The position numbers were made by a program, and so were the translations under genes. The notes beneath the pieces are model-generated. The model ran no database searches. It worked only from the letters and a program-made list of their open reading frames with translations, and was not told where the DNA came from. Source: Salinispira sp. (GTDB lineage Bacteria > Spirochaetota > Spirochaetia > DSM-27196 > Salinispiraceae). Taken from it: a DNA stretch of 64,000 bases. The DNA lies in the NCBI GenBank assembly GCA_965602015.1, contig OZ271918.1, forward strand, positions 1,184,001 through 1,248,000, given 5' to 3'. Within the stretch, counting starts at the first letter, position 1, and the number at the start of each line of letters is the position of its first letter. Positions 1-64,000 of the stretch are shown one piece after another.

Positions 1-1
1 A

Positions 2-598
2 GAGTACGAGCGGCAGGTAATCCCCCTCAACAGCCGGCTCACTGATATCCGCACCGATGAAAGTCCCGAACGCATGGAGCAAAGCCGCCGGCTCTCCGAG
101 CTGCTTCTCCGGGTGGATCCGGCCAGCCGCTACATAGCGCAGGACCAGCGCCGGCGCCTGCCGCTGGACAGCATTTACCATACTTCCGGCTTCGGCGTGC
201 GTCGCATTTATGAGTACAGCGACGGAAGCAGGGCCTCGAGCATTCACAACGGCCTAGATTTCCGCGCCGCAGTAGGCGAGTCAGTTTTCAGCCCCTTGAG
301 CGGTTTGGTCGTTATGGCGGAGTTTCGTCTGGTCACCGGCTACACCGTGGTGCTCGAGCACTTGCCGGGAGTGTATAGCCTGTACTATCACCTCGATGAT
401 CTTGCCGTTTCCCCGGAAGAGGAAGTGCTGCCCGGCGACGTGCTCGGCGGGGCGGGTCGGACCGGACTTGCCACCGGAAGCCACCTTCACTGGGAGATTC
501 GAATCGGGGGAAAGGCCGTGGATCCCGAGGAGTTTATGTCCTCGGTCTTACTTGACAGGGAGCGGCTTTTACAGGTACTTTCTGGACACAACACATAA
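2..598 (+). CDS. M23 family metallopeptidase, 5'-truncated by window edge
   Basis: Frame open from position 2; HNGLDF and ATGSHLHWEI zinc-binding motifs of M23 peptidases. Confidence 0.9.
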   Translation, partial: EYERQVIPLNSRLTDIRTDESPERMEQSRRLSELLLRVDPASRYIAQDQRRRLPLDSIYHTSGFGVRRIYEYSDGSRASSIHNGLDFRAAVGESVFSPLSGLVVMAEFRLVTGYTVVLEHLPGVYSLYYHLDDLAVSPEEEVLPGDVLGGAGRTGLATGSHLHWEIRIGGKAVDPEEFMSSVLLDRERLLQVLSGHNT

Positions 599-613
599 AA
601 GGTGGTGATTACC

Positions 614-823
614 ATAGCATTCATTAAGGTTGACGAAGGCGAAAACCTCGAAAAGTCCATCAAGCGCTTCAAGCGGATGGTGGAAAAAGAGGGCATCATC
701 CGCGAGTGGAAAAAGCGGGAATATTATGAAAAGCCTTCTACCATTAAGAACCGCAAGCGAAAATCTTTGGAGCGAAAGCTTCAAAAGAAAATACGCAAAC
801 TGCAGAACATGAAGAGCTACTAA
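614..823 (+). CDS. rpsU: 30S ribosomal protein bS21
   Basis: [37 protein letters not shown] is typical bS21. Start uncertain: ATA at 614 after SD-like GGTGGTGA, or GTG at 602/605. Confidence 0.95.
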
Positions 824-1569
824 TGGCTTTCGTCTGCGAATCAGCCCGTTTCCAAAGGATACGGGCTCTTTTTTTATCCGCATTGCTCATCAGTTCTCTC
901 TTTTTCTTCCTCACTTCATGCAATCCCGCGACCTTTCGCGCAGAGCGCGCCGAGCTATACCCGCTTTTTGTCCATGACCCGGGCAGAGGCGGGGAACTCC
1001 TCTCCTTTGCGGCCCTTTTTCTGGCGTTTGACAGCGGTGATACACGGATTGCGGGAATTGAGCTGACCCATACGGCATCCGGAGTCAGCTGGAATGTGCG
1101 GCTGCCGGGCACCGAGGCAGCGGGGAATCGGAGCCCGTTTGAAGGCGAGGAGTATCAGCGCCCTGATTTCTACAGCGAGAATCCGGGAAGCGCAAACAGT
1201 CTGTTGTATCCCTGGTTTGTCCTCCCGGACGACAGTTTCCAGGGCAGCTTTACTGTTGCAATAGAGGACTTGTCTCTTGAACGGCAACAGCTGGAGCTCG
1301 ACTTCAGGACTCTGTCCCGGGTCGATTCTCGGGAACTGGCAGAGCGGCTTGGGGGGTTAAGTCCGTCGCTGATCGCTCTTCCCGGCAGCTGGGAACTTCT
1401 TGCGGTTGATTCATCTGACGGAACAATTATTGCGCGAATCGATTACTCCGCTTCAAACAGGTCAGAGCTTATGACAGCCGACACAATCCCTGCTGATGCC
1501 CTGTGGTATATTTGGGGAGTACCTGCGGAGTATGACTGCATGCTCCTTTCAGGCCCCTATCTCCCATAA
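823..1569 (+). CDS. Putative lipoprotein of unknown function
   Basis: Hydrophobic signal ending FLTSC (lipobox-like); start overlaps the rpsU stop (TAATG). Confidence 0.6.
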   Translation: MAFVCESARFQRIRALFLSALLISSLFFFLTSCNPATFRAERAELYPLFVHDPGRGGELLSFAALFLAFDSGDTRIAGIELTHTASGVSWNVRLPGTEAAGNRSPFEGEEYQRPDFYSENPGSANSLLYPWFVLPDDSFQGSFTVAIEDLSLERQQLELDFRTLSRVDSRELAERLGGLSPSLIALPGSWELLAVDSSDGTIIARIDYSASNRSELMTADTIPADALWYIWGVPAEYDCMLLSGPYLP

Positions 1570-1585
1570 GCAAAACGCATCAGCA

Positions 1586-2512
1586 TTATTCATCGGATAT
1601 CTGCTTGCCCTTGATAAATTTTCTAAAGAAGTATCGTATTCGCTGAATAAGATTCAATCCTCGCCGTTTGACCACATCCTGGGCAGCCTGGAGGATTGTC
1701 ACCTCGTGGCCGTATTTTTCCTTGAGATAATGCCAATGCTTGACAATCCACACATACAAGTCACCCTCGGTGCGGTCAGGGAAGCTGTTGAGCAGGTTGT
1801 ATTCTCTGACGATGGCCAGAATGGGGGTGAAAACGTTTTCAAACCACGAAAAGAGGGCTGAGCTCAGGGGCAGCTCCTCCTCATAGCCCTGATTAATGAA
1901 ATATTTATGTTCTAGAATGTGATACAGCACCTCATTGTATCGACCTGTCGCGGTGAAGCTGAGTCGATAGTCGGGGATCACCGAGCTGAAGTTCGTTTTT
2001 TCCTCGAACTGAAGCCGTTCATATTCTATGACCGCATCCCGGAGTTCAATCCTGTCCATATCGGGAGTAATGCTAATGCTGCTGTCCAGGCTTACCACCT
2101 CCGCATCAATCATCTCAATACCCTGGGTCCGGGCCACACTCACCCGGTGATTTCCGTCCCGCACAAAATACACGCCGCCGACCTCGTACAGCTGCACCGG
2201 CGGTAAATTGATGTTTTGCAGGTGGAGCTTATCAATATTGGTCCACCTGTTCTTCAAATGCTCGTGTCTGGGCAGAAAGGTTTTGTTAAAATCCTGGTAC
2301 CGGCCTTCGCTGCCCACAATGAGGTCAATTTCTACTGTTTCAAGACCCTTATAGCTCTCTATTTTGGGACTCAGTAGCTTTTTGACTTCCTCGAGTGACA
2401 GCAGGTCGAACTTGCTAGGTCTGAGAATGTTGAGAATGCGGGAAAACATGGCTTTTTTTCTGGCCTTGCTGAAGTTTTCCTGGGAACTCATGTCATAATA
2501 ATCACTGCTCAT
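1586..2512 (-). CDS. ParB/Srx-like domain protein (DUF4032-like)
   Basis: PPVQLYEVGGVYFVRDGNHRVSVAR motif; start placed at MSSDYY, overlapping the upstream gene's end. Confidence 0.7.
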   Translation of the reverse strand: MSSDYYDMSSQENFSKARKKAMFSRILNILRPSKFDLLSLEEVKKLLSPKIESYKGLETVEIDLIVGSEGRYQDFNKTFLPRHEHLKNRWTNIDKLHLQNINLPPVQLYEVGGVYFVRDGNHRVSVARTQGIEMIDAEVVSLDSSISITPDMDRIELRDAVIEYERLQFEEKTNFSSVIPDYRLSFTATGRYNEVLYHILEHKYFINQGYEEELPLSSALFSWFENVFTPILAIVREYNLLNSFPDRTEGDLYVWIVKHWHYLKEKYGHEVTILQAAQDVVKRRGLNLIQRIRYFFRKFIKGKQISDE

Positions 2513-3248
2513 CGGCGCCCTCCGGTGCAGCATCTTTTCCCGGCCGGTGACCGGAAAAATCCAGTACGAAGTGATCGTATACATTGATGATTTTTGTTTC
2601 GTGAAAATCGAACTCCCGGTTGGCATTTTGATCATAGAGATGTACATGTCCGTGCAGAAGATACCGGGGCTTAAACGCCTTCATAAACCAGCGGAATGCC
2701 TTAAACCCCCGATGGCAATTATCGTTTCTGTCGCCGAGACCAAGGGGCGGACTGTGGGTCAAGAGGATGTCAAGGAAGCGTCCGTGGACAATCCGATTGT
2801 ATAGTAGCCGGGGGATCAGACGGATGCACTTGAAGTACATTTCAAGATCGCTGTACTGATTTTTGCCGTCATTGTATTTGATGCTTCCCCCCAGGCCGGC
2901 GACCAGCAAACCTTTTATGTGACGCACCCGGTCGCCCACATAGGTGCTGCCAAAAAAATTCGCCGTGAGGTAGGTATCGTTCATTCCTTCCCGCATGAAA
3001 TTTTGGCTCTGCCTGAATAGCTCGTAATGTTTGAGGTTGTGGTTGCCGAAGACAAACAGGACCGGGCGGTTCAGGGTGCTGGCCACATAGCCGAGGTAAC
3101 TCATGTTGAGGTCGCCGGCGCTGAGCACCAAATCTACATCCTTAAATCGTTCCTTAGCCTGGAGCGAGTAGACCAGTGGATCGACGTGATCGGCTATGCA
3201 CAGTATTTTGACGGTATGCGGAGCGGAACCCACGGTTTTCGCCCTCAT
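2502..3248 (-). CDS. Calcineurin-like metallophosphoesterase
   Basis: IADH, SAGDL, VFGNHN, LTHSPP and HGHVH motifs. Confidence 0.9.
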   Translation of the reverse strand: MRAKTVGSAPHTVKILCIADHVDPLVYSLQAKERFKDVDLVLSAGDLNMSYLGYVASTLNRPVLFVFGNHNLKHYELFRQSQNFMREGMNDTYLTANFFGSTYVGDRVRHIKGLLVAGLGGSIKYNDGKNQYSDLEMYFKCIRLIPRLLYNRIVHGRFLDILLTHSPPLGLGDRNDNCHRGFKAFRWFMKAFKPRYLLHGHVHLYDQNANREFDFHETKIINVYDHFVLDFSGHRPGKDAAPEGADEQ

Positions 3249-4606
3249 CCCTGCTTGACAGCCGCTTTTAACACCTTTTGCAGCTTGTCCTTGTCGTACA
3301 GTTCGATAGGCCGGCTTTCGGCGAAGACCTGCGCGAGTTTTGAAAAAACCGAGCTGGTGAGGATGATTCCCCGGGGGAAATTGTTCTCGCGCATTTTATC
3401 GTTGAAGCTGCGGACCGTAGCTTCGTCGATGGGGTCGGTAACCCGAAGGAAATATATCAGCCGCGGCTGCTTTTTCTGATTCCGCCATTTTTTATCAGAG
3501 TTTTCCGCAGCCATAATTTCGCATCCGCCATTGATCGGGGATATTTCGTGCACCACAAAACTCATGGCTCCGGCGGCCTTTTTGCACATTTCAAGAAACT
3601 CTTCCTGACTGGCTATGAGAAAATCCTTGAGGGTGTCGTCTGTGCGTAGATCCTGGTAGTTGGAAAGCTTCTCCGCAACATCACGGAAATCTTCTCTTAC
3701 CTTGTATATCTCTTCCCATTGTTCGATGGCCTCTTCAATTTTGCGCTCTTTTTCATAGAGATAGGCCATGAGGTACCGGGCATACAGCAGCTCCTGAGAT
3801 TTTGGATTTTTCGATAGCTTTATGGCCCGGCCGAGCTCGGCATACGCCCGGTCGACGTCCCCCATGTTTATATAACAGGCGCCCCGTTCCGCAAGGCTTT
3901 TTACCTTTAATTCGGGATCCTTCGCCGATTTTTCAAACGCCTTGAGGGCGGCCTGGTAATCCTTGCTGTCTTTGAGTATTTTTCCCAGATAGTAGCTGCC
4001 GAGGGTGTTGTCCGGATCGAGGGTAGTGGCCTTGTCCAGATATATGCGGGCGTCATTAAAACGCTTAGCCCGGTACAGCAGGCTTCCCAGAGCGGCGTAG
4101 CTTGCCGAATGGCGCTCGTCGAGACTGACGGCTTTTTTGTAATAGTTCACCGCCTTGTCGGGTCGGCTTCGCTGCTCGAACAGGCTTCCTATGAGGTAGT
4201 AGTACTCGGGGTTGCTCTCATCCTTTTTGACTAAGAGCAGATATTCCTTGAGGGCTTCCTCTGTTTGATTGAATTTCAGGTATAATTCGGCTATTTTTTT
4301 CCTGAACGCCAGTTCGGACACATATTCATCGAATTTGCCGAGCTGATTGACGGTTTTTAATTCCATAAGGGCCAGTTCGGTCTTGCCTTCCGCCTCGTAA
4401 CACAGGCCGAGAAAGTAGTGAGCATCCGAGTCCCGGTTATCTTTTTGGATAATTTGCCGGGCCATTCGCGTTGCCTGGCTGTACTTGCCTTGTTTATACA
4501 GTTGGGCGATGGTTTTAACCCGCTTAGGCTGAAATAGGATTCTGACGATGATGACTATGGAAGCGGTAACTATAATTCCCAGTACGATGAGGGGTATGTA
4601 TAACAT
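3245..4606 (-). CDS. Membrane-anchored TPR protein with C-terminal restriction-endonuclease-like (Mrr_cat-like) domain
   Basis: N-terminal TM helix, multiple TPRs, C-terminal GIILTSSVFSKLAQVFAESRPIELYDKDKL. Confidence 0.75.
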   Translation of the reverse strand: MLYIPLIVLGIIVTASIVIIVRILFQPKRVKTIAQLYKQGKYSQATRMARQIIQKDNRDSDAHYFLGLCYEAEGKTELALMELKTVNQLGKFDEYVSELAFRKKIAELYLKFNQTEEALKEYLLLVKKDESNPEYYYLIGSLFEQRSRPDKAVNYYKKAVSLDERHSASYAALGSLLYRAKRFNDARIYLDKATTLDPDNTLGSYYLGKILKDSKDYQAALKAFEKSAKDPELKVKSLAERGACYINMGDVDRAYAELGRAIKLSKNPKSQELLYARYLMAYLYEKERKIEEAIEQWEEIYKVREDFRDVAEKLSNYQDLRTDDTLKDFLIASQEEFLEMCKKAAGAMSFVVHEISPINGGCEIMAAENSDKKWRNQKKQPRLIYFLRVTDPIDEATVRSFNDKMRENNFPRGIILTSSVFSKLAQVFAESRPIELYDKDKLQKVLKAAVKQG

Positions 4607-4673
4607 GAACTATACGGGATCCTGTACTTTAGTATCTACGTTCAGAATAGATGAATACGTGAAGGCTTGTCAA

Positions 4674-5447
4674 ATGCGCCTGAGAGGACGAACAGCCCTC
4701 ATCGCGCTAATTGCACTGTTGGCATCAGTTTTACCTGTGGCCGCCCAGGAGGATTCCCTGTATCAGTCGGGCGTGGAGGCCTTTATGTCGGGAGAAGCCC
4801 AGGAAGCCGCCGCCATATTCGAAACCCTTATTGCCCAGGGCAGCAGTAATCCGGATGCCTTCCTGTACCTCGGGTACAGCTACGAACAGCTTGAGCTCTA
4901 CGAGCAGGGGATCAGCGCCCTTCAGCGCGGTATGGCTTTTTCCCGTGACAAGCGGCACCTGTTTCATTTCAACACCGGTAATCTCCACCTCAAGAATGGA
5001 AACCCTCAAGCCGCCATTGATCAGTACAGCCTTGCCATCAGCAGCCGGGGCAGTTATGCCGATGCATACCTCAACCGGGCAAATACCTACCTTCGCGAAT
5101 GGCGGCTCAATGATGCGTTGGGTGATTATCAGCGTTTCGTCAGCCTCGCGGCGGAGCACCCGCTTACCCCTGACGTCAGACGGATGATATCAGCTATTCA
5201 GTCCGAAATAACTGCGGAACAGGCCCGGGAGATCGAGGAGGCACGGCTTGCGGAAGTCGAATCCGAGCGCCAGCGCCTCGCGGAACTTGAAGCCCAGCGT
5301 CAGGCGGAGCAGGAGGCCGCCCGGCGCCAGGCCCTCCTCAATGATATTCTCGGTAACCTGAACAGGGCCACCGACGAAGCCCAAACCTTGGGCGCGGGAA
5401 CCGAGGAGATTTCCGATGAAGAGGATGATTTTCAACGGGCCGATTAA
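4674..5447 (+). CDS. Secreted TPR protein
   Basis: Signal peptide (MRLRGRTALIALIALLASVLPVAAQ), TPRs, charged coiled-coil tail. Confidence 0.8.
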   Translation: MRLRGRTALIALIALLASVLPVAAQEDSLYQSGVEAFMSGEAQEAAAIFETLIAQGSSNPDAFLYLGYSYEQLELYEQGISALQRGMAFSRDKRHLFHFNTGNLHLKNGNPQAAIDQYSLAISSRGSYADAYLNRANTYLREWRLNDALGDYQRFVSLAAEHPLTPDVRRMISAIQSEITAEQAREIEEARLAEVESERQRLAELEAQRQAEQEAARRQALLNDILGNLNRATDEAQTLGAGTEEISDEEDDFQRAD

Positions 5448-5512
5448 TTCAGGAGCAGCGCTGGAGATTCGCTGCCCTTGTGTTGTACTATCCATAGTTT
5501 CCAGGAGCTACC

Positions 5513-7471
5513 ATGAGCAATAAACATACTACGCGTAATATCATCATCGCCGCCGGGGGAATTCTTGCGGCCCTACTAATAGCCGGTGTAATTTTTCTCC
5601 TCCCAGGGTCGTCGGACTCTTCAGCGGATGCAAACCCTGAGCGGGAGAACACCCTGATTCTTGCAGGGGAATACATTGAACAGGGTGAGTATGACCGGGC
5701 CCTCGACCTTCTCGAACGTTTGCTGATTGCCAACCCTTCGGATGAACAGGCCCGGACTCTGCGCGATCAGGCCCTGGAGGGCAAACGCATAGCCGCGGCC
5801 GAGGAAGCTGCCGCCGAGGCTGCGAGGCAGAGAAATCTTCAAAACAACATTAGCGCCGATCCCTTTGCCGCCCAGCAGGCCGAGGCTGAAGCCCGGGCAA
5901 GAGAGGCGGCGGCGCGGGAGGCTGAAGCCGAAGCCCGCCGCAAAGAAGCCGAACTTGAGCTGCAGCGGCAGCTGGAGGCTCAGCGGGCAGCCGAAGCCGA
6001 ACGGCGGCGCCAGGAAGAGGAATCCCGCCGGCAGCAGGAAGAAGAGCGTCTTGCCGCCATGAGCGCAGAGGAGGCTGATCGGCAGCGCCAGATTAGCGAT
6101 TTGCTTGAGGAAGCCCGGCGGCTGCAGCAGCAAAGCGAATTCATCAATGCCCGGGGAAAAATAAACCAGGCATTTACCATTGACGACGATTCGGCCCTGG
6201 CCTATGCCCGCATGGCGGAGACCTACGTAGAAGAAGATATAACCAACAACGACAATCTCGCCAGGGCGATCAGCTTTTCCGAACAGTCCATCGAACGAGA
6301 TCCCCGTCTTTGGGAACCCTATTACACCTTGGGTCGCATTTTTAATGAAACCCGTCAATATGACAAGGCGATCCGAGAGCTGACCACCGCTTCGGAGCTT
6401 AACGGCACTAACGCCGATGTTTTCTACGCCCTGGGCAATGCCCAATTCGATGCCAGGCGTTTCAGCGACGCCCGTCAGAGTTATGAGGCCTCGGTGTTCC
6501 TGGACTCCAGCAATGAACGGGCCCATTTTAACCTCGGGCTGACCTTCGAGAGGCTTGGGCAACGGGACCTGGCAATCCAGGCCTACCGCCGGGCTATCGC
6601 CGTCAAGGCGGACTATGCTTCGGCTTACAACCGAATAGGGGAGCTGCTGCTTGAAAACTGGGATCTTGAAAACGCCCTGGTGAACCTCCAGCAGGCGGTG
6701 ACCCTGGAAAACAATGCCCGGAATAACCGGGCCCTTGCCCGGTCGTACTACAGCATGCAACGCTATGATCAGGCCCTTGAGTTCTATCTCGTGGCAGTAC
6801 GGCTGGAGCCCGGCAGGGCGCAAAACCAGTACAATGTGGCTGCAGTCCTGCTGGACCTCAATCGAGCAGAGGAAGCCCTGCCGTATGCCGCCCGGGCCGT
6901 AGAAATAGACAACTCTGTTCCCGAATACTTCTACACCCTTGGATTGGCGATAAAGCAGCTCGGCTCCGGCGACCAGGCCCGGCAGTACTTTGAAGCGGCA
7001 ATCCAGCTCAATAACGCCTATCTCAGGCCGAGGATTGAACTGGCCCGGATTCATATTGACGAGGAGGATTACGACGCCGCTCTACAGGAACTGCTTGATG
7101 CGTACCGGATTAACTCGACCAGGGCTGACGTTAACAACAACCTGGCCACTGTATACCGATTAAAGAATCTCTTTGAGGATAGTCTCTCTCACTCGGCATC
7201 GGCCATACAGGCAGAGCCAAATTCGGCGTTATTGCGGTATAATCTCGCCCTGACCCTCATAGCCATGGAGAGCTTTCCCGAGGCGGAAAGCAGCCTGGAA
7301 ACCGCGATTAATCTCAACGCCAGTTATTGGGATGCCTACCTGCGGCTGGGGGAAGTGCTCATCGCCCAGGATAAAAAATCCGAAGCCCGAACTGTGCTGG
7401 AAAATCTGGTTAGCCGGGGCTCTGATACTGCCCAGGCCGCAAGCGCAAGCGAGCTGCTGCAATCATTGTAA
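5513..7471 (+). CDS. Membrane-anchored multi-TPR protein with coiled coil
   Basis: SD AGGAG, N-terminal TM helix, E/A/R-rich coil, many TPR units. Confidence 0.85.
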   Translation: MSNKHTTRNIIIAAGGILAALLIAGVIFLLPGSSDSSADANPERENTLILAGEYIEQGEYDRALDLLERLLIANPSDEQARTLRDQALEGKRIAAAEEAAAEAARQRNLQNNISADPFAAQQAEAEARAREAAAREAEAEARRKEAELELQRQLEAQRAAEAERRRQEEESRRQQEEERLAAMSAEEADRQRQISDLLEEARRLQQQSEFINARGKINQAFTIDDDSALAYARMAETYVEEDITNNDNLARAISFSEQSIERDPRLWEPYYTLGRIFNETRQYDKAIRELTTASELNGTNADVFYALGNAQFDARRFSDARQSYEASVFLDSSNERAHFNLGLTFERLGQRDLAIQAYRRAIAVKADYASAYNRIGELLLENWDLENALVNLQQAVTLENNARNNRALARSYYSMQRYDQALEFYLVAVRLEPGRAQNQYNVAAVLLDLNRAEEALPYAARAVEIDNSVPEYFYTLGLAIKQLGSGDQARQYFEAAIQLNNAYLRPRIELARIHIDEEDYDAALQELLDAYRINSTRADVNNNLATVYRLKNLFEDSLSHSASAIQAEPNSALLRYNLALTLIAMESFPEAESSLETAINLNASYWDAYLRLGEVLIAQDKKSEARTVLENLVSRGSDTAQAASASELLQSL

Positions 7472-7519
7472 ATCCCGCACCTCACTGGTTTTGGGGAGGC
7501 TCAGATAAAAACCGCCTGG

Positions 7520-9352
7520 TCACACAACACGGCCGACCAGCTGGAAGAGCTCGCTCTTTGTAAGGGTAAACCAGATGGGCCTTCCGTGGGGACAGCGTTT
7601 TACCGGCAGGCGCCAACTCTCTTCTATGATCATCCGCGCCGTGGCGCGGTCGAGCACGTCGCCGTCCTTGACCGCTGTGCGGCAGGCCATATTCTCATAT
7701 AAACGGGTCTCCAGGTCTTTCACGCTGGAACCCAGTTCATCGATCAGCCCCGGCAGCATGCGCTCTTTACCGGAAAACGCCGAAGGAACCCGGCGTATTT
7801 CCAAATTTCCCGCACTATCCGCCGAAGCCTCAAAGCCGATGCTGCCCAATTCCTCTGCCAGAAACTGGCGGTGGCCTGTCAATAACGGATCATCATTCTC
7901 CATCACCAAGGGAATAAGCAGGTTCTCACTCGGCCCTGACGCTTTAAACCGTTCAAACAGGATTCTTTCATGAGCCGCATGCATATCGATAAGATACAGG
8001 CTGTCTTTCATCTCAACCATAAGGAAAAGAGAAAACACCTGCCCCAAGTAACGGTAGGGTGGGATATCATGGGAACCACTACGATCCGGGCCGGTTTCAT
8101 CGATAACGGAGCCGGGGATGGATTCCCGGATTTCCGGCGCGTCGTCAAATTGACTGTGATAATTAAACGCCCGGTCAGGGGCGGAATCCGGCACAGCGCC
8201 GGAAAACGGCCTCATTGCTTGATGACTATCACTCAGACTGTCCCTGAAGCTTCGCTGAGATTCCGTTGACTCTCGGTCTACCCGTTGAGTGAACAAGGTA
8301 CGGGGTTCAACAAAGGGCTGGGGTTCACCGCTGACGATGTCATTGAGGGCGTTTTGAATGTGCTGACGAAGCGAACGGTGAAGAATATCGGGCCGGGAAA
8401 ACCTCACCTCCCGTTTCGCCGGATGAATATTGAAGTCAACCTCCGACGGATCGATGGTAAGGAAGACAAAGCCAACCGGGTAGGTTCCCCCGGGCAACAC
8501 GTCCGACATGGCGTATTCAACAGCATGAACCAGGGAAAATTCGGATATTCTTCTGGTATTGCAGTGTATATGAATGAATTTCCTATCGGACCGGTGAAGC
8601 GGCGGTACCCCGATAATGCAGGTAAAGGAGAAGCCTTCACCGGCCCCCCGCACTTCACGCAGCAAGTCCACCGTGCATTGGGCGGGATACATTTGAGCGA
8701 TGCGCTGAAGGAAGTCATGGGCACCCAAGGCCGGCAGCAGATCCCTGGTCTGTCCGTCGGTAAAAAAGCGGAACTCTACCTGGGGGTGGGCGGCGGCCTT
8801 TTCCAGGAGCACATTTCGGCACAGCCGGGTTTCGGCCCCCGCCGACTTAATGAACTTCTTTCTCGCCGGCAGATTGAAGAAGATATCCCGTACGGCCACC
8901 GAGGTTCCCCGGTCTGCGCTGACTTTTATAAGCCGCGGCGATGATCCGCCCTGTACCGTCAGGCGGTTTGCCGCCGGCGATTCCTCAGTTCTGCTGGTTA
9001 TCTCAAGTTTCGATACCGCTGCTATGCTAGACAGGGCTTCCCCGCGAAACCCCAGGGTGCTTACAGTGAGAAGATCATCTTCATGGCGGATTTTGCTGGT
9101 GGCGTGGCTGTGCCAGCAGAGCTGTATATCCTCTTTCGACATACCCGCTCCGTCGTCCCTGACTTGAATGAGGGAGGTGCCCCCCTGTTCAATGCGGACC
9201 TCGATGTTGCGCGCGCCGGCATCAAGTGCATTGTCGAGAAGCTCCCTCAATACGGAAAACGGCCGGTCGATTACCTCGCCGGCCGCGATCTTTTTTGCAA
9301 CGTCACCCCGGAGGACCTCGATCCTCCGGGGGTTCATATGTTGTGTATCCAA
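7520..9352 (-). CDS. mutL: DNA mismatch repair protein MutL
   Basis: KIAAGEVIDRP, GFRGEALSSI, DMHAAHER and CPHGRP motifs. Confidence 0.97.
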   Translation of the reverse strand: MDTQHMNPRRIEVLRGDVAKKIAAGEVIDRPFSVLRELLDNALDAGARNIEVRIEQGGTSLIQVRDDGAGMSKEDIQLCWHSHATSKIRHEDDLLTVSTLGFRGEALSSIAAVSKLEITSRTEESPAANRLTVQGGSSPRLIKVSADRGTSVAVRDIFFNLPARKKFIKSAGAETRLCRNVLLEKAAAHPQVEFRFFTDGQTRDLLPALGAHDFLQRIAQMYPAQCTVDLLREVRGAGEGFSFTCIIGVPPLHRSDRKFIHIHCNTRRISEFSLVHAVEYAMSDVLPGGTYPVGFVFLTIDPSEVDFNIHPAKREVRFSRPDILHRSLRQHIQNALNDIVSGEPQPFVEPRTLFTQRVDRESTESQRSFRDSLSDSHQAMRPFSGAVPDSAPDRAFNYHSQFDDAPEIRESIPGSVIDETGPDRSGSHDIPPYRYLGQVFSLFLMVEMKDSLYLIDMHAAHERILFERFKASGPSENLLIPLVMENDDPLLTGHRQFLAEELGSIGFEASADSAGNLEIRRVPSAFSGKERMLPGLIDELGSSVKDLETRLYENMACRTAVKDGDVLDRATARMIIEESWRLPVKRCPHGRPIWFTLTKSELFQLVGRVV

Positions 9353-9354
9353 TA

Positions 9355-11652
9355 TCAGTTTCCGATTCTGGTCTCCAGTCCGATGGACGGACCGATGACG
9401 GGTTTTCCATCCCGGTACACGATATTGCCGTTTTCATCCCGCAGCACGTTGGTGCTGACGGTGAATGCCAGGTTGATTCCAGGCGCTATGGCCACGACGC
9501 CTTCGCCCTTCAACGTGGCATTTTCGTCGAAGAGCTTGGTAACCGCGTCTTCCTGGAATACATCCCTGAAACGAACCCTGTCGTAGGCCAGGGACGCTTC
9601 CATTTCCCAGGGAAGGAAGCTCAGCAGTTCCTTGTCGACGCCGAAGCTCAGGTTAAAATAGTCCTCAGCGTCGGTGGAAATCTCGTTGGTGGTTTGGTCA
9701 ATGGTCCAGGGCCACAGATATCCCATTTCCAGGGTCAGCCGGTCCTGGAAGAGGCTGAAACCTCCCTGGCCGTACACGCCCATGGTGTAGCTGTCGTATT
9801 CCTCGGCTTCCGGGTTTTGCAGATAGTTGACCACCCCGACGGCCCGCTCGCCGCGGATTCGGTCGTAAGGCTGGTTGTAGAAACCCGGGATAAAGCTGCC
9901 GGTGTAATACTGGAACTGAAGCCGATAATCGATGAACAGCACGTTACCAAAGGCGCCGGCTTCGATACCGTAGTTTCTGAAACCGTCCTCGGTGAAAATG
10001 GCGTCAAACTTGAAGCCTTCCTCGAGTCCCAGGTCGGAGTTTGATTCTCCCAGATACGGCAACAGGGAGGCGGCGTCGGCGAAGAACACCAGAGAAAGAA
10101 TATCGTTTTCCATGATGGGCATATCGAGGTCAACCGCAGCATTGATAAATGCCGGTTTAACGGATAAGGCGTCTTCCTGATCGTCGTTCAGATCCGCCGG
10201 GTCTACCCCGTCAAACACTTCCCATGGTGTCAGGTCTGCGGCGGCGCTGATCGCGAATCCTGCCCGGGCACCGAATTGAATACGGAATCCGTACAGGAAG
10301 GGATCGGATAGGTCATTCACCAGGGTCTGGATCTTTAGGCCAGGAGTGGTGATGCCCAGGTTCACGCCGATGCGGCGTACAGACGGGAAGTCGGCATCGT
10401 TCGCGTAGCCCCGAATAAGAATGCCGTGTCCCAGCGTCATGCTTTCAACATTACCGAGCTGGAAGAAGAATGGATCGCGAAGATCGCCCCATTGCAGGTA
10501 CTTAAACTTCAGCACCAGGTCACTGGTAAAGTCGGAGATAACCGCCAGAATGTCTTCCTGATCCTGATCCGTACCAAAACTCCACTCGTCGTTGCCCCGG
10601 GGGCGGTACCAGTCATCGGGATCGAGGAAATTCGAGGTGTAGATAATCGGCAGATAAAGCTGGGTTTGTAATTTGCCGAGGCTGAACTCGGGCTGGAAGA
10701 CCGCTTTGCTGTAGGTTTCCCCGTCAATGGTAATTGAACCGATTTCCATGCCGAGCCATCCCAAGGCATCCATGATTATGCTGTCTTCGGGGATGGTGTC
10801 CGGAAGTCCGTCTTCTTCTTCACCTTCGGTTCCCTCATCTCCACCATCGCCGGCAGCGGGGTTCTGAACGACAACCGGATCGGCGCTGTCGCCATCTTCG
10901 GCGGCTTCTTCATCTTCAGCTTCTTCTTCGGCGCTTTCTTCTTCCTCAGCCGGCTCTTCGTCTTCCAGCTCGGTGGGAACCGTGCCGGTATCCACGTTTT
11001 CGCTGAACTGGTTGAGGTCTGCAAATTGCTCGGCGAACTGCTCGGGATCGAAGGCGTTGGCTATGAGTTCTGTGGCGTTGGCGAACTGGTTTTGTGCAAG
11101 CTGCACAATTTCACCGGCGAAGTCGAAGCCGCTCTCGCTGGCTGGACCGAAATCCACAAGACCCTCGAGGACGAACAGCTCATTGCTGTTGGCGTCGAAG
11201 GTGAAGTCGGTTCCCCGCACCCCTGCAATGGCCGAGGTGGAGCGGATGCGCATATTGGCGCTGCCGCCCAAGCGGGCTGCGACGGTCCTCACCCGACCGC
11301 TGGTAACTGCGAAGTTGTTGTTTCCGCTGTTCCGGCTGGGAGAGAGGCTGTCGATGGTAAAATCGGTGCCGGGAGCCAGCTTCATGATTGACCCGTTGGG
11401 ATCGAGCTGAAGCTCGGCTGTGCCGTTTACCGTTTGAATGCGTGAACCCGGCGGTAATTCAAGATCAAACACAAGGTTGCCGATGTCATCGCTGTATGTG
11501 GTAACGGTATTGTCGGCTTCAGGCACCACGACGACAACTTCAAAGGCATCGTAGTACACCAGCCGGGCGACCGGGCCGTCGGCCTGGGCCGTCAGGAGGG
11601 CCAGCGGCAATATCAGCAGCAGCCCAATGGCTAAAAATCGTTTTACATTCAT
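9355..11652 (-). CDS. Secreted FecR-domain protein with acidic linker and probable outer-membrane beta-barrel
   Basis: Signal peptide; FecR motif IAGVRGTDF...VLEGLV; C-terminal aromatic-rich beta-strand region. Confidence 0.75.
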   Translation of the reverse strand: MNVKRFLAIGLLLILPLALLTAQADGPVARLVYYDAFEVVVVVPEADNTVTTYSDDIGNLVFDLELPPGSRIQTVNGTAELQLDPNGSIMKLAPGTDFTIDSLSPSRNSGNNNFAVTSGRVRTVAARLGGSANMRIRSTSAIAGVRGTDFTFDANSNELFVLEGLVDFGPASESGFDFAGEIVQLAQNQFANATELIANAFDPEQFAEQFADLNQFSENVDTGTVPTELEDEEPAEEEESAEEEAEDEEAAEDGDSADPVVVQNPAAGDGGDEGTEGEEEDGLPDTIPEDSIIMDALGWLGMEIGSITIDGETYSKAVFQPEFSLGKLQTQLYLPIIYTSNFLDPDDWYRPRGNDEWSFGTDQDQEDILAVISDFTSDLVLKFKYLQWGDLRDPFFFQLGNVESMTLGHGILIRGYANDADFPSVRRIGVNLGITTPGLKIQTLVNDLSDPFLYGFRIQFGARAGFAISAAADLTPWEVFDGVDPADLNDDQEDALSVKPAFINAAVDLDMPIMENDILSLVFFADAASLLPYLGESNSDLGLEEGFKFDAIFTEDGFRNYGIEAGAFGNVLFIDYRLQFQYYTGSFIPGFYNQPYDRIRGERAVGVVNYLQNPEAEEYDSYTMGVYGQGGFSLFQDRLTLEMGYLWPWTIDQTTNEISTDAEDYFNLSFGVDKELLSFLPWEMEASLAYDRVRFRDVFQEDAVTKLFDENATLKGEGVVAIAPGINLAFTVSTNVLRDENGNIVYRDGKPVIGPSIGLETRIGN

Positions 11653-11663
11653 GCTTCCTCCCC

Positions 11664-13013
11664 TTAATTAAAGAGCGAGACGGTAGTCTCAAGCTTGGTG
11701 GTAATCTGCCAATTCTCCCCGTCCGCGTCGGTGGTCGGCGAGTATTTCAGATCGTAAATCATACTGATGGTAGCCGGACCGGTGGTGTAACCAATCCTGG
11801 CTTGAATAAGAGCATTTTCTGCGGAAACCAGGTCAGACAGACTGGTTATGTATTTCTTCTGATAGCTTGCGTCAATGCCGAAGCCGAATAAAAGCTCCGG
11901 TGAAACATGGAGCCGCCCGGTGAGGGTGGGATTCGCCTCATCGACCTCGGGGTCCGGCGCGAAGGGTCCCTCGATGCTTGCGGTAAAGCTCACCATTTCT
12001 TCGAGGGCATCGAATCCCAGGCTTGCGAACCAGCCGAAATAGCCGTCGAGTTCCACTTCGCCGGTGTATACCAGCCATTTCTCAACCCGGAACAGGTCGT
12101 AACTCGAGTCAAAGTAGGCGGGAATAAAATTATCGCCAAGGAGCCGAAGCTGGGCACCGTAGGTTATGAGGTTTATCAGCTTACCCCCTGCGCCGAGCAT
12201 TGCCCCGGTATTGCCGTTTTGGACCACCACATCTGAAAAGGCGGCGAGACTGACTGCCTGACTTGCGAGAATCGGCAGGCGCAGATCCACACCCCAGACG
12301 CTGACCGGCGAGGCCTGATCAAAAAATGCGGTATAGGGGCTGTCGTCCTTTTTACGCTCGAAATAGAAGGGATCCCGGTCGACAACGGCGGTGAAGCCAA
12401 GCTGCAGGTCCTTAATGATGGGGATTCCGGTAAAATAGATCGGCCGGGTATAGAGTCTGCCTCCCAAAAGGTCGAAGGCCGCCAGGTTGCCTATGACGGT
12501 CTCGAGTCCGATGTAGGGGAAATCGAAGAGCATGGCGTCAAAATCGAAGGCCAGCCCGGACACCCGCTGCTCAGGGAGAAATAAGCTGTTGGAGTAATTC
12601 GCGATGATAAAGCCGTTTCCTAAAAGAAAGTCATCGATGGCGCCGATTTTTCCAAATAGATCATCGCCTTTGAAGCCATACCGTATGTAGCGGAATATCG
12701 GCAGGTAGAGCTCGACGAAGCTGTACTCCTCGCTGGGGATCCAGTCTTCTTCACGGATGCGGAATCCCGGGCTGCCGTCTTCCTGGCTGAATGAAAAATT
12801 GAAATCCAGGGCCAGGCCTATTCCCCAATTTCCGAACGAAAAGTCCGGTCTGGGGCTTAAATTCTGCCAGCTTTCCAATTCTCCGGTCTCCGGGTCTTCT
12901 ATGACCACAGTGCCAAGGCCGAGATCCATCCCGAATCCGAAGCCTTCCTGGGCGACCAGCATTACCGGTGTCAGTAAAATAATGAGTATAAGCAGTGGAC
13001 GAAACAACCTCAT
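11664..13013 (-). CDS. Probable outer-membrane protein, paralogous to the C-terminal domain of 9355..11652
   Basis: Signal peptide; RYIRYG..LGNGFIIANYSN mirrors KYLQWG..LGHGILIRGYAN; FIPAYF mirrors FIPGFY. Confidence 0.7.
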   Translation of the reverse strand: MRLFRPLLILIILLTPVMLVAQEGFGFGMDLGLGTVVIEDPETGELESWQNLSPRPDFSFGNWGIGLALDFNFSFSQEDGSPGFRIREEDWIPSEEYSFVELYLPIFRYIRYGFKGDDLFGKIGAIDDFLLGNGFIIANYSNSLFLPEQRVSGLAFDFDAMLFDFPYIGLETVIGNLAAFDLLGGRLYTRPIYFTGIPIIKDLQLGFTAVVDRDPFYFERKKDDSPYTAFFDQASPVSVWGVDLRLPILASQAVSLAAFSDVVVQNGNTGAMLGAGGKLINLITYGAQLRLLGDNFIPAYFDSSYDLFRVEKWLVYTGEVELDGYFGWFASLGFDALEEMVSFTASIEGPFAPDPEVDEANPTLTGRLHVSPELLFGFGIDASYQKKYITSLSDLVSAENALIQARIGYTTGPATISMIYDLKYSPTTDADGENWQITTKLETTVSLFN

Positions 13014-13089
13014 GGTATCCTCCTGTTGTTTGCGCGGGAACGAAGGCCTCGCAAGGCTAAATATATCTCAGCATTCCCTCATGTCAATT

Positions 13090-16000
13090 CTAATAAGAAA
13101 GTTTGAGTAATGCATCCAATTCTACACCTAATGTATGAGAAAAACGGTAATTAATATCCTCAATGGCCCGGTTTTCATATCTCGCCCGAATGCCAAGGCT
13201 CAGGCTGCCCAGCTCGGAGAACTGCAGGGCGCTTCGGTGACTGAGGTCAACGCTTACTCCCGGCGGGGAGGTAATGAGGTTTTGGCCGCCGGGGGATCCG
13301 GGACGCAGCCCCGAGAAGGATATCTCCAAGGACTCTTTGTTCTCCAGCCTAAGCTCCTCGGAAAGGCTGCTCCGCTCTTCAATAAACCGGCTCAAGGCCC
13401 CTTCCCGGTTTAAGGGAACTACCCAGGTCAAAACCTGATGTAGGCTAATCCGCCATGGCACCGGCCCCCGGGAGGCGAAGTCTGCGGAGAGCCGGTTTGT
13501 CAAAGACGAGGCCTTCCATGGCTCATACAGCACTGGTTCGAGGATAAAAGAGAGAAGCCAATCATCCCGGGTATCGATATCGCTTCTAAGCCGCTGTTCG
13601 AAAAACCATTCATCTGAACGGTAGAAGTTTAGCCCGCCATAGCGGCCCAGGCTGCCGAACAGATTTACCGCCTGCCAGCTCACCACGGATTCCAGCTCCC
13701 TCACGTCGCTGACGATGCCCGATTCCCACAGGATTGCCCGGTCTATCGAAAGGGAAACTCCCGCCGGATGCACAATATCGAGAAGCTTGGAACCGGGAGT
13801 TCGCCAAAAATTTATGCCGGCCCGCTGTTCATGGCGGAGAAGCCATGGAGAACCGATGGCCTGGCTTTGATTCAATTCTGTAATGAGCTGATTATCCAGC
13901 TCATCCTGAAAAATACCGAAAACGTATCGTGGAACGGCTATGCCGTGTATTGCCTGAATCTGAGCTGCCGCCCTTCCCATGTCGTCAAAAAAACCTCCGG
14001 TTTCGCGAAATTCCGAAATTCCGTGATCCTGGTCAAATGAGATGCTGATTCCGCTGTCAGGAGTTATATCCAGACCAACTGAGACGTCCTGAGTCAGTCC
14101 GCCGTTGAACGTTGCCTCCGGCAGGCTTTGGTAGCCGGTGGACAGGGCGAGGGACGGTGAGAAGTCAAGACGCCCAACCTGAATTGCAGGAGCAAGGGTA
14201 ATTTCAGTCTGCCGGGTAAAATCGGGACTCTCGCTAAGCCTCCAATCAGCCCTGAGCAGACTGGCGGCATAACCGGCAAAATAGTCCGGCGCTTCATTCC
14301 CTGACAGGCTGGTCGGTCCTTCGAGGGCTTCGTTTATGGAAAACTGCAGCGAACTGCGTAACCCAAGCCGGCTCGACGGATTATCGGCGTCCGCTTCACC
14401 AATATTCCGCGAGTAATCCAATGAGCTGTTCCAGCCCCGCTGGATGTTTGCCTCATCCTGGGAGAGCGAATAGTCGATGCCCGCATCCCCGGCTTCGCCC
14501 AGGCTGACGGTAATGCCGGCTCCCCGCTCGTGACGGACGCCGCCATCCGATGCAGCCTGGCGATAGCTATCGCGGATTGTAAGACCATTAATGGGATTGG
14601 CAATAATCCGCTGCTCAATATCTCTGCTAATGGTTCCATCGGTGGGAAAAAAAAATGCGGAATCAAAAAGGACTTCACTGAACCCAAACCGTCCATCTAT
14701 CAGCGCCCGGGAATCAACTCCTGCCGGCTGATCAAAACCTCCGCTCTGGTATCCTCCGGAGAATCTCACTCTCCGCAGCCGGACCTCAAAAGGGGTCTGC
14801 TCGGCAAGAACCCAGCCCTGGGGCCGGTATTCCATATCAGCGGCAAATGAACCGCGAATAGAACTGGCCGGCCGGGAAAACCGGGGAGTGCCGGTCACCA
14901 GGCTACCGGCTGCCCCCTCGGTGAACCGGAGGCCCAGGTATCGCAGGTCACCTGAGGGGAGTGATGCGGAAAAATCGACCTGCTGCACTATTTCCCCCGA
15001 CGGGTCGCGAAGAAGCAGCAGGTTGTTTTCAAGATCGATGCCTAAGGTAACATCGCCGCTCAGGGCTCCCGGGGACAGGCTGCCGAGGGCAGTACTGTTA
15101 ATTTCTACGGAAATCTGGCCGGCGCCGCCGCTTAATTGGGAAAGCGGTACTTCCAAAAGGCCGTACATTCCCATTGGGCTTGCGCCGAGATCGTACAACA
15201 GGGTTGCCGCTTCCCCCGGACGGCTGTCCCACCGGACTTCATAGCTGCTATTGGCAGTCTCACGCACCCGGCCGCCTGCGCCGTTCACGCTTAGCGGGGT
15301 GCGGGTGAAGCTCGCCCGGGAAACAAGTATTCTGCCCTGGCTGGCAGCGTCGCTGTACAGTACTAGGCGCAGCGACGGCAGTTCGGGAACCCTGGAAATT
15401 TCCAGGTCGCTGAACTGTATTTCGTATTTCTGCCACACATCGGAGGCCGTGTCGATCTGCCCCAGGTAACGGGTAATGTTTGCCGCTCTGTTAGCCCGGT
15501 TGAGAATTCCGTCGCCGTTTATATCCTCGCTGACCGGCTCCCAGTTTTCCCGGTATTCCCTTCCGGGATAGCCGGCGATCAGGTCTCCCGAATCAAGGGA
15601 GAGCACATACCCCAGGTCTTCGGGACTAGCCTGGCTGTCCAGCACATTGTCCCCATCGCTGTCTTCCGAAAGGGCGCCGAATTCAAGGGCAAGTTGCAAT
15701 GGCCCCGCACTGACTTCTTCTGCGAGAATGTACAGCTCAAGACCCTGAATCAGCCCCGGCGGATCCCCGGGGGAGTACTGATATCCGCTCCAACTCCCGG
15801 CGCTTAAGTCGAACTCCAGGGCCGCCACGGCTCCCGAGACCGGATCATCCGTTGATGCCAATATCGGGTACGGTCCGGCGGCTTGCTCTACTAAGTCGGG
15901 TTCGGAGGAAAAAGCATCCCTGGTTAAAAGGAAGCCCCGGAAATCGCTTCGATAGTCCCGGAAGCGCAGGCTGCCCCTGCGGCCCCCGAGATTGCTGATA

Positions 16001-17931
16001 TTCGCCGCGGGAATCAGGCCGCCGGATGCGGTTTCCAGTGCCTGACCGTTAGGCAGGGCTGAGGGCAGGACCCCGGGGAAGGGCATCGCCGGGCTCCAAT
16101 CATCTACTCCGTCGTACAGCGGCCGAAATTCCAGCCGTGTGTCGGCGGAGAACAATCCTGCCCCAGCTTCAATTGTCAGATCAAGATTCGCATTATTGTA
16201 CGCGTAGGATGTGGAGAGTTGAACGTAGCCGGGATTCTCTCCAGGGCTCCGGCTGAATTCGCCGGGTTCGGTGGCAATGCTTCCGGCAACGGCAATATCG
16301 AGGTTACCAAAATCGCCGATTGACATGCGGTTCCCCTGACCGGCAACAATGGTTCCTCCGCCGGCTCCCTCCTCGAGGCTTCGGTACAGAAGGGTAATGT
16401 CGTCCAGATCGCTCACTGGACGGGAAAAGACGACTTCTCCGTTATCTATTGAGAAATCGTCGCTGGTCTGGCCATTTATGAATACCTGAAGGCTGCCGGG
16501 TACCATTGATTCATCGATGCGAATTCCGCTGTTCTCCTCACTGATGGCCGAAAGGCGAAAGCGGTTAATGCTGCTCGCGTAGGGGATCTCCCCCGGCCCA
16601 TAATAGCGACCTATTTCACTGCCCGCCATGTCCAACAAGGGATAGCGGATTTTCCAGGGTTGACTGAGGGGATCGGCGGCTGAGCCCGGCAAAATCCGGA
16701 TTCCAGAGGGGCTGCGGCGGATTGTCAGGTTTTGCTTCGGACCGGCGGCATCCTGCAATTCTAAGCGGGAGAATCCACCGTCAAGGTAAACTGCCCGGAT
16801 TTCAAAGGGTGAGAAAAGCCCCGGCTCGTACAGTACCAGTGAAGTGGGGCCGCCGCCGATGCTCCGTTGATAATCCGCATTGCTGAGACTGCCCGTCTCA
16901 AGCCCGAGTATGCCTTCCAGGGGGCCGATAAAAGCCGTTTCGAAACTGCTCCAGGAAAAGGTAACCAGGTCGGTTCCGACCTGTTGGCTGGCGGCCAGAT
17001 CGGCAATGGGGATTTCCCCCGGCTGATCCCCCACCGGCGAACCGGCCTTTTCATAATAAATCACCAGCCGCCCCGCCGGCAGGTCTGCGGAAAGAGTTAC
17101 TTCTGCCCGGGCGGAGTCTATTCCGTAATCCTCTGCGGGCACCAGGCGGCGGTACCAGCTTCCGTACTCGTCGCTGGCGCTGATGTCCCCGTAGCCAGTC
17201 TCGAAACGGCTGCTCTCCAGCCACAGTTCCACGGCTTCGGGGTTCCGGTCGGGCAAGAGGAAATGCTTTCCCCGGATGTACTCATCTATATGAATGCTTT
17301 CCGTACTGTACTCATTTGTCCCGGAAAATGTCCTCACGCGGCGGGAACTGCTGTCATAGCGGATAAAAAACTCGTGCAGGCTTTTTTCTCCCGCGAGGCT
17401 CAGGGAAAGTCCCGGACTGCCCGTGGCACCGTCTCCGATGTTCAAGAGGGGATATTCGGACATCCCGATAGTAGTATTGCCGAGTTTTAGCTCTCGGAGC
17501 AGGCCGTCGCCGTAATAACCGGCGAGAATGCTGTTGTCGCTAAAGCCCGATTGGAAACTGCTTTCGAAAAAAAACCGATTGTCGACCCAGAGGGAAACCA
17601 GGAGATCGACGGTATTTGTCAGCGGTCGGCTGCTCATACCCAGGGGCGGGTAGGAGATTCGCCGATATCCGCCGGAATCAAGGGGCAGCCATGTGCTGCC
17701 GAGGGCGAGAGCCGCCGAGGCTTCCCAGTCGCCCAGGAGGAAAAAATCCACCTCCGAATCGCCGATGCCGTAGCTGAGCAATTCCTCGGGCGATTCGTCG
17801 GGAAAAATAAGCTCGCCCTGAGGGCCCAGACTGGGCAGCAGGCTTTGGGCCCGGGCAGCGGCGGAACCAAGGAGTCCGATTATCAGCAGAACGGCGATGC
17901 GAAAAACTTTGTCGCTTGTGTAGCGTTTCAT
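13090..17931 (-). CDS. Very large secreted/outer-membrane protein, SprA/Sov-like
   Basis: 1613 aa, signal peptide, terminal aromatic (LKLSY), motifs recalling SprA (see findings). CDS is secure; family is inferred. Confidence 0.6.
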   Translation of the reverse strand: MKRYTSDKVFRIAVLLIIGLLGSAAARAQSLLPSLGPQGELIFPDESPEELLSYGIGDSEVDFFLLGDWEASAALALGSTWLPLDSGGYRRISYPPLGMSSRPLTNTVDLLVSLWVDNRFFFESSFQSGFSDNSILAGYYGDGLLRELKLGNTTIGMSEYPLLNIGDGATGSPGLSLSLAGEKSLHEFFIRYDSSSRRVRTFSGTNEYSTESIHIDEYIRGKHFLLPDRNPEAVELWLESSRFETGYGDISASDEYGSWYRRLVPAEDYGIDSARAEVTLSADLPAGRLVIYYEKAGSPVGDQPGEIPIADLAASQQVGTDLVTFSWSSFETAFIGPLEGILGLETGSLSNADYQRSIGGGPTSLVLYEPGLFSPFEIRAVYLDGGFSRLELQDAAGPKQNLTIRRSPSGIRILPGSAADPLSQPWKIRYPLLDMAGSEIGRYYGPGEIPYASSINRFRLSAISEENSGIRIDESMVPGSLQVFINGQTSDDFSIDNGEVVFSRPVSDLDDITLLYRSLEEGAGGGTIVAGQGNRMSIGDFGNLDIAVAGSIATEPGEFSRSPGENPGYVQLSTSYAYNNANLDLTIEAGAGLFSADTRLEFRPLYDGVDDWSPAMPFPGVLPSALPNGQALETASGGLIPAANISNLGGRRGSLRFRDYRSDFRGFLLTRDAFSSEPDLVEQAAGPYPILASTDDPVSGAVAALEFDLSAGSWSGYQYSPGDPPGLIQGLELYILAEEVSAGPLQLALEFGALSEDSDGDNVLDSQASPEDLGYVLSLDSGDLIAGYPGREYRENWEPVSEDINGDGILNRANRAANITRYLGQIDTASDVWQKYEIQFSDLEISRVPELPSLRLVLYSDAASQGRILVSRASFTRTPLSVNGAGGRVRETANSSYEVRWDSRPGEAATLLYDLGASPMGMYGLLEVPLSQLSGGAGQISVEINSTALGSLSPGALSGDVTLGIDLENNLLLLRDPSGEIVQQVDFSASLPSGDLRYLGLRFTEGAAGSLVTGTPRFSRPASSIRGSFAADMEYRPQGWVLAEQTPFEVRLRRVRFSGGYQSGGFDQPAGVDSRALIDGRFGFSEVLFDSAFFFPTDGTISRDIEQRIIANPINGLTIRDSYRQAASDGGVRHERGAGITVSLGEAGDAGIDYSLSQDEANIQRGWNSSLDYSRNIGEADADNPSSRLGLRSSLQFSINEALEGPTSLSGNEAPDYFAGYAASLLRADWRLSESPDFTRQTEITLAPAIQVGRLDFSPSLALSTGYQSLPEATFNGGLTQDVSVGLDITPDSGISISFDQDHGISEFRETGGFFDDMGRAAAQIQAIHGIAVPRYVFGIFQDELDNQLITELNQSQAIGSPWLLRHEQRAGINFWRTPGSKLLDIVHPAGVSLSIDRAILWESGIVSDVRELESVVSWQAVNLFGSLGRYGGLNFYRSDEWFFEQRLRSDIDTRDDWLLSFILEPVLYEPWKASSLTNRLSADFASRGPVPWRISLHQVLTWVVPLNREGALSRFIEERSSLSEELRLENKESLEISFSGLRPGSPGGQNLITSPPGVSVDLSHRSALQFSELGSLSLGIRARYENRAIEDINYRFSHTLGVELDALLKLSY

Positions 17932-17987
17932 TCCCGATGTATTATACTTTTATACAGTATTTGCCATAACCCCAACAGGGAAAGTAT

Positions 17988-18914
17988 ATGAACCAACATC
18001 AACAGCGCGCTTCAGCCTTTGTGCACCGGCTTATAGCCAATCCTGCCCTCAAGCAGTTTACGCCCTTGCAGCGTGAGGAACAGGTTTCTCAGTTTCTCTC
18101 GGGCAATCTACAGCAGCTCGGTCCGACCCTTATGTCCCCAGCTTTTTTTCCCGGGATGCAGCTGGACCAGATACATCAGCTGCTCCAGTCGGTATTAATC
18201 CAGCTTACTAATGAGCGATTTCTCCCGGCCTTGAAGGCCGTTGTCCAGAAAATCGATTTCTCTTTTGTGCAGTTTCTTCGTCAGCAGCAAACCCGACCGG
18301 CAAACATCCAGGATCAGATTCTCCGCTTCCTTAATCAGAACCTGGGCAAGAGCGATGTCAGGCGGGCGTTTTCCGGAGCATACACTGCCCTCTATTATGA
18401 TATCGCCGCGAAGTATGTGAACGAAGCATACCGGATGCGCCGTCATATTTACTTTGAGCTGACCAAGGTTCAGCGCCTTAAGATGAGCAAGGAAGAGGTG
18501 AAGTCCTATGTGGAAGCCAGCCTTCTTTTAAAGGCCGCGGTTCAAGCCATGGGCTCCGGCGCCGAGGACCCCAGCGTCGATGCCCGAAGCGGGCTGATAA
18601 GCAGCAATTATGCCAAAACTCTTGTCGACCAGCTTAAGGGAGAGCTTACCATGCTGCCTCCCCAGGTGATTTCAAGCGCGGTGTACTCAAATGTATCCTT
18701 CCTTGAAAACAGCCAGGTGCAGACCACCGCCCGAATCGCTGCGGTTCTCGCCGGACGGGGCAAATCCTTCACGCCCGGCATGAAGGTTGATCGGGGAGCC
18801 GACAGTCCTGATAAAAGCTGGCTCAACATCGCCCGGCGAAACTATAAGTTCTATGGATTTGATATCAAAATGCTCGATGAAATGTACATGATTGCCGCTG
18901 AGAACGGCTGGTAG
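17988..18914 (+). CDS. Hypothetical cytoplasmic protein
   Basis: 308-aa ORF filling the gap, purine-rich leader; no motif recognised. Confidence 0.7.
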   Translation: MNQHQQRASAFVHRLIANPALKQFTPLQREEQVSQFLSGNLQQLGPTLMSPAFFPGMQLDQIHQLLQSVLIQLTNERFLPALKAVVQKIDFSFVQFLRQQQTRPANIQDQILRFLNQNLGKSDVRRAFSGAYTALYYDIAAKYVNEAYRMRRHIYFELTKVQRLKMSKEEVKSYVEASLLLKAAVQAMGSGAEDPSVDARSGLISSNYAKTLVDQLKGELTMLPPQVISSAVYSNVSFLENSQVQTTARIAAVLAGRGKSFTPGMKVDRGADSPDKSWLNIARRNYKFYGFDIKMLDEMYMIAAENGW

Positions 18915-18946
18915 CCCGCTGCAGCCCGGACCCGTGAGGAGAAAAA

Positions 18947-20545
18947 ATGCAAACCCGATTTACCCGCTTTCTTGAAAATTTCATCCTGTTCGCCATCATA
19001 CTGGTACTAATTCAAACATTTCTCGAGGATTTCTCCGTCCTGGCCGGGTGGTCATGGGATATCCGGCGCATTCTTATCATTACCGGGTTCGGCTTTGATT
19101 TGCTGTTTACCGCCGAATTCTTTTCCCGAGCCATCTCTTCCGGCTCAAAAAGCCTTTTCGGTCGCTACTTTCTCGAGGAAAGGGGATGGATTGATTTTCT
19201 TGCCTCTGTACCCCTTCTGCTTTTTAATTCCGGTCCCGAGCTTTTTGCATTGGTGACCGGCACCGGTGCGGTGCTGGCCTTCGGAAGCCTGCTGAATATC
19301 CTCAAGGTTGTAAAAGCCATCCGGATTGCCCGGGTATTGAGGCTGCTTCGGGTATTAAAAATATTCCGCCGAATAAAGAACACCGATTCGGTTATGGCCC
19401 AACGTCATGTGGCCAGGATGGCCACCATGGTGGTCACTACCCTGGTCGTGACCCTCCTGCTTTTCGCCGTGGTGGAGAGCCTTGTGGAGTCCCCCGATGT
19501 GGATCTCCTGTATCAGGATTCGGCGGTCGCCATTCTCGACTATATAGACTCGGAAAACCTCGCCGACCGGGCCAGCAACGCCGAATTGTCCCGCTTTGCC
19601 GGCTCCCTGCCTATGGTGCTCCAGGTAAGACAGAACGGCGCCATTCGTTACGATGCGACGGAGGGCGTCTCTGCGCTGGCCCCGTCGGATTACGGCTATG
19701 TTCAAAGCGGCGATGTTGAGCTCTATCTGGATCTCCGTCACGTAAATGTATCTGAAGCGTCGGTCAACCTCCGGTATTTCTTCCTGATCATCACGCTGGT
19801 GCTCATGCTGATGTTCCTCTACAGCCCCCATTTCGCGCTAACCATATCCGATCCCATCCACGTCATGCGCAAGGGATTTGACGAGTCGGGTTACAATCTC
19901 GAAGTCCGAATTCCCGAGGAGTTCCGCAATGACGAGATTTACCGCCTGGCGTACTCATATAACCGGAATTACCTTCCTTTAAAAGATCGGGAAAATGCTG
20001 CGAATACCTCCTCTGTCCTCGATTTGTCCATGGATGATCTTCAGGGCATTGCCGGCTTTGATGATGATCTCGAAATGGACCTGGGTGATGATCTCGATAT
20101 GGACCTCAGTGACAGTATTGACCTCAATGATGATGCCGACGACGATAACACTATCGGAAGCAAAAGCGATGGAGGATTCGGCGACGGGCTCGATCTGGAA
20201 AGCGATTCGGTGTTCGATGCTGAAATTTCCGATGATCTTCAGGAATCAGATTTCCCTGAGGACCTGGACCTTTCGGCTCCGGATTTTGGTGAAGAAGAGT
20301 TTTCAAGCATGCCGGATATTGATATGGAAGCCCCGGAGGACGAATTTACAGAACTTGACGAGAGTCTGAGTTCGGATGAGGACGGGGGATTTGACCTGGA
20401 TTCCGTGGAATCCGCCGAACCGGAAAACGATGGTCCCGCAGACTCACCGGAATCTGACGGCGATTTTACCCTTGATGACGTAGACCTGGATGAATTGGAT
20501 CTGGAAGATTTTACCTTTGACGATGAGGATGAGGAGAAGGCCTAG
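18947..20545 (+). CDS. Ion_trans/voltage-sensor-like membrane protein with HAMP-like segment and acidic tail
   Basis: S2-like FDLLFTAEF, S3-like WIDFLASVP, S4-like KAIRIARVLRLLRVLKIFRRIK; SD GAGGAG. Confidence 0.75.
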   Translation: MQTRFTRFLENFILFAIILVLIQTFLEDFSVLAGWSWDIRRILIITGFGFDLLFTAEFFSRAISSGSKSLFGRYFLEERGWIDFLASVPLLLFNSGPELFALVTGTGAVLAFGSLLNILKVVKAIRIARVLRLLRVLKIFRRIKNTDSVMAQRHVARMATMVVTTLVVTLLLFAVVESLVESPDVDLLYQDSAVAILDYIDSENLADRASNAELSRFAGSLPMVLQVRQNGAIRYDATEGVSALAPSDYGYVQSGDVELYLDLRHVNVSEASVNLRYFFLIITLVLMLMFLYSPHFALTISDPIHVMRKGFDESGYNLEVRIPEEFRNDEIYRLAYSYNRNYLPLKDRENAANTSSVLDLSMDDLQGIAGFDDDLEMDLGDDLDMDLSDSIDLNDDADDDNTIGSKSDGGFGDGLDLESDSVFDAEISDDLQESDFPEDLDLSAPDFGEEEFSSMPDIDMEAPEDEFTELDESLSSDEDGGFDLDSVESAEPENDGPADSPESDGDFTLDDVDLDELDLEDFTFDDEDEEKA

Positions 20546-20563
20546 GCCTTTCCGGAGCACAGC

Positions 20564-20854
20564 ATGGTCATCTCAATGCTTCAGTTCATTATCGAACTGC
20601 CTGAGACTACGAGCCTCAAGGAAAAACGCCACATCGTCAATTCCCTCAAGCACCGGATCATTCGCCGCTACAAGGTGAGCGCCGCAGAGGTCGACCTGCA
20701 CGAAAGCATCGCATTTGCCCAAATCGGCGTTGCCGTAGTGTCAAACAGCCGGAAATTCGGGGAATCCCTCATGCAAAAAATTCTGACCTTCGTCGAAAAC
20801 GACTATGACGGCAGGATTCATGATTCGGCGGTGTTTTCCGAAAACTATGCATAA
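20564..20854 (+). CDS. DUF503 (YlxP-like) protein
   Basis: SLKEKRHIVNSLK..YKVSAAEVD motif. Confidence 0.85.
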   Translation: MVISMLQFIIELPETTSLKEKRHIVNSLKHRIIRRYKVSAAEVDLHESIAFAQIGVAVVSNSRKFGESLMQKILTFVENDYDGRIHDSAVFSENYA

Positions 20855-20899
20855 GCTTCCCCGCCGGGCAGCGGTGCAGAATAAGGTCTCAGGGAACAG

Positions 20900-21613
20900 C
20901 TATCGGATTTCGTCGTCTAAGGGCAACAGAAAAAGATCCTGCAGGTTGTAGTCTCTCAGGGATTTCATCCCCTTCACCGGCTTCACCCTCTCCGCAGTAA
21001 GCTTGAGTGAGAATGAGTGGAGAAATGGTTCAAACCTGTCATCATGGACGACCAGCTCGAATACGAACTCCCGTTCCTCGCCGGAGTTCTCCGCTTCGAC
21101 GGGTTTTGGCCAAAAGAGGTAGGTCCCCGGAGTATTGGTAACAATGGGGTAGGGGTTTTGCCACCGGGTGTCCACCATGGGGACCTTCTCTCCGTTGCAT
21201 CGAAATTCCACATCGACATCAATCACCGGCTCGAAATTTAGGCCGTTAAAAAGCCTGCCCTTTATCATCGGGAACTGGAAATACAGTCCCTCATCGATGG
21301 TTTCTGACTCCGGGTCTTTTTTGTCGTAAAAACTGCGTTGGATGGTTGTCACTCTCCGCAGGCCTTCATGGGCTAGAGTGACGATATCGATGTGAATTTG
21401 CGGGTCGTTAAGATCATTTTCTAAATGGGCGAAACCCCTGCCTGAGGTGACATATCGCTGAGGTATCCTGTTGAGAACGAAACATGCGGCGTCCATACGG
21501 CACTGGGGGCTGGTACAATAACCGCTTTCATCCTTTTTCTCTTCGTCATCGCAGATTTCATTGAGAACGTTGAGTACCTTGTCTTCCATAAGATTATGAA
21601 TTTCCAAATTCAT
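20900..21613 (-). CDS. ComFB-domain protein
   Basis: HNLMEDKV...CTSPQCRMDAACFVLNRIPQRYVTS signature. Confidence 0.85.
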   Translation of the reverse strand: MNLEIHNLMEDKVLNVLNEICDDEEKKDESGYCTSPQCRMDAACFVLNRIPQRYVTSGRGFAHLENDLNDPQIHIDIVTLAHEGLRRVTTIQRSFYDKKDPESETIDEGLYFQFPMIKGRLFNGLNFEPVIDVDVEFRCNGEKVPMVDTRWQNPYPIVTNTPGTYLFWPKPVEAENSGEEREFVFELVVHDDRFEPFLHSFSLKLTAERVKPVKGMKSLRDYNLQDLFLLPLDDEIR

Positions 21614-22052
21614 CCCCCTTCTGGAAATCCTGTCTAATATCGAGCAACTCGCTGAGGTTTTTCACCGCAGCCTTGAAGTCCCGCAGGGTTTCCTTCAGCG
21701 CGTAATAGTTCAGCCCGGCATAGTAAATTTTGCTGAACAGGCTGAACGCAATTTCGTCCTTGCTGTTTATTATATTAACGTATGTGCCGAACTCGTAGCA
21801 AATTTGAAGCATCTCATCGAGGCGGTCGCGAATAAAATCCTGAAACTCCGGCGAGAAAGAAAAAACAAAGCTGAGTTCGAGGAACTTGCTTTCCCGGTCA
21901 ATATAATAAGCCGCCATGAATCCCTGATCGTCCTGGATGCTCGCCGAGTACGCTTCCTCCAGTTCCTCCGCGTCCATTATTTCAAAATTCAGCTCCTTGA
22001 GGATGATTTCAACCCGGCGCTTCCGCTCATCTACAATGCTCGCTCCGCTCAT
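21594..22052 (-). CDS. Hypothetical protein (possible YbjN/chaperone-like fold)
   Basis: SD AAGGAG; lies in a same-strand run between the HD and ComFB genes. Confidence 0.65.
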   Translation of the reverse strand: MSGASIVDERKRRVEIILKELNFEIMDAEELEEAYSASIQDDQGFMAAYYIDRESKFLELSFVFSFSPEFQDFIRDRLDEMLQICYEFGTYVNIINSKDEIAFSLFSKIYYAGLNYYALKETLRDFKAAVKNLSELLDIRQDFQKGDEFGNS

Positions 22053-22070
22053 GCCCCGCTCCTTACTCAA

Positions 22071-23363
22071 TTATAGTCCGCCCAGGCGCACAAGCTCGCT
22101 CTGACTCAAGGATTTTTCCGCAATTTTTTCATGAAGTTCGGGGGACAGGGCGAGGCGAATTTTCCGAAGACTTGAGACGAACTGATGTACCACTTCAGGA
22201 GTGAATACAGAGGGCACGGCGCTATATGAGCGCAGTTCGGATCCGTCGGCCACCATCATTTTCATTTCGAAGGAAATATTCTCCGGTATATCGAGAATCA
22301 TATCGTTTTCTCCCACCGGAAGTCCTATCATGTCAGCCAACTCAGCCCGGATAAAATCCTCCCTGATTGCCCGCTGTTCCAGATCCTCCAATGAACTGTG
22401 TACCGGGTTTTCCGAATCGAAGGGAATGGTCAATACGGTTTTATGAAGGTTCCTGTTGTACACCCGCCGTATAAGCTCAAATTCCTCGCCCCGGCGGCTG
22501 CCGATAGTGGTATAAAAACTGTCGTCATCCAAACCATAGAGCTCGGTCGCCAATAGTGCGCCGTTGTGCAGCGCCCGGTGAAGGGATTTTTTGATCATGC
22601 CGGTGGCGATGCGCACGGTATTGTGCCAGTACACCGCCCGGTACATGAGGTATTTGGCGAACAGCAGGCTCTCGATGGCCGCGACACCGCCGGATTCGAT
22701 GACGACCCCGTGTTCCCGGTCCGGATGGAGTACCGACAGGATGTAATCCACGTCCTGCGAACCGTAGGGTACTCCGCAAAAATACGCGTCGCGGTTAAGG
22801 TAATCGAGCTTGTCGGGGTCAATTGGGGCGCTCAGCAGCTTACGAAAGAACAGGACATCGGACTCCCGGCTCTCGCGCCGCTCATCCACGATGGCTGCGC
22901 ACAATTCCGGGCTGGTGCCGATATCGCGCTTTATGATTTCCCGAATCGGGGAACTCAGTATGTATTCGGCGGTCAGCTCCTCGTGTTCCCTCAGGGGAAG
23001 TTCCTTCAGACTGTGGGTGAAGGGAAAGTGCCCCATGTCGTGGAGCAGCGCCGCCGTGAGGAATGCTTTTACCCCTTCAATTGTCATGGTAAAATCAGAG
23101 CCTCTGCTGACAAAGCTGTTGATTATCCGGTATGCGGTATGAAAAACCCCGAGACTGTGGTTTAATCTGCTATGGGTGGCTCCCGGATAGACGAGATAAC
23201 TGGGTCCCAGCTGCTTTATCCTCGCAAGCTGCTGAAACTGAGCAGTTTCAACCAGCTTTTTTAAACCCGGTGAGAGATAAATGTGACCCCACAGGGTGTC
23301 CCGGATTGGAATGTAATAATCATTGAGGAGATGCTCTCGAATATCTGTTATGCGTGATTTCAT
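22071..23363 (-). CDS. HD-domain phosphohydrolase (dNTP triphosphohydrolase-like)
   Basis: IRDTLWGHI, QLGPSYLVYPGATHSRLNHSLG, LLHDMGHFPFTH and DKLDYLNRD motifs. Confidence 0.92.
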   Translation of the reverse strand: MKSRITDIREHLLNDYYIPIRDTLWGHIYLSPGLKKLVETAQFQQLARIKQLGPSYLVYPGATHSRLNHSLGVFHTAYRIINSFVSRGSDFTMTIEGVKAFLTAALLHDMGHFPFTHSLKELPLREHEELTAEYILSSPIREIIKRDIGTSPELCAAIVDERRESRESDVLFFRKLLSAPIDPDKLDYLNRDAYFCGVPYGSQDVDYILSVLHPDREHGVVIESGGVAAIESLLFAKYLMYRAVYWHNTVRIATGMIKKSLHRALHNGALLATELYGLDDDSFYTTIGSRRGEEFELIRRVYNRNLHKTVLTIPFDSENPVHSSLEDLEQRAIREDFIRAELADMIGLPVGENDMILDIPENISFEMKMMVADGSELRSYSAVPSVFTPEVVHQFVSSLRKIRLALSPELHEKIAEKSLSQSELVRLGGL

Positions 23364-24054
23364 TGTCAGACACTATAGCCGGCGAAAAGCGGCTCTTGCA
23401 ATCCTGATTGCCCTCGTTTTCCTCATAGCAATGGTTGTCCTTGTCCGGATTTCCGAGCGTGGGGGAGATTCTTCACCCGATGGGAATGATTCGACGGGAA
23501 ACCAGAACAGAATGGTGATCGGTCCTCAGGGAGATGATTCCGGGCAATCCGCTGCCACCGGCACTGCTGCCGATGCCTCTTCGCCGGGTTCACAGGCCGG
23601 AGATTCCGAAGCTCAACATCAGCGGGATGGCGAAGCGGTTACCCTCGACGCCGATCAAAATCAGGGGCAGGTTCCCGTAAGCGCAGCAAACCGCCAGATT
23701 CAGGGCCTGGCCAAAAGGCATGACCTGTCTTTTCGCGATGCAGTCATCCCCCGCCATCCGGTAATTGGCGATCTGCCACCGGCTGTCGCGCAGGTCGGAA
23801 TCGATGATGCACTTTTACGCACAGTGGAGGATGCCGAGTTTTGGAGCAATCTCGCGTGGGATTCTACCGGCCGTCAGGATACGCCCCGGGGACCCTTTCG
23901 CAGGAGCCTCCCCGGTCGCATCACCCGGGTCGGCGCACAACGATACCGACTAAGCGTCGTTCTTGATTCTTTTGAAAACCGGTATTTTGTCGACACTGTG
24001 TTATATTTTACTCTCGGGGAATACCGCCTGGAGAGCTTCCGTTATCTCCAATAA
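23350..24054 (+). CDS. Hypothetical single-TM protein with low-complexity linker (start uncertain)
   Basis: N-terminal TM helix and G/D/S/Q-rich linker; start overlaps the divergent HD gene. Confidence 0.55.
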   Translation: MRDFIVRHYSRRKAALAILIALVFLIAMVVLVRISERGGDSSPDGNDSTGNQNRMVIGPQGDDSGQSAATGTAADASSPGSQAGDSEAQHQRDGEAVTLDADQNQGQVPVSAANRQIQGLAKRHDLSFRDAVIPRHPVIGDLPPAVAQVGIDDALLRTVEDAEFWSNLAWDSTGRQDTPRGPFRRSLPGRITRVGAQRYRLSVVLDSFENRYFVDTVLYFTLGEYRLESFRYLQ

Positions 24055-24114
24055 CAGAAAAAATAGATAGCAATTAATCCATGATATGCGTAGTATTAGA
24101 AGGTAAGAACAACC

Positions 24115-25338
24115 ATGGCACAGCAAATACACCGAATCGAGAAAGAATTTATCTTCAAAACTCTCATAGAATCCGATGCGCCAATCGCCATCCATTTCCA
24201 TCAGGAACGTCATCGGGGAAGCGTCAAGCTATTTACCAAATCCGAGCTCAAAATACGTCTGGAAGATGCTGCCAAAGCCGAGTTTTCACGGGGAGACGAG
24301 TTACGGCTTTTTTTCAGGTTTAGGGGTACGCCGATAACCTGCAGCAGTAAATACCTCAAGCGGGATGACGGAGACTTCATTCTTGAGCCCCCGTCAGCGG
24401 TATACCGCGACCTCAGCAGGCTTTATGAACGGGTCGAAGCCGATAAAAGCATGTCAGTGAGCCTTCTGATAAACGGCGAGCGTCTGAACATCGATTTTCC
24501 GGCCAGCGAATCGTATTATGAGCCCGAGCCCCCCAGCCTGGATTTGAACTTCGATGTCTCCCGCATTTCCGAACTCCTGAGGGCTTTTCGTGAGCGATCC
24601 GCGGCGTTCGCCAGTGAAAATAAAATCACCATGTTCAGAGAACGAAGACCTACCGACATCGTCGAACGGATGCTCGCCCTGTCCGGAAAAATCGTGGTCC
24701 TGCCCTTCGATAACCTAGACAGTTTCACCATGGTGCGCTCGAAACTGGCTACCAGTCTGCTCAAGGAAGGCGACCTCCACCGGATGTTCAGGGAAGCCGG
24801 AGAGGACCCCATGCTTGCGGCATCGGAGCTTCAGGATCACCTGGGAAAACTAAAAACCCAAAAAGTCTGGCACGAGCTGTACTGCCCGGTACTCTTCAGG
24901 GAGTTCGTCGTGGGATATATTTATCTCATGCGGGCCGACATGAGCATCACTCCTTTCAGCCAGGAACACCTGGATATGGTGCATCAGTTCAGCCGGCTGC
25001 TTTCTTATTCACTGAAGTTAAACGGATATTTCAAGGCTGAACCTGTACAGGAAGAGTTTACCAGTTCCGAGCTGGTGGATATAAGCGGCTCTGGCCTGTT
25101 GTTTTCATATCCCTTGGATGGTCCGTCGATTCAGCTGTACACCGACGTGGAACTCACCGTTACCCTTGCAGAACAGCCAATCAAAATTCTCGGCCGGGTG
25201 GTGAGGAAGTTCAGGGATGCGGGACAAATATATCTTGGCGTGCAGTTTATGGATCTCTCGGATGAGGACCAACATCTTCTTCTCAGCAGGCTGTACGGAG
25301 CGGATTATGACGGCCAGATAGAGCAGCCGGCGGAGTAA
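24115..25338 (+). CDS. PilZ-domain protein (DUF1577-like)
   Basis: N-terminal RDLSRLYERV and C-terminal DISGSGLLF...GRVVR...LGVQF. Confidence 0.8.
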   Translation: MAQQIHRIEKEFIFKTLIESDAPIAIHFHQERHRGSVKLFTKSELKIRLEDAAKAEFSRGDELRLFFRFRGTPITCSSKYLKRDDGDFILEPPSAVYRDLSRLYERVEADKSMSVSLLINGERLNIDFPASESYYEPEPPSLDLNFDVSRISELLRAFRERSAAFASENKITMFRERRPTDIVERMLALSGKIVVLPFDNLDSFTMVRSKLATSLLKEGDLHRMFREAGEDPMLAASELQDHLGKLKTQKVWHELYCPVLFREFVVGYIYLMRADMSITPFSQEHLDMVHQFSRLLSYSLKLNGYFKAEPVQEEFTSSELVDISGSGLLFSYPLDGPSIQLYTDVELTVTLAEQPIKILGRVVRKFRDAGQIYLGVQFMDLSDEDQHLLLSRLYGADYDGQIEQPAE

Positions 25339-25404
25339 GCGCGGCTCCCGGATACCCTCGGCGATTGAACAAGCTCGACTAGTAAAAAACACGGCAGTTG
25401 ATCC

Positions 25405-25734
25405 TTAAGAGTACATTTCGAGTAATTTCTGCAGGTACATCCGGGCTGCGCCGTTAGCGCTGTCTGACTCGAGACCAATCTGATAGTACGGTGATTCCCG
25501 ACGGATCCATTTCACAATAGCTGCGCACGAGAAGGCTTCCACTCCGGTTTCAACCTCCGGATGTATTCCCACCTCGATTTGCTCACCGACTTCGCACCCC
25601 GGAGGCATTAAAAACTCCGTGCCGATGCCCCGGGAGCTGATGTTTCGGATATATCCTGGCATACCGTTGAGGAGAATTTTTGCATAGGTAACCTTTCGGT
25701 TCGCCGTTCTTTGCTCCGATTTCTTATCACTCAT
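25405..25734 (-). CDS. Stand-alone PilZ-domain protein
   Basis: EQRTANR (RxxxR) and NISSRG (D/NxSxxG) c-di-GMP-binding motifs. Confidence 0.85.
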   Translation of the reverse strand: MSDKKSEQRTANRKVTYAKILLNGMPGYIRNISSRGIGTEFLMPPGCEVGEQIEVGIHPEVETGVEAFSCAAIVKWIRRESPYYQIGLESDSANGAARMYLQKLLEMYS

Positions 25735-26281
25735 TGCCGTCTCCCCAATGAATCAACGAAATTCTCGTCCCGCGGATTTTATCCGGTGCGTAGCTGCGCA
25801 CTTCGCCTTCTAAACCGATAAACTCCAGTCTGAAACTATGAAAGGTCCGCTTGGTCACCAGCAGTCCCATTCCGAATCGCTGCTGATTATGCATTTCTCG
25901 ATAAATTTGGAAGGCCTCGCTCTGGAGATCGATATCCTCCACCGAGCCGTAGATGTTATAGGGAAGGTCGGCGGGATCAAAACCTCCGCCCCGGTCTTCA
26001 AGCATTATCCTCAAGCCAGGAGAACCTGCGGCTTGCCCGATTTTCCTTACCAGGGAAAACTCGACCATAATGCGGTCTTCAATTTTTCCTGATCGGTGAG
26101 CCCGAATGGAATTGCTTATCAGTTCGAGCAATGAAAAGCGGATATGCTCCATATGAGCTTCCTGACAATCCGACCGGATATCCTCCAAAGTACTCAGGAC
26201 TATTCCGAAATCTATTTCTGGTTTAATATAGAGGGACAGGCGATACAAACGCCGCGCTCTATATGCAATATGGTTTACCAT
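25727..26281 (-). CDS. HATPase_c / anti-sigma-factor-like ATP-binding protein
   Basis: ELISNSIRAH, EDRGGGFDP and FGMGL boxes. Confidence 0.8.
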   Translation of the reverse strand: MVNHIAYRARRLYRLSLYIKPEIDFGIVLSTLEDIRSDCQEAHMEHIRFSLLELISNSIRAHRSGKIEDRIMVEFSLVRKIGQAAGSPGLRIMLEDRGGGFDPADLPYNIYGSVEDIDLQSEAFQIYREMHNQQRFGMGLLVTKRTFHSFRLEFIGLEGEVRSYAPDKIRGTRISLIHWGDGNE

Positions 26282-26330
26282 CTTCCTTCATTGTAGATGA
26301 GGGCTCTGGAGATAATCAAGAAAAACACTC

Positions 26331-29276
26331 ATGTACTATCTTAGTATAGATATTCAGCATTTTTCACAGTTTGCCATTGTTGAACCTGATGCCTCCGCAG
26401 CCCTGCTGAAGGATCTTCATGGGCACTGTTCGCGCTACGGAATGAAGCCCTATCCAGGCTCCGACGGCCTGCTGTTCTACCATCCGAATCTAGGCGCTGG
26501 GGAGTATGCTCCGCTCTTAAAGGTCATGTTTGCCCTGGAATCCCGCTTGAAAGATTTCGATGAAGATATCCCGGGCTTTAGCATAATTCTAGAAGCCTTG
26601 GAGAACTCCGAGCCTTCCCTTCATGACATCATCGGCCTGCGGCTGAGTATCAGAGAGCGGGTCGGCATGTACCTCGGGCCAAATGCGGAAAAATTGATCT
26701 CCCGCTTTCTCATCGGAGAATCCTTTCGCGGCCTGTGGAAAATTCTGGCACGGAAACGGAAGGACGATGAAAATCTCGGCACCGCCTCTGAATTTGTCCT
26801 GCGCCGGGAGTTTACCGAATCGGTATTTAATGCCATAGAACCCTGGATGAACGGCGAAGCTCCCCCAGGGGTTGTTTGTATTTCCGGACAGGAAATGGAC
26901 GGAGTACATTTGGCAGCCCGGGGACTTATCCATCGCCTGAGTTCAACCGAAGCCCTGGGACGCATACCATTTATTCTGATCAGCGAGAGACAGGATTTTC
27001 TGTTTTCCCTCATGCAGGCGGTTCTCATACAGCAAAGCCTGTGGGTCCCGGAATACCTATGCGAATGGGAGTCTGCAGTCTGGACAATGAAGCGCGATTG
27101 CCTTACGCGTTTTCACTCCAGGGCGACGGACCGGGGAATGCGCAATGAGCTTCTGCCCGAGTCAGCGGATTCCGATACCCTGGTGGCATTTTCCTTGTAT
27201 CTAAAGGCCTACGCCCGTTGGAGCCGGGAGAACGGAAATCTGCCGATGGTAGCGGTGCACCTCGAGAGAGGTCTGAGCGATTGGGAGCAGCAGTATTTCG
27301 TCCGGCTGATGCAGGACAAGGATAGTCGGCTGGTTTGGCTGTTTTCCGGCGAACACGAGTACCTGGAAATCAAGGATCTACCCCTTGCTCGTGCCGACTT
27401 CACGCTGAATCGCTATACTGAACATGACATACAGCAGCTGCTTGATAGGCAGGAGGACCAACGCCCGGGAGCGAACCCCGGGTACCTGCATTCCTCGGCG
27501 GGCGGGTGCGCCCTTCCCATATACTTTTTCCTCAGCGACTACGAGTACTTTGCCCAAATCCTGCCCAGCCGCCTGAGAAACTACGGCAACAGCAGCATAG
27601 AGTCACAAGAGGGGATCGTCCAACGCTTTATCGATCGATTGGAATTCGAGACCAGGGAACTGTTATACACCCTCGCTTTGGCAGGGGATTTTCTGGACAA
27701 GGAGCAACTCTTCCGATTTATGGAAGTCCGCGGCCGTCTTCGAATCCGCATCACCCAAATGTACAAGGATCTCCAGTCCCGGGGCCTGCTACTATTCGAA
27801 CAGCTCAACCATGTGCCCTTCAGGGACATCATACTTCGGATGGCCTATGCCCTCGGCGATGTGCGCACGAGCATTATAACCCAGCTGGTAGAGTACATGT
27901 GTGACGATGCCTCGGATTTTCAGGCCCACCCCGGAGCCCTGATTTTTGTCGGTAAATACGGCAGAACCGCCGGGCAGCTTATTTGGTGCTACCGCAAGAT
28001 ACAGGACATGATCGACAGCTCCAACATCGATTTGGCGCAGGGGCTGGTCGCCAAACTCCCGTCTCTTCCCCAGAGTAAAAAAGCCGAGGAACTACTGGGC
28101 TATCACATTGCTCTCCACGAAGGTACCTCGGGCCCTGCCCCCATAAATCCCGAGAAATTCGAGAACGGATTTTGGTATGCCGAATCGCTGCTTATCGCCG
28201 CCCGCCAGATGCTGAACCAAGGGGATATAGATCAAGCCAGATTGATGGCGAAGCGGGCGATTATTGAATATCAGCAACTTGATGACAGACGCGGCCTGGC
28301 GGCATCGAATATCCTCTTTGGCTTTCTTCTTTTAAAAAACGGAAAACATCAGGATGCCAGCCACTACTTCTCCATCGCAGAGAGAAGCCAGTCCCGGTTT
28401 AATCTGAGCCGCATACAGTCGATTATGCTGCCTTGCCTGAGCGATTTTACCCAGGGCAAGTACAGCAGGGTGCGGCAGCTCCTTGAGGGAAGTGACGGCC
28501 TGATAAGCGTACTGTACCGCTACGGCAGCCGCTCCTGGTCTGCAGCAGCCTCCTTTATTTTGGCCCGATGCTACTTCGCCATGGGATTGTTCAGTGAGTC
28601 ATATGAACTCCTGTCACGGGAAATGAATACCCTGCAGGGTGAGCGCTTACGCAACGTGCGGAGAATTTTTTACAGCTGGATGGCGAGAAATCTGGTATAC
28701 ACGAAAAACCTGGAAGCCGGGCTGGCTCTCCTTGAGAATCAGCCGAACAGTGGGGAAGCCATGGTTTTTTTAGCAGAAGCAATGATTCTTGCAAACAGAT
28801 ATGAAGAAGCCCTGGAAATCCTGTCAAATCCGGTTTCCCACAGTAAACACAGCCTAAGTATCGGACAGCTGTTACCCTGGGGCAGCGGATTCTCCTGGCT
28901 TGAGGATTTATACATCAATGATGTGGAAGAGCAGGGGGTGCTGAGCAATTACGCCTATGGTTTGTGGTGCTTCGCCTTAGGAAATCTGGGCAGTTTCGAG
29001 CAAAGCATTGAAGGATTCCACTGGCTTACCCGGGAGAAAAAGCTTCCGGAAAGCGACCCTCACATCAGCGTAATTCTCTACTGGTACTCCCTCATAATAG
29101 AAAAGGCTAATGACAGCGAAAACGAGGACAGATTGACCCTCCTCGGCAGGGCCGTCAAGGCCTTGCAGGAACGCTCAAGCAGGATCGAGGAGCCGGCAGA
29201 CAAGCGCGAGTACCTGAAGAATGTGGTGTGGAACCGGGAGCTTCTGGAAAAGGCAAAGCGCTTTAATCTGGTCTGA
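26331..29276 (+). CDS. Large hypothetical protein with C-terminal TPR-like helices
   Basis: 981-aa ORF; helical repeats in the C-terminal half. Confidence 0.7.
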   Translation: MYYLSIDIQHFSQFAIVEPDASAALLKDLHGHCSRYGMKPYPGSDGLLFYHPNLGAGEYAPLLKVMFALESRLKDFDEDIPGFSIILEALENSEPSLHDIIGLRLSIRERVGMYLGPNAEKLISRFLIGESFRGLWKILARKRKDDENLGTASEFVLRREFTESVFNAIEPWMNGEAPPGVVCISGQEMDGVHLAARGLIHRLSSTEALGRIPFILISERQDFLFSLMQAVLIQQSLWVPEYLCEWESAVWTMKRDCLTRFHSRATDRGMRNELLPESADSDTLVAFSLYLKAYARWSRENGNLPMVAVHLERGLSDWEQQYFVRLMQDKDSRLVWLFSGEHEYLEIKDLPLARADFTLNRYTEHDIQQLLDRQEDQRPGANPGYLHSSAGGCALPIYFFLSDYEYFAQILPSRLRNYGNSSIESQEGIVQRFIDRLEFETRELLYTLALAGDFLDKEQLFRFMEVRGRLRIRITQMYKDLQSRGLLLFEQLNHVPFRDIILRMAYALGDVRTSIITQLVEYMCDDASDFQAHPGALIFVGKYGRTAGQLIWCYRKIQDMIDSSNIDLAQGLVAKLPSLPQSKKAEELLGYHIALHEGTSGPAPINPEKFENGFWYAESLLIAARQMLNQGDIDQARLMAKRAIIEYQQLDDRRGLAASNILFGFLLLKNGKHQDASHYFSIAERSQSRFNLSRIQSIMLPCLSDFTQGKYSRVRQLLEGSDGLISVLYRYGSRSWSAAASFILARCYFAMGLFSESYELLSREMNTLQGERLRNVRRIFYSWMARNLVYTKNLEAGLALLENQPNSGEAMVFLAEAMILANRYEEALEILSNPVSHSKHSLSIGQLLPWGSGFSWLEDLYINDVEEQGVLSNYAYGLWCFALGNLGSFEQSIEGFHWLTREKKLPESDPHISVILYWYSLIIEKANDSENEDRLTLLGRAVKALQERSSRIEEPADKREYLKNVVWNRELLEKAKRFNLV

Positions 29277-29314
29277 ACGGCAGATCCCGTATTGCGGTTT
29301 TTTATCCCATGTCG

Positions 29315-29344
29315 TTGACACGGACAGCCCCGGTTTGATATATT
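29315..29344 (+). promoter_or_regulatory. Sigma70-type promoter of tRNA-Met
   Basis: TTGACA, 18-bp spacer, extended TGnTATATT, followed by a GC-rich discriminator. Confidence 0.7.
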
Positions 29345-29361
29345 CCGGTCTTGTAAAAAAT

Positions 29362-29434
29362 GGTGGCGTAGCTCAGTTGGTAGAGCAAACGGCTCATATC
29401 CGTTCGGTCAGGGGTTCAAGTCCCTTCGCCACTA
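29362..29434 (+). tRNA. tRNA-Met (CAT), probably elongator; CCA not encoded
   Basis: Acceptor stem GGTGGCG/CGCCACT, D arm GCTCAGTTGGTAGAGC, anticodon loop CTCATAT, T loop GGTTCAAGTCC. Confidence 0.95.
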
Positions 29435-29438
29435 TCGG

Positions 29439-29477
29439 CCCGGTGTAATCCTTGGAGATGACGCCGGGTTTTTTTTT
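29439..29477 (+). terminator. Rho-independent terminator after tRNA
   Basis: CCCGGTGT..ACGCCGGG stem followed by a T9 tract. Confidence 0.8.
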
Positions 29478-29560
29478 ATTAAGTGATGGTATGAAAGCGG
29501 TGCCTCCCCCGAGATCCTGCCAGTCAGGGTCTATATTAAATACCGGAGGAGGACAACCAA

Positions 29561-30613
29561 ATGAGTAGTATTATTATATCCCTCGACAGCCATAAACGGT
29601 ATACCGTGGCTGCAATTGAGGACGAAAAAGGAAGGAAATCCTCACAGCGCATAGAACATTCTCACGGGTGTATTCGTGATTTTCTCCAACAATTTGAGCC
29701 GGGACAGGAAGTCGCACTTGAAACAATCGGAAGTTGGTACTGGATTGTGGATGAGATTGAGGAGGCCGGCATGAACCCCTTGCTGGTACATGCCGGTAAG
29801 TCAAAATTGATGATGGCCATGTTTAACAAAACTGACAAACTCGATGCTGAAGGTCTCAATAAACTTCAAAAAGCAGGCACACTGCCTACTGTGTGGATTC
29901 CACCAGGAGAATTGCGTGATAAACGAGAACTCTATCGAACCCGGATGCAGTTCGTTCAGGAGTTGATACGTGAAAAGAACCAAATTCATGCCGGGTTCGA
30001 GAAATATGGGTTTCGATTCAATGATGTGAGCGATCTGTTCGGAAAAGCAGGTACAGAAGCCATGAAGAAGGTAATGCCAAAACTCCCCGAGCATACCCGC
30101 ACCATGATGAAACTCAAGCTCGATAATCTCGCGTTTATTAAGCAATCTATCACCGACTGCGAACAACGAATGCATGAAGCGTTTGATGAAAATGCTGAAA
30201 TGAAGTTGGTGAAATCCATTCCCGGGATCGGATTTATTCTCAGCGCAGTCATTGTGCATGAAATTGGAGACATACATCGCTTTAAGACCGCTGAACATTT
30301 TGCATCATACTGTGGTACAACGCCGCGCGTTCACTCGAGCGGAGGTAAAACTCATTATGGTCGAACATCGAAAGCATGTAATCGATACTTGAAGTGGGCA
30401 CTTACTGAAGCAGCTAATGTAACCTGTCTTAATCAAAGAAATTGGGCGAACCGACATACGGTAAAACTCTACAAGAGAGTTCGTACTAAACGTAATCATA
30501 AGGTTGCAATAATCGCCGTGGCACGGCACTTAGCAGAAGCAATATTTTGGATATTGCAGAAAGAACAGCATTACAAAGATCCTGCATTAGCGGGTTTGTC
30601 CAGACAGGGGTAA
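29561..30613 (+). CDS. IS110-family DEDD recombinase/transposase
   Basis: SLDSHK, ALETIG and KTDKLDA (DEDD); SIPGIG and PRVHSSGGK in the C-terminal domain; SD GGAGGAGG. Confidence 0.97.
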   Translation: MSSIIISLDSHKRYTVAAIEDEKGRKSSQRIEHSHGCIRDFLQQFEPGQEVALETIGSWYWIVDEIEEAGMNPLLVHAGKSKLMMAMFNKTDKLDAEGLNKLQKAGTLPTVWIPPGELRDKRELYRTRMQFVQELIREKNQIHAGFEKYGFRFNDVSDLFGKAGTEAMKKVMPKLPEHTRTMMKLKLDNLAFIKQSITDCEQRMHEAFDENAEMKLVKSIPGIGFILSAVIVHEIGDIHRFKTAEHFASYCGTTPRVHSSGGKTHYGRTSKACNRYLKWALTEAANVTCLNQRNWANRHTVKLYKRVRTKRNHKVAIIAVARHLAEAIFWILQKEQHYKDPALAGLSRQG

Positions 30614-30766
30614 GCGCGTTTTTGGGGCTACAGCGCGAATACGAGGCTGTGCAAAGTGATTGCGACACCCCTGGAAGGACATTTTCATGCCACGTGGATG
30701 GCGGAGATATGACTCGGACAAAACCGATTTGCAGAATTTTTGTAATAGAACATTGAAAACTCTTGC
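30614..30766 (+). ncRNA. Predicted bridge/seek RNA of IS1111-type element copy 1 (boundaries approximate)
   Basis: Segments TTTTGGGG, AAAGTG, TTTCATGCCA and AGATATG match the target and donor arms; located in the 3' non-coding end, as known for the IS1111 group. Confidence 0.8.
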
Positions 30767-30872
30767 GGGGAGGCACCGCTTTCAGATATGCCCCCAAAAC
30801 AGCTGATCGAATCAACATAACTCTTTTGCCAGTAGTCTTCTATGACACGATTCCCGCTCATAGGAGATTGCC

Positions 30873-32006
30873 ATGGCGTTTCACCCCCGTTTCTGTCCGT
30901 ACTCGGACTGCTCTCAGCATCATCGCGACAGAGAATCAAGCCGGTGCTGGTTTGTCCGAAACGGTCACTATCACTGCCGCCGCCTCGGTTCTTCCCAGCG
31001 CTATCGCTGTAAGCATTGCCGTCGATACTTCTGCGAAAGCGCGTTTCACCTCGATTATCGCGCACATCATCGCCTCGATTACCGGCGCATCTTTTCTTCG
31101 ATCAACTCGGCTTCTGGCATCCGCGACATTGCCCGGGAGTTTTATGTCACCGACAAGGTCATTCTCAATCGATTGAGTCGCCTGTCCCGTCAGGCGATCG
31201 CTGCCATGGCCCAGTTATTGAGCGATCATACAATCGATGAGGATATTGCCGTTGATGGGTTTGAAAGCTTTGTGTACAGCCAATACTGGCCGAACAACTT
31301 CACCCTCGCGGTGGGTTCCGACAGCCAGGTTGTCTATGCCTGCGACTATGCGCAGATGCGGCGCAAAGGGCGGATGACCCCCGCACAAAAGCGCCGGCGC
31401 GATGAGCTCAATCGCCGGTATCCTATTGCAGGGGGACAAATTGCGCGATCTTTCCGTGATGTGATAAACACCATTCTTCCCAGGTGGAGGGCTTATTCAT
31501 CGAAGAAGCCATGCTATCTCTTGAGCGATGAAAAACTCGAATACCGCCGTGAGCTGTTCGCTCACCGGGACTGGGCGGCGTTGGAAAATGCAGGGCGGGT
31601 GATCCATCACCGAACCTCATCGAGGGTGGTCAGGACCACTGAGAACCCCCTGTTTCCGGTGAATTACCTGGATCGGGAGATACGAAAGGATCAATCCTGT
31701 CATGTCCGCCAGAGTGTCCAGTGGTCAAAATCGGTGAACAACAGCATGGAGCGGATGATGATTTACATCGCCTATCATAACCTGCTCAAGCCGTATCGGA
31801 TAAACGGACGAAACGATATCAGCCATGGTGAGGTTGCGGGGTTTGACCGAAAGCGGGTACTCACGTTGGCAAAAAGGATGTTTACACAGCGGGCCTTCGT
31901 TCATCATCTGGTGCTGGACATCAGCCAATGGAAGACCTGGCACCGGATCTGGAAGACACCGGTGAGTGCGCTGAAGATCGATCTTCCCGATTATGCGGTG
32001 GCCTGA
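30873..32006 (+). CDS. IS1-like transposase (zinc ribbon + HTH + DDE-like domain, single ORF)
   Basis: CPYSDC..RYRCKHCRRYF zinc ribbon, SGIRDIAREF HTH, IAVDGFESFV and LLSDEK acidic motifs; enclosed by inverted repeats. Family assignment is inferred. Confidence 0.8.
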   Translation: MAFHPRFCPYSDCSQHHRDRESSRCWFVRNGHYHCRRLGSSQRYRCKHCRRYFCESAFHLDYRAHHRLDYRRIFSSINSASGIRDIAREFYVTDKVILNRLSRLSRQAIAAMAQLLSDHTIDEDIAVDGFESFVYSQYWPNNFTLAVGSDSQVVYACDYAQMRRKGRMTPAQKRRRDELNRRYPIAGGQIARSFRDVINTILPRWRAYSSKKPCYLLSDEKLEYRRELFAHRDWAALENAGRVIHHRTSSRVVRTTENPLFPVNYLDREIRKDQSCHVRQSVQWSKSVNNSMERMMIYIAYHNLLKPYRINGRNDISHGEVAGFDRKRVLTLAKRMFTQRAFVHHLVLDISQWKTWHRIWKTPVSALKIDLPDYAVA

Positions 32007-32043
32007 GGAGGGGAAAATCAGCTGTTTTGGGGGCACTAAACTC

Positions 32044-32499
32044 TCATTTCATGAGATGCTTGATTTCGTCAATAAAACCCTCGAGATTAGTAAAATTTCG
32101 ATACACCGACGCGAAACGGATGTAGGCGACGTGATCGATTTCGAAGAGCTTTTTTAGAACCATTTCGCCCAGGTTCTTGGTGGGAATTTCGTTGCTGACC
32201 TTAGCGACTATCATGCTTTGATCTTCAATTTCATTGAGAATGTTTTCAATTTCAAGCTGACTGATTTTGCGTTTTTCCAGCGCTCTCTGCAGGCCTCGCT
32301 CGAGTTTTTCCCGGTTAAAGGGTTCGCGCCGACCGTTTGATTTGACTACCATGAGGGGCTTGTCCTCAATGCGCTCATATGATGTGAAGCGGTAACCGCA
32401 TATGGTGCATTCCCGTCGCCGGCGAATCGAACTTCCGTCAGCCAGGCTACGGGATTCGATTACCTTGTCATCCTTACTTCCGCAGTGGGGGCATTTCAT
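32044..32499 (-). CDS. nrdR: Transcriptional repressor NrdR
   Basis: MKCPHCG..IRRRREC..RFTSYER, ATP cone, AYIRFASVY. Confidence 0.97.
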   Translation of the reverse strand: MKCPHCGSKDDKVIESRSLADGSSIRRRRECTICGYRFTSYERIEDKPLMVVKSNGRREPFNREKLERGLQRALEKRKISQLEIENILNEIEDQSMIVAKVSNEIPTKNLGEMVLKKLFEIDHVAYIRFASVYRNFTNLEGFIDEIKHLMK

Positions 32500-32545
32500 G
32501 GGATCAATCTACTCCGGTTGAGGGCTTTGCACAATATTTTTACAT

Positions 32546-32597
32546 AAAAAAGCCCATCCAGCAGGCGGACCAGCATAGGTCCGCCAAAAGGACGGGC
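32546..32597 (-). terminator. Probable terminator after ilvC
   Basis: GGCGGACC/GGTCCGCC hairpin extended by GCCC/GGGC, with a T6 tract on the minus strand. Confidence 0.6.
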
Positions 32598-32620
32598 ATC
32601 TATGCTCTGAGAAGATCTTT

Positions 32621-35145
<2,525 letters not shown>

Positions 35146-35883
35146 GCAGGGCCAGGACCACCCCATTTGCCTTCCAGTCTATTACAAGAGGTGCCAGGGA
35201 AAGGGGACCCGAGGGCGCCCAGGCCCTCATGAGCAGAGCTCGGGTGTATGCGCCGCTCAGGCGGTTGACTCCCGCAAGCAGGGCCAGGGAAATCCCCTTG
35301 GCGTAGCGTATCGGGTGTCGCTTCGGCGTGGCGGCCCTCATGCGAATTGCCCGGTCGGCATCAGATGCGGCATCCATCAATACCGGAACAGCGCTGAGCA
35401 TTATGCGAATCATGGTCGCCAGTTTCCACGCGAACTCCCGGTTGAGCGGACGAAGGCTCCGGAATATGCCGTCCTGCAGTTCGCTCAATGATGTGCTGCG
35501 CATCAGCACATGGGTGCTGACCAGGGCCGCCGCTAATTGCACGATAAATGCCAGGGCTTCCGCTGCGCCATCGGGGTTCCAGGAGAGCAATAGGCTTCTC
35601 CCGGGCAGCATGTCCATAGCGAGCCTCACTGTGCGGCCGCCGGAGAGGTGGGCGCGGCTGATCCAGGTAATAAGGAATATCCAGAAGAAGCCACGGATTT
35701 CCCGAAGGAACCGGGGCAAAGGATTCCTCAGGGCCAGAAAGGCCGTAAAACTGACGGTAAACATGACTATTGCGGGTATCAGGGGCAAGAAAGACAGGTA
35801 GAGATTCCACCCGAGGTATAATAAAAATTTCATTCGGGGATCGCTTCTATGAAGGAGACTATTTCCCGGCTGATGATGAAAAA

Positions 35884-36618
35884 TCAGGACCGAAGCCACG
35901 ACATGTCCTTTATCTTCATCGACGGCTTTCTCACATCGTGGTCTTCGAGAAAGGGCAGAACCCTCTCGGGCAGGGCATCGGCGATGATTCTTCCGGCTTT
36001 TATTAAGATGAGCCGGTCCGCATGGGCTAGGCATTTTTCCAGACCGTGAGTCACAATAACCACTGCGCAGTTGCGTTCACGAAGCTTTAAAATCTGTTCG
36101 AGGGTCTGGACGACCCCCGGGTAATCTAAATTTTCAAATGGCTCATCGAGCAGCACATAATTTGCCCCCATGGCAATTACCGAAGCCAGGGCGAGCCTCC
36201 GAAGTTCTCCCCCCGAGAGGGTACCGGGATTTTGGCTCCGGTGGTCGCCCAGACCGCTCCAGCCGAGGGCATCTTCAAGCCGACGGCTCTGCTCTTCCCG
36301 GGAAAGACCCAGGTTTCCCAATCCGAAGCGAATTTCCTGTTCAACGCTCTGTTCTATTATCTGCAGATCGGGTTGCTGGAACACAAGCCCCACCCGGGTA
36401 CCCAGCACATGTCCTTTACCGGGGAAATCCTCGCCGTCGAGCAGCAGCGATCCGCTATCCGCTGTCGACAGTCCTGCCAATATGGTCAGAAGCATGGTCT
36501 TTCCCGAGCCGTTCGGACCGGTGATAACCGTCACTTCCCCGGGTGGAAAGACTGCGGACACCGAATCGAGAATAGTCGTGGTTTCAATGCTGAGGTGAAG
36601 GTTCCGGGCTTCAAGCAT
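35884..36618 (-). CDS. ECF transporter ATPase (BioM/EcfA-like)
   Basis: GPNGSGKT, LVFQQPDLQI, LSGGE and LLDEP. Confidence 0.9.
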   Translation of the reverse strand: MLEARNLHLSIETTTILDSVSAVFPPGEVTVITGPNGSGKTMLLTILAGLSTADSGSLLLDGEDFPGKGHVLGTRVGLVFQQPDLQIIEQSVEQEIRFGLGNLGLSREEQSRRLEDALGWSGLGDHRSQNPGTLSGGELRRLALASVIAMGANYVLLDEPFENLDYPGVVQTLEQILKLRERNCAVVIVTHGLEKCLAHADRLILIKAGRIIADALPERVLPFLEDHDVRKPSMKIKDMSWLRS

Positions 36619-36623
36619 TGGCT

Positions 36624-37190
36624 TCACGTATTCCGGGAAAAGATTTTCCTTCTGCTCGCCGCCAAAAGCGCAGCGGCGATAATCTTCAAACCGTCTCCCG
36701 GGAGGTAGGGAAGAACGGCTCGCGCCAGTCCGATACGCCATTCCCAGCCGAGATTTACGGTAATCCACGGGTAGCCCACAGCGTAGATAATCAGCGTTCC
36801 CACCAGCAAGGCGAGTCCGTCCCGAAGCACCTGGGTCCAGCCTTCAGAATCGCCTCCTCCCCGGATAATCAGGCTGACTGCCACTGCGGCGGGCATAAAA
36901 CCGATGAGAAAACCGCCGCTCGGTCCCATAATCACCGAGAAGCCCCGGGCGCCGCCGGCGAAGACCGGCAAACCGATAATTCCTGCGAACAAATACAGGC
37001 CAACCGCCGCCAGGGCCCACAGCGGCCGCAGGAAAACCCCAGCCAGGATGACAAAGAGGGTTTGCAGGGTAATGGGAACCGGGGTAAAGGGTAGGGCTAT
37101 CTGCAAAAAGGCTCCGACGGAAATAAGCGCGGCGAACACCGCAGCCAGCACCATCGGCTGAAGTTCACGGGAAAGATCAGTACTTTTCAT
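36624..37190 (-). CDS. bioY: Biotin transporter S component BioY
   Basis: PVPITLQT, GLPVFAGG, GPSGGFLIGF and PGDGLK. Confidence 0.93.
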   Translation of the reverse strand: MKSTDLSRELQPMVLAAVFAALISVGAFLQIALPFTPVPITLQTLFVILAGVFLRPLWALAAVGLYLFAGIIGLPVFAGGARGFSVIMGPSGGFLIGFMPAAVAVSLIIRGGGDSEGWTQVLRDGLALLVGTLIIYAVGYPWITVNLGWEWRIGLARAVLPYLPGDGLKIIAAALLAASRRKIFSRNT

Positions 37191-37274
37191 TTTCGTTCCT
37201 ATATAAATATTCACCCGTACGGCCACAAATCGACCGCTTGGATACATGGGCATGTTCGGCTACTATACGTCAAT

Positions 37275-38648
37275 ATGCGAATAAATGTCACCTGCAGCCA
37301 TTTGACCGCCGGGCTTCCGACCCGTCTGACCACCCTGGCCGCCATCGCTCTTTTTCTGGTAGTTTCCGGGCTTCCGGCACAGAACATCGATGAACGCTAT
37401 CCGTTGGATATGAATCCCGTTGATTTGCCCGGCCAGTATGAAAGCCTGGCGGAGGCGTTTTCCCTGCCGGTTCCCCAGCTCAGAGCGCCTATCGCCCTTC
37501 TCATCGAACTGGAAACCGGAAGCGTCCTGTTCGCCAGGAATGCGAATCGGGCCTTTCCCCCCGCCAGTTTGACAAAGATCATGACGGTGTTTACAGCCCT
37601 CGAGGTGTGGGATGCCATGGATATCTCCATGGATGACAGTGCAGAATTTTCCTCGGCAGCATGGGCGGTCAACGCACCTCCTCAGTCTTCTTTGATGTTT
37701 CTGGGACCCCGGCAGCGGGCGAGCTTCGGCGACCTTATCCTCGGTCTTTTGGTCTCATCGGGCAACGATGCCGCCGTCGCCATAGCGGAGACCACGACGG
37801 GCAATATGGATGGTTTTGTGCTGCGTATGAACGAAAACGCCCGCCAACTGGGGCTGGAAAGCAGCAGGTTCGTCGAACCGTCGGGCTACAGTCGATTTAA
37901 TCAGGCCAGCGCCTATGACCTGGCTCGATTGACCCAAATATATATAGATCGATGGCCCTGGGTCATCGAGCGTTTTCATATGGTGACTGAATATACCTAT
38001 CCCCGGGAGGAGAATCTTCTTCCGGGTAACGACCGCAGCATGATCAACATTACCCAGTACAACCGAAACGGGCTGTTAAGAAGTTACCCGGGAAGCACGG
38101 GGATCAAAACCGGATACATCGATCAGTCGGGCTACAATTTGCTTGCAAGCGCAGAGCGTGACGGCATGCATCTGCTTGCGGTAGTGATGGGTATTTCGGC
38201 GTCAAACAGCATGGAGGGCAGCGCTCTGCGGGAGGCCGATGCCGGTGCCTTGCTCGATTTCGGTTTTGTGAATTTTTCAAAAATCGAGGTGCCTCTGGCG
38301 GAAAACTCGATTCCCGTCAGCCGGGGGCAGGCTGCTGCGCTTGAACTGCCCGGGATACAACTGCCCATGCTTGTTGCCAGTTCCGGCGGCGATGTTCAGG
38401 TCAGAAGCCGGACACCCAGGGGAGTCATAGCCCCGGTAAGGGAAGGTCAAATCGTCGAGCGCTACCGCTGGGTGCAGGACGGGGTAGTTGTGGGCGAGTT
38501 TTCACGGAGGGCCGAGGAGGCCGTTACCCCAAGCAGGGGTCTTATGTTCATCTGGGACAGCATCCGCCTATTTTTCTCAAGGCTGTTCGGCGGCGTGAAT
38601 CCCGTCGAAGGCGATGTAAGCGGTTTTCAAGCTATCGAGAGCGAATAA
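37275..38648 (+). CDS. D-alanyl-D-alanine carboxypeptidase (S11)
   Basis: PASLTK (SxxK), SGN and KTG motifs; signal peptide. Confidence 0.92.
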   Translation: MRINVTCSHLTAGLPTRLTTLAAIALFLVVSGLPAQNIDERYPLDMNPVDLPGQYESLAEAFSLPVPQLRAPIALLIELETGSVLFARNANRAFPPASLTKIMTVFTALEVWDAMDISMDDSAEFSSAAWAVNAPPQSSLMFLGPRQRASFGDLILGLLVSSGNDAAVAIAETTTGNMDGFVLRMNENARQLGLESSRFVEPSGYSRFNQASAYDLARLTQIYIDRWPWVIERFHMVTEYTYPREENLLPGNDRSMINITQYNRNGLLRSYPGSTGIKTGYIDQSGYNLLASAERDGMHLLAVVMGISASNSMEGSALREADAGALLDFGFVNFSKIEVPLAENSIPVSRGQAAALELPGIQLPMLVASSGGDVQVRSRTPRGVIAPVREGQIVERYRWVQDGVVVGEFSRRAEEAVTPSRGLMFIWDSIRLFFSRLFGGVNPVEGDVSGFQAIESE

Positions 38649-38654
38649 GAAACG

Positions 38655-39029
38655 TCAGCGCTCGGCGATGGCTTCAATCTCTATCGCCACATCTTTCGGC
38701 AGCCGTGAGACTTCAACCGCAGCCCGTGCGGGGTAGGGTTCGTCCAAAAACGAGGCATATACCCGGTTCACCTCGGCAAAGTCATTCATGTCTGCCAGGA
38801 AAATCCGGCAATGCACCAGATCGCCAAAGTCCATGCCGGCGTTGGCAAGCAGCGATGAAATATTTTCCATTATGACACGGCACTGTTCCGCGGCATTTCC
38901 TCCGAGAATTTTTCCGCTGTGATGATCCATGGCGATCTGCCCCGAGATGTACAGCCGACCGTCTGAGAGAAAGGCCGGCGAATACGGGCCCACCGCGCCG
39001 GCGTCTCCGATGCTGATGACTTTTTTCAT
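38655..39029 (-). CDS. RidA/YjgF family enamine deaminase
   Basis: GPYSPA, ISGQI and YPARAAVEVSRLPK..IEIEAIA. Confidence 0.92.
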   Translation of the reverse strand: MKKVISIGDAGAVGPYSPAFLSDGRLYISGQIAMDHHSGKILGGNAAEQCRVIMENISSLLANAGMDFGDLVHCRIFLADMNDFAEVNRVYASFLDEPYPARAAVEVSRLPKDVAIEIEAIAER

Positions 39030-40003
39030 CAGCTCACCCCGGTGAGGGCTTTGATGTACTGAAGCCGCTCGAGGTCTTCGGGGTTCTGCGAGTCCTTCTG
39101 GCTGTAGCGCCCCCGCAGTTCATTGGCCGAGGAAGCTTTTAAACCGGCAATAAGAGTATCCATTTCCGATAGCATTGCTCCTAGGATCTCCACGCTGTTG
39201 CGGTAGAATGCCGAGCAAAGCTGCACGGTGTCCGCTCCGGCGGCAATAAACTTCACTGCGGTTTCAGCGCTGTGGACTCCGGTCGAGGCCGAAAGCTGGG
39301 TGCCGGTCCGGTCGAAGAGGATAGATATCCAGCGCAGCGCCGTGCTGTAGTCTCCGTCGGCGCTGAGTCCTAGCCGTCCCTTTGGCTTCCCGTTGGCCAG
39401 ATCAATGTCGTATTGATAAAAGCGGTTAAAAAGTACCAGTGCGTCCGCACCGGCTCTCTGCAGCCGCTGGGCGAACTGGGGCAGGCTGGTAAAATATGGT
39501 CCAAGCTTTACCGCCATCGGCAGGTTCACCAAGGAGCGGATACGATCGACGGTTTCCACCAGGCGGTCTTCAAGCTCAGCGGATTGTTGGTCGAAGCGCC
39601 GGGGCATCACGCTCAGGTTTACCTCCAGGGCGTCTGCGCCGGATTCCCGCAGCTGTACAGCGTATTCCTTCCACCATTGAACATGCACGCAGTTCAAGCT
39701 TGCAATTACCGGGATATCAACTTCACTTTTTGCCCGGGAAATCAGATCGAGATAGTTTGTGGGACCCAGGCTCATGCCCGACTGATGAAGGTAATCATAG
39801 GCCTCGCTGTGGGGAAAGTCATCGGAAATCGCGTTGGTCTCTGCTTCGATCTGCTCCTCAAAGAGCGATTTGAGAACCACCGCTCCGATACCCGCGGCTG
39901 CCAGCCGTTTGATGCCTTCGATATTAGAACTCAGACTCGAGCTGGATGCGATGAGCGGGTTTTTTAGTGAAAGTCCCAGATAGCTTGTACGTAAATCCGG
40001 CAT
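39029..40003 (-). CDS. Dihydroorotate dehydrogenase-like flavoprotein
   Basis: LKNPLIASS, GAVVLKSLFEEQI, AVKLGP and LFNRFYQ. Confidence 0.85.
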   Translation of the reverse strand: MPDLRTSYLGLSLKNPLIASSSSLSSNIEGIKRLAAAGIGAVVLKSLFEEQIEAETNAISDDFPHSEAYDYLHQSGMSLGPTNYLDLISRAKSEVDIPVIASLNCVHVQWWKEYAVQLRESGADALEVNLSVMPRRFDQQSAELEDRLVETVDRIRSLVNLPMAVKLGPYFTSLPQFAQRLQRAGADALVLFNRFYQYDIDLANGKPKGRLGLSADGDYSTALRWISILFDRTGTQLSASTGVHSAETAVKFIAAGADTVQLCSAFYRNSVEILGAMLSEMDTLIAGLKASSANELRGRYSQKDSQNPEDLERLQYIKALTGVS

Positions 40004-40185
40004 GTATATTCCTCTTTGGTACGGTTATGGCGCCATTATAAAACGATTCCTTCGGACTGGAAAGGAATGTTAAACGGCTTTTCTTTTGCGCTAAACATGA
40101 GTAGTTTTATAAGAAATAAGGAGCCTTCACCGCTGGTTTATACCGGTCGGGAAGGCTGGGGAGACAGGATTACACAGGAGGATTC

Positions 40186-40794
40186 ATGCCTTTTAGCACA
40201 CCGGACTTACCCTATGCGTATAATGCACTAGAGCCGCATATCGATGAGCTCACCATGCAGATACATCACGACAAGCACCATGTGGGATACACCACCAAGC
40301 TGAACAACGCCCTTGAGGGCAGCGATTTTGCCGATAAAAGCATTGAAGAACTACTCGGCGGTTTACACACCCTGCCGGCAAACCTTCAGACTGCCGTCAG
40401 GAATAACGGAGGCGGGCACTTCAACCACAGTCTATTTTGGGGAATCATGGGCCCGAATGCCGGCGGCGAGCCCGACGGCGCCCTCGCCAAGGCAATAGAC
40501 CGGGACCTGGGGAGCTTCGATAATTTCGTCAAAGAGTTTTCAGCGGCGGCCGGAGGCCGATTCGGCAGCGGATGGGCATGGCTGGCATCGGATACCGGGG
40601 GAAAATTATCGGTGGTAAGCACGGCGAACCAGGACAACCCAATTACCGACGGCCTTCATCCGGTACTCGGCCTCGATGTGTGGGAGCACGCGTATTATCT
40701 GAAATATCAAAACAGGCGGCCTGATTACGTGCAGAGCTTCTTTAAACTTATCAACTGGAACAAGGTTAAAGAGCACTATGAAAAGCTGCTTTAA
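40186..40794 (+). CDS. sodA: Mn/Fe superoxide dismutase
   Basis: [19 protein letters not shown] and DVWEHAYY. Confidence 0.95.
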
Positions 40795-40820
40795 CGGAGT
40801 AGTGCGAAGTTAGATCGTAC

Positions 40821-40850
40821 ACGGCGTCCGTTATCGGGCGCCGTTTTTTT
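40821..40850 (+). terminator. Rho-independent terminator after sodA
   Basis: ACGGCGTCCG/CGGGCGCCGT stem plus T tract. Confidence 0.85.
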
Positions 40851-40909
40851 ATCCCGCTGACATGCGGGGTAAGGCCGTGCTACTATTTGCCGGCTTTCAG
40901 GAGTTGTTC

Positions 40910-42136
40910 ATGGACCGTAAAAAAATACTGGCAGATTTTCCAATACTTTCTTCTTCAATGAGAGGCAAACCCTTTGTTTACCTCGATAGCGGGGCCACCA
41001 GTCTTACTCCCGAACCGGTTTTGGATGCCATGAACCGCTATCATCGGGAATACGGGGTTAACATACACCGGGGAATTTATGATTTTTCCGAAAGAGCCAC
41101 CCGGGAGTATCACGAAGTACGGGTAAAAACAGCGGATTTTCTTTCAACGGGAACTGATAGACAGGTGCTATTCACCCACGGAAGCACGGAAGGCGCCAAC
41201 CTCATCGCCTACTCCTGGGGACGGAAATTCCTCAAAGCCGGCGACGTTATACTCACCACGGAGTATGAACACCATTCATCCCTGGTTCCCTGGCACGCGG
41301 TGTGTGAAGCGACCGGGGCGACCATGGACTTTATTCCCATCGACCCAGACAGTCTCGAGCTCGACCTCGAATCATATAAAAAGAGCCTGGAACGGGGCGT
41401 TAAACTGCTGGTGATGAGCGGAATGTCCAATGTCACCGGTTATAAGCCTCCTCTAAAACAGATGATCACCCTGGCCAGGGAACACGGGGCGGTAACCGCC
41501 ATCGACGGCGCCCAGCTGGTTAGCCATCATCCGGTGAATGTCGAAGATCTTGACCCGGATTTTGTATTTTTCTCCGCCCATAAGATGCTGGGTCCCGGCG
41601 GGGTCGGAGTGCTGGTCGGCAGAACTTCGCTTCTGGAAAGCATGGATCCGTTTATGTACGGCGGCGATATGATCCTCAAGGTGAGCAAGGACCACTCCAC
41701 ATACCATCCGCTTCCCGAGAAATTCGAAGCGGGAACCCCGAACATCGCCGGGGTCATCGGATTCGGAGCCGCGCTGGACTACCTCGCCGACATCGGAATG
41801 GAAGAAATAGAAAAACGGGAAGCCGAGCTCATCGAATACGCCTCAAAGAGCTTTTCCCAGCTGCCGGGGGTGCGCACCTACCTGCCGTCTAATCCCGCAC
41901 TGCGGGGGGGAATTCTCAGCTTTAATGTCGACGGTTTGCACAGCCACGACCTTGGCGCGGTTCTCGACGCCCAGGGAATCGCCATTAGAACCGGTTTTCA
42001 TTGCGCCATGCCGTTCATGGAATGGCTGGACGTCCCTGGCACCGCCAGGGCAAGTTTTTATTTTTACAACGACACTTCCGATATCGATTCGCTGGTCGAA
42101 GGGGTCAAAAAGGCCCGAGCCGTATTCGGAGTATAG
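40910..42136 (+). CDS. sufS: SufS-type cysteine desulfurase
   Basis: YLDSGATS, FSAHKMLGP and IRTGFHCA. Confidence 0.92.
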   Translation: MDRKKILADFPILSSSMRGKPFVYLDSGATSLTPEPVLDAMNRYHREYGVNIHRGIYDFSERATREYHEVRVKTADFLSTGTDRQVLFTHGSTEGANLIAYSWGRKFLKAGDVILTTEYEHHSSLVPWHAVCEATGATMDFIPIDPDSLELDLESYKKSLERGVKLLVMSGMSNVTGYKPPLKQMITLAREHGAVTAIDGAQLVSHHPVNVEDLDPDFVFFSAHKMLGPGGVGVLVGRTSLLESMDPFMYGGDMILKVSKDHSTYHPLPEKFEAGTPNIAGVIGFGAALDYLADIGMEEIEKREAELIEYASKSFSQLPGVRTYLPSNPALRGGILSFNVDGLHSHDLGAVLDAQGIAIRTGFHCAMPFMEWLDVPGTARASFYFYNDTSDIDSLVEGVKKARAVFGV

Positions 42137-42144
42137 GCGCATAA

Positions 42145-42636
42145 ATGGACTTTAAAGCGATTATCGTCGACCATTATAAAAATCGCCGTTGGGAAGGGAC
42201 CGTGGAACACGGCCTTCAGGGGGAAATGGTCAACCGCTCCTGCGGAGATCAACTCACGCTTTATCTTAAGATTGATAACGATGACCAGATCGCCGAAGCC
42301 CGCTACACCGGGCAGGGATGCTCTATCTGCATCGCCAGCGCCGACATCCTCTGCGGAGAAATACGCGGCAGACAGGTAACCGATGCCCGGGACATTGCGG
42401 AAAACTTCCTGACCCAGTTGCAAAACCGGCCCAGGGTCCAGCAGATTCACCCACGCGAAGCTGATGATTCGCTCACACAGACGGCGTCTGCTGATTTCCC
42501 GCTCCAATCCGACAGCAGCGGGAATCCCAATGCCCTCCCGGGTGATGTTCCGGCCCTCCTGTCCCTTCGGGAATTTCCCATGCGGCAAAAATGCGCGACC
42601 ATGGGCTGGAAAATCCTTTTGGACATTACCGGCTGA
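42145..42636 (+). CDS. sufU: SufU/NifU-like Fe-S assembly protein
   Basis: NRSCGD, GCSICIASAD and RQKCA; directly after sufS. Confidence 0.88.
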   Translation: MDFKAIIVDHYKNRRWEGTVEHGLQGEMVNRSCGDQLTLYLKIDNDDQIAEARYTGQGCSICIASADILCGEIRGRQVTDARDIAENFLTQLQNRPRVQQIHPREADDSLTQTASADFPLQSDSSGNPNALPGDVPALLSLREFPMRQKCATMGWKILLDITG

Positions 42637-42708
42637 TATGGCCTAAGAACAGCGAAACCGTTATAGTGGGGCCAGACCACGAACATCACACACTCGAGGA
42701 GTTTGTTC

Positions 42709-43455
42709 ATGTACAAACTGGTACTGATCCGGCACGGCGAAAGTGTCTGGAATAAGGAAAACCGTTTCACCGGATGGACCGATGTCGATCTGTCCGAAAA
42801 AGGCGTTGCCGAAGCCAAGGCCGGCGGCGAAGTTCTGAAAAAAGAAGGCTATACTTTTGATATCGCCTACAACTCGGTACTCCTGCGGGCGATAAAAACA
42901 CTGAATATCGTTCTGGAAGAAATGGGGCTGCATTGGATTCCGGTGATAAAGAGCTGGCGCTTGAATGAGCGTCACTACGGAGCCCTGCAGGGCCTCAACA
43001 AGGCCGAGACCGCCGATAAACACGGTGAGGAGCAGGTAAAAATCTGGCGTCGGAGCTATGACGTTCCGCCTCCTGAGCTCAGCGTCGATGACGAGCGCTA
43101 CCCGGGAAACGACCCCCGTTATGCCAATTTGAGCGACAAGGACCTTCCCAAGACCGAATGCCTCAAAGATACGGTTGACCGCTTCCTGCCGCTGTGGCAC
43201 GAAGAAATTGCCCCTACCATTAAAAGTGGAAAAAAGGTGGTTATTGCGGCTCACGGCAACAGTCTGCGGGCCCTGGTCAAGTACCTCGACCAGATGAGCG
43301 AGGAAGAAATTCTCAAGCTCAATATTCCCACCGGAGTTCCCCTGGTGTACGAACTCGATGAGAACCTCAAGCCCATCAAGCATTATTACCTGGGCGATCA
43401 GGCGGCCATCGAGGCTGCAATGAGCGCCGTCGCAAACCAGGGAAAAAAAGCCTGA
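42709..43455 (+). CDS. gpmA: 2,3-BPG-dependent phosphoglycerate mutase
   Basis: [21 protein letters not shown] and AHGNSLR. Confidence 0.97.
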
Positions 43456-43500
43456 TTGCATCTTTTGTCTACTCTCGGAAGTATGTTCCGAGCCAAGCTG

Positions 43501-43533
43501 ACCGGACGGCGATCGACGCCGCCCGGTTTTTTT
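43501..43533 (+). terminator. Rho-independent terminator after gpmA
   Basis: ACCGGACGGCG/CGCCGCCCGGT stem plus T tract. Confidence 0.75.
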
Positions 43534-43597
43534 CAATAAGAACCCTATTCGCGGTTCAAGCATTTCCGGGAAACCAACCCCGCGAGGAGTACTATCC

Positions 43598-44470
43598 ATG
43601 GCACAGCAACCCCGGGACGCCCAAAGGGCCATCCTGCTGTTTTCCTGCCCCGATACCCGGGGAATCGTCGCGCAGGTCAGCTATTTCATCAGCACCTATA
43701 ACGGCAATATTCTCGACTCCCATCAGCACTCTGACGGGGAAACGAATACGTTTTTTATGAGGGTGGAGTGGGATCTTAGCGATTTCACCATCGAAAGCGA
43801 CAAGATTGAACAGGCCTTTGAGCCCATAGCCCGAAAGTTTTCCATGGACTACCGGATAGAGTTCAGTTCCGCTGTCCATCGTATGGCCATATTTGTGAGC
43901 CAGTACGACCATTGCCTCTATGATCTCATCCTGCGAAACCGCGAGGGAGAGACCCATGCGGACATCCGCTGCGTCATCGGAAATCATCCCCAGATGGAGG
44001 AGATCGCCCGGATTTTTGACATTCCCTTTTACCATATTCCGGTGACTAAAAGCACCAAGTCCGAAGCCGAACAGAAACAGCGGGAAATTCTGGAGAAGGA
44101 GAATATCGACCTCATCGTGTTGGCCCGGTACATGCAAATCCTCAGCGACAGCTTTGTTGCCCACTACCCCGGTCAGATAATTAACATTCATCACTCCTTC
44201 CTTCCGGCTTTTGTGGGAGCCAAGCCTTATCATCAGGCATATCAGCGGGGAGTGAAGATCATCGGAGCCACGAGCCATTATGTCACTGCCGAACTGGACC
44301 AAGGTCCGATTATCGAACAGGACGTTGCGCGGATTAGCCACCGGGATTCGGTGAGCGATCTGGTGCGCACCGGCAAGAACCTGGAGAAGCTGGTATTAAC
44401 CCGGGCTGTTGCCCTGCACCTGGAACACCGGGTTCTGGTCTACGGAAACAAAACAGTAGTATTCGCCTGA
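43598..44470 (+). CDS. purU: Formyltetrahydrofolate deformylase
   Basis: N-terminal ACT domain, LARYMQIL, NIHHSFLPAF and GVKIIGATSH. Confidence 0.96.
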   Translation: MAQQPRDAQRAILLFSCPDTRGIVAQVSYFISTYNGNILDSHQHSDGETNTFFMRVEWDLSDFTIESDKIEQAFEPIARKFSMDYRIEFSSAVHRMAIFVSQYDHCLYDLILRNREGETHADIRCVIGNHPQMEEIARIFDIPFYHIPVTKSTKSEAEQKQREILEKENIDLIVLARYMQILSDSFVAHYPGQIINIHHSFLPAFVGAKPYHQAYQRGVKIIGATSHYVTAELDQGPIIEQDVARISHRDSVSDLVRTGKNLEKLVLTRAVALHLEHRVLVYGNKTVVFA

Positions 44471-44505
44471 TATCTATGATTTAATTCTAGTTGGGGGGCG
44501 CCGCG

Positions 44506-45075
44506 GTGAACACTGAAATCGAAATGAAGGCCTGGGTTGATGACTTCGACCTCATGGACAGCCGGCTGAGGGAATGCGGCGCGGAATTCAAGCGGGACTA
44601 TTCGAAAAGCGACCGCTATCTCCATCAGTATCAGGATGGAGAATACACCCAGGAAGTGCGCATCCGCTTCGACGGAAGTGAAGCGGTGGTTACCCAAAAG
44701 CAAAAGACTGTTGAAAACGGTCTCGAGTCAAATGTGGAGCGGGAGTTCTCTGTTTCCCATGCAGAGAATTTTCTCCATCTGCTGGAAACTTCTGGCTACC
44801 GTTACTTCATTGACAAGGTCAAAATCGGTCGGGCATATATAATGGACGACTTTTTGATTGAACTGTCCCGGATTGAAGATTTAGGGGTGTTTATCGAAAT
44901 CGAAAAGGTCTTCGAAGGCCCGGTTGCTCCTCAAATCGTAAAACAAACCGAGGCCCGCATCCGCAAATGTCTGGCAATCCTGGGCATATCCGATTCAGCG
45001 ATAGAGCAGAAGGCCTATACACGAATGCTCGCTGAAAAACGGGGAGTTCGGCACCCCCTCTCAAAGCTGGGCTAA
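44506..45075 (+). CDS. CYTH-domain protein (class IV adenylate cyclase-like)
   Basis: EIEMKA, VRIR and LGVFIEIE. Confidence 0.85.
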   Translation: MNTEIEMKAWVDDFDLMDSRLRECGAEFKRDYSKSDRYLHQYQDGEYTQEVRIRFDGSEAVVTQKQKTVENGLESNVEREFSVSHAENFLHLLETSGYRYFIDKVKIGRAYIMDDFLIELSRIEDLGVFIEIEKVFEGPVAPQIVKQTEARIRKCLAILGISDSAIEQKAYTRMLAEKRGVRHPLSKLG

Positions 45076-46068
45076 AATCTCATCGGCGGTCCGCTTGTGC
45101 TCCCTGGCGGCTTCAGACCAGCGGTAGAGCCTGCTATCCTCAAATTTACCTTTGGGCTTCCTGGGAGGGAGCTGTGAAAGGTTCAACAGCTTGCGGATCT
45201 CGTGATTGGCGACGGTGATCCTGTCGGTATTTCCCTGCCTCAGCACCGCATCATTCGGTGGTTCGGCCAGAGATTCGGTGAACCACAAGCCAGGATCAAG
45301 CTCCGGGCATTCAAGCCGCAGCCTGAATTCCAGCTGGAGGTGATGATCTTCTGCGACGCGGTTCTGCCGGGGGTATTGACTTGTATCCTGCGAACGCCCG
45401 GCTGCGGTGATTTCTTCCAATTCCCACTTAACAAGATCCCAGTCCTCAAAGTTCCGCCGGTTAAACGTCGCCAAATACTTGTAGATCTTCTCGGCCGACG
45501 CCATAAAGCGTTGGTCGTTGTCGATGATGCATTTGTTCTCCTCCAGGCGGGAATCCTGCCACTCCATAGACCAGATATCGGGATTCCGGCCGATTTGGGC
45601 GTGACCCACCGGCGGAATCGGCGAAAAGCTTTCCATTCTGTTAAAGATACTGTTCCTTCCAATGAAGTTCTGATGGGCCCAGGTATCGGCGTAGGTGTGA
45701 AGGGCAATTCCCACCCGGTAGGGATTTCTGCTTTTTAAGGCGGAAATCAGCAGTTCCTTTACCGGTGGAGAGTTCGGTCGCACCGCCAGCGGGTTATTTC
45801 GGCCATCCTTACGCGGGCTCTCGTCGGACTCACCGGAAGGAAAAAAATGAAAGGGTATCCAGACCTGATCTTCCTGGGTCTTGTCCCAGAAACCGAAGTG
45901 GTGGGTTGGAATTACCGTATAGACCGAGGCGCCGCAATCAACCTTGATGGGTATAAGGCTTCGGTCGACCAGCTGACACGAGAATGCGATGATCTCGGCG
46001 TCGTCCTGGGAGAACCCCCCTCGCAGGGCGAGGAGCTTTACGGCATAATAGTGGAAGATGGCGTTCAC
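45061..46068 (-). CDS. Conserved hypothetical protein (DUF6765-like), possible metal-dependent enzyme
   Basis: FHYYA, WIPFHFFP and GIALHTYADTWAHQNF. Confidence 0.7.
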   Translation of the reverse strand: MNAIFHYYAVKLLALRGGFSQDDAEIIAFSCQLVDRSLIPIKVDCGASVYTVIPTHHFGFWDKTQEDQVWIPFHFFPSGESDESPRKDGRNNPLAVRPNSPPVKELLISALKSRNPYRVGIALHTYADTWAHQNFIGRNSIFNRMESFSPIPPVGHAQIGRNPDIWSMEWQDSRLEENKCIIDNDQRFMASAEKIYKYLATFNRRNFEDWDLVKWELEEITAAGRSQDTSQYPRQNRVAEDHHLQLEFRLRLECPELDPGLWFTESLAEPPNDAVLRQGNTDRITVANHEIRKLLNLSQLPPRKPKGKFEDSRLYRWSEAAREHKRTADEILAQL

Positions 46069-46097
46069 CCGTCAAATGTACCCACGGTGGAGTTGTT

Positions 46098-46772
46098 ATG
46101 GAAGTATTTTCCCTGCCCGAGACCGTCAGCGGTCTTTTTTTTGATATAGATGGTACGCTTTATAATCACCGGGAATATGAGGAGCACCAGTATGCCGTCC
46201 TCTACGACGCTCTGGCTTTGAGCATTGGACGGCCGGTTGATTCCCTCCGGCTGGAAATTGAGACGTGGAGGGCCGATCAAACTCCCAAGCCTTCCCTGGG
46301 TACCGCATTTGCCCGCTGGGGGGCGGAGATCCCATTAAGCGTTACATGGCGAAGCCGCTATATTACCCCTGAAGACTACCTGCATCACGATCCGCAGTTG
46401 AGGAAAACCCTGGACAGTCTTCTCATCGGACCTGCGGACGGCCCGGCACGGGTCATGGTTGCTGTGACTAACAATCCGTCGGACGTCGGCTGGCGCACCC
46501 TCCGCTGCCTCGGGGTTGAGGACTGTTTTTCCGCCGTCGTCGGATTGGACAGTGCCGGGGGCTCCAAGCCGGATTCGCGACATTTCGACATTGCCCTGGA
46601 GCTCGCCGGAGTTGAGCCCGCCGAGGGCCTGTCGGTGGGGGACCGCTACGAAATTGATATCGTTCCGGCCCTAAAACGGGGAATGGGCGGCGTACTGGTC
46701 GGCAGCATGGAAGACGTGTATACTCTTTCGGATTTACTGTCCGGTATGCGGGCAGCCTGCGATGGGCCGTAA
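46098..46772 (+). CDS. HAD-family hydrolase
   Basis: FDIDGTL, KPD and VGDRYEID. Confidence 0.9.
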   Translation: MEVFSLPETVSGLFFDIDGTLYNHREYEEHQYAVLYDALALSIGRPVDSLRLEIETWRADQTPKPSLGTAFARWGAEIPLSVTWRSRYITPEDYLHHDPQLRKTLDSLLIGPADGPARVMVAVTNNPSDVGWRTLRCLGVEDCFSAVVGLDSAGGSKPDSRHFDIALELAGVEPAEGLSVGDRYEIDIVPALKRGMGGVLVGSMEDVYTLSDLLSGMRAACDGP

Positions 46773-46783
46773 GGAGATGGAAA

Positions 46784-47899
46784 ATGTCGACAATCAAATA
46801 TAACTTCGAAAAACTGATAGAGATTTTTCATTCCGTCCTGTGCCGATCAAAAGCCCTCCGGGCGGACCAATGGATTTATCACCTGATAATCAACCCCGGC
46901 GCCGGAGGATTTAATTTTGAAGGCATCCGTCAAAGCTTGGGGCGCAGCGAGCCAAAAGGCATTCGCATCCTGGATGAAACCAGCCGGGCGGCCATAGCCG
47001 GTCTGGATCCTTTATACAGTGCCCAGACTGTCGATATCCGGCTTCACCTGTCGGCATATCCCGATCACGCCGGCCTTCTGGCAAAAAGCATCGCGACGGA
47101 TTTTTATTCCGATGAGCGACGCCACATGATCATCAGTATCGGGGGGGACGGTACCCATAACGAAATTATGCAGGCCCTTCATACAGGTGTGAGCCAGTCA
47201 AAGTTGGCGCTTTGCCGGGTATTTCGCTTTCCCCTGGGCTCTGGCAACGACGGAGCCGATGCCTGGAAGCCGGAGGAAGCCTGGCAGCTGTTGATTGACG
47301 GTGCGGAACAGGGAAGGGCCGGGGCTTTGGAGATAAACAGCGCCGCTGGAGAGCAGTTTCACGCCTTTAATATTGCCAGCATCGGAGTTGACGCCCATAT
47401 CGTCAAAGTGACTAATCAGCTTAAAGACCGGCTTCCCGGTGATTTTTACAAGGTGGCCGCAGACCTCTCGGTCCCCTTCTATCCCGGTTTGTATCAGGTG
47501 GGTACCGCCCGCCTTTCCGGTGTGGATTTTGACGGTGAGCAGTTGGAGCACAGTTTCCGGCTGGGGCTGATAGCATTCGGGGTGAGCGGGATTCGAACCT
47601 ATGGTCACGGGTTGTGGATTCTCCCCGATCGGGAGAACATTTGCGCCATCGAACTGCGGAACCTTCTGACCAACATAAAAATGAAAAAGGAACTCTACCG
47701 CGCGAAACATGACCGATTGCCCTATGTTTCAATGTTCAGATCGGGAGACTTCACCTTTGAGTATGATTCTGCCATACCGATGGAACTGGACGGTGAAGTA
47801 AAAATGCTCTCGGCCGAGGATTTTCCCCTGTCCATACGGGTTATCGAGACGAATATACAGATGTACAGCGGAAAGGACCTGAGCGTCTATAAATCGTAG
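46784..47899 (+). CDS. Diacylglycerol-kinase-family lipid kinase
   Basis: INPGAG, GGDGTHNE, PLGSGND and ELDGE. Confidence 0.88.
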   Translation: MSTIKYNFEKLIEIFHSVLCRSKALRADQWIYHLIINPGAGGFNFEGIRQSLGRSEPKGIRILDETSRAAIAGLDPLYSAQTVDIRLHLSAYPDHAGLLAKSIATDFYSDERRHMIISIGGDGTHNEIMQALHTGVSQSKLALCRVFRFPLGSGNDGADAWKPEEAWQLLIDGAEQGRAGALEINSAAGEQFHAFNIASIGVDAHIVKVTNQLKDRLPGDFYKVAADLSVPFYPGLYQVGTARLSGVDFDGEQLEHSFRLGLIAFGVSGIRTYGHGLWILPDRENICAIELRNLLTNIKMKKELYRAKHDRLPYVSMFRSGDFTFEYDSAIPMELDGEVKMLSAEDFPLSIRVIETNIQMYSGKDLSVYKS

Positions 47900-48759
47900 T
47901 AGTGATGCTGCTTCACAAATCCCCTGAAGCCCGCGTCCATGACCTTTGATTCGTAGTTCATGTAATTGTCCGGATAGTGCATCAAAAAGGTCTTCGCGCG
48001 GATTTCCTGATGAAGGGTGCACAGATCGTCAAAAAACGCGTGGACTCCTCCGGGAAAAAACTGCACGTCGTGAAAGATGTGTTCGATGGGGTAGGTTTCG
48101 GTGATGTTTTCAATCATTTCCCGGTCGAATCGGGTATCGCCGGTAAACAGAATCCGCTTATCGATGATCAGCCCGGTGCTATACGCGCTGCGCTTCCAGC
48201 TCGGGGCATTGTCGGGGTAATGCATGGTGCGAAACAGCACTACGTTGAACCCCTTCCAGTCAATCTCCCAGGCGTCACGGTTCAAACTGCGCAGGCTTTT
48301 GGGACGGGTAACGTTCCAGTAATCCCGGAAATTCAGGAAGCGGTTGCCCTTTGATTCATTCCAGGCAGCTCCGCCCTTGAGGCTGTCATTCCACAGCAGC
48401 TTTTCGTATTCCTTGGTGATGACGATATTCGGTTTGCGCTTGGTGACATAGCGGCCCATGAGCAGAACCTCTTCAAGTCCGCCAATGTGGTCCGCATGCG
48501 AATGGGTAATGATGAAGTTTTCTATGTCCGTTACCGGCCTGCCGAGTTTTGACATTGCCTCGGGAGTGCGTGTTCCGCAATCGAGCATTATGTGCTGATC
48601 GCCCTTTATGAGCAGGTAATTATTCTGATAATGCTTCTTAGTGAATGCACTGCCGGTCCCCACCGGAAACAGGCTGGTTTCTCCGTTATTCGTCAGGCTG
48701 AGATCAGATGTTAGTTCGCGTATGTTCAAAAACGAATCCTTCAAAAACAAGCTGCACAA
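47887..48759 (-). CDS. MBL-fold metallo-hydrolase (start may lie slightly downstream)
   Basis: GTGSAF, LDCG, THSHADHIGG and FTGDT. Confidence 0.88.
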   Translation of the reverse strand: MCSLFLKDSFLNIRELTSDLSLTNNGETSLFPVGTGSAFTKKHYQNNYLLIKGDQHIMLDCGTRTPEAMSKLGRPVTDIENFIITHSHADHIGGLEEVLLMGRYVTKRKPNIVITKEYEKLLWNDSLKGGAAWNESKGNRFLNFRDYWNVTRPKSLRSLNRDAWEIDWKGFNVVLFRTMHYPDNAPSWKRSAYSTGLIIDKRILFTGDTRFDREMIENITETYPIEHIFHDVQFFPGGVHAFFDDLCTLHQEIRAKTFLMHYPDNYMNYESKVMDAGFRGFVKQHHYYDL

Positions 48760-49002
48760 AGATGTTTACCGGTGCGAATTGTATACCAGTATATGTTAAA
48801 TTTATTCAATTACCCAATACTTACCGTACAGTATAACCCGAAAGCAATAAAATCCAAATAAAAACGCGTGGGTGAAAATATAGAAATTCCCAGAAGTTTT
48901 TGCAAATTTTTCGTAAGTGCCCCCAAAACAGCTGATCGAATCAACATAACTCTTTTGCCAGTAGTCTTCTATGACACGATTACCAGTTCATAGGAGATTA
49001 GC

Positions 49003-50136
49003 ATGGCATTAATCCCTCGTTTCTGTCCGTACTCGGACTGTTCTCAGCATCATCGCGACAGAGAATCAAGCCGGTGCTGGTTTGTCCGAAACGGCCACTA
49101 TCACTGCCGCCGCCTCGGTTCTTCCCAGCGCTATCGCTGCAAGCATTGCCGTCGATACTTCTGCGAAAGCGCGTTCCACCTCGATTATCGCGCACATCAT
49201 CGCCTCGATTACCGGCGCATCTTCTCTTCAATCAACTCGGCCTCCGGCATTCGCGATATTGCCCGGGAGTTTTATGTCACCGACAAGGTCATTCTCAATC
49301 GGCTGAGCCGATTGTCCCGTCAGGCAATCGCTGCCATGGCCCAGTTATCGAATGATCATACAATCGATGAGGATATTGCCGTTGATGGGTTTGAAAGCTT
49401 TGTGTATAGCCAATACTGGCCGAGCAACTTCACTCTCGCGGTGGGTTCCGACAGCCAGGTTGTCTATGCGTGCGACTATGCGCAGATGCGGCGTAAAGGG
49501 CGGATGACCCCCGCACAAAAGCGCCGGCGCGATGAGCTCAATCGCCAGTATCCTATTGCAGGGGGACAAATTGCGCGATCTTTCCGGGATGTGATGAATA
49601 CCATTCTTCCCCGATGGAAGGCTTATTCATCGAAGAGGCCATGCTATCTCTTGAGCGATGAAAAACTCGAATACCGCCGTGAGCTGTGCGCTCATCGGGA
49701 CTGGGCGGCGTTGGAAAATGCAGGGCGGGTTATCCATCACCGAACCTCATCAAGGGTGGTCAGGACCACTGAGAACCCCCTGTTTCCGGTGAATTACCTG
49801 GACCGGGAGATACGAAAGGATCAATCCTGTCATGTCCGCCAGAGCGTGCAGTGGTCAAAATCGGTGAACAACAGCATGGAGCGGATGATGATTTACATCG
49901 CCTATCATAACCTGCTCAAGCCGTATCGGATAAACGGACGAAACGATATCAGCCATGGTGAGGTTGCGGGGTTTGACCGAAGGCGGGTACTCACGTTGAC
50001 AAAAAGCATGTTTACACAGCGGGCCTTCGTTCATCATCTGGTGCTGGACATCAGCCAATGGAAGACCTGGCACCGGATCTGGAAGACGCCGGTGAGTGCG
50101 CTAAAGATCGACCTACCCGATTATGCGGTGGCCTGA
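49003..50136 (+). CDS. IS1-like transposase, copy 2
   Basis: 377 aa; about 13 substitutions relative to copy 1 by eye. Confidence 0.8.
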   Translation: MALIPRFCPYSDCSQHHRDRESSRCWFVRNGHYHCRRLGSSQRYRCKHCRRYFCESAFHLDYRAHHRLDYRRIFSSINSASGIRDIAREFYVTDKVILNRLSRLSRQAIAAMAQLSNDHTIDEDIAVDGFESFVYSQYWPSNFTLAVGSDSQVVYACDYAQMRRKGRMTPAQKRRRDELNRQYPIAGGQIARSFRDVMNTILPRWKAYSSKRPCYLLSDEKLEYRRELCAHRDWAALENAGRVIHHRTSSRVVRTTENPLFPVNYLDREIRKDQSCHVRQSVQWSKSVNNSMERMMIYIAYHNLLKPYRINGRNDISHGEVAGFDRRRVLTLTKSMFTQRAFVHHLVLDISQWKTWHRIWKTPVSALKIDLPDYAVA

Positions 50137-50186
50137 GGGGCGGAAATCAGCTGTTTTGGGGGCATATCTGAAAGCGGTGCCCCCCC

Positions 50187-50339
50187 GCAAGAGTTTTCAT
50201 TGTTCTATTACAAAAATTCTGCAAATCGGTTTTGTCCGAGTCATATCTCCGCCATCCACGTGGCATGAAAATGTCCTTCCAGGGGTGTCGCAATCACTTT
50301 GCACAGCCTCGTATTCGCGCTGTAGCCCCAAAAACGCGC
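50187..50339 (-). ncRNA. Predicted bridge/seek RNA, copy 2
   Basis: All four guide-like segments are identical to copy 1. Confidence 0.8.
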
Positions 50340-51392
50340 TTACCCCTGTCTGGACAAACCCGCTAATGCAGGATCTTTGTAATGCTGTTCTTTCTGCAAT
50401 ATCCAAAATATTGCTTCTGCTAAGTGCCGTGCCACGGCGATTATTGCAACCTTATGATTACGTTTAGTACGAACTCTCTTGTAGAGTTTTACCGTATGTC
50501 GGTTCGCCCAATTTCTTTGATTAAGACAGGTTACATTAGCTGCTTCAGTAAGTGCCCACTTCAAGTATCGATTACATGCTTTCGATGTTCGACCATAATG
50601 AGTTTTACCTCCGCTCGAGTGAACGCGCGGCGTTGTACCACAGTATGATGCAAAATGTTCAGCGGTCTTAAAGCGATGTATGTCTCCAATTTCATGCACA
50701 ATGACTGCGCTGAGAATAAATCCGATCCCGGGAATGGATTTCACCAACTTCATTTCAGCATTTTCATCAAACGCTTCATGCATTCGTTGTTCGCAGTCGG
50801 TGATAGATTGCTTAATAAACGCGAGATTATCGAGCTTGAGTTTCATCATGGTGCGGGTATGCTCGGGGAGTTTTGGCATTACCTTCTTCATGGCTTCTGT
50901 ACCTGCTTTTCCGAACAGATCGCTCACATCATTGAATCGAAACCCATATTTCTCGAACCCGGCATGAATTTGGTTCTTTTCACGTATCAACTCCTGAACG
51001 AACTGCATCCGGGTTCGATAGAGTTCTCGTTTATCACGCAATTCTCCTGGTGGAATCCACACAGTAGGCAGTGTGCCTGCTTTTTGAAGTTTATTGAGAC
51101 CTTCAGCATCGAGTTTGTCAGTTTTGTTAAACATGGCCATCATCAATTTTGACTTACCGGCATGTACCAGCAAGGGGTTCATGCCGGCCTCCTCAATCTC
51201 ATCCACAATCCAGTACCAACTTCCGATCGTTTCAAGTGCGACTTCCTGTCCCGGCTCAAATTGTTGGAGAAAATCACGAATACACCCGTGAGAATGTTCT
51301 ATGCGCTGTGAGGATTTCCTTCCATTTTCGTCCTCAATTGCAGCCACGGTATACCGTTTATGGCTGTCGAGGGATATAATAGTATTACTCAT
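50340..51392 (-). CDS. IS110-family DEDD recombinase/transposase, copy 2
   Basis: 350 aa; 3 N-terminal substitutions relative to copy 1 by eye. Confidence 0.97.
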   Translation of the reverse strand: MSNTIISLDSHKRYTVAAIEDENGRKSSQRIEHSHGCIRDFLQQFEPGQEVALETIGSWYWIVDEIEEAGMNPLLVHAGKSKLMMAMFNKTDKLDAEGLNKLQKAGTLPTVWIPPGELRDKRELYRTRMQFVQELIREKNQIHAGFEKYGFRFNDVSDLFGKAGTEAMKKVMPKLPEHTRTMMKLKLDNLAFIKQSITDCEQRMHEAFDENAEMKLVKSIPGIGFILSAVIVHEIGDIHRFKTAEHFASYCGTTPRVHSSGGKTHYGRTSKACNRYLKWALTEAANVTCLNQRNWANRHTVKLYKRVRTKRNHKVAIIAVARHLAEAIFWILQKEQHYKDPALAGLSRQG

Positions 51393-51524
51393 TTGGTTGT
51401 CCTCCTCCGGTATTTAATATAGACCCTGACTGGCAGGATCTCGGGGGAGGCACCGCTTTCATACCATCACTTTCTGATTTCTTCCCCGTTGGCGGCGCTC
51501 TTCAACCCGTGATAGCATCGCTTT

Positions 51525-51902
51525 ATGTCTACTAAATCCGAAAGCGGCGCCGAGGCCCCGCAGATCGAAGAATTCATTCAAAAGCGCGAGCGGCTCAATG
51601 ATATTGTGTTGGAGCAGGGGACTCTGGTCACCAAACGCTTTATCAATCTGGACGGTCAGGGATACAAGGCCGGTGCGCTTGATGAGAAAACAAAGGAACT
51701 CATGGGCCTGGTTGCCTCATTGGTTTTGCGATGCAACGATTGCATCTTGTATCACATTCTGCAGGCTAAAAAATGCGGAGTGACCCGGGAAGAGTTTACC
51801 GAGGCTTGTGATATCGCCCTCATCGTCGGGGGTTCCATCGTGATTCCTCATCTGAGGGAGGCCTATGGTCATTGGGAGTCGCTGGAGAGCGATGACGCAT
51901 AG
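51525..51902 (+). CDS. Carboxymuconolactone decarboxylase/AhpD-like protein
   Basis: GALDEKTKELMGLVASLVLRCNDCILYH. Confidence 0.88.
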   Translation: MSTKSESGAEAPQIEEFIQKRERLNDIVLEQGTLVTKRFINLDGQGYKAGALDEKTKELMGLVASLVLRCNDCILYHILQAKKCGVTREEFTEACDIALIVGGSIVIPHLREAYGHWESLESDDA

Positions 51903-52126
51903 GGTTCCAGGCGGATCTTTCTTACCAAGGGCTCGAGGCCGTTAGCTTTTATCTCCAAGAGGTTTTCCAGGAGAAAGCCAATGCGCCCGGCGGGAAAGCC
52001 CTTCTGCTTAAACCAAAGTATATAGGCTTCGGGCAGGTCGACAAGGTATCTGCCGGCGTACTTTCCAAAGGGCATTTTCATCGTGGCCAGATCTATGAGG
52101 ATTTTTCTCTCATCCGTATCATTCAT
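51869..52126 (-). CDS. DUF3820 family protein
   Basis: MPFGKYAGRYLVDLPEAYILWF..GFP..EIKANGLE. Confidence 0.85.
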   Translation of the reverse strand: MNDTDERKILIDLATMKMPFGKYAGRYLVDLPEAYILWFKQKGFPAGRIGFLLENLLEIKANGLEPLVRKIRLEPYASSLSSDSQ

Positions 52127-52155
52127 GAGGTACAATAGTAGCACAGGAGCGCAAC

Positions 52156-53418
52156 TTGGCAATAACTCGCGATCTTCAGTTCTATAAGTTCAGCATGTAC
52201 GGCTTTCTGAAGAATCTTCGTTTCTTCGATCCCTTTCTCCTATTATTTTTTCTCGAGAAAGGGATGAGCTATAGCCAGATCGGTATGCTCTACGCTATCC
52301 GACACGCTGGCATTCAGGTCCTGGAAATTCCCAGCGGGGTCGTAGCGGATTTGCTGGGACGCCGTAGGGCCATGGTTGGAAGTTTTCTGTCCTATATCAT
52401 CAGCTTTGTGCTCTACTTTTTTGGAGACGGGTTTTGGTTTTTGGCATTGGCGACGGTTTTGTTCGCGGCCGGTGAAGCCTTTCGCTCGGGAACACACAAG
52501 GCCATGATACTCGAGTACCTGCAAATCAACGGCTGGGAAGATCAGAAAAGCGAGTATTACGGACATACCCGAAGCTGGTCCCAAATGGGAAGCGCTTTGT
52601 CTTCGCTGATTGCCGGAGCTCTGGTGTTTTGGAGGGGAAGCTATGCTCCGGTTTTTCTGTTCACCCTCATACCCTATGTGCTGGAATTAGGCCTGATGAT
52701 GTCTTACCCCCGCGCCTTGGACGGAGCTCGGACTAACGAGAGGCAAAAACACGGTGTCGGTCTCAGGTCCCTTTTCGACGGCATGAAGGCAATTGCCGCC
52801 GATATTCGAACGGTGGTCCTTCAGCCCGGTGGAGCGAGGATTATGGGAAATCTTGCCCTGCACAGCGCTGTATATAAATCTTTTAAGGACTACCTACAGC
52901 CCGTCCTCCAGAATTTAGCCCTGGTACTGCCGGTGTTTTTGAGCCTCAATGAAACGAGGAGAATTTCCCTACTCAGCGCTGGAATTTATTTTGTTTTGTA
53001 CATTTTTACATCTATCTCATCCCGTCACGCAGGTGCTTTCATCGAGCGTCTCGGCGGGGAAAAGAAAAGCCTCAACATTATTATGCTGGCCGGTTGCCTG
53101 CTGGCCCTGCTCTCCGGAGGGTTTTTGGGCTTATCCTTGGCCCCGGCAGCGGTGACAGTGTTGATTCTCATTATGATTCTCGAGAATATCCGCAAACCCG
53201 CAGTTGTTGGCTTTACATCCTCCCTTGGAGCCGATGAAGGCATGGCCACACTGTTGTCAGGGGTAGGGCAGCTCGAATCGCTGTTCGCCGCGCTTTTGGG
53301 CCTTATCCTCGGTTTTGCTGCTGATCTCCTGGGACTTGGGGGAGGTCTCATGCTCACCGGCGGACTCGTGCTACTTGCGGCAGGTTTCCTGATAATCCCC
53401 TGGAACTTCGGGGATTAA
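52156..53418 (+). CDS. MFS transporter
   Basis: EIPSGVVADLLGRR motif A, many TM helices; TTG start after SD AGGAG. Confidence 0.9.
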   Translation: MAITRDLQFYKFSMYGFLKNLRFFDPFLLLFFLEKGMSYSQIGMLYAIRHAGIQVLEIPSGVVADLLGRRRAMVGSFLSYIISFVLYFFGDGFWFLALATVLFAAGEAFRSGTHKAMILEYLQINGWEDQKSEYYGHTRSWSQMGSALSSLIAGALVFWRGSYAPVFLFTLIPYVLELGLMMSYPRALDGARTNERQKHGVGLRSLFDGMKAIAADIRTVVLQPGGARIMGNLALHSAVYKSFKDYLQPVLQNLALVLPVFLSLNETRRISLLSAGIYFVLYIFTSISSRHAGAFIERLGGEKKSLNIIMLAGCLLALLSGGFLGLSLAPAAVTVLILIMILENIRKPAVVGFTSSLGADEGMATLLSGVGQLESLFAALLGLILGFAADLLGLGGGLMLTGGLVLLAAGFLIIPWNFGD

Positions 53419-53531
53419 CTCGGGTATCCGCAAAAAAGTTCAAAAAATTTGTGCAAAGACCGCCGCACCAATTAGAATTGAATACATAGTACATACCAAA
53501 ACCTCGAAAAACCGTACCACAGGGGGGATTT

Positions 53532-55796
53532 ATGAAACTTCGCTCAAAATTAATGCTGGGGTTCGGTGCTCTGCTCGCATTATTTGCCGCTGCCGTCGCC
53601 ATCTCTCTATTTGCCCTTGCCAACGCCGCCCAGGGGTTTACCCAGTACCGCGGGCTTGCCCGGGACACTAACCTGGCCGGCAGAGTGCAGGCGAACATCC
53701 TGCTCTCCCGGATGCATGTGAAAAACTTTATTATCAGTCATGATCCGGATGAAGAAGATCTCTATGCAGATTATTACCAGAGAATGCTGGGCTATCTCCA
53801 AACAGCTCAACAAGAGATCATTGATCCTGAACGGGCTGCCCTGGTCGATGACATATCAGCAAATGTGGAGCGATACAACACCAATTTCGGCGAGGCGGTG
53901 GTTCACACCCAGAACATAGACAATGCTGTTATCACCATCCTCGATGTGGTCGGTCCGCAAATTGAGAGGAATCTCACGGCGATACTCAACTCTGCCCGGG
54001 CTGACGGGGACACTGAAGCAGTGTATCACGCAGCACAGGCCACCCGCTCACTCTTGTTGGCCCGTCTGTATGTGTTCAAGTACTTAAAAGAAAATCTTGC
54101 CAGCCATGTAGACCGGGTGCGCCGGGAATTCAGTGATATGGACGGTCATTTGGAAAACCTCGACGGGGAGTTGGAGAATGCCCAGCGTCGGGAGCTGTTC
54201 TCCCGGGTGGTTGGGGAGGAACAGCGCTACCTCTCAACCTTCCTTTATGTGGTTAGTGAAACTGAAGAGCTCAACGATCTAATTGACAATCAGCTCGATG
54301 TAATCGGTCCTCGAATCGCAGATGAGGCGGAGAGTGTTAAGTTATCAGTGATGGCGGACCAGAATGAGCTTGGACCCATCCTTCAGCGAAATAATCAGCA
54401 GTCCGTCATTCTCATTCTCATCGTGTCCGGCGTTTCCTTGATCATGGTAGTCATTATCACCTTCTGGACCACCAACTCGGTTCTTCGTCAGCTCGGAGCC
54501 GATCCGGGGATTATCGAGACGGTTATGAAAAAAGTCGCTGTGGGAGACCTAAGAATTATCGCCGAAGATTTTGAGTTGCGCAGAATTGAGGGGGTGTTTG
54601 AATCGGTGATGGATATGGTCGCCTCTCTTGTAGAGAAGGCTGATAACCTTCAGACCGTGGCAGACGGGGACTTATCCGTCCGCGTGCAAGTCCTTGGGGA
54701 ACAGGATATGTTGGGAAACAGCCTGCAGAAAATGAAGGTCTCGTTAAACGAGCTTTTGAGTCAGGTCGCCGGGGCTGTTACCCAGGTCAATGCGGGAGCC
54801 GAGCAGATCAGTCTCTCCAGCCAGGACTTGAGCCAGGGAGCCACCGAGCAGGCTGCGAGCATCGAAGAAATAACCAGCGCTATTACGGAAATAAACAGTA
54901 TGTCCCGGCAAAATGCCGAGGGTTCAAAAACTGCCCATGGCTTGGCCAGGACAGCAATGGACAACGCCAATGAGGGCCGGGTGCGTATGGACGAACTTAC
55001 CGGCATCATGACCAAAATCAACGCATCGGCGGATGAAATCAACAAGGTCGTTAAGATTATCGATGACATCGCCTTCCAGATCAATCTGCTAGCCCTAAAC
55101 GCGAACGTCGAAGCTGCCCGGGCGGGTAAGTACGGCAAGGGTTTTGCGGTGGTTGCCGAAGAGGTACGCAACCTCGCCGTGCGCAGCGCCCAGGCCGTCA
55201 AGGAAACTACAAAGATGGTGGAAGAGACGGTGAGCAATATTGCCATGGGGGACCGGGCTTCAAAGGATACCAACGAGCAGCTCAATGCCATAGTCGAGGG
55301 AACCGGTAAGGTCGCCGACTTGCTGAGCGAGATTTCCTCCTCCAGTGCAGAACAGGCTCAAGGAATTGATCAGGTAAATACCGGCCTCGATCAGATTGAC
55401 CAGACAACCCAGGCAAACACCGCCAGCGCCGAACAAAGCGCTGCAGCCAGCGAAGAATTGGCGGGTCAGGCTCAACAGCTCACCGCTCTTATCGCCCAGT
55501 TCACCCTTGATGAAAGCCTCATTGCCGAACAACGCCTGCTCCCGGGTCCCCGGGGATCAGGCGCAGTAAAGACGTCTACTGCCGGTCAATTCCGGGCTGG
55601 GGACCCAAAGGCGGCAAGTACCGTAAAAACCGCCAACCCTGTCCCGACTGAAAGCCGGAAGGGTCCCGCAGCGGGTACACACAAAAAGACCGGCCAGGCA
55701 TGGGATAACGATAAATCATTCACCCAGGGGCGTCCCTCGGAAACCCTCAACCCCGCAGAAACCATTGTGCTCGACGAGGATTTCGAGGATTTCTAA
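53532..55796 (+). CDS. Methyl-accepting chemotaxis protein with large helical sensor domain
   Basis: Two TM helices, [37 protein letters not shown]; ends in EDFEDF. Confidence 0.96.
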
Positions 55797-55836
55797 GGAC
55801 TCAGGCTGTGCAATACCGTCCGGTGTGCCGGGCGTC

Positions 55837-55910
55837 AGTCTTAGAAGGGCGGTAGTCTTAGAAGGGCGGTAGTCTTAGAGAGGTGGTAGTCTTAGAGAGG
55901 TGGTAGTCTT
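55837..55910. repeat. 17-bp tandem repeat, about 4.3 units
   Basis: AGTCTTAGAAGGGCGGT x2, AGTCTTAGAGAGGTGGT x2, then AGTCTT. Confidence 0.95.
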
Positions 55911-55966
55911 GGAGGCGAAATAAGAAGCTGCCAGGCATAGTAAGCGAAATGTAAAGCTCAGAAATA

Positions 55967-56317
55967 TCAGCCTATTTTGAAATGGAATTCCGTTCTGCCT
56001 ATGGTAATAAGATCGGTGCTGTAAAGCCTTACGTAACTGCCGGGCTCGATTGCCTCGCCGTTAACCCTGACGCCGTTGGTGCTGTCCTGATCGCAGATGA
56101 AGTAGGCTTCCTTGATTTTTTGCACTACGGCATGCTGGCGGGAGGCCAGGGTGTCCTCCAGGACGATGTCGCAGTCCTTTGACCGGCCGATGGTGATGCT
56201 GTCGGTTATCTGGGTCTTTCGCCGTCCGTGGTGCAGGTACACCGTTTCGCTGTGCCGAATCTTGCCCAGACGCTCGCCCAGATTACTGTTTCCCGCAATG
56301 GTGTCGTGTTTTGCCAT
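55967..56317 (-). CDS. FHA-domain protein
   Basis: IGRSKDCDI, ASRQHA and DSTNG. Confidence 0.92.
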   Translation of the reverse strand: MAKHDTIAGNSNLGERLGKIRHSETVYLHHGRRKTQITDSITIGRSKDCDIVLEDTLASRQHAVVQKIKEAYFICDQDSTNGVRVNGEAIEPGSYVRLYSTDLITIGRTEFHFKIG

Positions 56318-56449
56318 GGCGTCCCCTCCCAATGACCTCCAGTATACCAGCAGGCTAATGTGGGGCCAACAAGGAAATACCAGAAGTTTTTCTTTTGCTG
56401 CTTATGCCAATGGGCCGGACAGGGTAGAATGGTCCCCGGAGGGAGACCC

Positions 56450-57706
56450 ATGGAAGCCGCCAAGGAATATATCAGCTGCCCCAATTGCGGGACAACAATA
56501 GACGTCAATGATCTGTTATATCACCAACTCGAGGAGCAAATCGAAGCTAAGCACGCGCAACAGCTTCGCCAACAGCGATCAGCCCTGTCAGAGCTCGAAC
56601 AGACCGTCAAGCGCCGGGAGCAGGAGCTGATTGCCCAGCAGAAAGAAAGCAGTCAGGCAATCGAGATGGCCGTTCAGGAGCAGGTTGCAAAAATCCGGGA
56701 GCAAACCCGGAGTGAGGCCAAACGAGCTGCCGCCGATGAGCAGGCCCAGGTTGTCCAGGAACTGCAAAAGGAACTGCAGGAAAAGATGGAGCGCCTCAAG
56801 GTTCTCAATAAAACCCGGGCCGAACTTGAGCGGGTGAAAAGGGAAAAAGACGGGCTCCGGGAAGAACTGGAACTTGAAAGTCAGCAAAAGTTCAGCGAGG
56901 CCATGAAGCTCGAACGGGAAAAAATCCAGCGCAGCGAGGCGGAAAAAAACGAGTTAAAAATCAAAGAAAAGCAGCAACTGGTTGATGACCTGAGCAAAAA
57001 ACTTCAGGAAGCCCAGAGGAAGGCCGAGCAGGGTTCGATGCAAAGTCAGGGCGAGGTGCAGGAGCTGGCCATCGAAGAGTGGCTCGTTGAACAGTTTCCC
57101 ATGGACCGCATAGAGGAAATTAAGAAAGGAGCCCAGGGTGCTGACTGTCTGCAAATCGTGAATACCCGGGCCCATGAGAACTGCGGGAGCATTTACTACG
57201 AGAGCAAAAGAACAAAGGCCTTTCAGCCTTCCTGGGTAGAGAAATTCAAGGCAGATATTCGGGAGAAATCAGCAGGCATCGGCGTATTGGTCACCAGCGC
57301 CATGCCGGCGGACTTGGACCGCATGGGCTTGTACCAGGGAATTTGGGTCTGCAGCTATGAGGAGTTCAAGGGACTTGCCGCGGTCCTCAGGCAGAGCATT
57401 ATCGCGATTTACGAGGCCGGACAGACCCAGGTCAACAAGGGCGGGAAGATGGAGATGCTTTACGACTTTCTCACGGGCAATGAGTTCCGGCAGCAGGTTG
57501 AGGCCATAGTCGAGGGCTTCACTCAGATGAAAAGCGATCTCGAATCGGAAAAACGGGCGATGAATGCCCAATGGAAAAAACGGGAAAAGCAGTTGGAAAA
57601 GGTTATTCTCAACACGACGTACATGTACTCATCAGTAAAGGGAATTGCCGGATCGGCCATCGGCGACATGCCCCTGCTCGAACTTCCCGGTGGAGAAGAT
57701 GAGTAG
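56450..57706 (+). CDS. DUF2130 family coiled-coil protein with C-terminal nuclease-like fold
   Basis: CPNCG, long coil, QSQGEVQE, GADCLQ and IYYESKRTK. Confidence 0.85.
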   Translation: MEAAKEYISCPNCGTTIDVNDLLYHQLEEQIEAKHAQQLRQQRSALSELEQTVKRREQELIAQQKESSQAIEMAVQEQVAKIREQTRSEAKRAAADEQAQVVQELQKELQEKMERLKVLNKTRAELERVKREKDGLREELELESQQKFSEAMKLEREKIQRSEAEKNELKIKEKQQLVDDLSKKLQEAQRKAEQGSMQSQGEVQELAIEEWLVEQFPMDRIEEIKKGAQGADCLQIVNTRAHENCGSIYYESKRTKAFQPSWVEKFKADIREKSAGIGVLVTSAMPADLDRMGLYQGIWVCSYEEFKGLAAVLRQSIIAIYEAGQTQVNKGGKMEMLYDFLTGNEFRQQVEAIVEGFTQMKSDLESEKRAMNAQWKKREKQLEKVILNTTYMYSSVKGIAGSAIGDMPLLELPGGEDE

Positions 57707-57716
57707 GACGTCGGCA

Positions 57717-57749
57717 TAAAAAACCGGGAGACCCTTGCGGATCTCCCGG
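57717..57749 (-). terminator. Terminator between convergent genes
   Basis: CCGGGAGA/TCTCCCGG stem with an A tract on the left (T tract for the amylase strand). Confidence 0.75.
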
Positions 57750-57777
57750 CCGATGATTGTATGTGGGTCAGTTATTG

Positions 57778-59868
57778 TTACGGTCTAAAGCCGTAAACCG
57801 TCGCATCCCAGGGGAGAACATAGATTTCTCCGCCTTGAGCGCTAAAGCTGCGGTTGACCCCATCCCATGTTCCGTTCGAATTGGTGAAACAAAACATAAA
57901 TGACTGGGGAGCGTCGGGAATGCTGATCTGCCACCAGTGAGCGCCGTTGATAAATCCTTCGTAGCTCATGGGCAGTGTGCCGCTTAATCCGTCCCAGGCA
58001 TGCAAGCTATAGCTGGTTGCCGACTCGAATTCCGCATATCGGATAATCAGATCGGCGGTGCCGCCTCCGGAAACTTTTACCGCTTCAATGGCCTTGCTTT
58101 GATCGTCGAAGCTGATGCGATACTCTCCCGCTCCTTCGGTAATCAGATAGTCCTGTGCCGGATATGCCTCTGTCCAGTTATTATACCGGGTAATTTTAAA
58201 ACGCGGATTGCTGCCTGAAAAGGTTTGCGTGGTTTCCCAAAGGCCCGTATCGGCATTTCTGATCATAGCTGTGGTGCCCCATCCGTTGGGAGTTCCCCGG
58301 AAAAAGGCCTGGTCCCAGCCGCTTGGACCGCCGGATTGCCCGCTGGGAACCCAAATGGACCATCCGGTGGATTCGCTGATATTTACCGGAAAGTCCGCGT
58401 ATCCGTTTGCATCGGTGGTGACCGTGCCGTCTACATTGCCGGTGTAATCGTAGAAAACCGTATTGGGCTGATGGGAGTTGATTCTGAAACTGTCCTGGTA
58501 TCCCCAGTCCCGGCCGGAGATCAGCATGACCATCCCGCTGCCGGGAACCGAATCCAGGCCTTCTCTCACATAGGTGTATACCGCTTCGGTATTCGCCGCC
58601 TGCTCATGACCCGCTCCGTATGCGAAATAACGGCGCGCGCTGATGAGCGTGTCCAGGGTAGGCGCCATGCCGAACTCTTCATAGTCCCGGGCGAAAACCA
58701 CCGGAGTGCCCTGTTCCCGCATCAGGATGTATGCGTACGCCTGATTTTTGTAGTTGATTACCTGGGGCGTGCCGTATGGATTTCCCGCCCGGCTGGTATC
58801 GTGATTATCGACGAAGGTTACAGCCTGGGATGCCTTGGCGCTGTTTACCAGGCCTCCCCACCAGCGCATATCCTTCGAGCCGCTTGAAAGATTGACAAAA
58901 TCATCCCGCAGGCTGAAATCGAAGACCGTCATATGTCCGGTACCTACGTGATCCAGGTATCCGCCGAGGTCGCCAACCCAGGCCTCGCCGACAAAGAATA
59001 CATCCTGGGCTGTGGCCGCTTGAACGTGATTTACCCAGTCCCTGGTAAAATCCGAATCAACATGAGCGATGGCGTCCATCCGAAAGCCGTCAAATCCCAC
59101 ATCATTGATAATCCATTCGCCCCAGGCCTTCATTTCATCGACCACTTCCGGCCGATTGTGATCCACGTCGTTGCCCATAAGATAGGGCCAGTGGAAGTTG
59201 TTGCCCCAGTACTTCCCGGGGAAGAGCCGTCCGTCGATACCGTTAAACGCTGTCCAGTCCCATTCGAAGTCATGATACAGGCCGCCCCAGGCTTCGGGGG
59301 TGTAGTACACGTCCCGGCCGTGTAAGTCGAAGTTGGTCCATACATCTCCGAAACCCTGGATGAACTGGCGTGAGTCGGCGCCCATCCGGTGATTGAATAC
59401 TACGTCGTAATAGGCATCAATGCCCATGCCGTCCAGGGCTGCCAGCGCGGACTGAAGCTCGCTTCGGGTTCCATACCTGGTGGCGATGGTTCCCTTCTGG
59501 TTGAATTCACCCAGGTCCCAAAAATCGTACACGTCGTAGCCGACGCTGAATGTGCCGGAAAAACCCTTTGCCGCCGGCGGCAGCCACATGGCGTTGATGC
59601 CGGCCTCGGCCAGAGGCGCCGCCATGGCGGCAAGCTCAGTCCACAGCCCCGGGTAGGCGTCCCAATAGAATGCCTGATAAACCGTTCGGTTCACCAGTGC
59701 ATCGGGAACCGCCGGAAGGTTGGAACTGATAGCCCTGGAAGCCGGCTCTAGTTCCGGCTGGTAAAGCGGAAGCGCGCTGTTGCTGCAGGACATTGCAAAC
59801 GACAGCAGTAAAAGGCTTGCCGTGAAGACAATCGCGAATCTGAAAATTCTACGATATCTGGTATTCAT
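57778..59868 (-). CDS. GH13 alpha-amylase, probable lipoprotein with C-terminal starch-binding modules
   Basis: FAMSC lipobox; GYDVYD, DVVFNH, GFRMDAIAH, VGEAW and FVDNHD; FFRGTPNGWG accessory domain. Confidence 0.92.
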   Translation of the reverse strand: MNTRYRRIFRFAIVFTASLLLLSFAMSCSNSALPLYQPELEPASRAISSNLPAVPDALVNRTVYQAFYWDAYPGLWTELAAMAAPLAEAGINAMWLPPAAKGFSGTFSVGYDVYDFWDLGEFNQKGTIATRYGTRSELQSALAALDGMGIDAYYDVVFNHRMGADSRQFIQGFGDVWTNFDLHGRDVYYTPEAWGGLYHDFEWDWTAFNGIDGRLFPGKYWGNNFHWPYLMGNDVDHNRPEVVDEMKAWGEWIINDVGFDGFRMDAIAHVDSDFTRDWVNHVQAATAQDVFFVGEAWVGDLGGYLDHVGTGHMTVFDFSLRDDFVNLSSGSKDMRWWGGLVNSAKASQAVTFVDNHDTSRAGNPYGTPQVINYKNQAYAYILMREQGTPVVFARDYEEFGMAPTLDTLISARRYFAYGAGHEQAANTEAVYTYVREGLDSVPGSGMVMLISGRDWGYQDSFRINSHQPNTVFYDYTGNVDGTVTTDANGYADFPVNISESTGWSIWVPSGQSGGPSGWDQAFFRGTPNGWGTTAMIRNADTGLWETTQTFSGSNPRFKITRYNNWTEAYPAQDYLITEGAGEYRISFDDQSKAIEAVKVSGGGTADLIIRYAEFESATSYSLHAWDGLSGTLPMSYEGFINGAHWWQISIPDAPQSFMFCFTNSNGTWDGVNRSFSAQGGEIYVLPWDATVYGFRP

Positions 59869-59903
59869 TTCTGTACCCCCTTGAAGATTCCCGGAAAACC
59901 GGG

Positions 59904-59917
59904 TGGAAAGGTTTCCA
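59904..59917. promoter_or_regulatory. LacI-family operator-like palindrome upstream of amylase
   Basis: TGGAAAGGTTTCCA lies downstream of a candidate minus-strand promoter TTGCGA-16-TACAAT (59985-59958). Confidence 0.55.
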
Positions 59918-60063
59918 GTTTAAAAATCGGTCCCCAAAACCGAACTGGATTCAGGTTATTGTACTATGGAACTGGATATTCGCAAGGAAAATGAAAAAAA
60001 ATACCAGATGGGCGAATATAAATACAGAATAACAAAAATCTATATTTACACCATCAAATGCTG

Positions 60064-62706
60064 CTATCGGGGGCGGGTACCGTCAGTTGCCTCTGCAGTG
60101 CGGGGATCTTCGGGCCAATAATGCTTGGGATACCGGCCGCGCAGCTCTTTCCGCACCTCCGCATAGGTAGTGGACCAAAAACTCTCAAGATCGCCGGTTA
60201 TTTGAACCGGACGTCGGGCAGGGGAGAGCAATTCAATTTCAAGCGGCTGCCCGGCTACCATCGGGCTATTTTCCATACCGAACAGTTGCTGAATTCTCGC
60301 CGATAACACCACCTTGCCGTCCCGGTATTCCAGCTGCCGCCGGCTACCAGAGGGCAGAGTAAAATACTTCGGCGCCAGACGGTCGACGGATGCCGCCAGA
60401 TTCCAGGGCAGAAGTGAGCGAAGCACCTCACTTACCGGTATCCGCTGTAAGCAATCTGCAGAGGGCCTGGGGGAGATAAATGCCGGCAGCCAGCGCTTGG
60501 CCGAGGCTGTGAGTGATTCATCGCTAAGTTCAGGCCAGTCTGCACCAAGGCGCAGGTGAAGAACAGCAAGGCGGCTTTGCAAATTTCGGTCTTCATTTGT
60601 CCAAGGCAGTATTCCGACTCCGCGGGCCTTTACCAAGGCGATTATCGCCGCCTGGGGATCGCGTAATTCGCCGAACTTCACTGGCCGTGAACCGATTTCG
60701 ATTGAGCGGTAGGTCCTGACTTCCCGTGCCAACAGCTTCCCGGAGTCATCGGCGCTGAGCTCGATTCTCGTCATGGCTCCGTCGCGTATTTCGCGCGCTA
60801 TTTCGTCGTCGGGGAAGGCTGCGGCCAGGAATATCCGTCCTCCCCGTAAGCTGCGCTTAATTTCCGCAGCCAAAATCCATTGGGGCTGGAAGCGCCGCTC
60901 GCCTTCATGAATGGCATACGTGCTGCCCCCGGCCAGCTGATACTGGCCCTCGCCCAGGTGTCGGGCAATTCTGTCGGGAAAGGCCCATGAGAGGATAGCC
61001 GCCGGAGAAGGTGAACCGTTATTCACCGGCCTGGAGTCAGGGCCTGAAGCATGGTTGAAGTTGTTTTTCCCGGCAGCCTGGCGGAACATGGCCTGTATTC
61101 CCCGGACGTCATGGTCAATGCGGTGAAGGATACTTCGGCGTACCATGCCGCTGGAAAGGCTTTGAGCCTGAAGCCTGACCTCAATATCCGCACCGAACTG
61201 GCCGGCCGCCTCCCGGGTAAGAGGGTCGCCGTTTTCCAATAGCGCCGCAAGACGAGCGGCGGTATCACGGGCTGCCGGAATATCAGAGGCCTGAATAACC
61301 ATGGCCGAGAGCCGTGGATGCAGGGGGAGCCCGGCCATTAACCGTCCCCTCCCGGTAATCCGGTCCCGGTCATCCAGCGCTCCCAGGGAAATCAACAGCT
61401 GCCGGGCATCTTCCCAGTTCCGCGGATCCGGCGTATCGGGCCACAGGTATTGGCCTGCTTCAATGCTGCCCCAGAATGCCAGCGCCAAAAGCAGGGAGCC
61501 GAGGTCTTCGCTGAGGATTTCCGGAGTCCGTCGGCTGTCCAGCACCTCCTGTTCATCCCAGAGGCGGATAACGGTCCCCGGCCCGAGACGGCCAGCCCGG
61601 CCGGCCCGCTGCTGTGCCGATGCGCGGCTAATCCTTTCGGTATTCATTCTGGTGAGTCCGATGGCCGGATCATAGCGGGGGCTGCGCTGGAGCCCTGAAT
61701 CGACCACAACCGTTACGCCTTCGATGGTCAGGCTGGTTTCGGCGACATTTGTCGCCAGTACGATTTTGCGCATACCCGTTTCCGGCGGATGTATTGCCCT
61801 GTTTTGCTCCCTTGTGCTCAAGCGGCCGTAAAGGGGCAGGATAAGCAGTCGGGAGTCATCGTTCACCGTTCGCAAATATTCTGCCGCCCGTTCTATTTCA
61901 CCCTCGCCGGGGAGAAAGACCAGGCAGCTGTCAGAGCAATCCGGCGAGCCGACCGCATGTATTGCCTGCATGGCTGCGTGTTTCCACAGCTGACGGTCTT
62001 TTGGACATGGCGCATAGGCGGTGGACACGGGAAACATCCGTCCTTCGGCAGTAATCAGCGGCAGATCCAGTTTGCCGACCAGGTCGTCATCGATGGTGGC
62101 GGACATTATGATAAGACGCAGGTCGGCACGGAGGGCCTCGACGCTCTGACGGATCATTGCGTGGTTGGCGTCGCTTAAAAGGCTTCTCTCGTGAAACTCA
62201 TCGAGGATGACCGCAGCGCAGTCCACAAGCTCGGGATCCTCCAGCAGTTTGCGCTGGAGCACCCCCTCGGTGACAATGAGAATGTCGGGCGAGCCGGGAA
62301 CACGGGAATCACCCCGGGTAATATATCCGATGCGGCAGGTCCCCCGGCTTAATTCGACGATGCGGTCATACAAGGCGCGGACGGCGGCCCGTCGGGGCTG
62401 GGTGAGAATTATGGTTTTCCCTCTACGCCAGTCAGCGTCGTGAAGCATAAAAGGGACCAGTGTCGATTTACCCGAACCGGCGGGAGCCCGGATGATGGCT
62501 CCAGCTATGGATGACCGGGTATCTTCCAGGGTCTCCCGCAGCCGCGTTCCGATACTCCGAACGGGATAGTCCGGGAGGTCGATCACAGCCGAAATCCCCG
62601 TACCCGGTTGTGTGAAAACAGAATACGCATATTCTTTACCGCCCTGCGGATTCCGGTTTCCAAGTTTATCGGCAGCTTGTGCGCGGGAACCCAGAGAGTC
62701 TGGCAT
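60064..62706 (-). CDS. hrpB: ATP-dependent helicase HrpB (start uncertain)
   Basis: GSGKST, DEFHERS, SAT, NVAETSLTI, QRAGRAGR and C-terminal RGRYPKHYWPEDP. Confidence 0.95.
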   Translation of the reverse strand: MPDSLGSRAQAADKLGNRNPQGGKEYAYSVFTQPGTGISAVIDLPDYPVRSIGTRLRETLEDTRSSIAGAIIRAPAGSGKSTLVPFMLHDADWRRGKTIILTQPRRAAVRALYDRIVELSRGTCRIGYITRGDSRVPGSPDILIVTEGVLQRKLLEDPELVDCAAVILDEFHERSLLSDANHAMIRQSVEALRADLRLIIMSATIDDDLVGKLDLPLITAEGRMFPVSTAYAPCPKDRQLWKHAAMQAIHAVGSPDCSDSCLVFLPGEGEIERAAEYLRTVNDDSRLLILPLYGRLSTREQNRAIHPPETGMRKIVLATNVAETSLTIEGVTVVVDSGLQRSPRYDPAIGLTRMNTERISRASAQQRAGRAGRLGPGTVIRLWDEQEVLDSRRTPEILSEDLGSLLLALAFWGSIEAGQYLWPDTPDPRNWEDARQLLISLGALDDRDRITGRGRLMAGLPLHPRLSAMVIQASDIPAARDTAARLAALLENGDPLTREAAGQFGADIEVRLQAQSLSSGMVRRSILHRIDHDVRGIQAMFRQAAGKNNFNHASGPDSRPVNNGSPSPAAILSWAFPDRIARHLGEGQYQLAGGSTYAIHEGERRFQPQWILAAEIKRSLRGGRIFLAAAFPDDEIAREIRDGAMTRIELSADDSGKLLAREVRTYRSIEIGSRPVKFGELRDPQAAIIALVKARGVGILPWTNEDRNLQSRLAVLHLRLGADWPELSDESLTASAKRWLPAFISPRPSADCLQRIPVSEVLRSLLPWNLAASVDRLAPKYFTLPSGSRRQLEYRDGKVVLSARIQQLFGMENSPMVAGQPLEIELLSPARRPVQITGDLESFWSTTYAEVRKELRGRYPKHYWPEDPRTAEATDGTRPR

Positions 62707-63080
62707 AATACCTCGCCCATGCGGACAGTGATTTGCGGCGGGCAGTCGGTAAAAATATGGAGCCCTGCAATAGAGGGGCGAAGCGAAAAGAGGGAGGGCG
62801 GGCTGAGGAGGGTAAAATCACCTGGTGCTGGAGCGGGTTTTTGGCTGTCAGACCCGGCACATGCGATATTTTCCCTCCAGTATCGGGATGCATTTTCCAG
62901 AATACTCGTTGAACCGGTGCCGGCGGTACTCCCGGGCAGTGAGTAATACCCAGCCTCATCATCCTGAGCGGAATTAGGCGCCCCGGATGAAGATTTTTTC
63001 TCTCGCACAAGGAGAACCTGTACGTTTCTGGATATATCGTAACAGCTTATGAGAAGCCGTACGTCATTGGTAAAGAACAT
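62583..63080 (-). CDS. Hypothetical protein, possibly degenerate NUDIX-like
   Basis: VLLVREK..YYSLPG resembles a NUDIX N-terminus, but there is no intact Nudix box. Confidence 0.45.
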   Translation of the reverse strand: MFFTNDVRLLISCYDISRNVQVLLVREKKSSSGAPNSAQDDEAGYYSLPGSTAGTGSTSILENASRYWRENIACAGSDSQKPAPAPGDFTLLSPPSLFSLRPSIAGLHIFTDCPPQITVRMGEVLCQTLWVPAHKLPINLETGIRRAVKNMRILFSHNRVRGFRL

Positions 63081-63202
63081 GATTCTCAGCATACCCCGAC
63101 CATAAAAAAACTTCGAGTAATATATCCGGGATATTTGATCGGGACATAACGAGATTTTATATTTACCCGGACAGCATACGCCGGCAAGACAAGGAGGGGG
63201 AC

Positions 63203-64000
63203 ATCGCACTACATGAGCTCGTAAACCATCTTTGTTCCCAAGCGGCGGAATACGGGGGAAGCTGGAACATTGACCGCCTTCGCGTACTGGATCTGTTGGG
63301 TATCGATATCCGGGATGTCTACGTCAAGCTGGAGCGCAGTGCCAATCCTCTGATTCGCAGTGAGAGTGCCGGCTTCTCCAGCGATGGCCCCGGGGTGCTG
63401 GTGAGTTTCCTGGAAATCATAGGAATCACCGAAGCTCCCGATGCGTTCTCCCAGTCAGGTTTGTGGATATCGATAGATCAGCAGTTCGAACTGGTCCAGA
63501 GCCTGGTCAGCATTATTCGACACTCGGTGGATGAACATCGCATAGACTGCTCGAATGCCTGTGCCATGTTCGATCACTTTGGCAATCTCCCCCGGACTCT
63601 TGAGACATACATCGATGAATACTTCCCGCTGAAGAAGTTTCTCGACCCGGTCCTGGAGGCACTCGATGAGCGCTGGCCCGAGGTCGATATGAATTTTGCC
63701 GAAGGCGCTTTACGTGCCCTGGCTTATGAGCTACTCAAAAGGGGAACCGTGCCGTTTTTTCGGCTGCTTGAGCCCGTGGCAGATAAGCTCAGACGCTGCC
63801 TGATTGAGAACGATCGCATACCTGAACAGAACGACCGGGGCCATGAGAAAACCAGCGCGGCCCATACCGGCTTGTCCGAGGTCGATACGGCGTTGAGCGC
63901 GTTGGGATTTTCCCCCGCAGAGCGTCCCGACACTTCTGCCGTTAAACGGCGTTACAAGGAACTGATGAAGCGCTACCACCCGGATGTGAATCCCCGGGGT
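63203..64000 (+). CDS. Protein with C-terminal DnaJ (J) domain, 3'-truncated; absent from the ORF track
   Basis: Stop-free frame to the window end, finishing ALSALGF..VKRRYKELMKRYHPDVNP. Start uncertain (ATC 63203 after AAGGAGG, or TTG 63296). Confidence 0.85.
   Translation, partial: MALHELVNHLCSQAAEYGGSWNIDRLRVLDLLGIDIRDVYVKLERSANPLIRSESAGFSSDGPGVLVSFLEIIGITEAPDAFSQSGLWISIDQQFELVQSLVSIIRHSVDEHRIDCSNACAMFDHFGNLPRTLETYIDEYFPLKKFLDPVLEALDERWPEVDMNFAEGALRALAYELLKRGTVPFFRLLEPVADKLRRCLIENDRIPEQNDRGHEKTSAAHTGLSEVDTALSALGFSPAERPDTSAVKRRYKELMKRYHPDVNPRG

Follow-up and report, generated by a model that had tools for sequence, protein, structure and literature searches.

An IS110-family element of IS1111-like build within the terminal repeats of an IS1-like family and its MITEs in Salinispira

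IS4321 and IS5075 reportedly insert in the 38-bp terminal repeats of Tn21-family transposons (work attributed to Partridge and Hall, 2003). The element described here lies in a window of 64,000 nucleotides, the whole stretch of Salinispira sp. DNA that was analysed. Like this pair it is a DEDD element with subterminal repeats that occupies one position inside the terminal repeat of another mobile element. It differs from them in its target, which is a set of IS1-like repeats with MITEs and solo ends instead of Tn21, and in having 12 nt between its subterminal repeats. ISEc11, ISKpn4, ISPst6 and ISPa11 are IS1111-type elements with a seekRNA, ISPa11 being one that targets REPs (PMC11187229). 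In the IS1111 seekRNAs covered there the top-strand complement comes ahead of the bottom-strand match, an order also found in the 3' non-coding region of the window element. Natural reprogramming among relatives and multicopy intergenic targets are further shared features, whereas the window element lacks the 7+3 extensions of these elements, has GTTP----SG in place of their GL-P motif, and has another target. The IS621 bridge recombinase, as described in PMC11208160 and PMC13626964, likewise has a 2-bp core, and loops of its RNA carry the guides for target and donor. In IS621, however, the core is CT and not TG; the window element also has its RNA at the right end, a reversed guide order and long subterminal repeats. 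Finally, ISEc21 (IS110 group) targets an IS3-family transposase gene and so is, like our element, an IS110-family member programmed against another IS, but it inserts in coding sequence and has its non-coding region 5' (PMC11187229).

Insertion of an IS110-family element at the terminal repeat of another element is therefore a known habit; what appears new is the pairing with IS1-like ends and MITEs. This pairing was not found in a search of the literature by title or abstract start.

Insertion at a fixed position of a multicopy repeat

The original prediction held that cutting out 29486-30790 leaves letters identical to those of host copy 2 at its intact left end (48914 onward). This is the case, and the equivalent cuts 29484-30788 and 29485-30789 regenerate the same intact end (Table 1). 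Because three cut positions are equivalent, the core is the 2-bp TG and nothing longer, in agreement with the statement that TG alone is found at both junctions. That the insertion parts the outermost bases from the rest of the repeat also held up: about 5 bp separate TG from the host tip, which is further out (see below), so the terminal repeat is truly split. An inverted copy of the element (50163-51467) splits the right end of host copy 2, the very copy that had been taken as intact for this comparison. In the element the subterminal inverted repeats are perfect over 18 bp, and the non-coding stretch is 177 bp downstream of the gene vs 75 bp upstream. Right of the insertion, host copy 1 occupies 30789-32040. 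It is of note that this copy directly follows a tRNA-Met gene and a terminator-like hairpin (29361-29478), and that only 3 bp separate its right end from an nrdR-like gene's stop codon.

Table 1. Coordinates, in the window, of the element, its predicted guides and the interrupted host copies
Feature	Position	Strand	Remarks
IS110-family element of IS1111-like build, copy 1	29486..30790	+	1305 bp including one TG core at right end
TG core, left junction	29484..29485	+	Repeated at 30789-30790; three equivalent cut positions
Left subterminal inverted repeat, 18 bp	29492..29509	+	Begins 6 bp inside left end; from sequence
Right subterminal inverted repeat, 18 bp	30767..30784	+	From sequence
DEDD recombinase, 350 aa	29561..30613	+	PF01548 + PF02371; NF033542; D9, E54, D92, D95, G--P----SG (S260)
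Predicted bridge/seek RNA	30599..30721	+	Target-binding stem-loop, then donor-binding region; consensus fold
Predicted right-target guide	30619..30629	+	Complement of target right of core; mismatched to each host end at a single internal base
Predicted left-target guide, AAAG + TG core	30653..30658	+	Sequence match
Predicted left-donor guide	30705..30712	+	Matches the element's own right end across core
Host left terminal repeat, outer 7 bp, severed from remainder	29479..29485	+	Tip position inferred
Host copy 1 left terminal repeat, inner 17 bp	30791..30807	+	Junction comparison
Host IS1-like transposase, 377 aa, intact	30873..32006	+	No Pfam family; NF033558 E=1.5e-8, score under cut-off
Host copy 1 right terminal repeat, intact	32017..32040	-	Inner 19 bp + outer 5 bp
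Host IS copy 2	48913..50164	+	Left end intact, right repeat split
Second IS110-family copy, within right terminal repeat of host copy 2	50163..51467	-	Outer bases 51468-51474

Genome-wide there are nine complete copies of the element (98.9-100% identity) and one broken copy, at nine sites. Had most copies been found at unrelated sequences, the idea of a site-specific parasite would have had to be given up; the genome-wide check showed instead that all nine sites read AG-TG-CCCC-N-AA, a specific target entered in one orientation with a short common core and no further duplication. Three sites are ends of autonomous host IS copies, three are ends of MITEs of about 143 bp and one is a solo end; the two others are the end of a sister-family MITE of about 110 bp and a 12-bp partial match. 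Since autonomous host-IS ends make up only three of the nine, the target is the repeat motif and not the IS as such. The picture of a parasite with a multicopy landing pad thus stands as regards site-specific insertion in a terminal repeat, but not as regards a pad formed by the IS alone: the pad is common to 12 IS copies, 29 MITEs, three mini-elements, 35 solo ends and the sister family.

We counted 123 ends in the main repeat family (24 IS, 58 MITE, 6 mini-element and 35 solo), of which 116 lie outside ORFs of at least 150 codons. Occupancy is 3/24 for IS ends, 3/58 for MITE ends, 0/6 for mini-elements and 1/35 for solo ends. Every occupied end has AG before the core (7/74 AG ends hit vs 0/49 others, p=0.041). 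The string AGTGCCCCNAA occurs at 82 sites in the genome, 72 of them counted within the main repeat family; by eye, the other 10 comprise one diverged main-family end, eight sister-family sites and one partial match. Each of the three hit hosts has its own variant of the element, and none is the nearest copy of another, which fits independent insertions. No duplicated composite of host plus element was seen among these three cases, a weak test, and a 10-mer common to the regions upstream of two hit hosts led to no paralogous empty site.

Two sites have more complex structures. At G000:C1:3399415-3402534 two identical copies of the element lie in tandem, and the 255-bp spacer between them repeats the DNA that lies left of the first copy, the joint being at the right tip of the element and at a chromosomal TG. 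At G000:C1:1706985-1709280 a copy is interrupted, with loss of about 320 bp, by a 1310-bp element that has an IS3-like two-ORF layout (family judged by eye) and seven identical copies. This site, which holds three nested elements, was considered as a possible off-target; that was rejected because the insertion is at the end of the sister-family MITE of about 110 bp, the outermost element.

Family assignment and predicted guide RNA

The recombinase contains the Pfam domains PF01548 (DEDD RuvC-like) and PF02371 (Transposase_20) and scores 226.8 bits against the NCBIfam IS110 model NF033542, the cut-off of which is 140. Among 32 sequences D9, E54, D92, D95, G252, P255 and G261 are invariant and S260 nearly so; the best plasmid matches are only about 31% identical. 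The non-coding region holds predicted guides that by sequence match both target strands, another IS110-family criterion. On such sequence features the element is a member of the IS110 family. Is it also an IS1111 element, as the original prediction had termed it? Two traits of that group are present, namely subterminal inverted repeats and a long downstream non-coding region with the top-strand guide first. Across 125 loci these inverted repeats are 3-18 bp long, mostly 9-12, and the distance between them is 12 nt in the window element and in 122 of the 125. PMC11187229 gives the IS1111 group terminal extensions of 7 (or 6) + 3 bp and a GL-P----S(t)G motif. Both are absent here, the C-terminal motif being GTTP----SG, so that we call the element IS1111-like in build and not a strict IS1111 member.

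Comparison of the 3' non-coding region with the target gave a match at 10 of 11 bases; at least 10 were reached in none of 200 shuffles. For comparison with relatives we took 160 loci (the best 80 of 314 plus the best 80 of 587). Guides and both flanks could be parsed at 120 of 161 loci, the window included, giving 77 distinct guide pairs. The left guide agrees with the left flank at 278 of 308 positions (shuffled mean 114.5, maximum 144) and the right guide with the right flank at 373 of 539 (shuffled mean 177.0, maximum 216), although relatives, like the MITE pairs used below, are not independent samples, so these shuffle statistics overstate the case. Agreement of the right guide falls with distance from the core, at 75, 71, 67, 55, 47, 41 and 17 of the 77. 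A full guide match is absent from all genomic sites.

In a consensus fold built from 41 of 75 distinct regions both target guides share a single internal loop within a covarying stem, and 14 of 21 pairs have compensatory changes (41 sequences). Folding the 3' region as a single sequence gave no significant result (z -1.24), and a search of Rfam returned tRNA as the sole match. On the donor side, the match of the right-donor guide to the left end, judged by eye, is limited to about four bases; a 10-nt version read by eye was rejected because it is partly inside a stem. The predicted promoter at the circle junction is weak in the window element (8/12) and scores 9-10 for most relatives. Scores of at least 10 were obtained for 83 of 134 circle junctions vs 3 of 126 genomic-flank controls.

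We consider it highly probable that the element entered after base 7 of an IS1-like repeat of about 24 bp, likely by RNA-guided recombination at the TG core. Two guides in the 3' non-coding region, matching the repeat on both sides of the cut, would steer the insertion. By analogy with the family, the element would form a circle, its RNA would pair with the target and donor ends, and the recombinase would exchange strands at TG. As the guide would read only some 11-13 bp, any AG-TG-CCCC-N-AA end would be a target, whether of an IS, a MITE, a solo repeat or the sister family; and as these ends are almost all intergenic, the host family would have seeded the genome with cheap landing sites. The window element leaves the known mechanism unchanged. 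What it appears to add is a natural bridge recombinase with a readable guide, a TG core, nine mapped sites and visible mismatch tolerance, useful for mining guide rules and tools and for asking if other ISs spread less because of IS110 elements.

Relatives of the element have other targets. Five of the 160 loci (L086, L094, L196, L099 and L102) occupy two fixed positions, 60 bp from one another, immediately downstream of genes for IS1634-family transposases. Four of the 160 (L122, L135, L222 and L228) have a tRNA T-arm-like left flank and guides to match. The large clade to which the element belongs thus has members that target IS1-like ends, IS1634 ends and tRNA genes, and targeting of other mobile elements recurs within it. 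The host protein adjoins none of the 160 related loci (best 80 of 314 plus best 80 of 587). The junction pattern was found in one of 99 genomes, the present one (G000), many of the others being draft assemblies, which drop repeats. In genome G001 the end motif is present 21 times, with no match to the recombinase in an assembly that is 83% complete; G014 gave no match to the empty-site pattern, and a single-protein scan of genome contigs gave 69 candidates, none of which was confirmed.

The host terminus, the effect of insertion and other readings

Whether the insertion damages the host depends on the position of the host terminus. The inner 19 bp of the host repeat are almost invariant and are regenerated right of the insertion, so one might argue that the functional end is TG itself, that the element lands at the border and that the duplicated TG keeps the end whole and the host mobile. 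The outer bases are less regular: in the 12 IS copies the outer three have a divergence of 55% vs 3.4% inside, do not track interior divergence and look uninherited, and assignment of the tip accordingly rests mainly on the MITEs. A perfect 9-bp duplication, moreover, is seen in 0 of 44 elements, and most of the 12 IS copies have no duplication at all. Against this reading, 15 near-identical MITE pairs hold exactly five extra bases: positions 1 to 5 outside TG are identical in 28, 30, 29, 28 and 24 of 30 cases, and position 6 in 9 of 30. Direct repeats peak at the 5/5 register, where 8 of 9 bases match in 6 of 44 elements (shuffled maximum 2), and a related family in G002 has perfect direct repeats in the same register in two of eight copies. 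AG precedes TG at 24 of 24 IS ends, whereas TA, which the insertion leaves before TG, is found at 0 of 116 unoccupied ends. MITE-pair identity and direct-repeat register together indicate a repeat of about 24 bp with insertion after base 7; they largely reject the zero-duplication model, which we retain as a rival and judge unlikely. If the tip is placed in this way, the hit end is likely unusable for transposition, since the tip and the inner repeat are now 1.3 kb apart and since no free end has TA in place of AG.

Does the element then act as a dedicated one-to-one parasite that switches an autonomous IS off by insertion and on again by precise excision? The occupancy of IS ends (3/24 vs 4/99 for the others) might suggest so, and AAAG of the left guide matches a common IS outer end, but IS ends are not significantly enriched (Fisher p=0.13; p=0.68 among AG-preceded ends) and six of the nine sites are not IS ends. 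For IS621, post-excision junctions were detected at a low level (PMC13626964). For IS4321 and IS5075, by contrast, a table in PMC5001619 lists 5248 and 403 circle junctions, respectively, and 0 deletion junctions, and for ISEc11, which also forms circles, the rejoined target was undetected (PMC11187229). Contigs from four sequencing runs of one sample, possibly the source, contained neither an excision joint nor a circle joint, a result that speaks for neither side because contigs drop rare forms. Restoration of the end by precise excision is on this analysis doubtful, and the switch as a whole distinctly unlikely. That the host gene is intact and nine of 12 host copies are unhit suggests a family that is burdened, not silenced. 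The nesting could also be a side effect of a shared preference for AT-rich intergenic DNA, or an artefact of repeat assembly, both elements being multicopy and no listed contig piece covering the whole stretch. The insertion is, however, base-exact, with the same core in nine different flanks and several distinct element variants, and the guides predict the site; with nine concordant sites we give this explanation a negligible chance.

The variable outer bases raise one more question, that of an arms race in which the IS1-like family rewrites its outermost end bases and thereby evades an RNA-guided element limiting its mobility. The bases concerned adjoin, and partly underlie, the zone read by the left guide, and the contrast in divergence given above, like the lack of any genomic site fully matching the guide, would accord with such escape. 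On the other side, related hosts in G002 and G014 likewise have variable outer bases, and no close relative of the IS110-family element was found in either genome. We regard an arms race as a long shot. The related IS1-like family of G014 (L045-L054) has ends that reach about 15 bp past the conserved core.

The host family and other repeats of the genome

The host family consists of 12 intact IS copies, 29 MITEs (133-145 bp), three mini-elements (42-47 bp) and 35 solo ends; MITE interiors are mostly unalignable, and a 19-bp motif is near-invariant throughout. Its ORF is intact in all 12 copies, with 74 variable codons that are synonymous only and 27 that change an amino acid. IS1-family elements have terminal inverted repeats with an 8-9-bp target duplication, and IS1595 transposases a DDN triad. 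The host protein resembles IS1/IS1595 transposases, with a below-cut-off score only: it reaches 34.8 bits against the IS1 model NF033558 (cut-off 100), the match spanning residues 40-154. The nearest annotated Atlas cluster is of IS1/IS1595 type (score 0.93). Shared with these families are an N-terminal zinc finger, predicted from C8, C13, C46 and C49 (invariant in 90 sequences), a helix-turn-helix, matched in up to 11 of 90 sequences, and the terminal repeats of about 24 bp, to which imperfect traces of 8-9-bp direct repeats may be added. The host differs from them in falling below the IS1 cut-off, in having no Pfam DDE match and apparently in its third acidic residue: D128 and D219 are invariant in the 90 sequences and N264 and D267 nearly so, and no conserved Glu is found there. 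The protein had no match in plasmids, and in the PDB zinc-finger chains alone were returned, at E 0.3 or worse. Relatives that bear a taxon name belong to Spirochaetota. With no Pfam name and oddly variable tips, the host family may be more interesting than its parasite.

Other repeats were noted in G000. The sister terminal-repeat family has 16 sites, some with ends paired about 110 bp apart, for example on C1 near 196382 and 2745868 (numbered with the IS110 copies taken out in silico). At C1:2757339-2760636 there is a distant relative of the host gene, in broken form. A separate family of repeats of about 70 bp with inverted ends has eight copies in three clusters, at G000:C1 near 1924774-1938029, 3344516-3348225 and 3790054-3795658.

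Follow-up and report, generated by a model that had tools for sequence, protein, structure and literature searches.

Homing of IS1111-group elements on transposon ends or on MITEs is already known from IS4321/IS5075 and from the Coxiella IS1111 in QMITE2, and the locus analyzed here provides one more natural case. IS4321 splits the Tn21 repeat internally. IS4321/IS5075 and the present element are alike in that they are of the IS1111 type, target the conserved end of a different transposon site-specifically, and carry short extensions past their sub-terminal repeats. In the present case, by contrast, the host is a 1.25-kb unclassified IS together with its MITEs in a genome of the spirochaete class, the core is formed by the first 2 bases of a 19-bp repeat that is left whole, and the predicted left guide reads outside the repeat. 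According to the accessible part of a study on Coxiella (PMC5896051), 20 of 21 IS1111 copies occupy one position in the multicopy QMITE2, which resembles the situation here in that a single position within a multicopy MITE accounts for most copies. The Coxiella target described in that part is, however, a REP-like palindrome located 10-20 bp inside the MITE, whereas the target here is the outer tip common to the MITEs and the autonomous IS. The available portions of two reports on the seekRNA, or IS1111 bridge RNA, of ISEc11, ISKpn4, and ISPa11 (PMC11187229, PMC11208160) describe a guide region downstream of the gene, a complement of the top strand placed before the bottom-strand match, insertion in one orientation, and natural reprogramming among relatives, all of which have predicted counterparts in the present element; the same portions name REP sequences as the targets of IS621 and ISPa11. 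Compared with ISEc11, ISKpn4, and ISPa11 as presented there, the element studied here has a different target, a TG core, 18-bp instead of the usual 11-13-bp sub-terminal repeats, and recombinase relatives that are 50-60% identical. Particular to this locus are landing at the tip with the repeat kept whole, a left guide that would read outside it, a host family that is left unclassified, and an indication from a second family that the guides track their targets. A literature search, with subscription journals, ISfinder, and supplements lying beyond its scope, returned no paper on this spirochaete IS1111/host pair.

The window, i.e., the whole 64,000-nucleotide stretch of DNA that was analyzed, contains two copies of the IS1111-group element. 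Copy 1 (29486-30788, plus strand) abuts the left repeat of host copy A and follows a tRNA gene (29361-29436) at a distance of 50 bp, and copy 2 (50165-51467, minus strand) is 1303 bp long, starts with ATGGTA, and ends with CAGATA. The gene of copy 2 (50340..51392, minus strand) encodes an IS110-family DEDD recombinase of 350 aa and is flanked by 175 bp of non-coding sequence downstream and 75 bp upstream. The recombinase matches PF01548 (40.7 bits) and PF02371 (93.8 bits), scores 227 bits against NF033542 (cut-off 140), and has residues D9, E54, D92, D95, and S260, which are invariant or nearly so across 25 homologues. The 18-bp sub-terminal inverted repeats of copy 2 are located at 51444..51461 (minus strand, 6 nt inward of the left end) and at 50169..50186 (minus strand, 4 nt inward of the right end) and agree at 17/18 positions, leaving asymmetric extensions to the core of 6 nt on the left and 4 nt on the right, lengths that shift with where the core is counted. 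Judged by its domains, putative catalytic residues, and layout, the element belongs to the IS1111 group of the IS110 family.

The host IS is represented in the window by copy A (30789-32035, plus strand) and copy B (48918-50164, plus strand), each of 1247 bp. Copy B has 19-bp terminal repeats at 48918-48936 and 50146-50164 and a transposase gene (49003..50136, plus strand) encoding 377 aa with conserved D128, D219, and D267. The host repeat, TGCCCC(C/G)AAAACAGCTGAT, is 19 bp long and occurs 127 times in the genome; 24 of these ends derive from 12 full copies, 60 from 30 MITEs of approximately 143 bp, and 8 from four mini-palindromes, and 35 are solo. The transposase matched no Pfam family, the DDE families included, and its score against the IS1 model (35 bits) is below the cut-off of 100, the ISL3 cut-off being far from reached as well. 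Among its relatives, 93/110 match the IS1 model weakly (best E 1.4e-11), the nearest Atlas clusters consist of unnamed Spirochaetota proteins, and searching by sequence found no relative with a solved structure. Relatives are present in 65/301 genomes of the class, many of them with repeats of about 19-22 bp beginning TA-N-TG. Members of the IS1 family generate a target duplication of 8-9 bp. Examination of 46 two-ended host elements under six end placements revealed no consistent target duplication of 2-6 bp, and no longer duplication is visible in the flanks of host-family elements in this genome. The IS1 family was rejected for the host, which scores below the model cut-off and shows no target duplication; the host IS is left unclassified, and weak scores together with the conserved acidic residues suggest at most an "IS1/IS6-like DDE" character.

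At seven sites in the genome, the two in the window among them, the element lies at the same TG of the host repeat, and these are very probably separate RNA-guided insertions, in which a predicted bridge RNA would read 4 bases outside and 9 bases inside the repeat. On the minus strand, the junctions of copy 2 read GAAAG-TG-ATGGTA...CAGATA-TG-CCCCCAAAACAGCTGATTTCC, exactly as given in the initial annotation. The core TG is at 51468..51469 (minus strand) at the left junction and at 50163..50164 (minus strand) at the right junction, the latter being the first 2 bases of the host right repeat, and the left target AAAG (51470..51473, minus strand) lies outside the host repeat. The position and polarity of copy 2 are those of copy 1, at the same base of the right repeat of host B as against the left repeat of host A. 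The annotation had spoken of a hit at the same nucleotide of the opposite inverted repeat; the position stands, but the element is located beside the whole 19-bp repeat and not inside it. As TG is present at both junctions, the repeat remains whole after insertion and the change is confined to the bases flanking it, which become GATA.

Ten IS1111 copies are present in the genome, all with the core TG at both junctions and with a target duplication no longer than the core. Seven are located at host-repeat tips (three IS ends, three MITE ends, and one solo end), so that the two hits in the window belong to a family-wide habit. Of the other three, one abuts a 12-bp partial repeat that retains exactly the guided bases (332675), one abuts a non-repeat TGCCCC site (1706985), and the third is the additional copy within a tandem duplication (3400972). 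Given the TG core alone, a host-repeat tip would be hit by chance with p = 2.8e-4 per site, and 7/9 independent sites were observed there. The left flanks of all ten copies end in AG, and AG is found outside 7/7 occupied repeat ends versus 69/120 free ends (p = 0.024). A clear preference for full IS ends over MITE ends is not apparent (3/24 vs 4/103 occupied, p = 0.12). Free AG-TG-CCCC-x-AAAA sites number 65 in the genome, and all are host-repeat ends. The putative target is every AG-TG-CCCC-x-AAAA end of the 127-end IS/MITE family and is not special to host A or B. The tandem duplication (C1:3399670-3402532) comprises the IS1111 element and approximately 255 bp of its left flank and is joined at the right end of the element to a chromosomal TG, and the copy at C1:1706985-1709278 is disrupted by a multicopy IS of 1311 bp, which also removed its 5' part. 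Two MITEs (2613098, 1300104) have that multicopy IS within them or next to them, and the disrupted copy is followed, at 1709857-1710216, by part of a further IS110-type gene.

Regarding the guide RNA, the sequence downstream of the recombinase gene reads AGCGCG-TTTTTGGGGC-T-stem-AAAGTG-ATTGCGAC, followed by TTTCATGCCA and AGATATG. The predicted right target guide, UUUUUGGGGC (50325..50334, minus strand), would pair with G-CCCC(C/G)AAAA of the host repeat at 8/9 positions plus the core. The predicted left target guide, AAAGUG (50295..50300, minus strand), was positioned from homologous guide pairs. The donor guides were assigned by inspection alone: the predicted right one, UUUCAUGCCA (50261..50270, minus strand), matches the left end of the element at 9/10 positions with one G-T wobble, and the predicted left one, AGAUAUG (50242..50248, minus strand), matches the right end AGATA plus the core and varies along with the right end in homologue L016. 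The order of the guides, with the top-strand complement first, and their 3' location agree with IS1111 in PMC11187229. When folded in isolation, the target loop did not adopt the expected hairpin at minimum energy, and the non-coding end as a whole was no stabler than its shuffles (z = -1.04).

The guide assignment was examined in 168 homologous loci; the loop was parsed in 159, both ends and flanks were available in 80, and 65 distinct guide pairs were obtained with a looser parser, a strict parser having supplied only 7. The right-guide register was taken as the best of up to four anchors, in the same way for the shuffles. Left guides matched their own flanks at a mean of 3.57/4 (1.35 for shuffled pairings) and right guides at a mean of 3.49/4 (1.57 for shuffled pairings); 0/2000 shuffles reached the left or the right score, a count that is not a probability since the homologues are related. 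The right guide of the present element matches the host repeat at 8/9, the mismatch falling on the C/G polymorphic base, and the other 65 guides reach at most 5/9. This 8/9 match is found at 8/10 right junctions, copy 1706985 having 6/9 and junction 3400972 having 4/9. On the left, AAAG is the commonest flank of full host copies. The flank AAAGTG had been claimed to match the left guide 6/6, which holds at copy 2 but fails as a rule (1/10 copies): copy 2 is the only site with 4/4 non-core bases, and the other nine copies match at 2-3 of 4, with three sites at 2/4. Beyond AG, the left guide is weakly obeyed, and AG-TG-CCCC is the strict part over the ten natural sites. Two observations concern the homologues themselves. 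Guides with C-T, not C-A-T, before the stem, i.e., those that would not pair to the core T, have a longer right-target match (6.0/8, n = 11, vs 4.8, n = 51), this register being found in L078, L079, L137, L183, L184, L188, L193, and the present element. Between L016 and L020, two homologues of a single genome (G202), a one-base difference in the right guide is mirrored in the target, an instance of natural reprogramming.

By analogy with the IS110/IS1111 pathway, the element would circularize to give the joint CAGATA-TG-ATGGTA, and the RNA from its 3' non-coding end would bind the DEDD recombinase. Within the target loop, UUUUUGGGG-C would be paired to the repeat's top strand and AAAG-UG to the bottom strand of the flanking DNA, and strand exchange at TG would lead to insertion in one orientation, with the right end towards the host. 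As both host and MITE ends present the same site, the right-repeat hit is the expected mirror of the left-repeat hit. Neither a circle joint nor an empty-site joint was found in the contigs of four runs of one sample, a type of data that drops rare forms.

The best surviving alternative is that the short motif AG-TG-CCCC, or protein contacts, choose the site, with host repeats supplying most of the motifs and the longer guide match being incidental. Repeat ends account for 66/109 of the free AGTGCCCC sites, one copy occupies a AGTGCCCC site outside any repeat, and occupancy with and without the distal AAAA (8/73 vs 1/45 sites, p = 0.079) does not separate the two models. On the other hand, the guide also spells the distal AAAA (8/9, against 5/9 for the best of 65 others), the C-T register homologues match over a longer stretch, and copy 332675 lies at a partial repeat with exactly the guided bases. 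Selection by the short motif is accordingly regarded as unlikely, and targeting by the longer guide is preferred.

Concerning the independence of the two insertions, the initial annotation argued for two separate, orientation-specific events and against duplication of one nested unit, and both points are borne out by identical twins elsewhere in the genome, by different host copies, ends, and sub-lineages, and by gene order in relatives. Pairwise alignment of nine of the ten genomic copies, the tenth being left out as it is interrupted by another IS, revealed that copies 1 and 2, which differ at 6 bases, are not each other's nearest: copy 2 is identical to IS_646233 at a solo repeat and copy 1 to IS_236971 at a MITE (0 differences each). 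Hosts A and B differ at 60 columns and have different nearest relatives. The reported divergence is likewise correct, with the recombinases differing at 3/350 residues (6/1327 nt) and the host transposases at 13/377 residues (51/1134 nt), and the proposed later spread of IS1111 agrees with mean pairwise differences of 9.8/1303 for nine of the ten IS1111 copies versus 43.9/1248 for 12 host copies; these differences, and likewise the junctions at host B, are in line with an IS1111 element younger than its host. Only one further IS1111 copy abuts a full host's left repeat; it and copy 1 differ at 14 bases and their hosts at 36, which indicates that no nested IS1111+host unit was copied.

Misassembly induced by the repeat, joining an IS1111 copy to the wrong flanks and thereby creating an apparent right-repeat insertion, is very improbable. 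Among the contigs listed, none runs through the 1.3-kb element or crosses its right junction to reach sequence specific to the host, and the four runs consist of short contigs of one sample, which is probably the source of the assembly, and hence are not independent of it. The genome, by contrast, is a single contig, the variants of copy 2 are common to its distant twin and not to copy 1, and the same type of junction recurs at seven loci. A contig covering the left junction (51444-52500) agrees with 0 differences, and the depth of the element is 8.7-9.0x single copy in runs X1 and X2, which fits 9-10 copies. Furthermore, the genes on either side of site 2 are adjacent in the same order, about 500 bp apart, in the relative G001; the gene right of site 2 is located elsewhere in G002, so that synteny at site 2 rests on G001 (83% complete). 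An equally slight chance is given to a single insertion followed either by duplication of a nested unit or by inversion of the 19-kb segment between the inverted IS1111 copies. The two copies are indeed inverted and 99.5% identical, and IS110 loci are known to duplicate or invert, as the available portion of bioRxiv 10.64898/2026.08.14.744561 indicates. Against this, the two copies occupy different host ends, their hosts differ at 60 columns, and they are not mutual nearest relatives. Relative to the left flank, the segment between the sites is oriented in the same way in G002, both sites retain their neighbors in relatives (the tRNA and nrdR genes flanking site 1 are neighbors in G003 and G006), and inversion would still require two prior IS1111 copies. 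That the host IS and MITEs instead landed beside resident IS1111 right ends is a formal possibility and close to nil in probability, being contradicted by the junctions: host IS ends have AG outside in 24/24 cases with IS1111 removed and TA in none, MITE and solo ends are occupied alike, and host B is not followed on its far side by the displaced core TG, which indicates that the host did not insert beside a resident IS1111.

With separate insertions as the preferred reading, a second genome (G123), from another family, was compared. Its IS1111 element is the nearest relative with known context (59% identical) and forms one clade with the present element (support 1.0 among 27 sequences). The guides read from it are TTTCGGAA-C and TTAG, and a host relative (44% identical) has a repeat that is matched 84 times in that genome. 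Reading of 30 of these repeat ends revealed TAG outside 23, CAG outside 4, and TAC outside 2, and one occupied end, at which a 155-bp right-end IS1111 fragment lies at the TG tip of a MITE. The G123 right guide matches the G123 repeats at 6/8, the other guides in the set reaching at most 5, and it also matches the repeat of the present genome at 5-6/8, as the repeats are related. G123 lacks the precise site that its guide predicts, its repeats differing from that site by at least 1 base. The sole full G123 copy has TAG on its left and is without a host repeat on its right, and may represent a one-sided event such as the accessible part of bioRxiv 10.64898/2026.08.31.748434 describes. No further copies of the G123 element were found in 7 genomes of its family. 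A host-family transposase was adjacent to the IS1111 homologue at 0/171 loci (flanks of up to 1.5 kb) and at 0/3 more, so that, with 0/174 homologous loci, the present genome and the one fragment in G123 are the sole cases observed in which this host family is targeted. Scanning genome and metagenome contigs with a single protein yielded no relatives, and the scans were then redone with alignment A1. A 13-base right-end pattern searched in 401 genomes gave mostly chance matches, and 2 of the 50 loci read carried the RNA motif, in both cases away from any host repeat; a motif search in five relatives and the search for the junction pattern in viral contigs returned nothing.

It is conceivable, although we consider it somewhat less probable than the opposite, that an IS1111 lineage has specialized on an undescribed, duplication-free IS family of Spirochaetia. 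The right guide would track the repeat and the left guide the flank preference of the transposase, both shifting jointly (AAAG/GGGG here, TTAG/GGAA in G123), with the repeat left whole and the host undisabled. Co-evolution of guide and host would draw on two genomes and one fragment. If the host stays mobile and the guides track flank preference across families, the system would offer a testable example in which a rider spares its host. It also points to an abundant, unclassified spirochaete IS/MITE family without target duplication. The locus further provides a data point on the targeting rules of bridge RNAs, with a strict AG-TG-CCCC, a long right guide mismatched at a polymorphic base, and a loose left guide.

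Several features of the host ends and of the neighborhood of the two sites were also recorded. Outside the 24 ends of full host copies, with IS1111 removed, A is found at -2 in 24/24, G at -1 in 24/24, and A at -3 in 19/24, and host-family ends lie in a loosely palindromic AG|CT or AC|GT context. Related MITEs are alike in their five outer bases (0.91 vs 0.36; 0/5000 permutations), also when the largest group is reduced to one copy (0.86 vs 0.33), whereas the outer bases of full host copies are not alike among relatives (rho -0.04). The host end may reach 2-5 bases beyond the 19-bp repeat, in which case the insertion would interrupt it. At one full host copy, bases -6 to -4 form a stop codon that is conserved in G001. 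No recurring flank pairs that would represent host empty sites were found within the genome, and one G001 site is 4 bp shorter and too diverged to read. Pairs of closely related MITEs at unrelated loci with five outer bases alike and a sharp drop at the sixth include C1:210878/301454, 3402533/3436323, and 2370998/2558585; longer true ends, subfamily-specific target choice, and carried flank are candidate causes of the likeness. In G002, the counterpart of site 1 next to the tRNA gene is occupied by approximately 2.2 kb (G002:C1:1777198-1779457) that, judged by eye, resemble a group II intron carrying a putative reverse transcriptase gene. A short tandem array with a period of 17 bp is located at window positions 55830-55914. 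Host copy B adjoins a gene of the metallo-beta-lactamase fold (window 47887-48759) that scores above the PF23023 (Apyc1-like) cut-off and has orthologues in many relatives.
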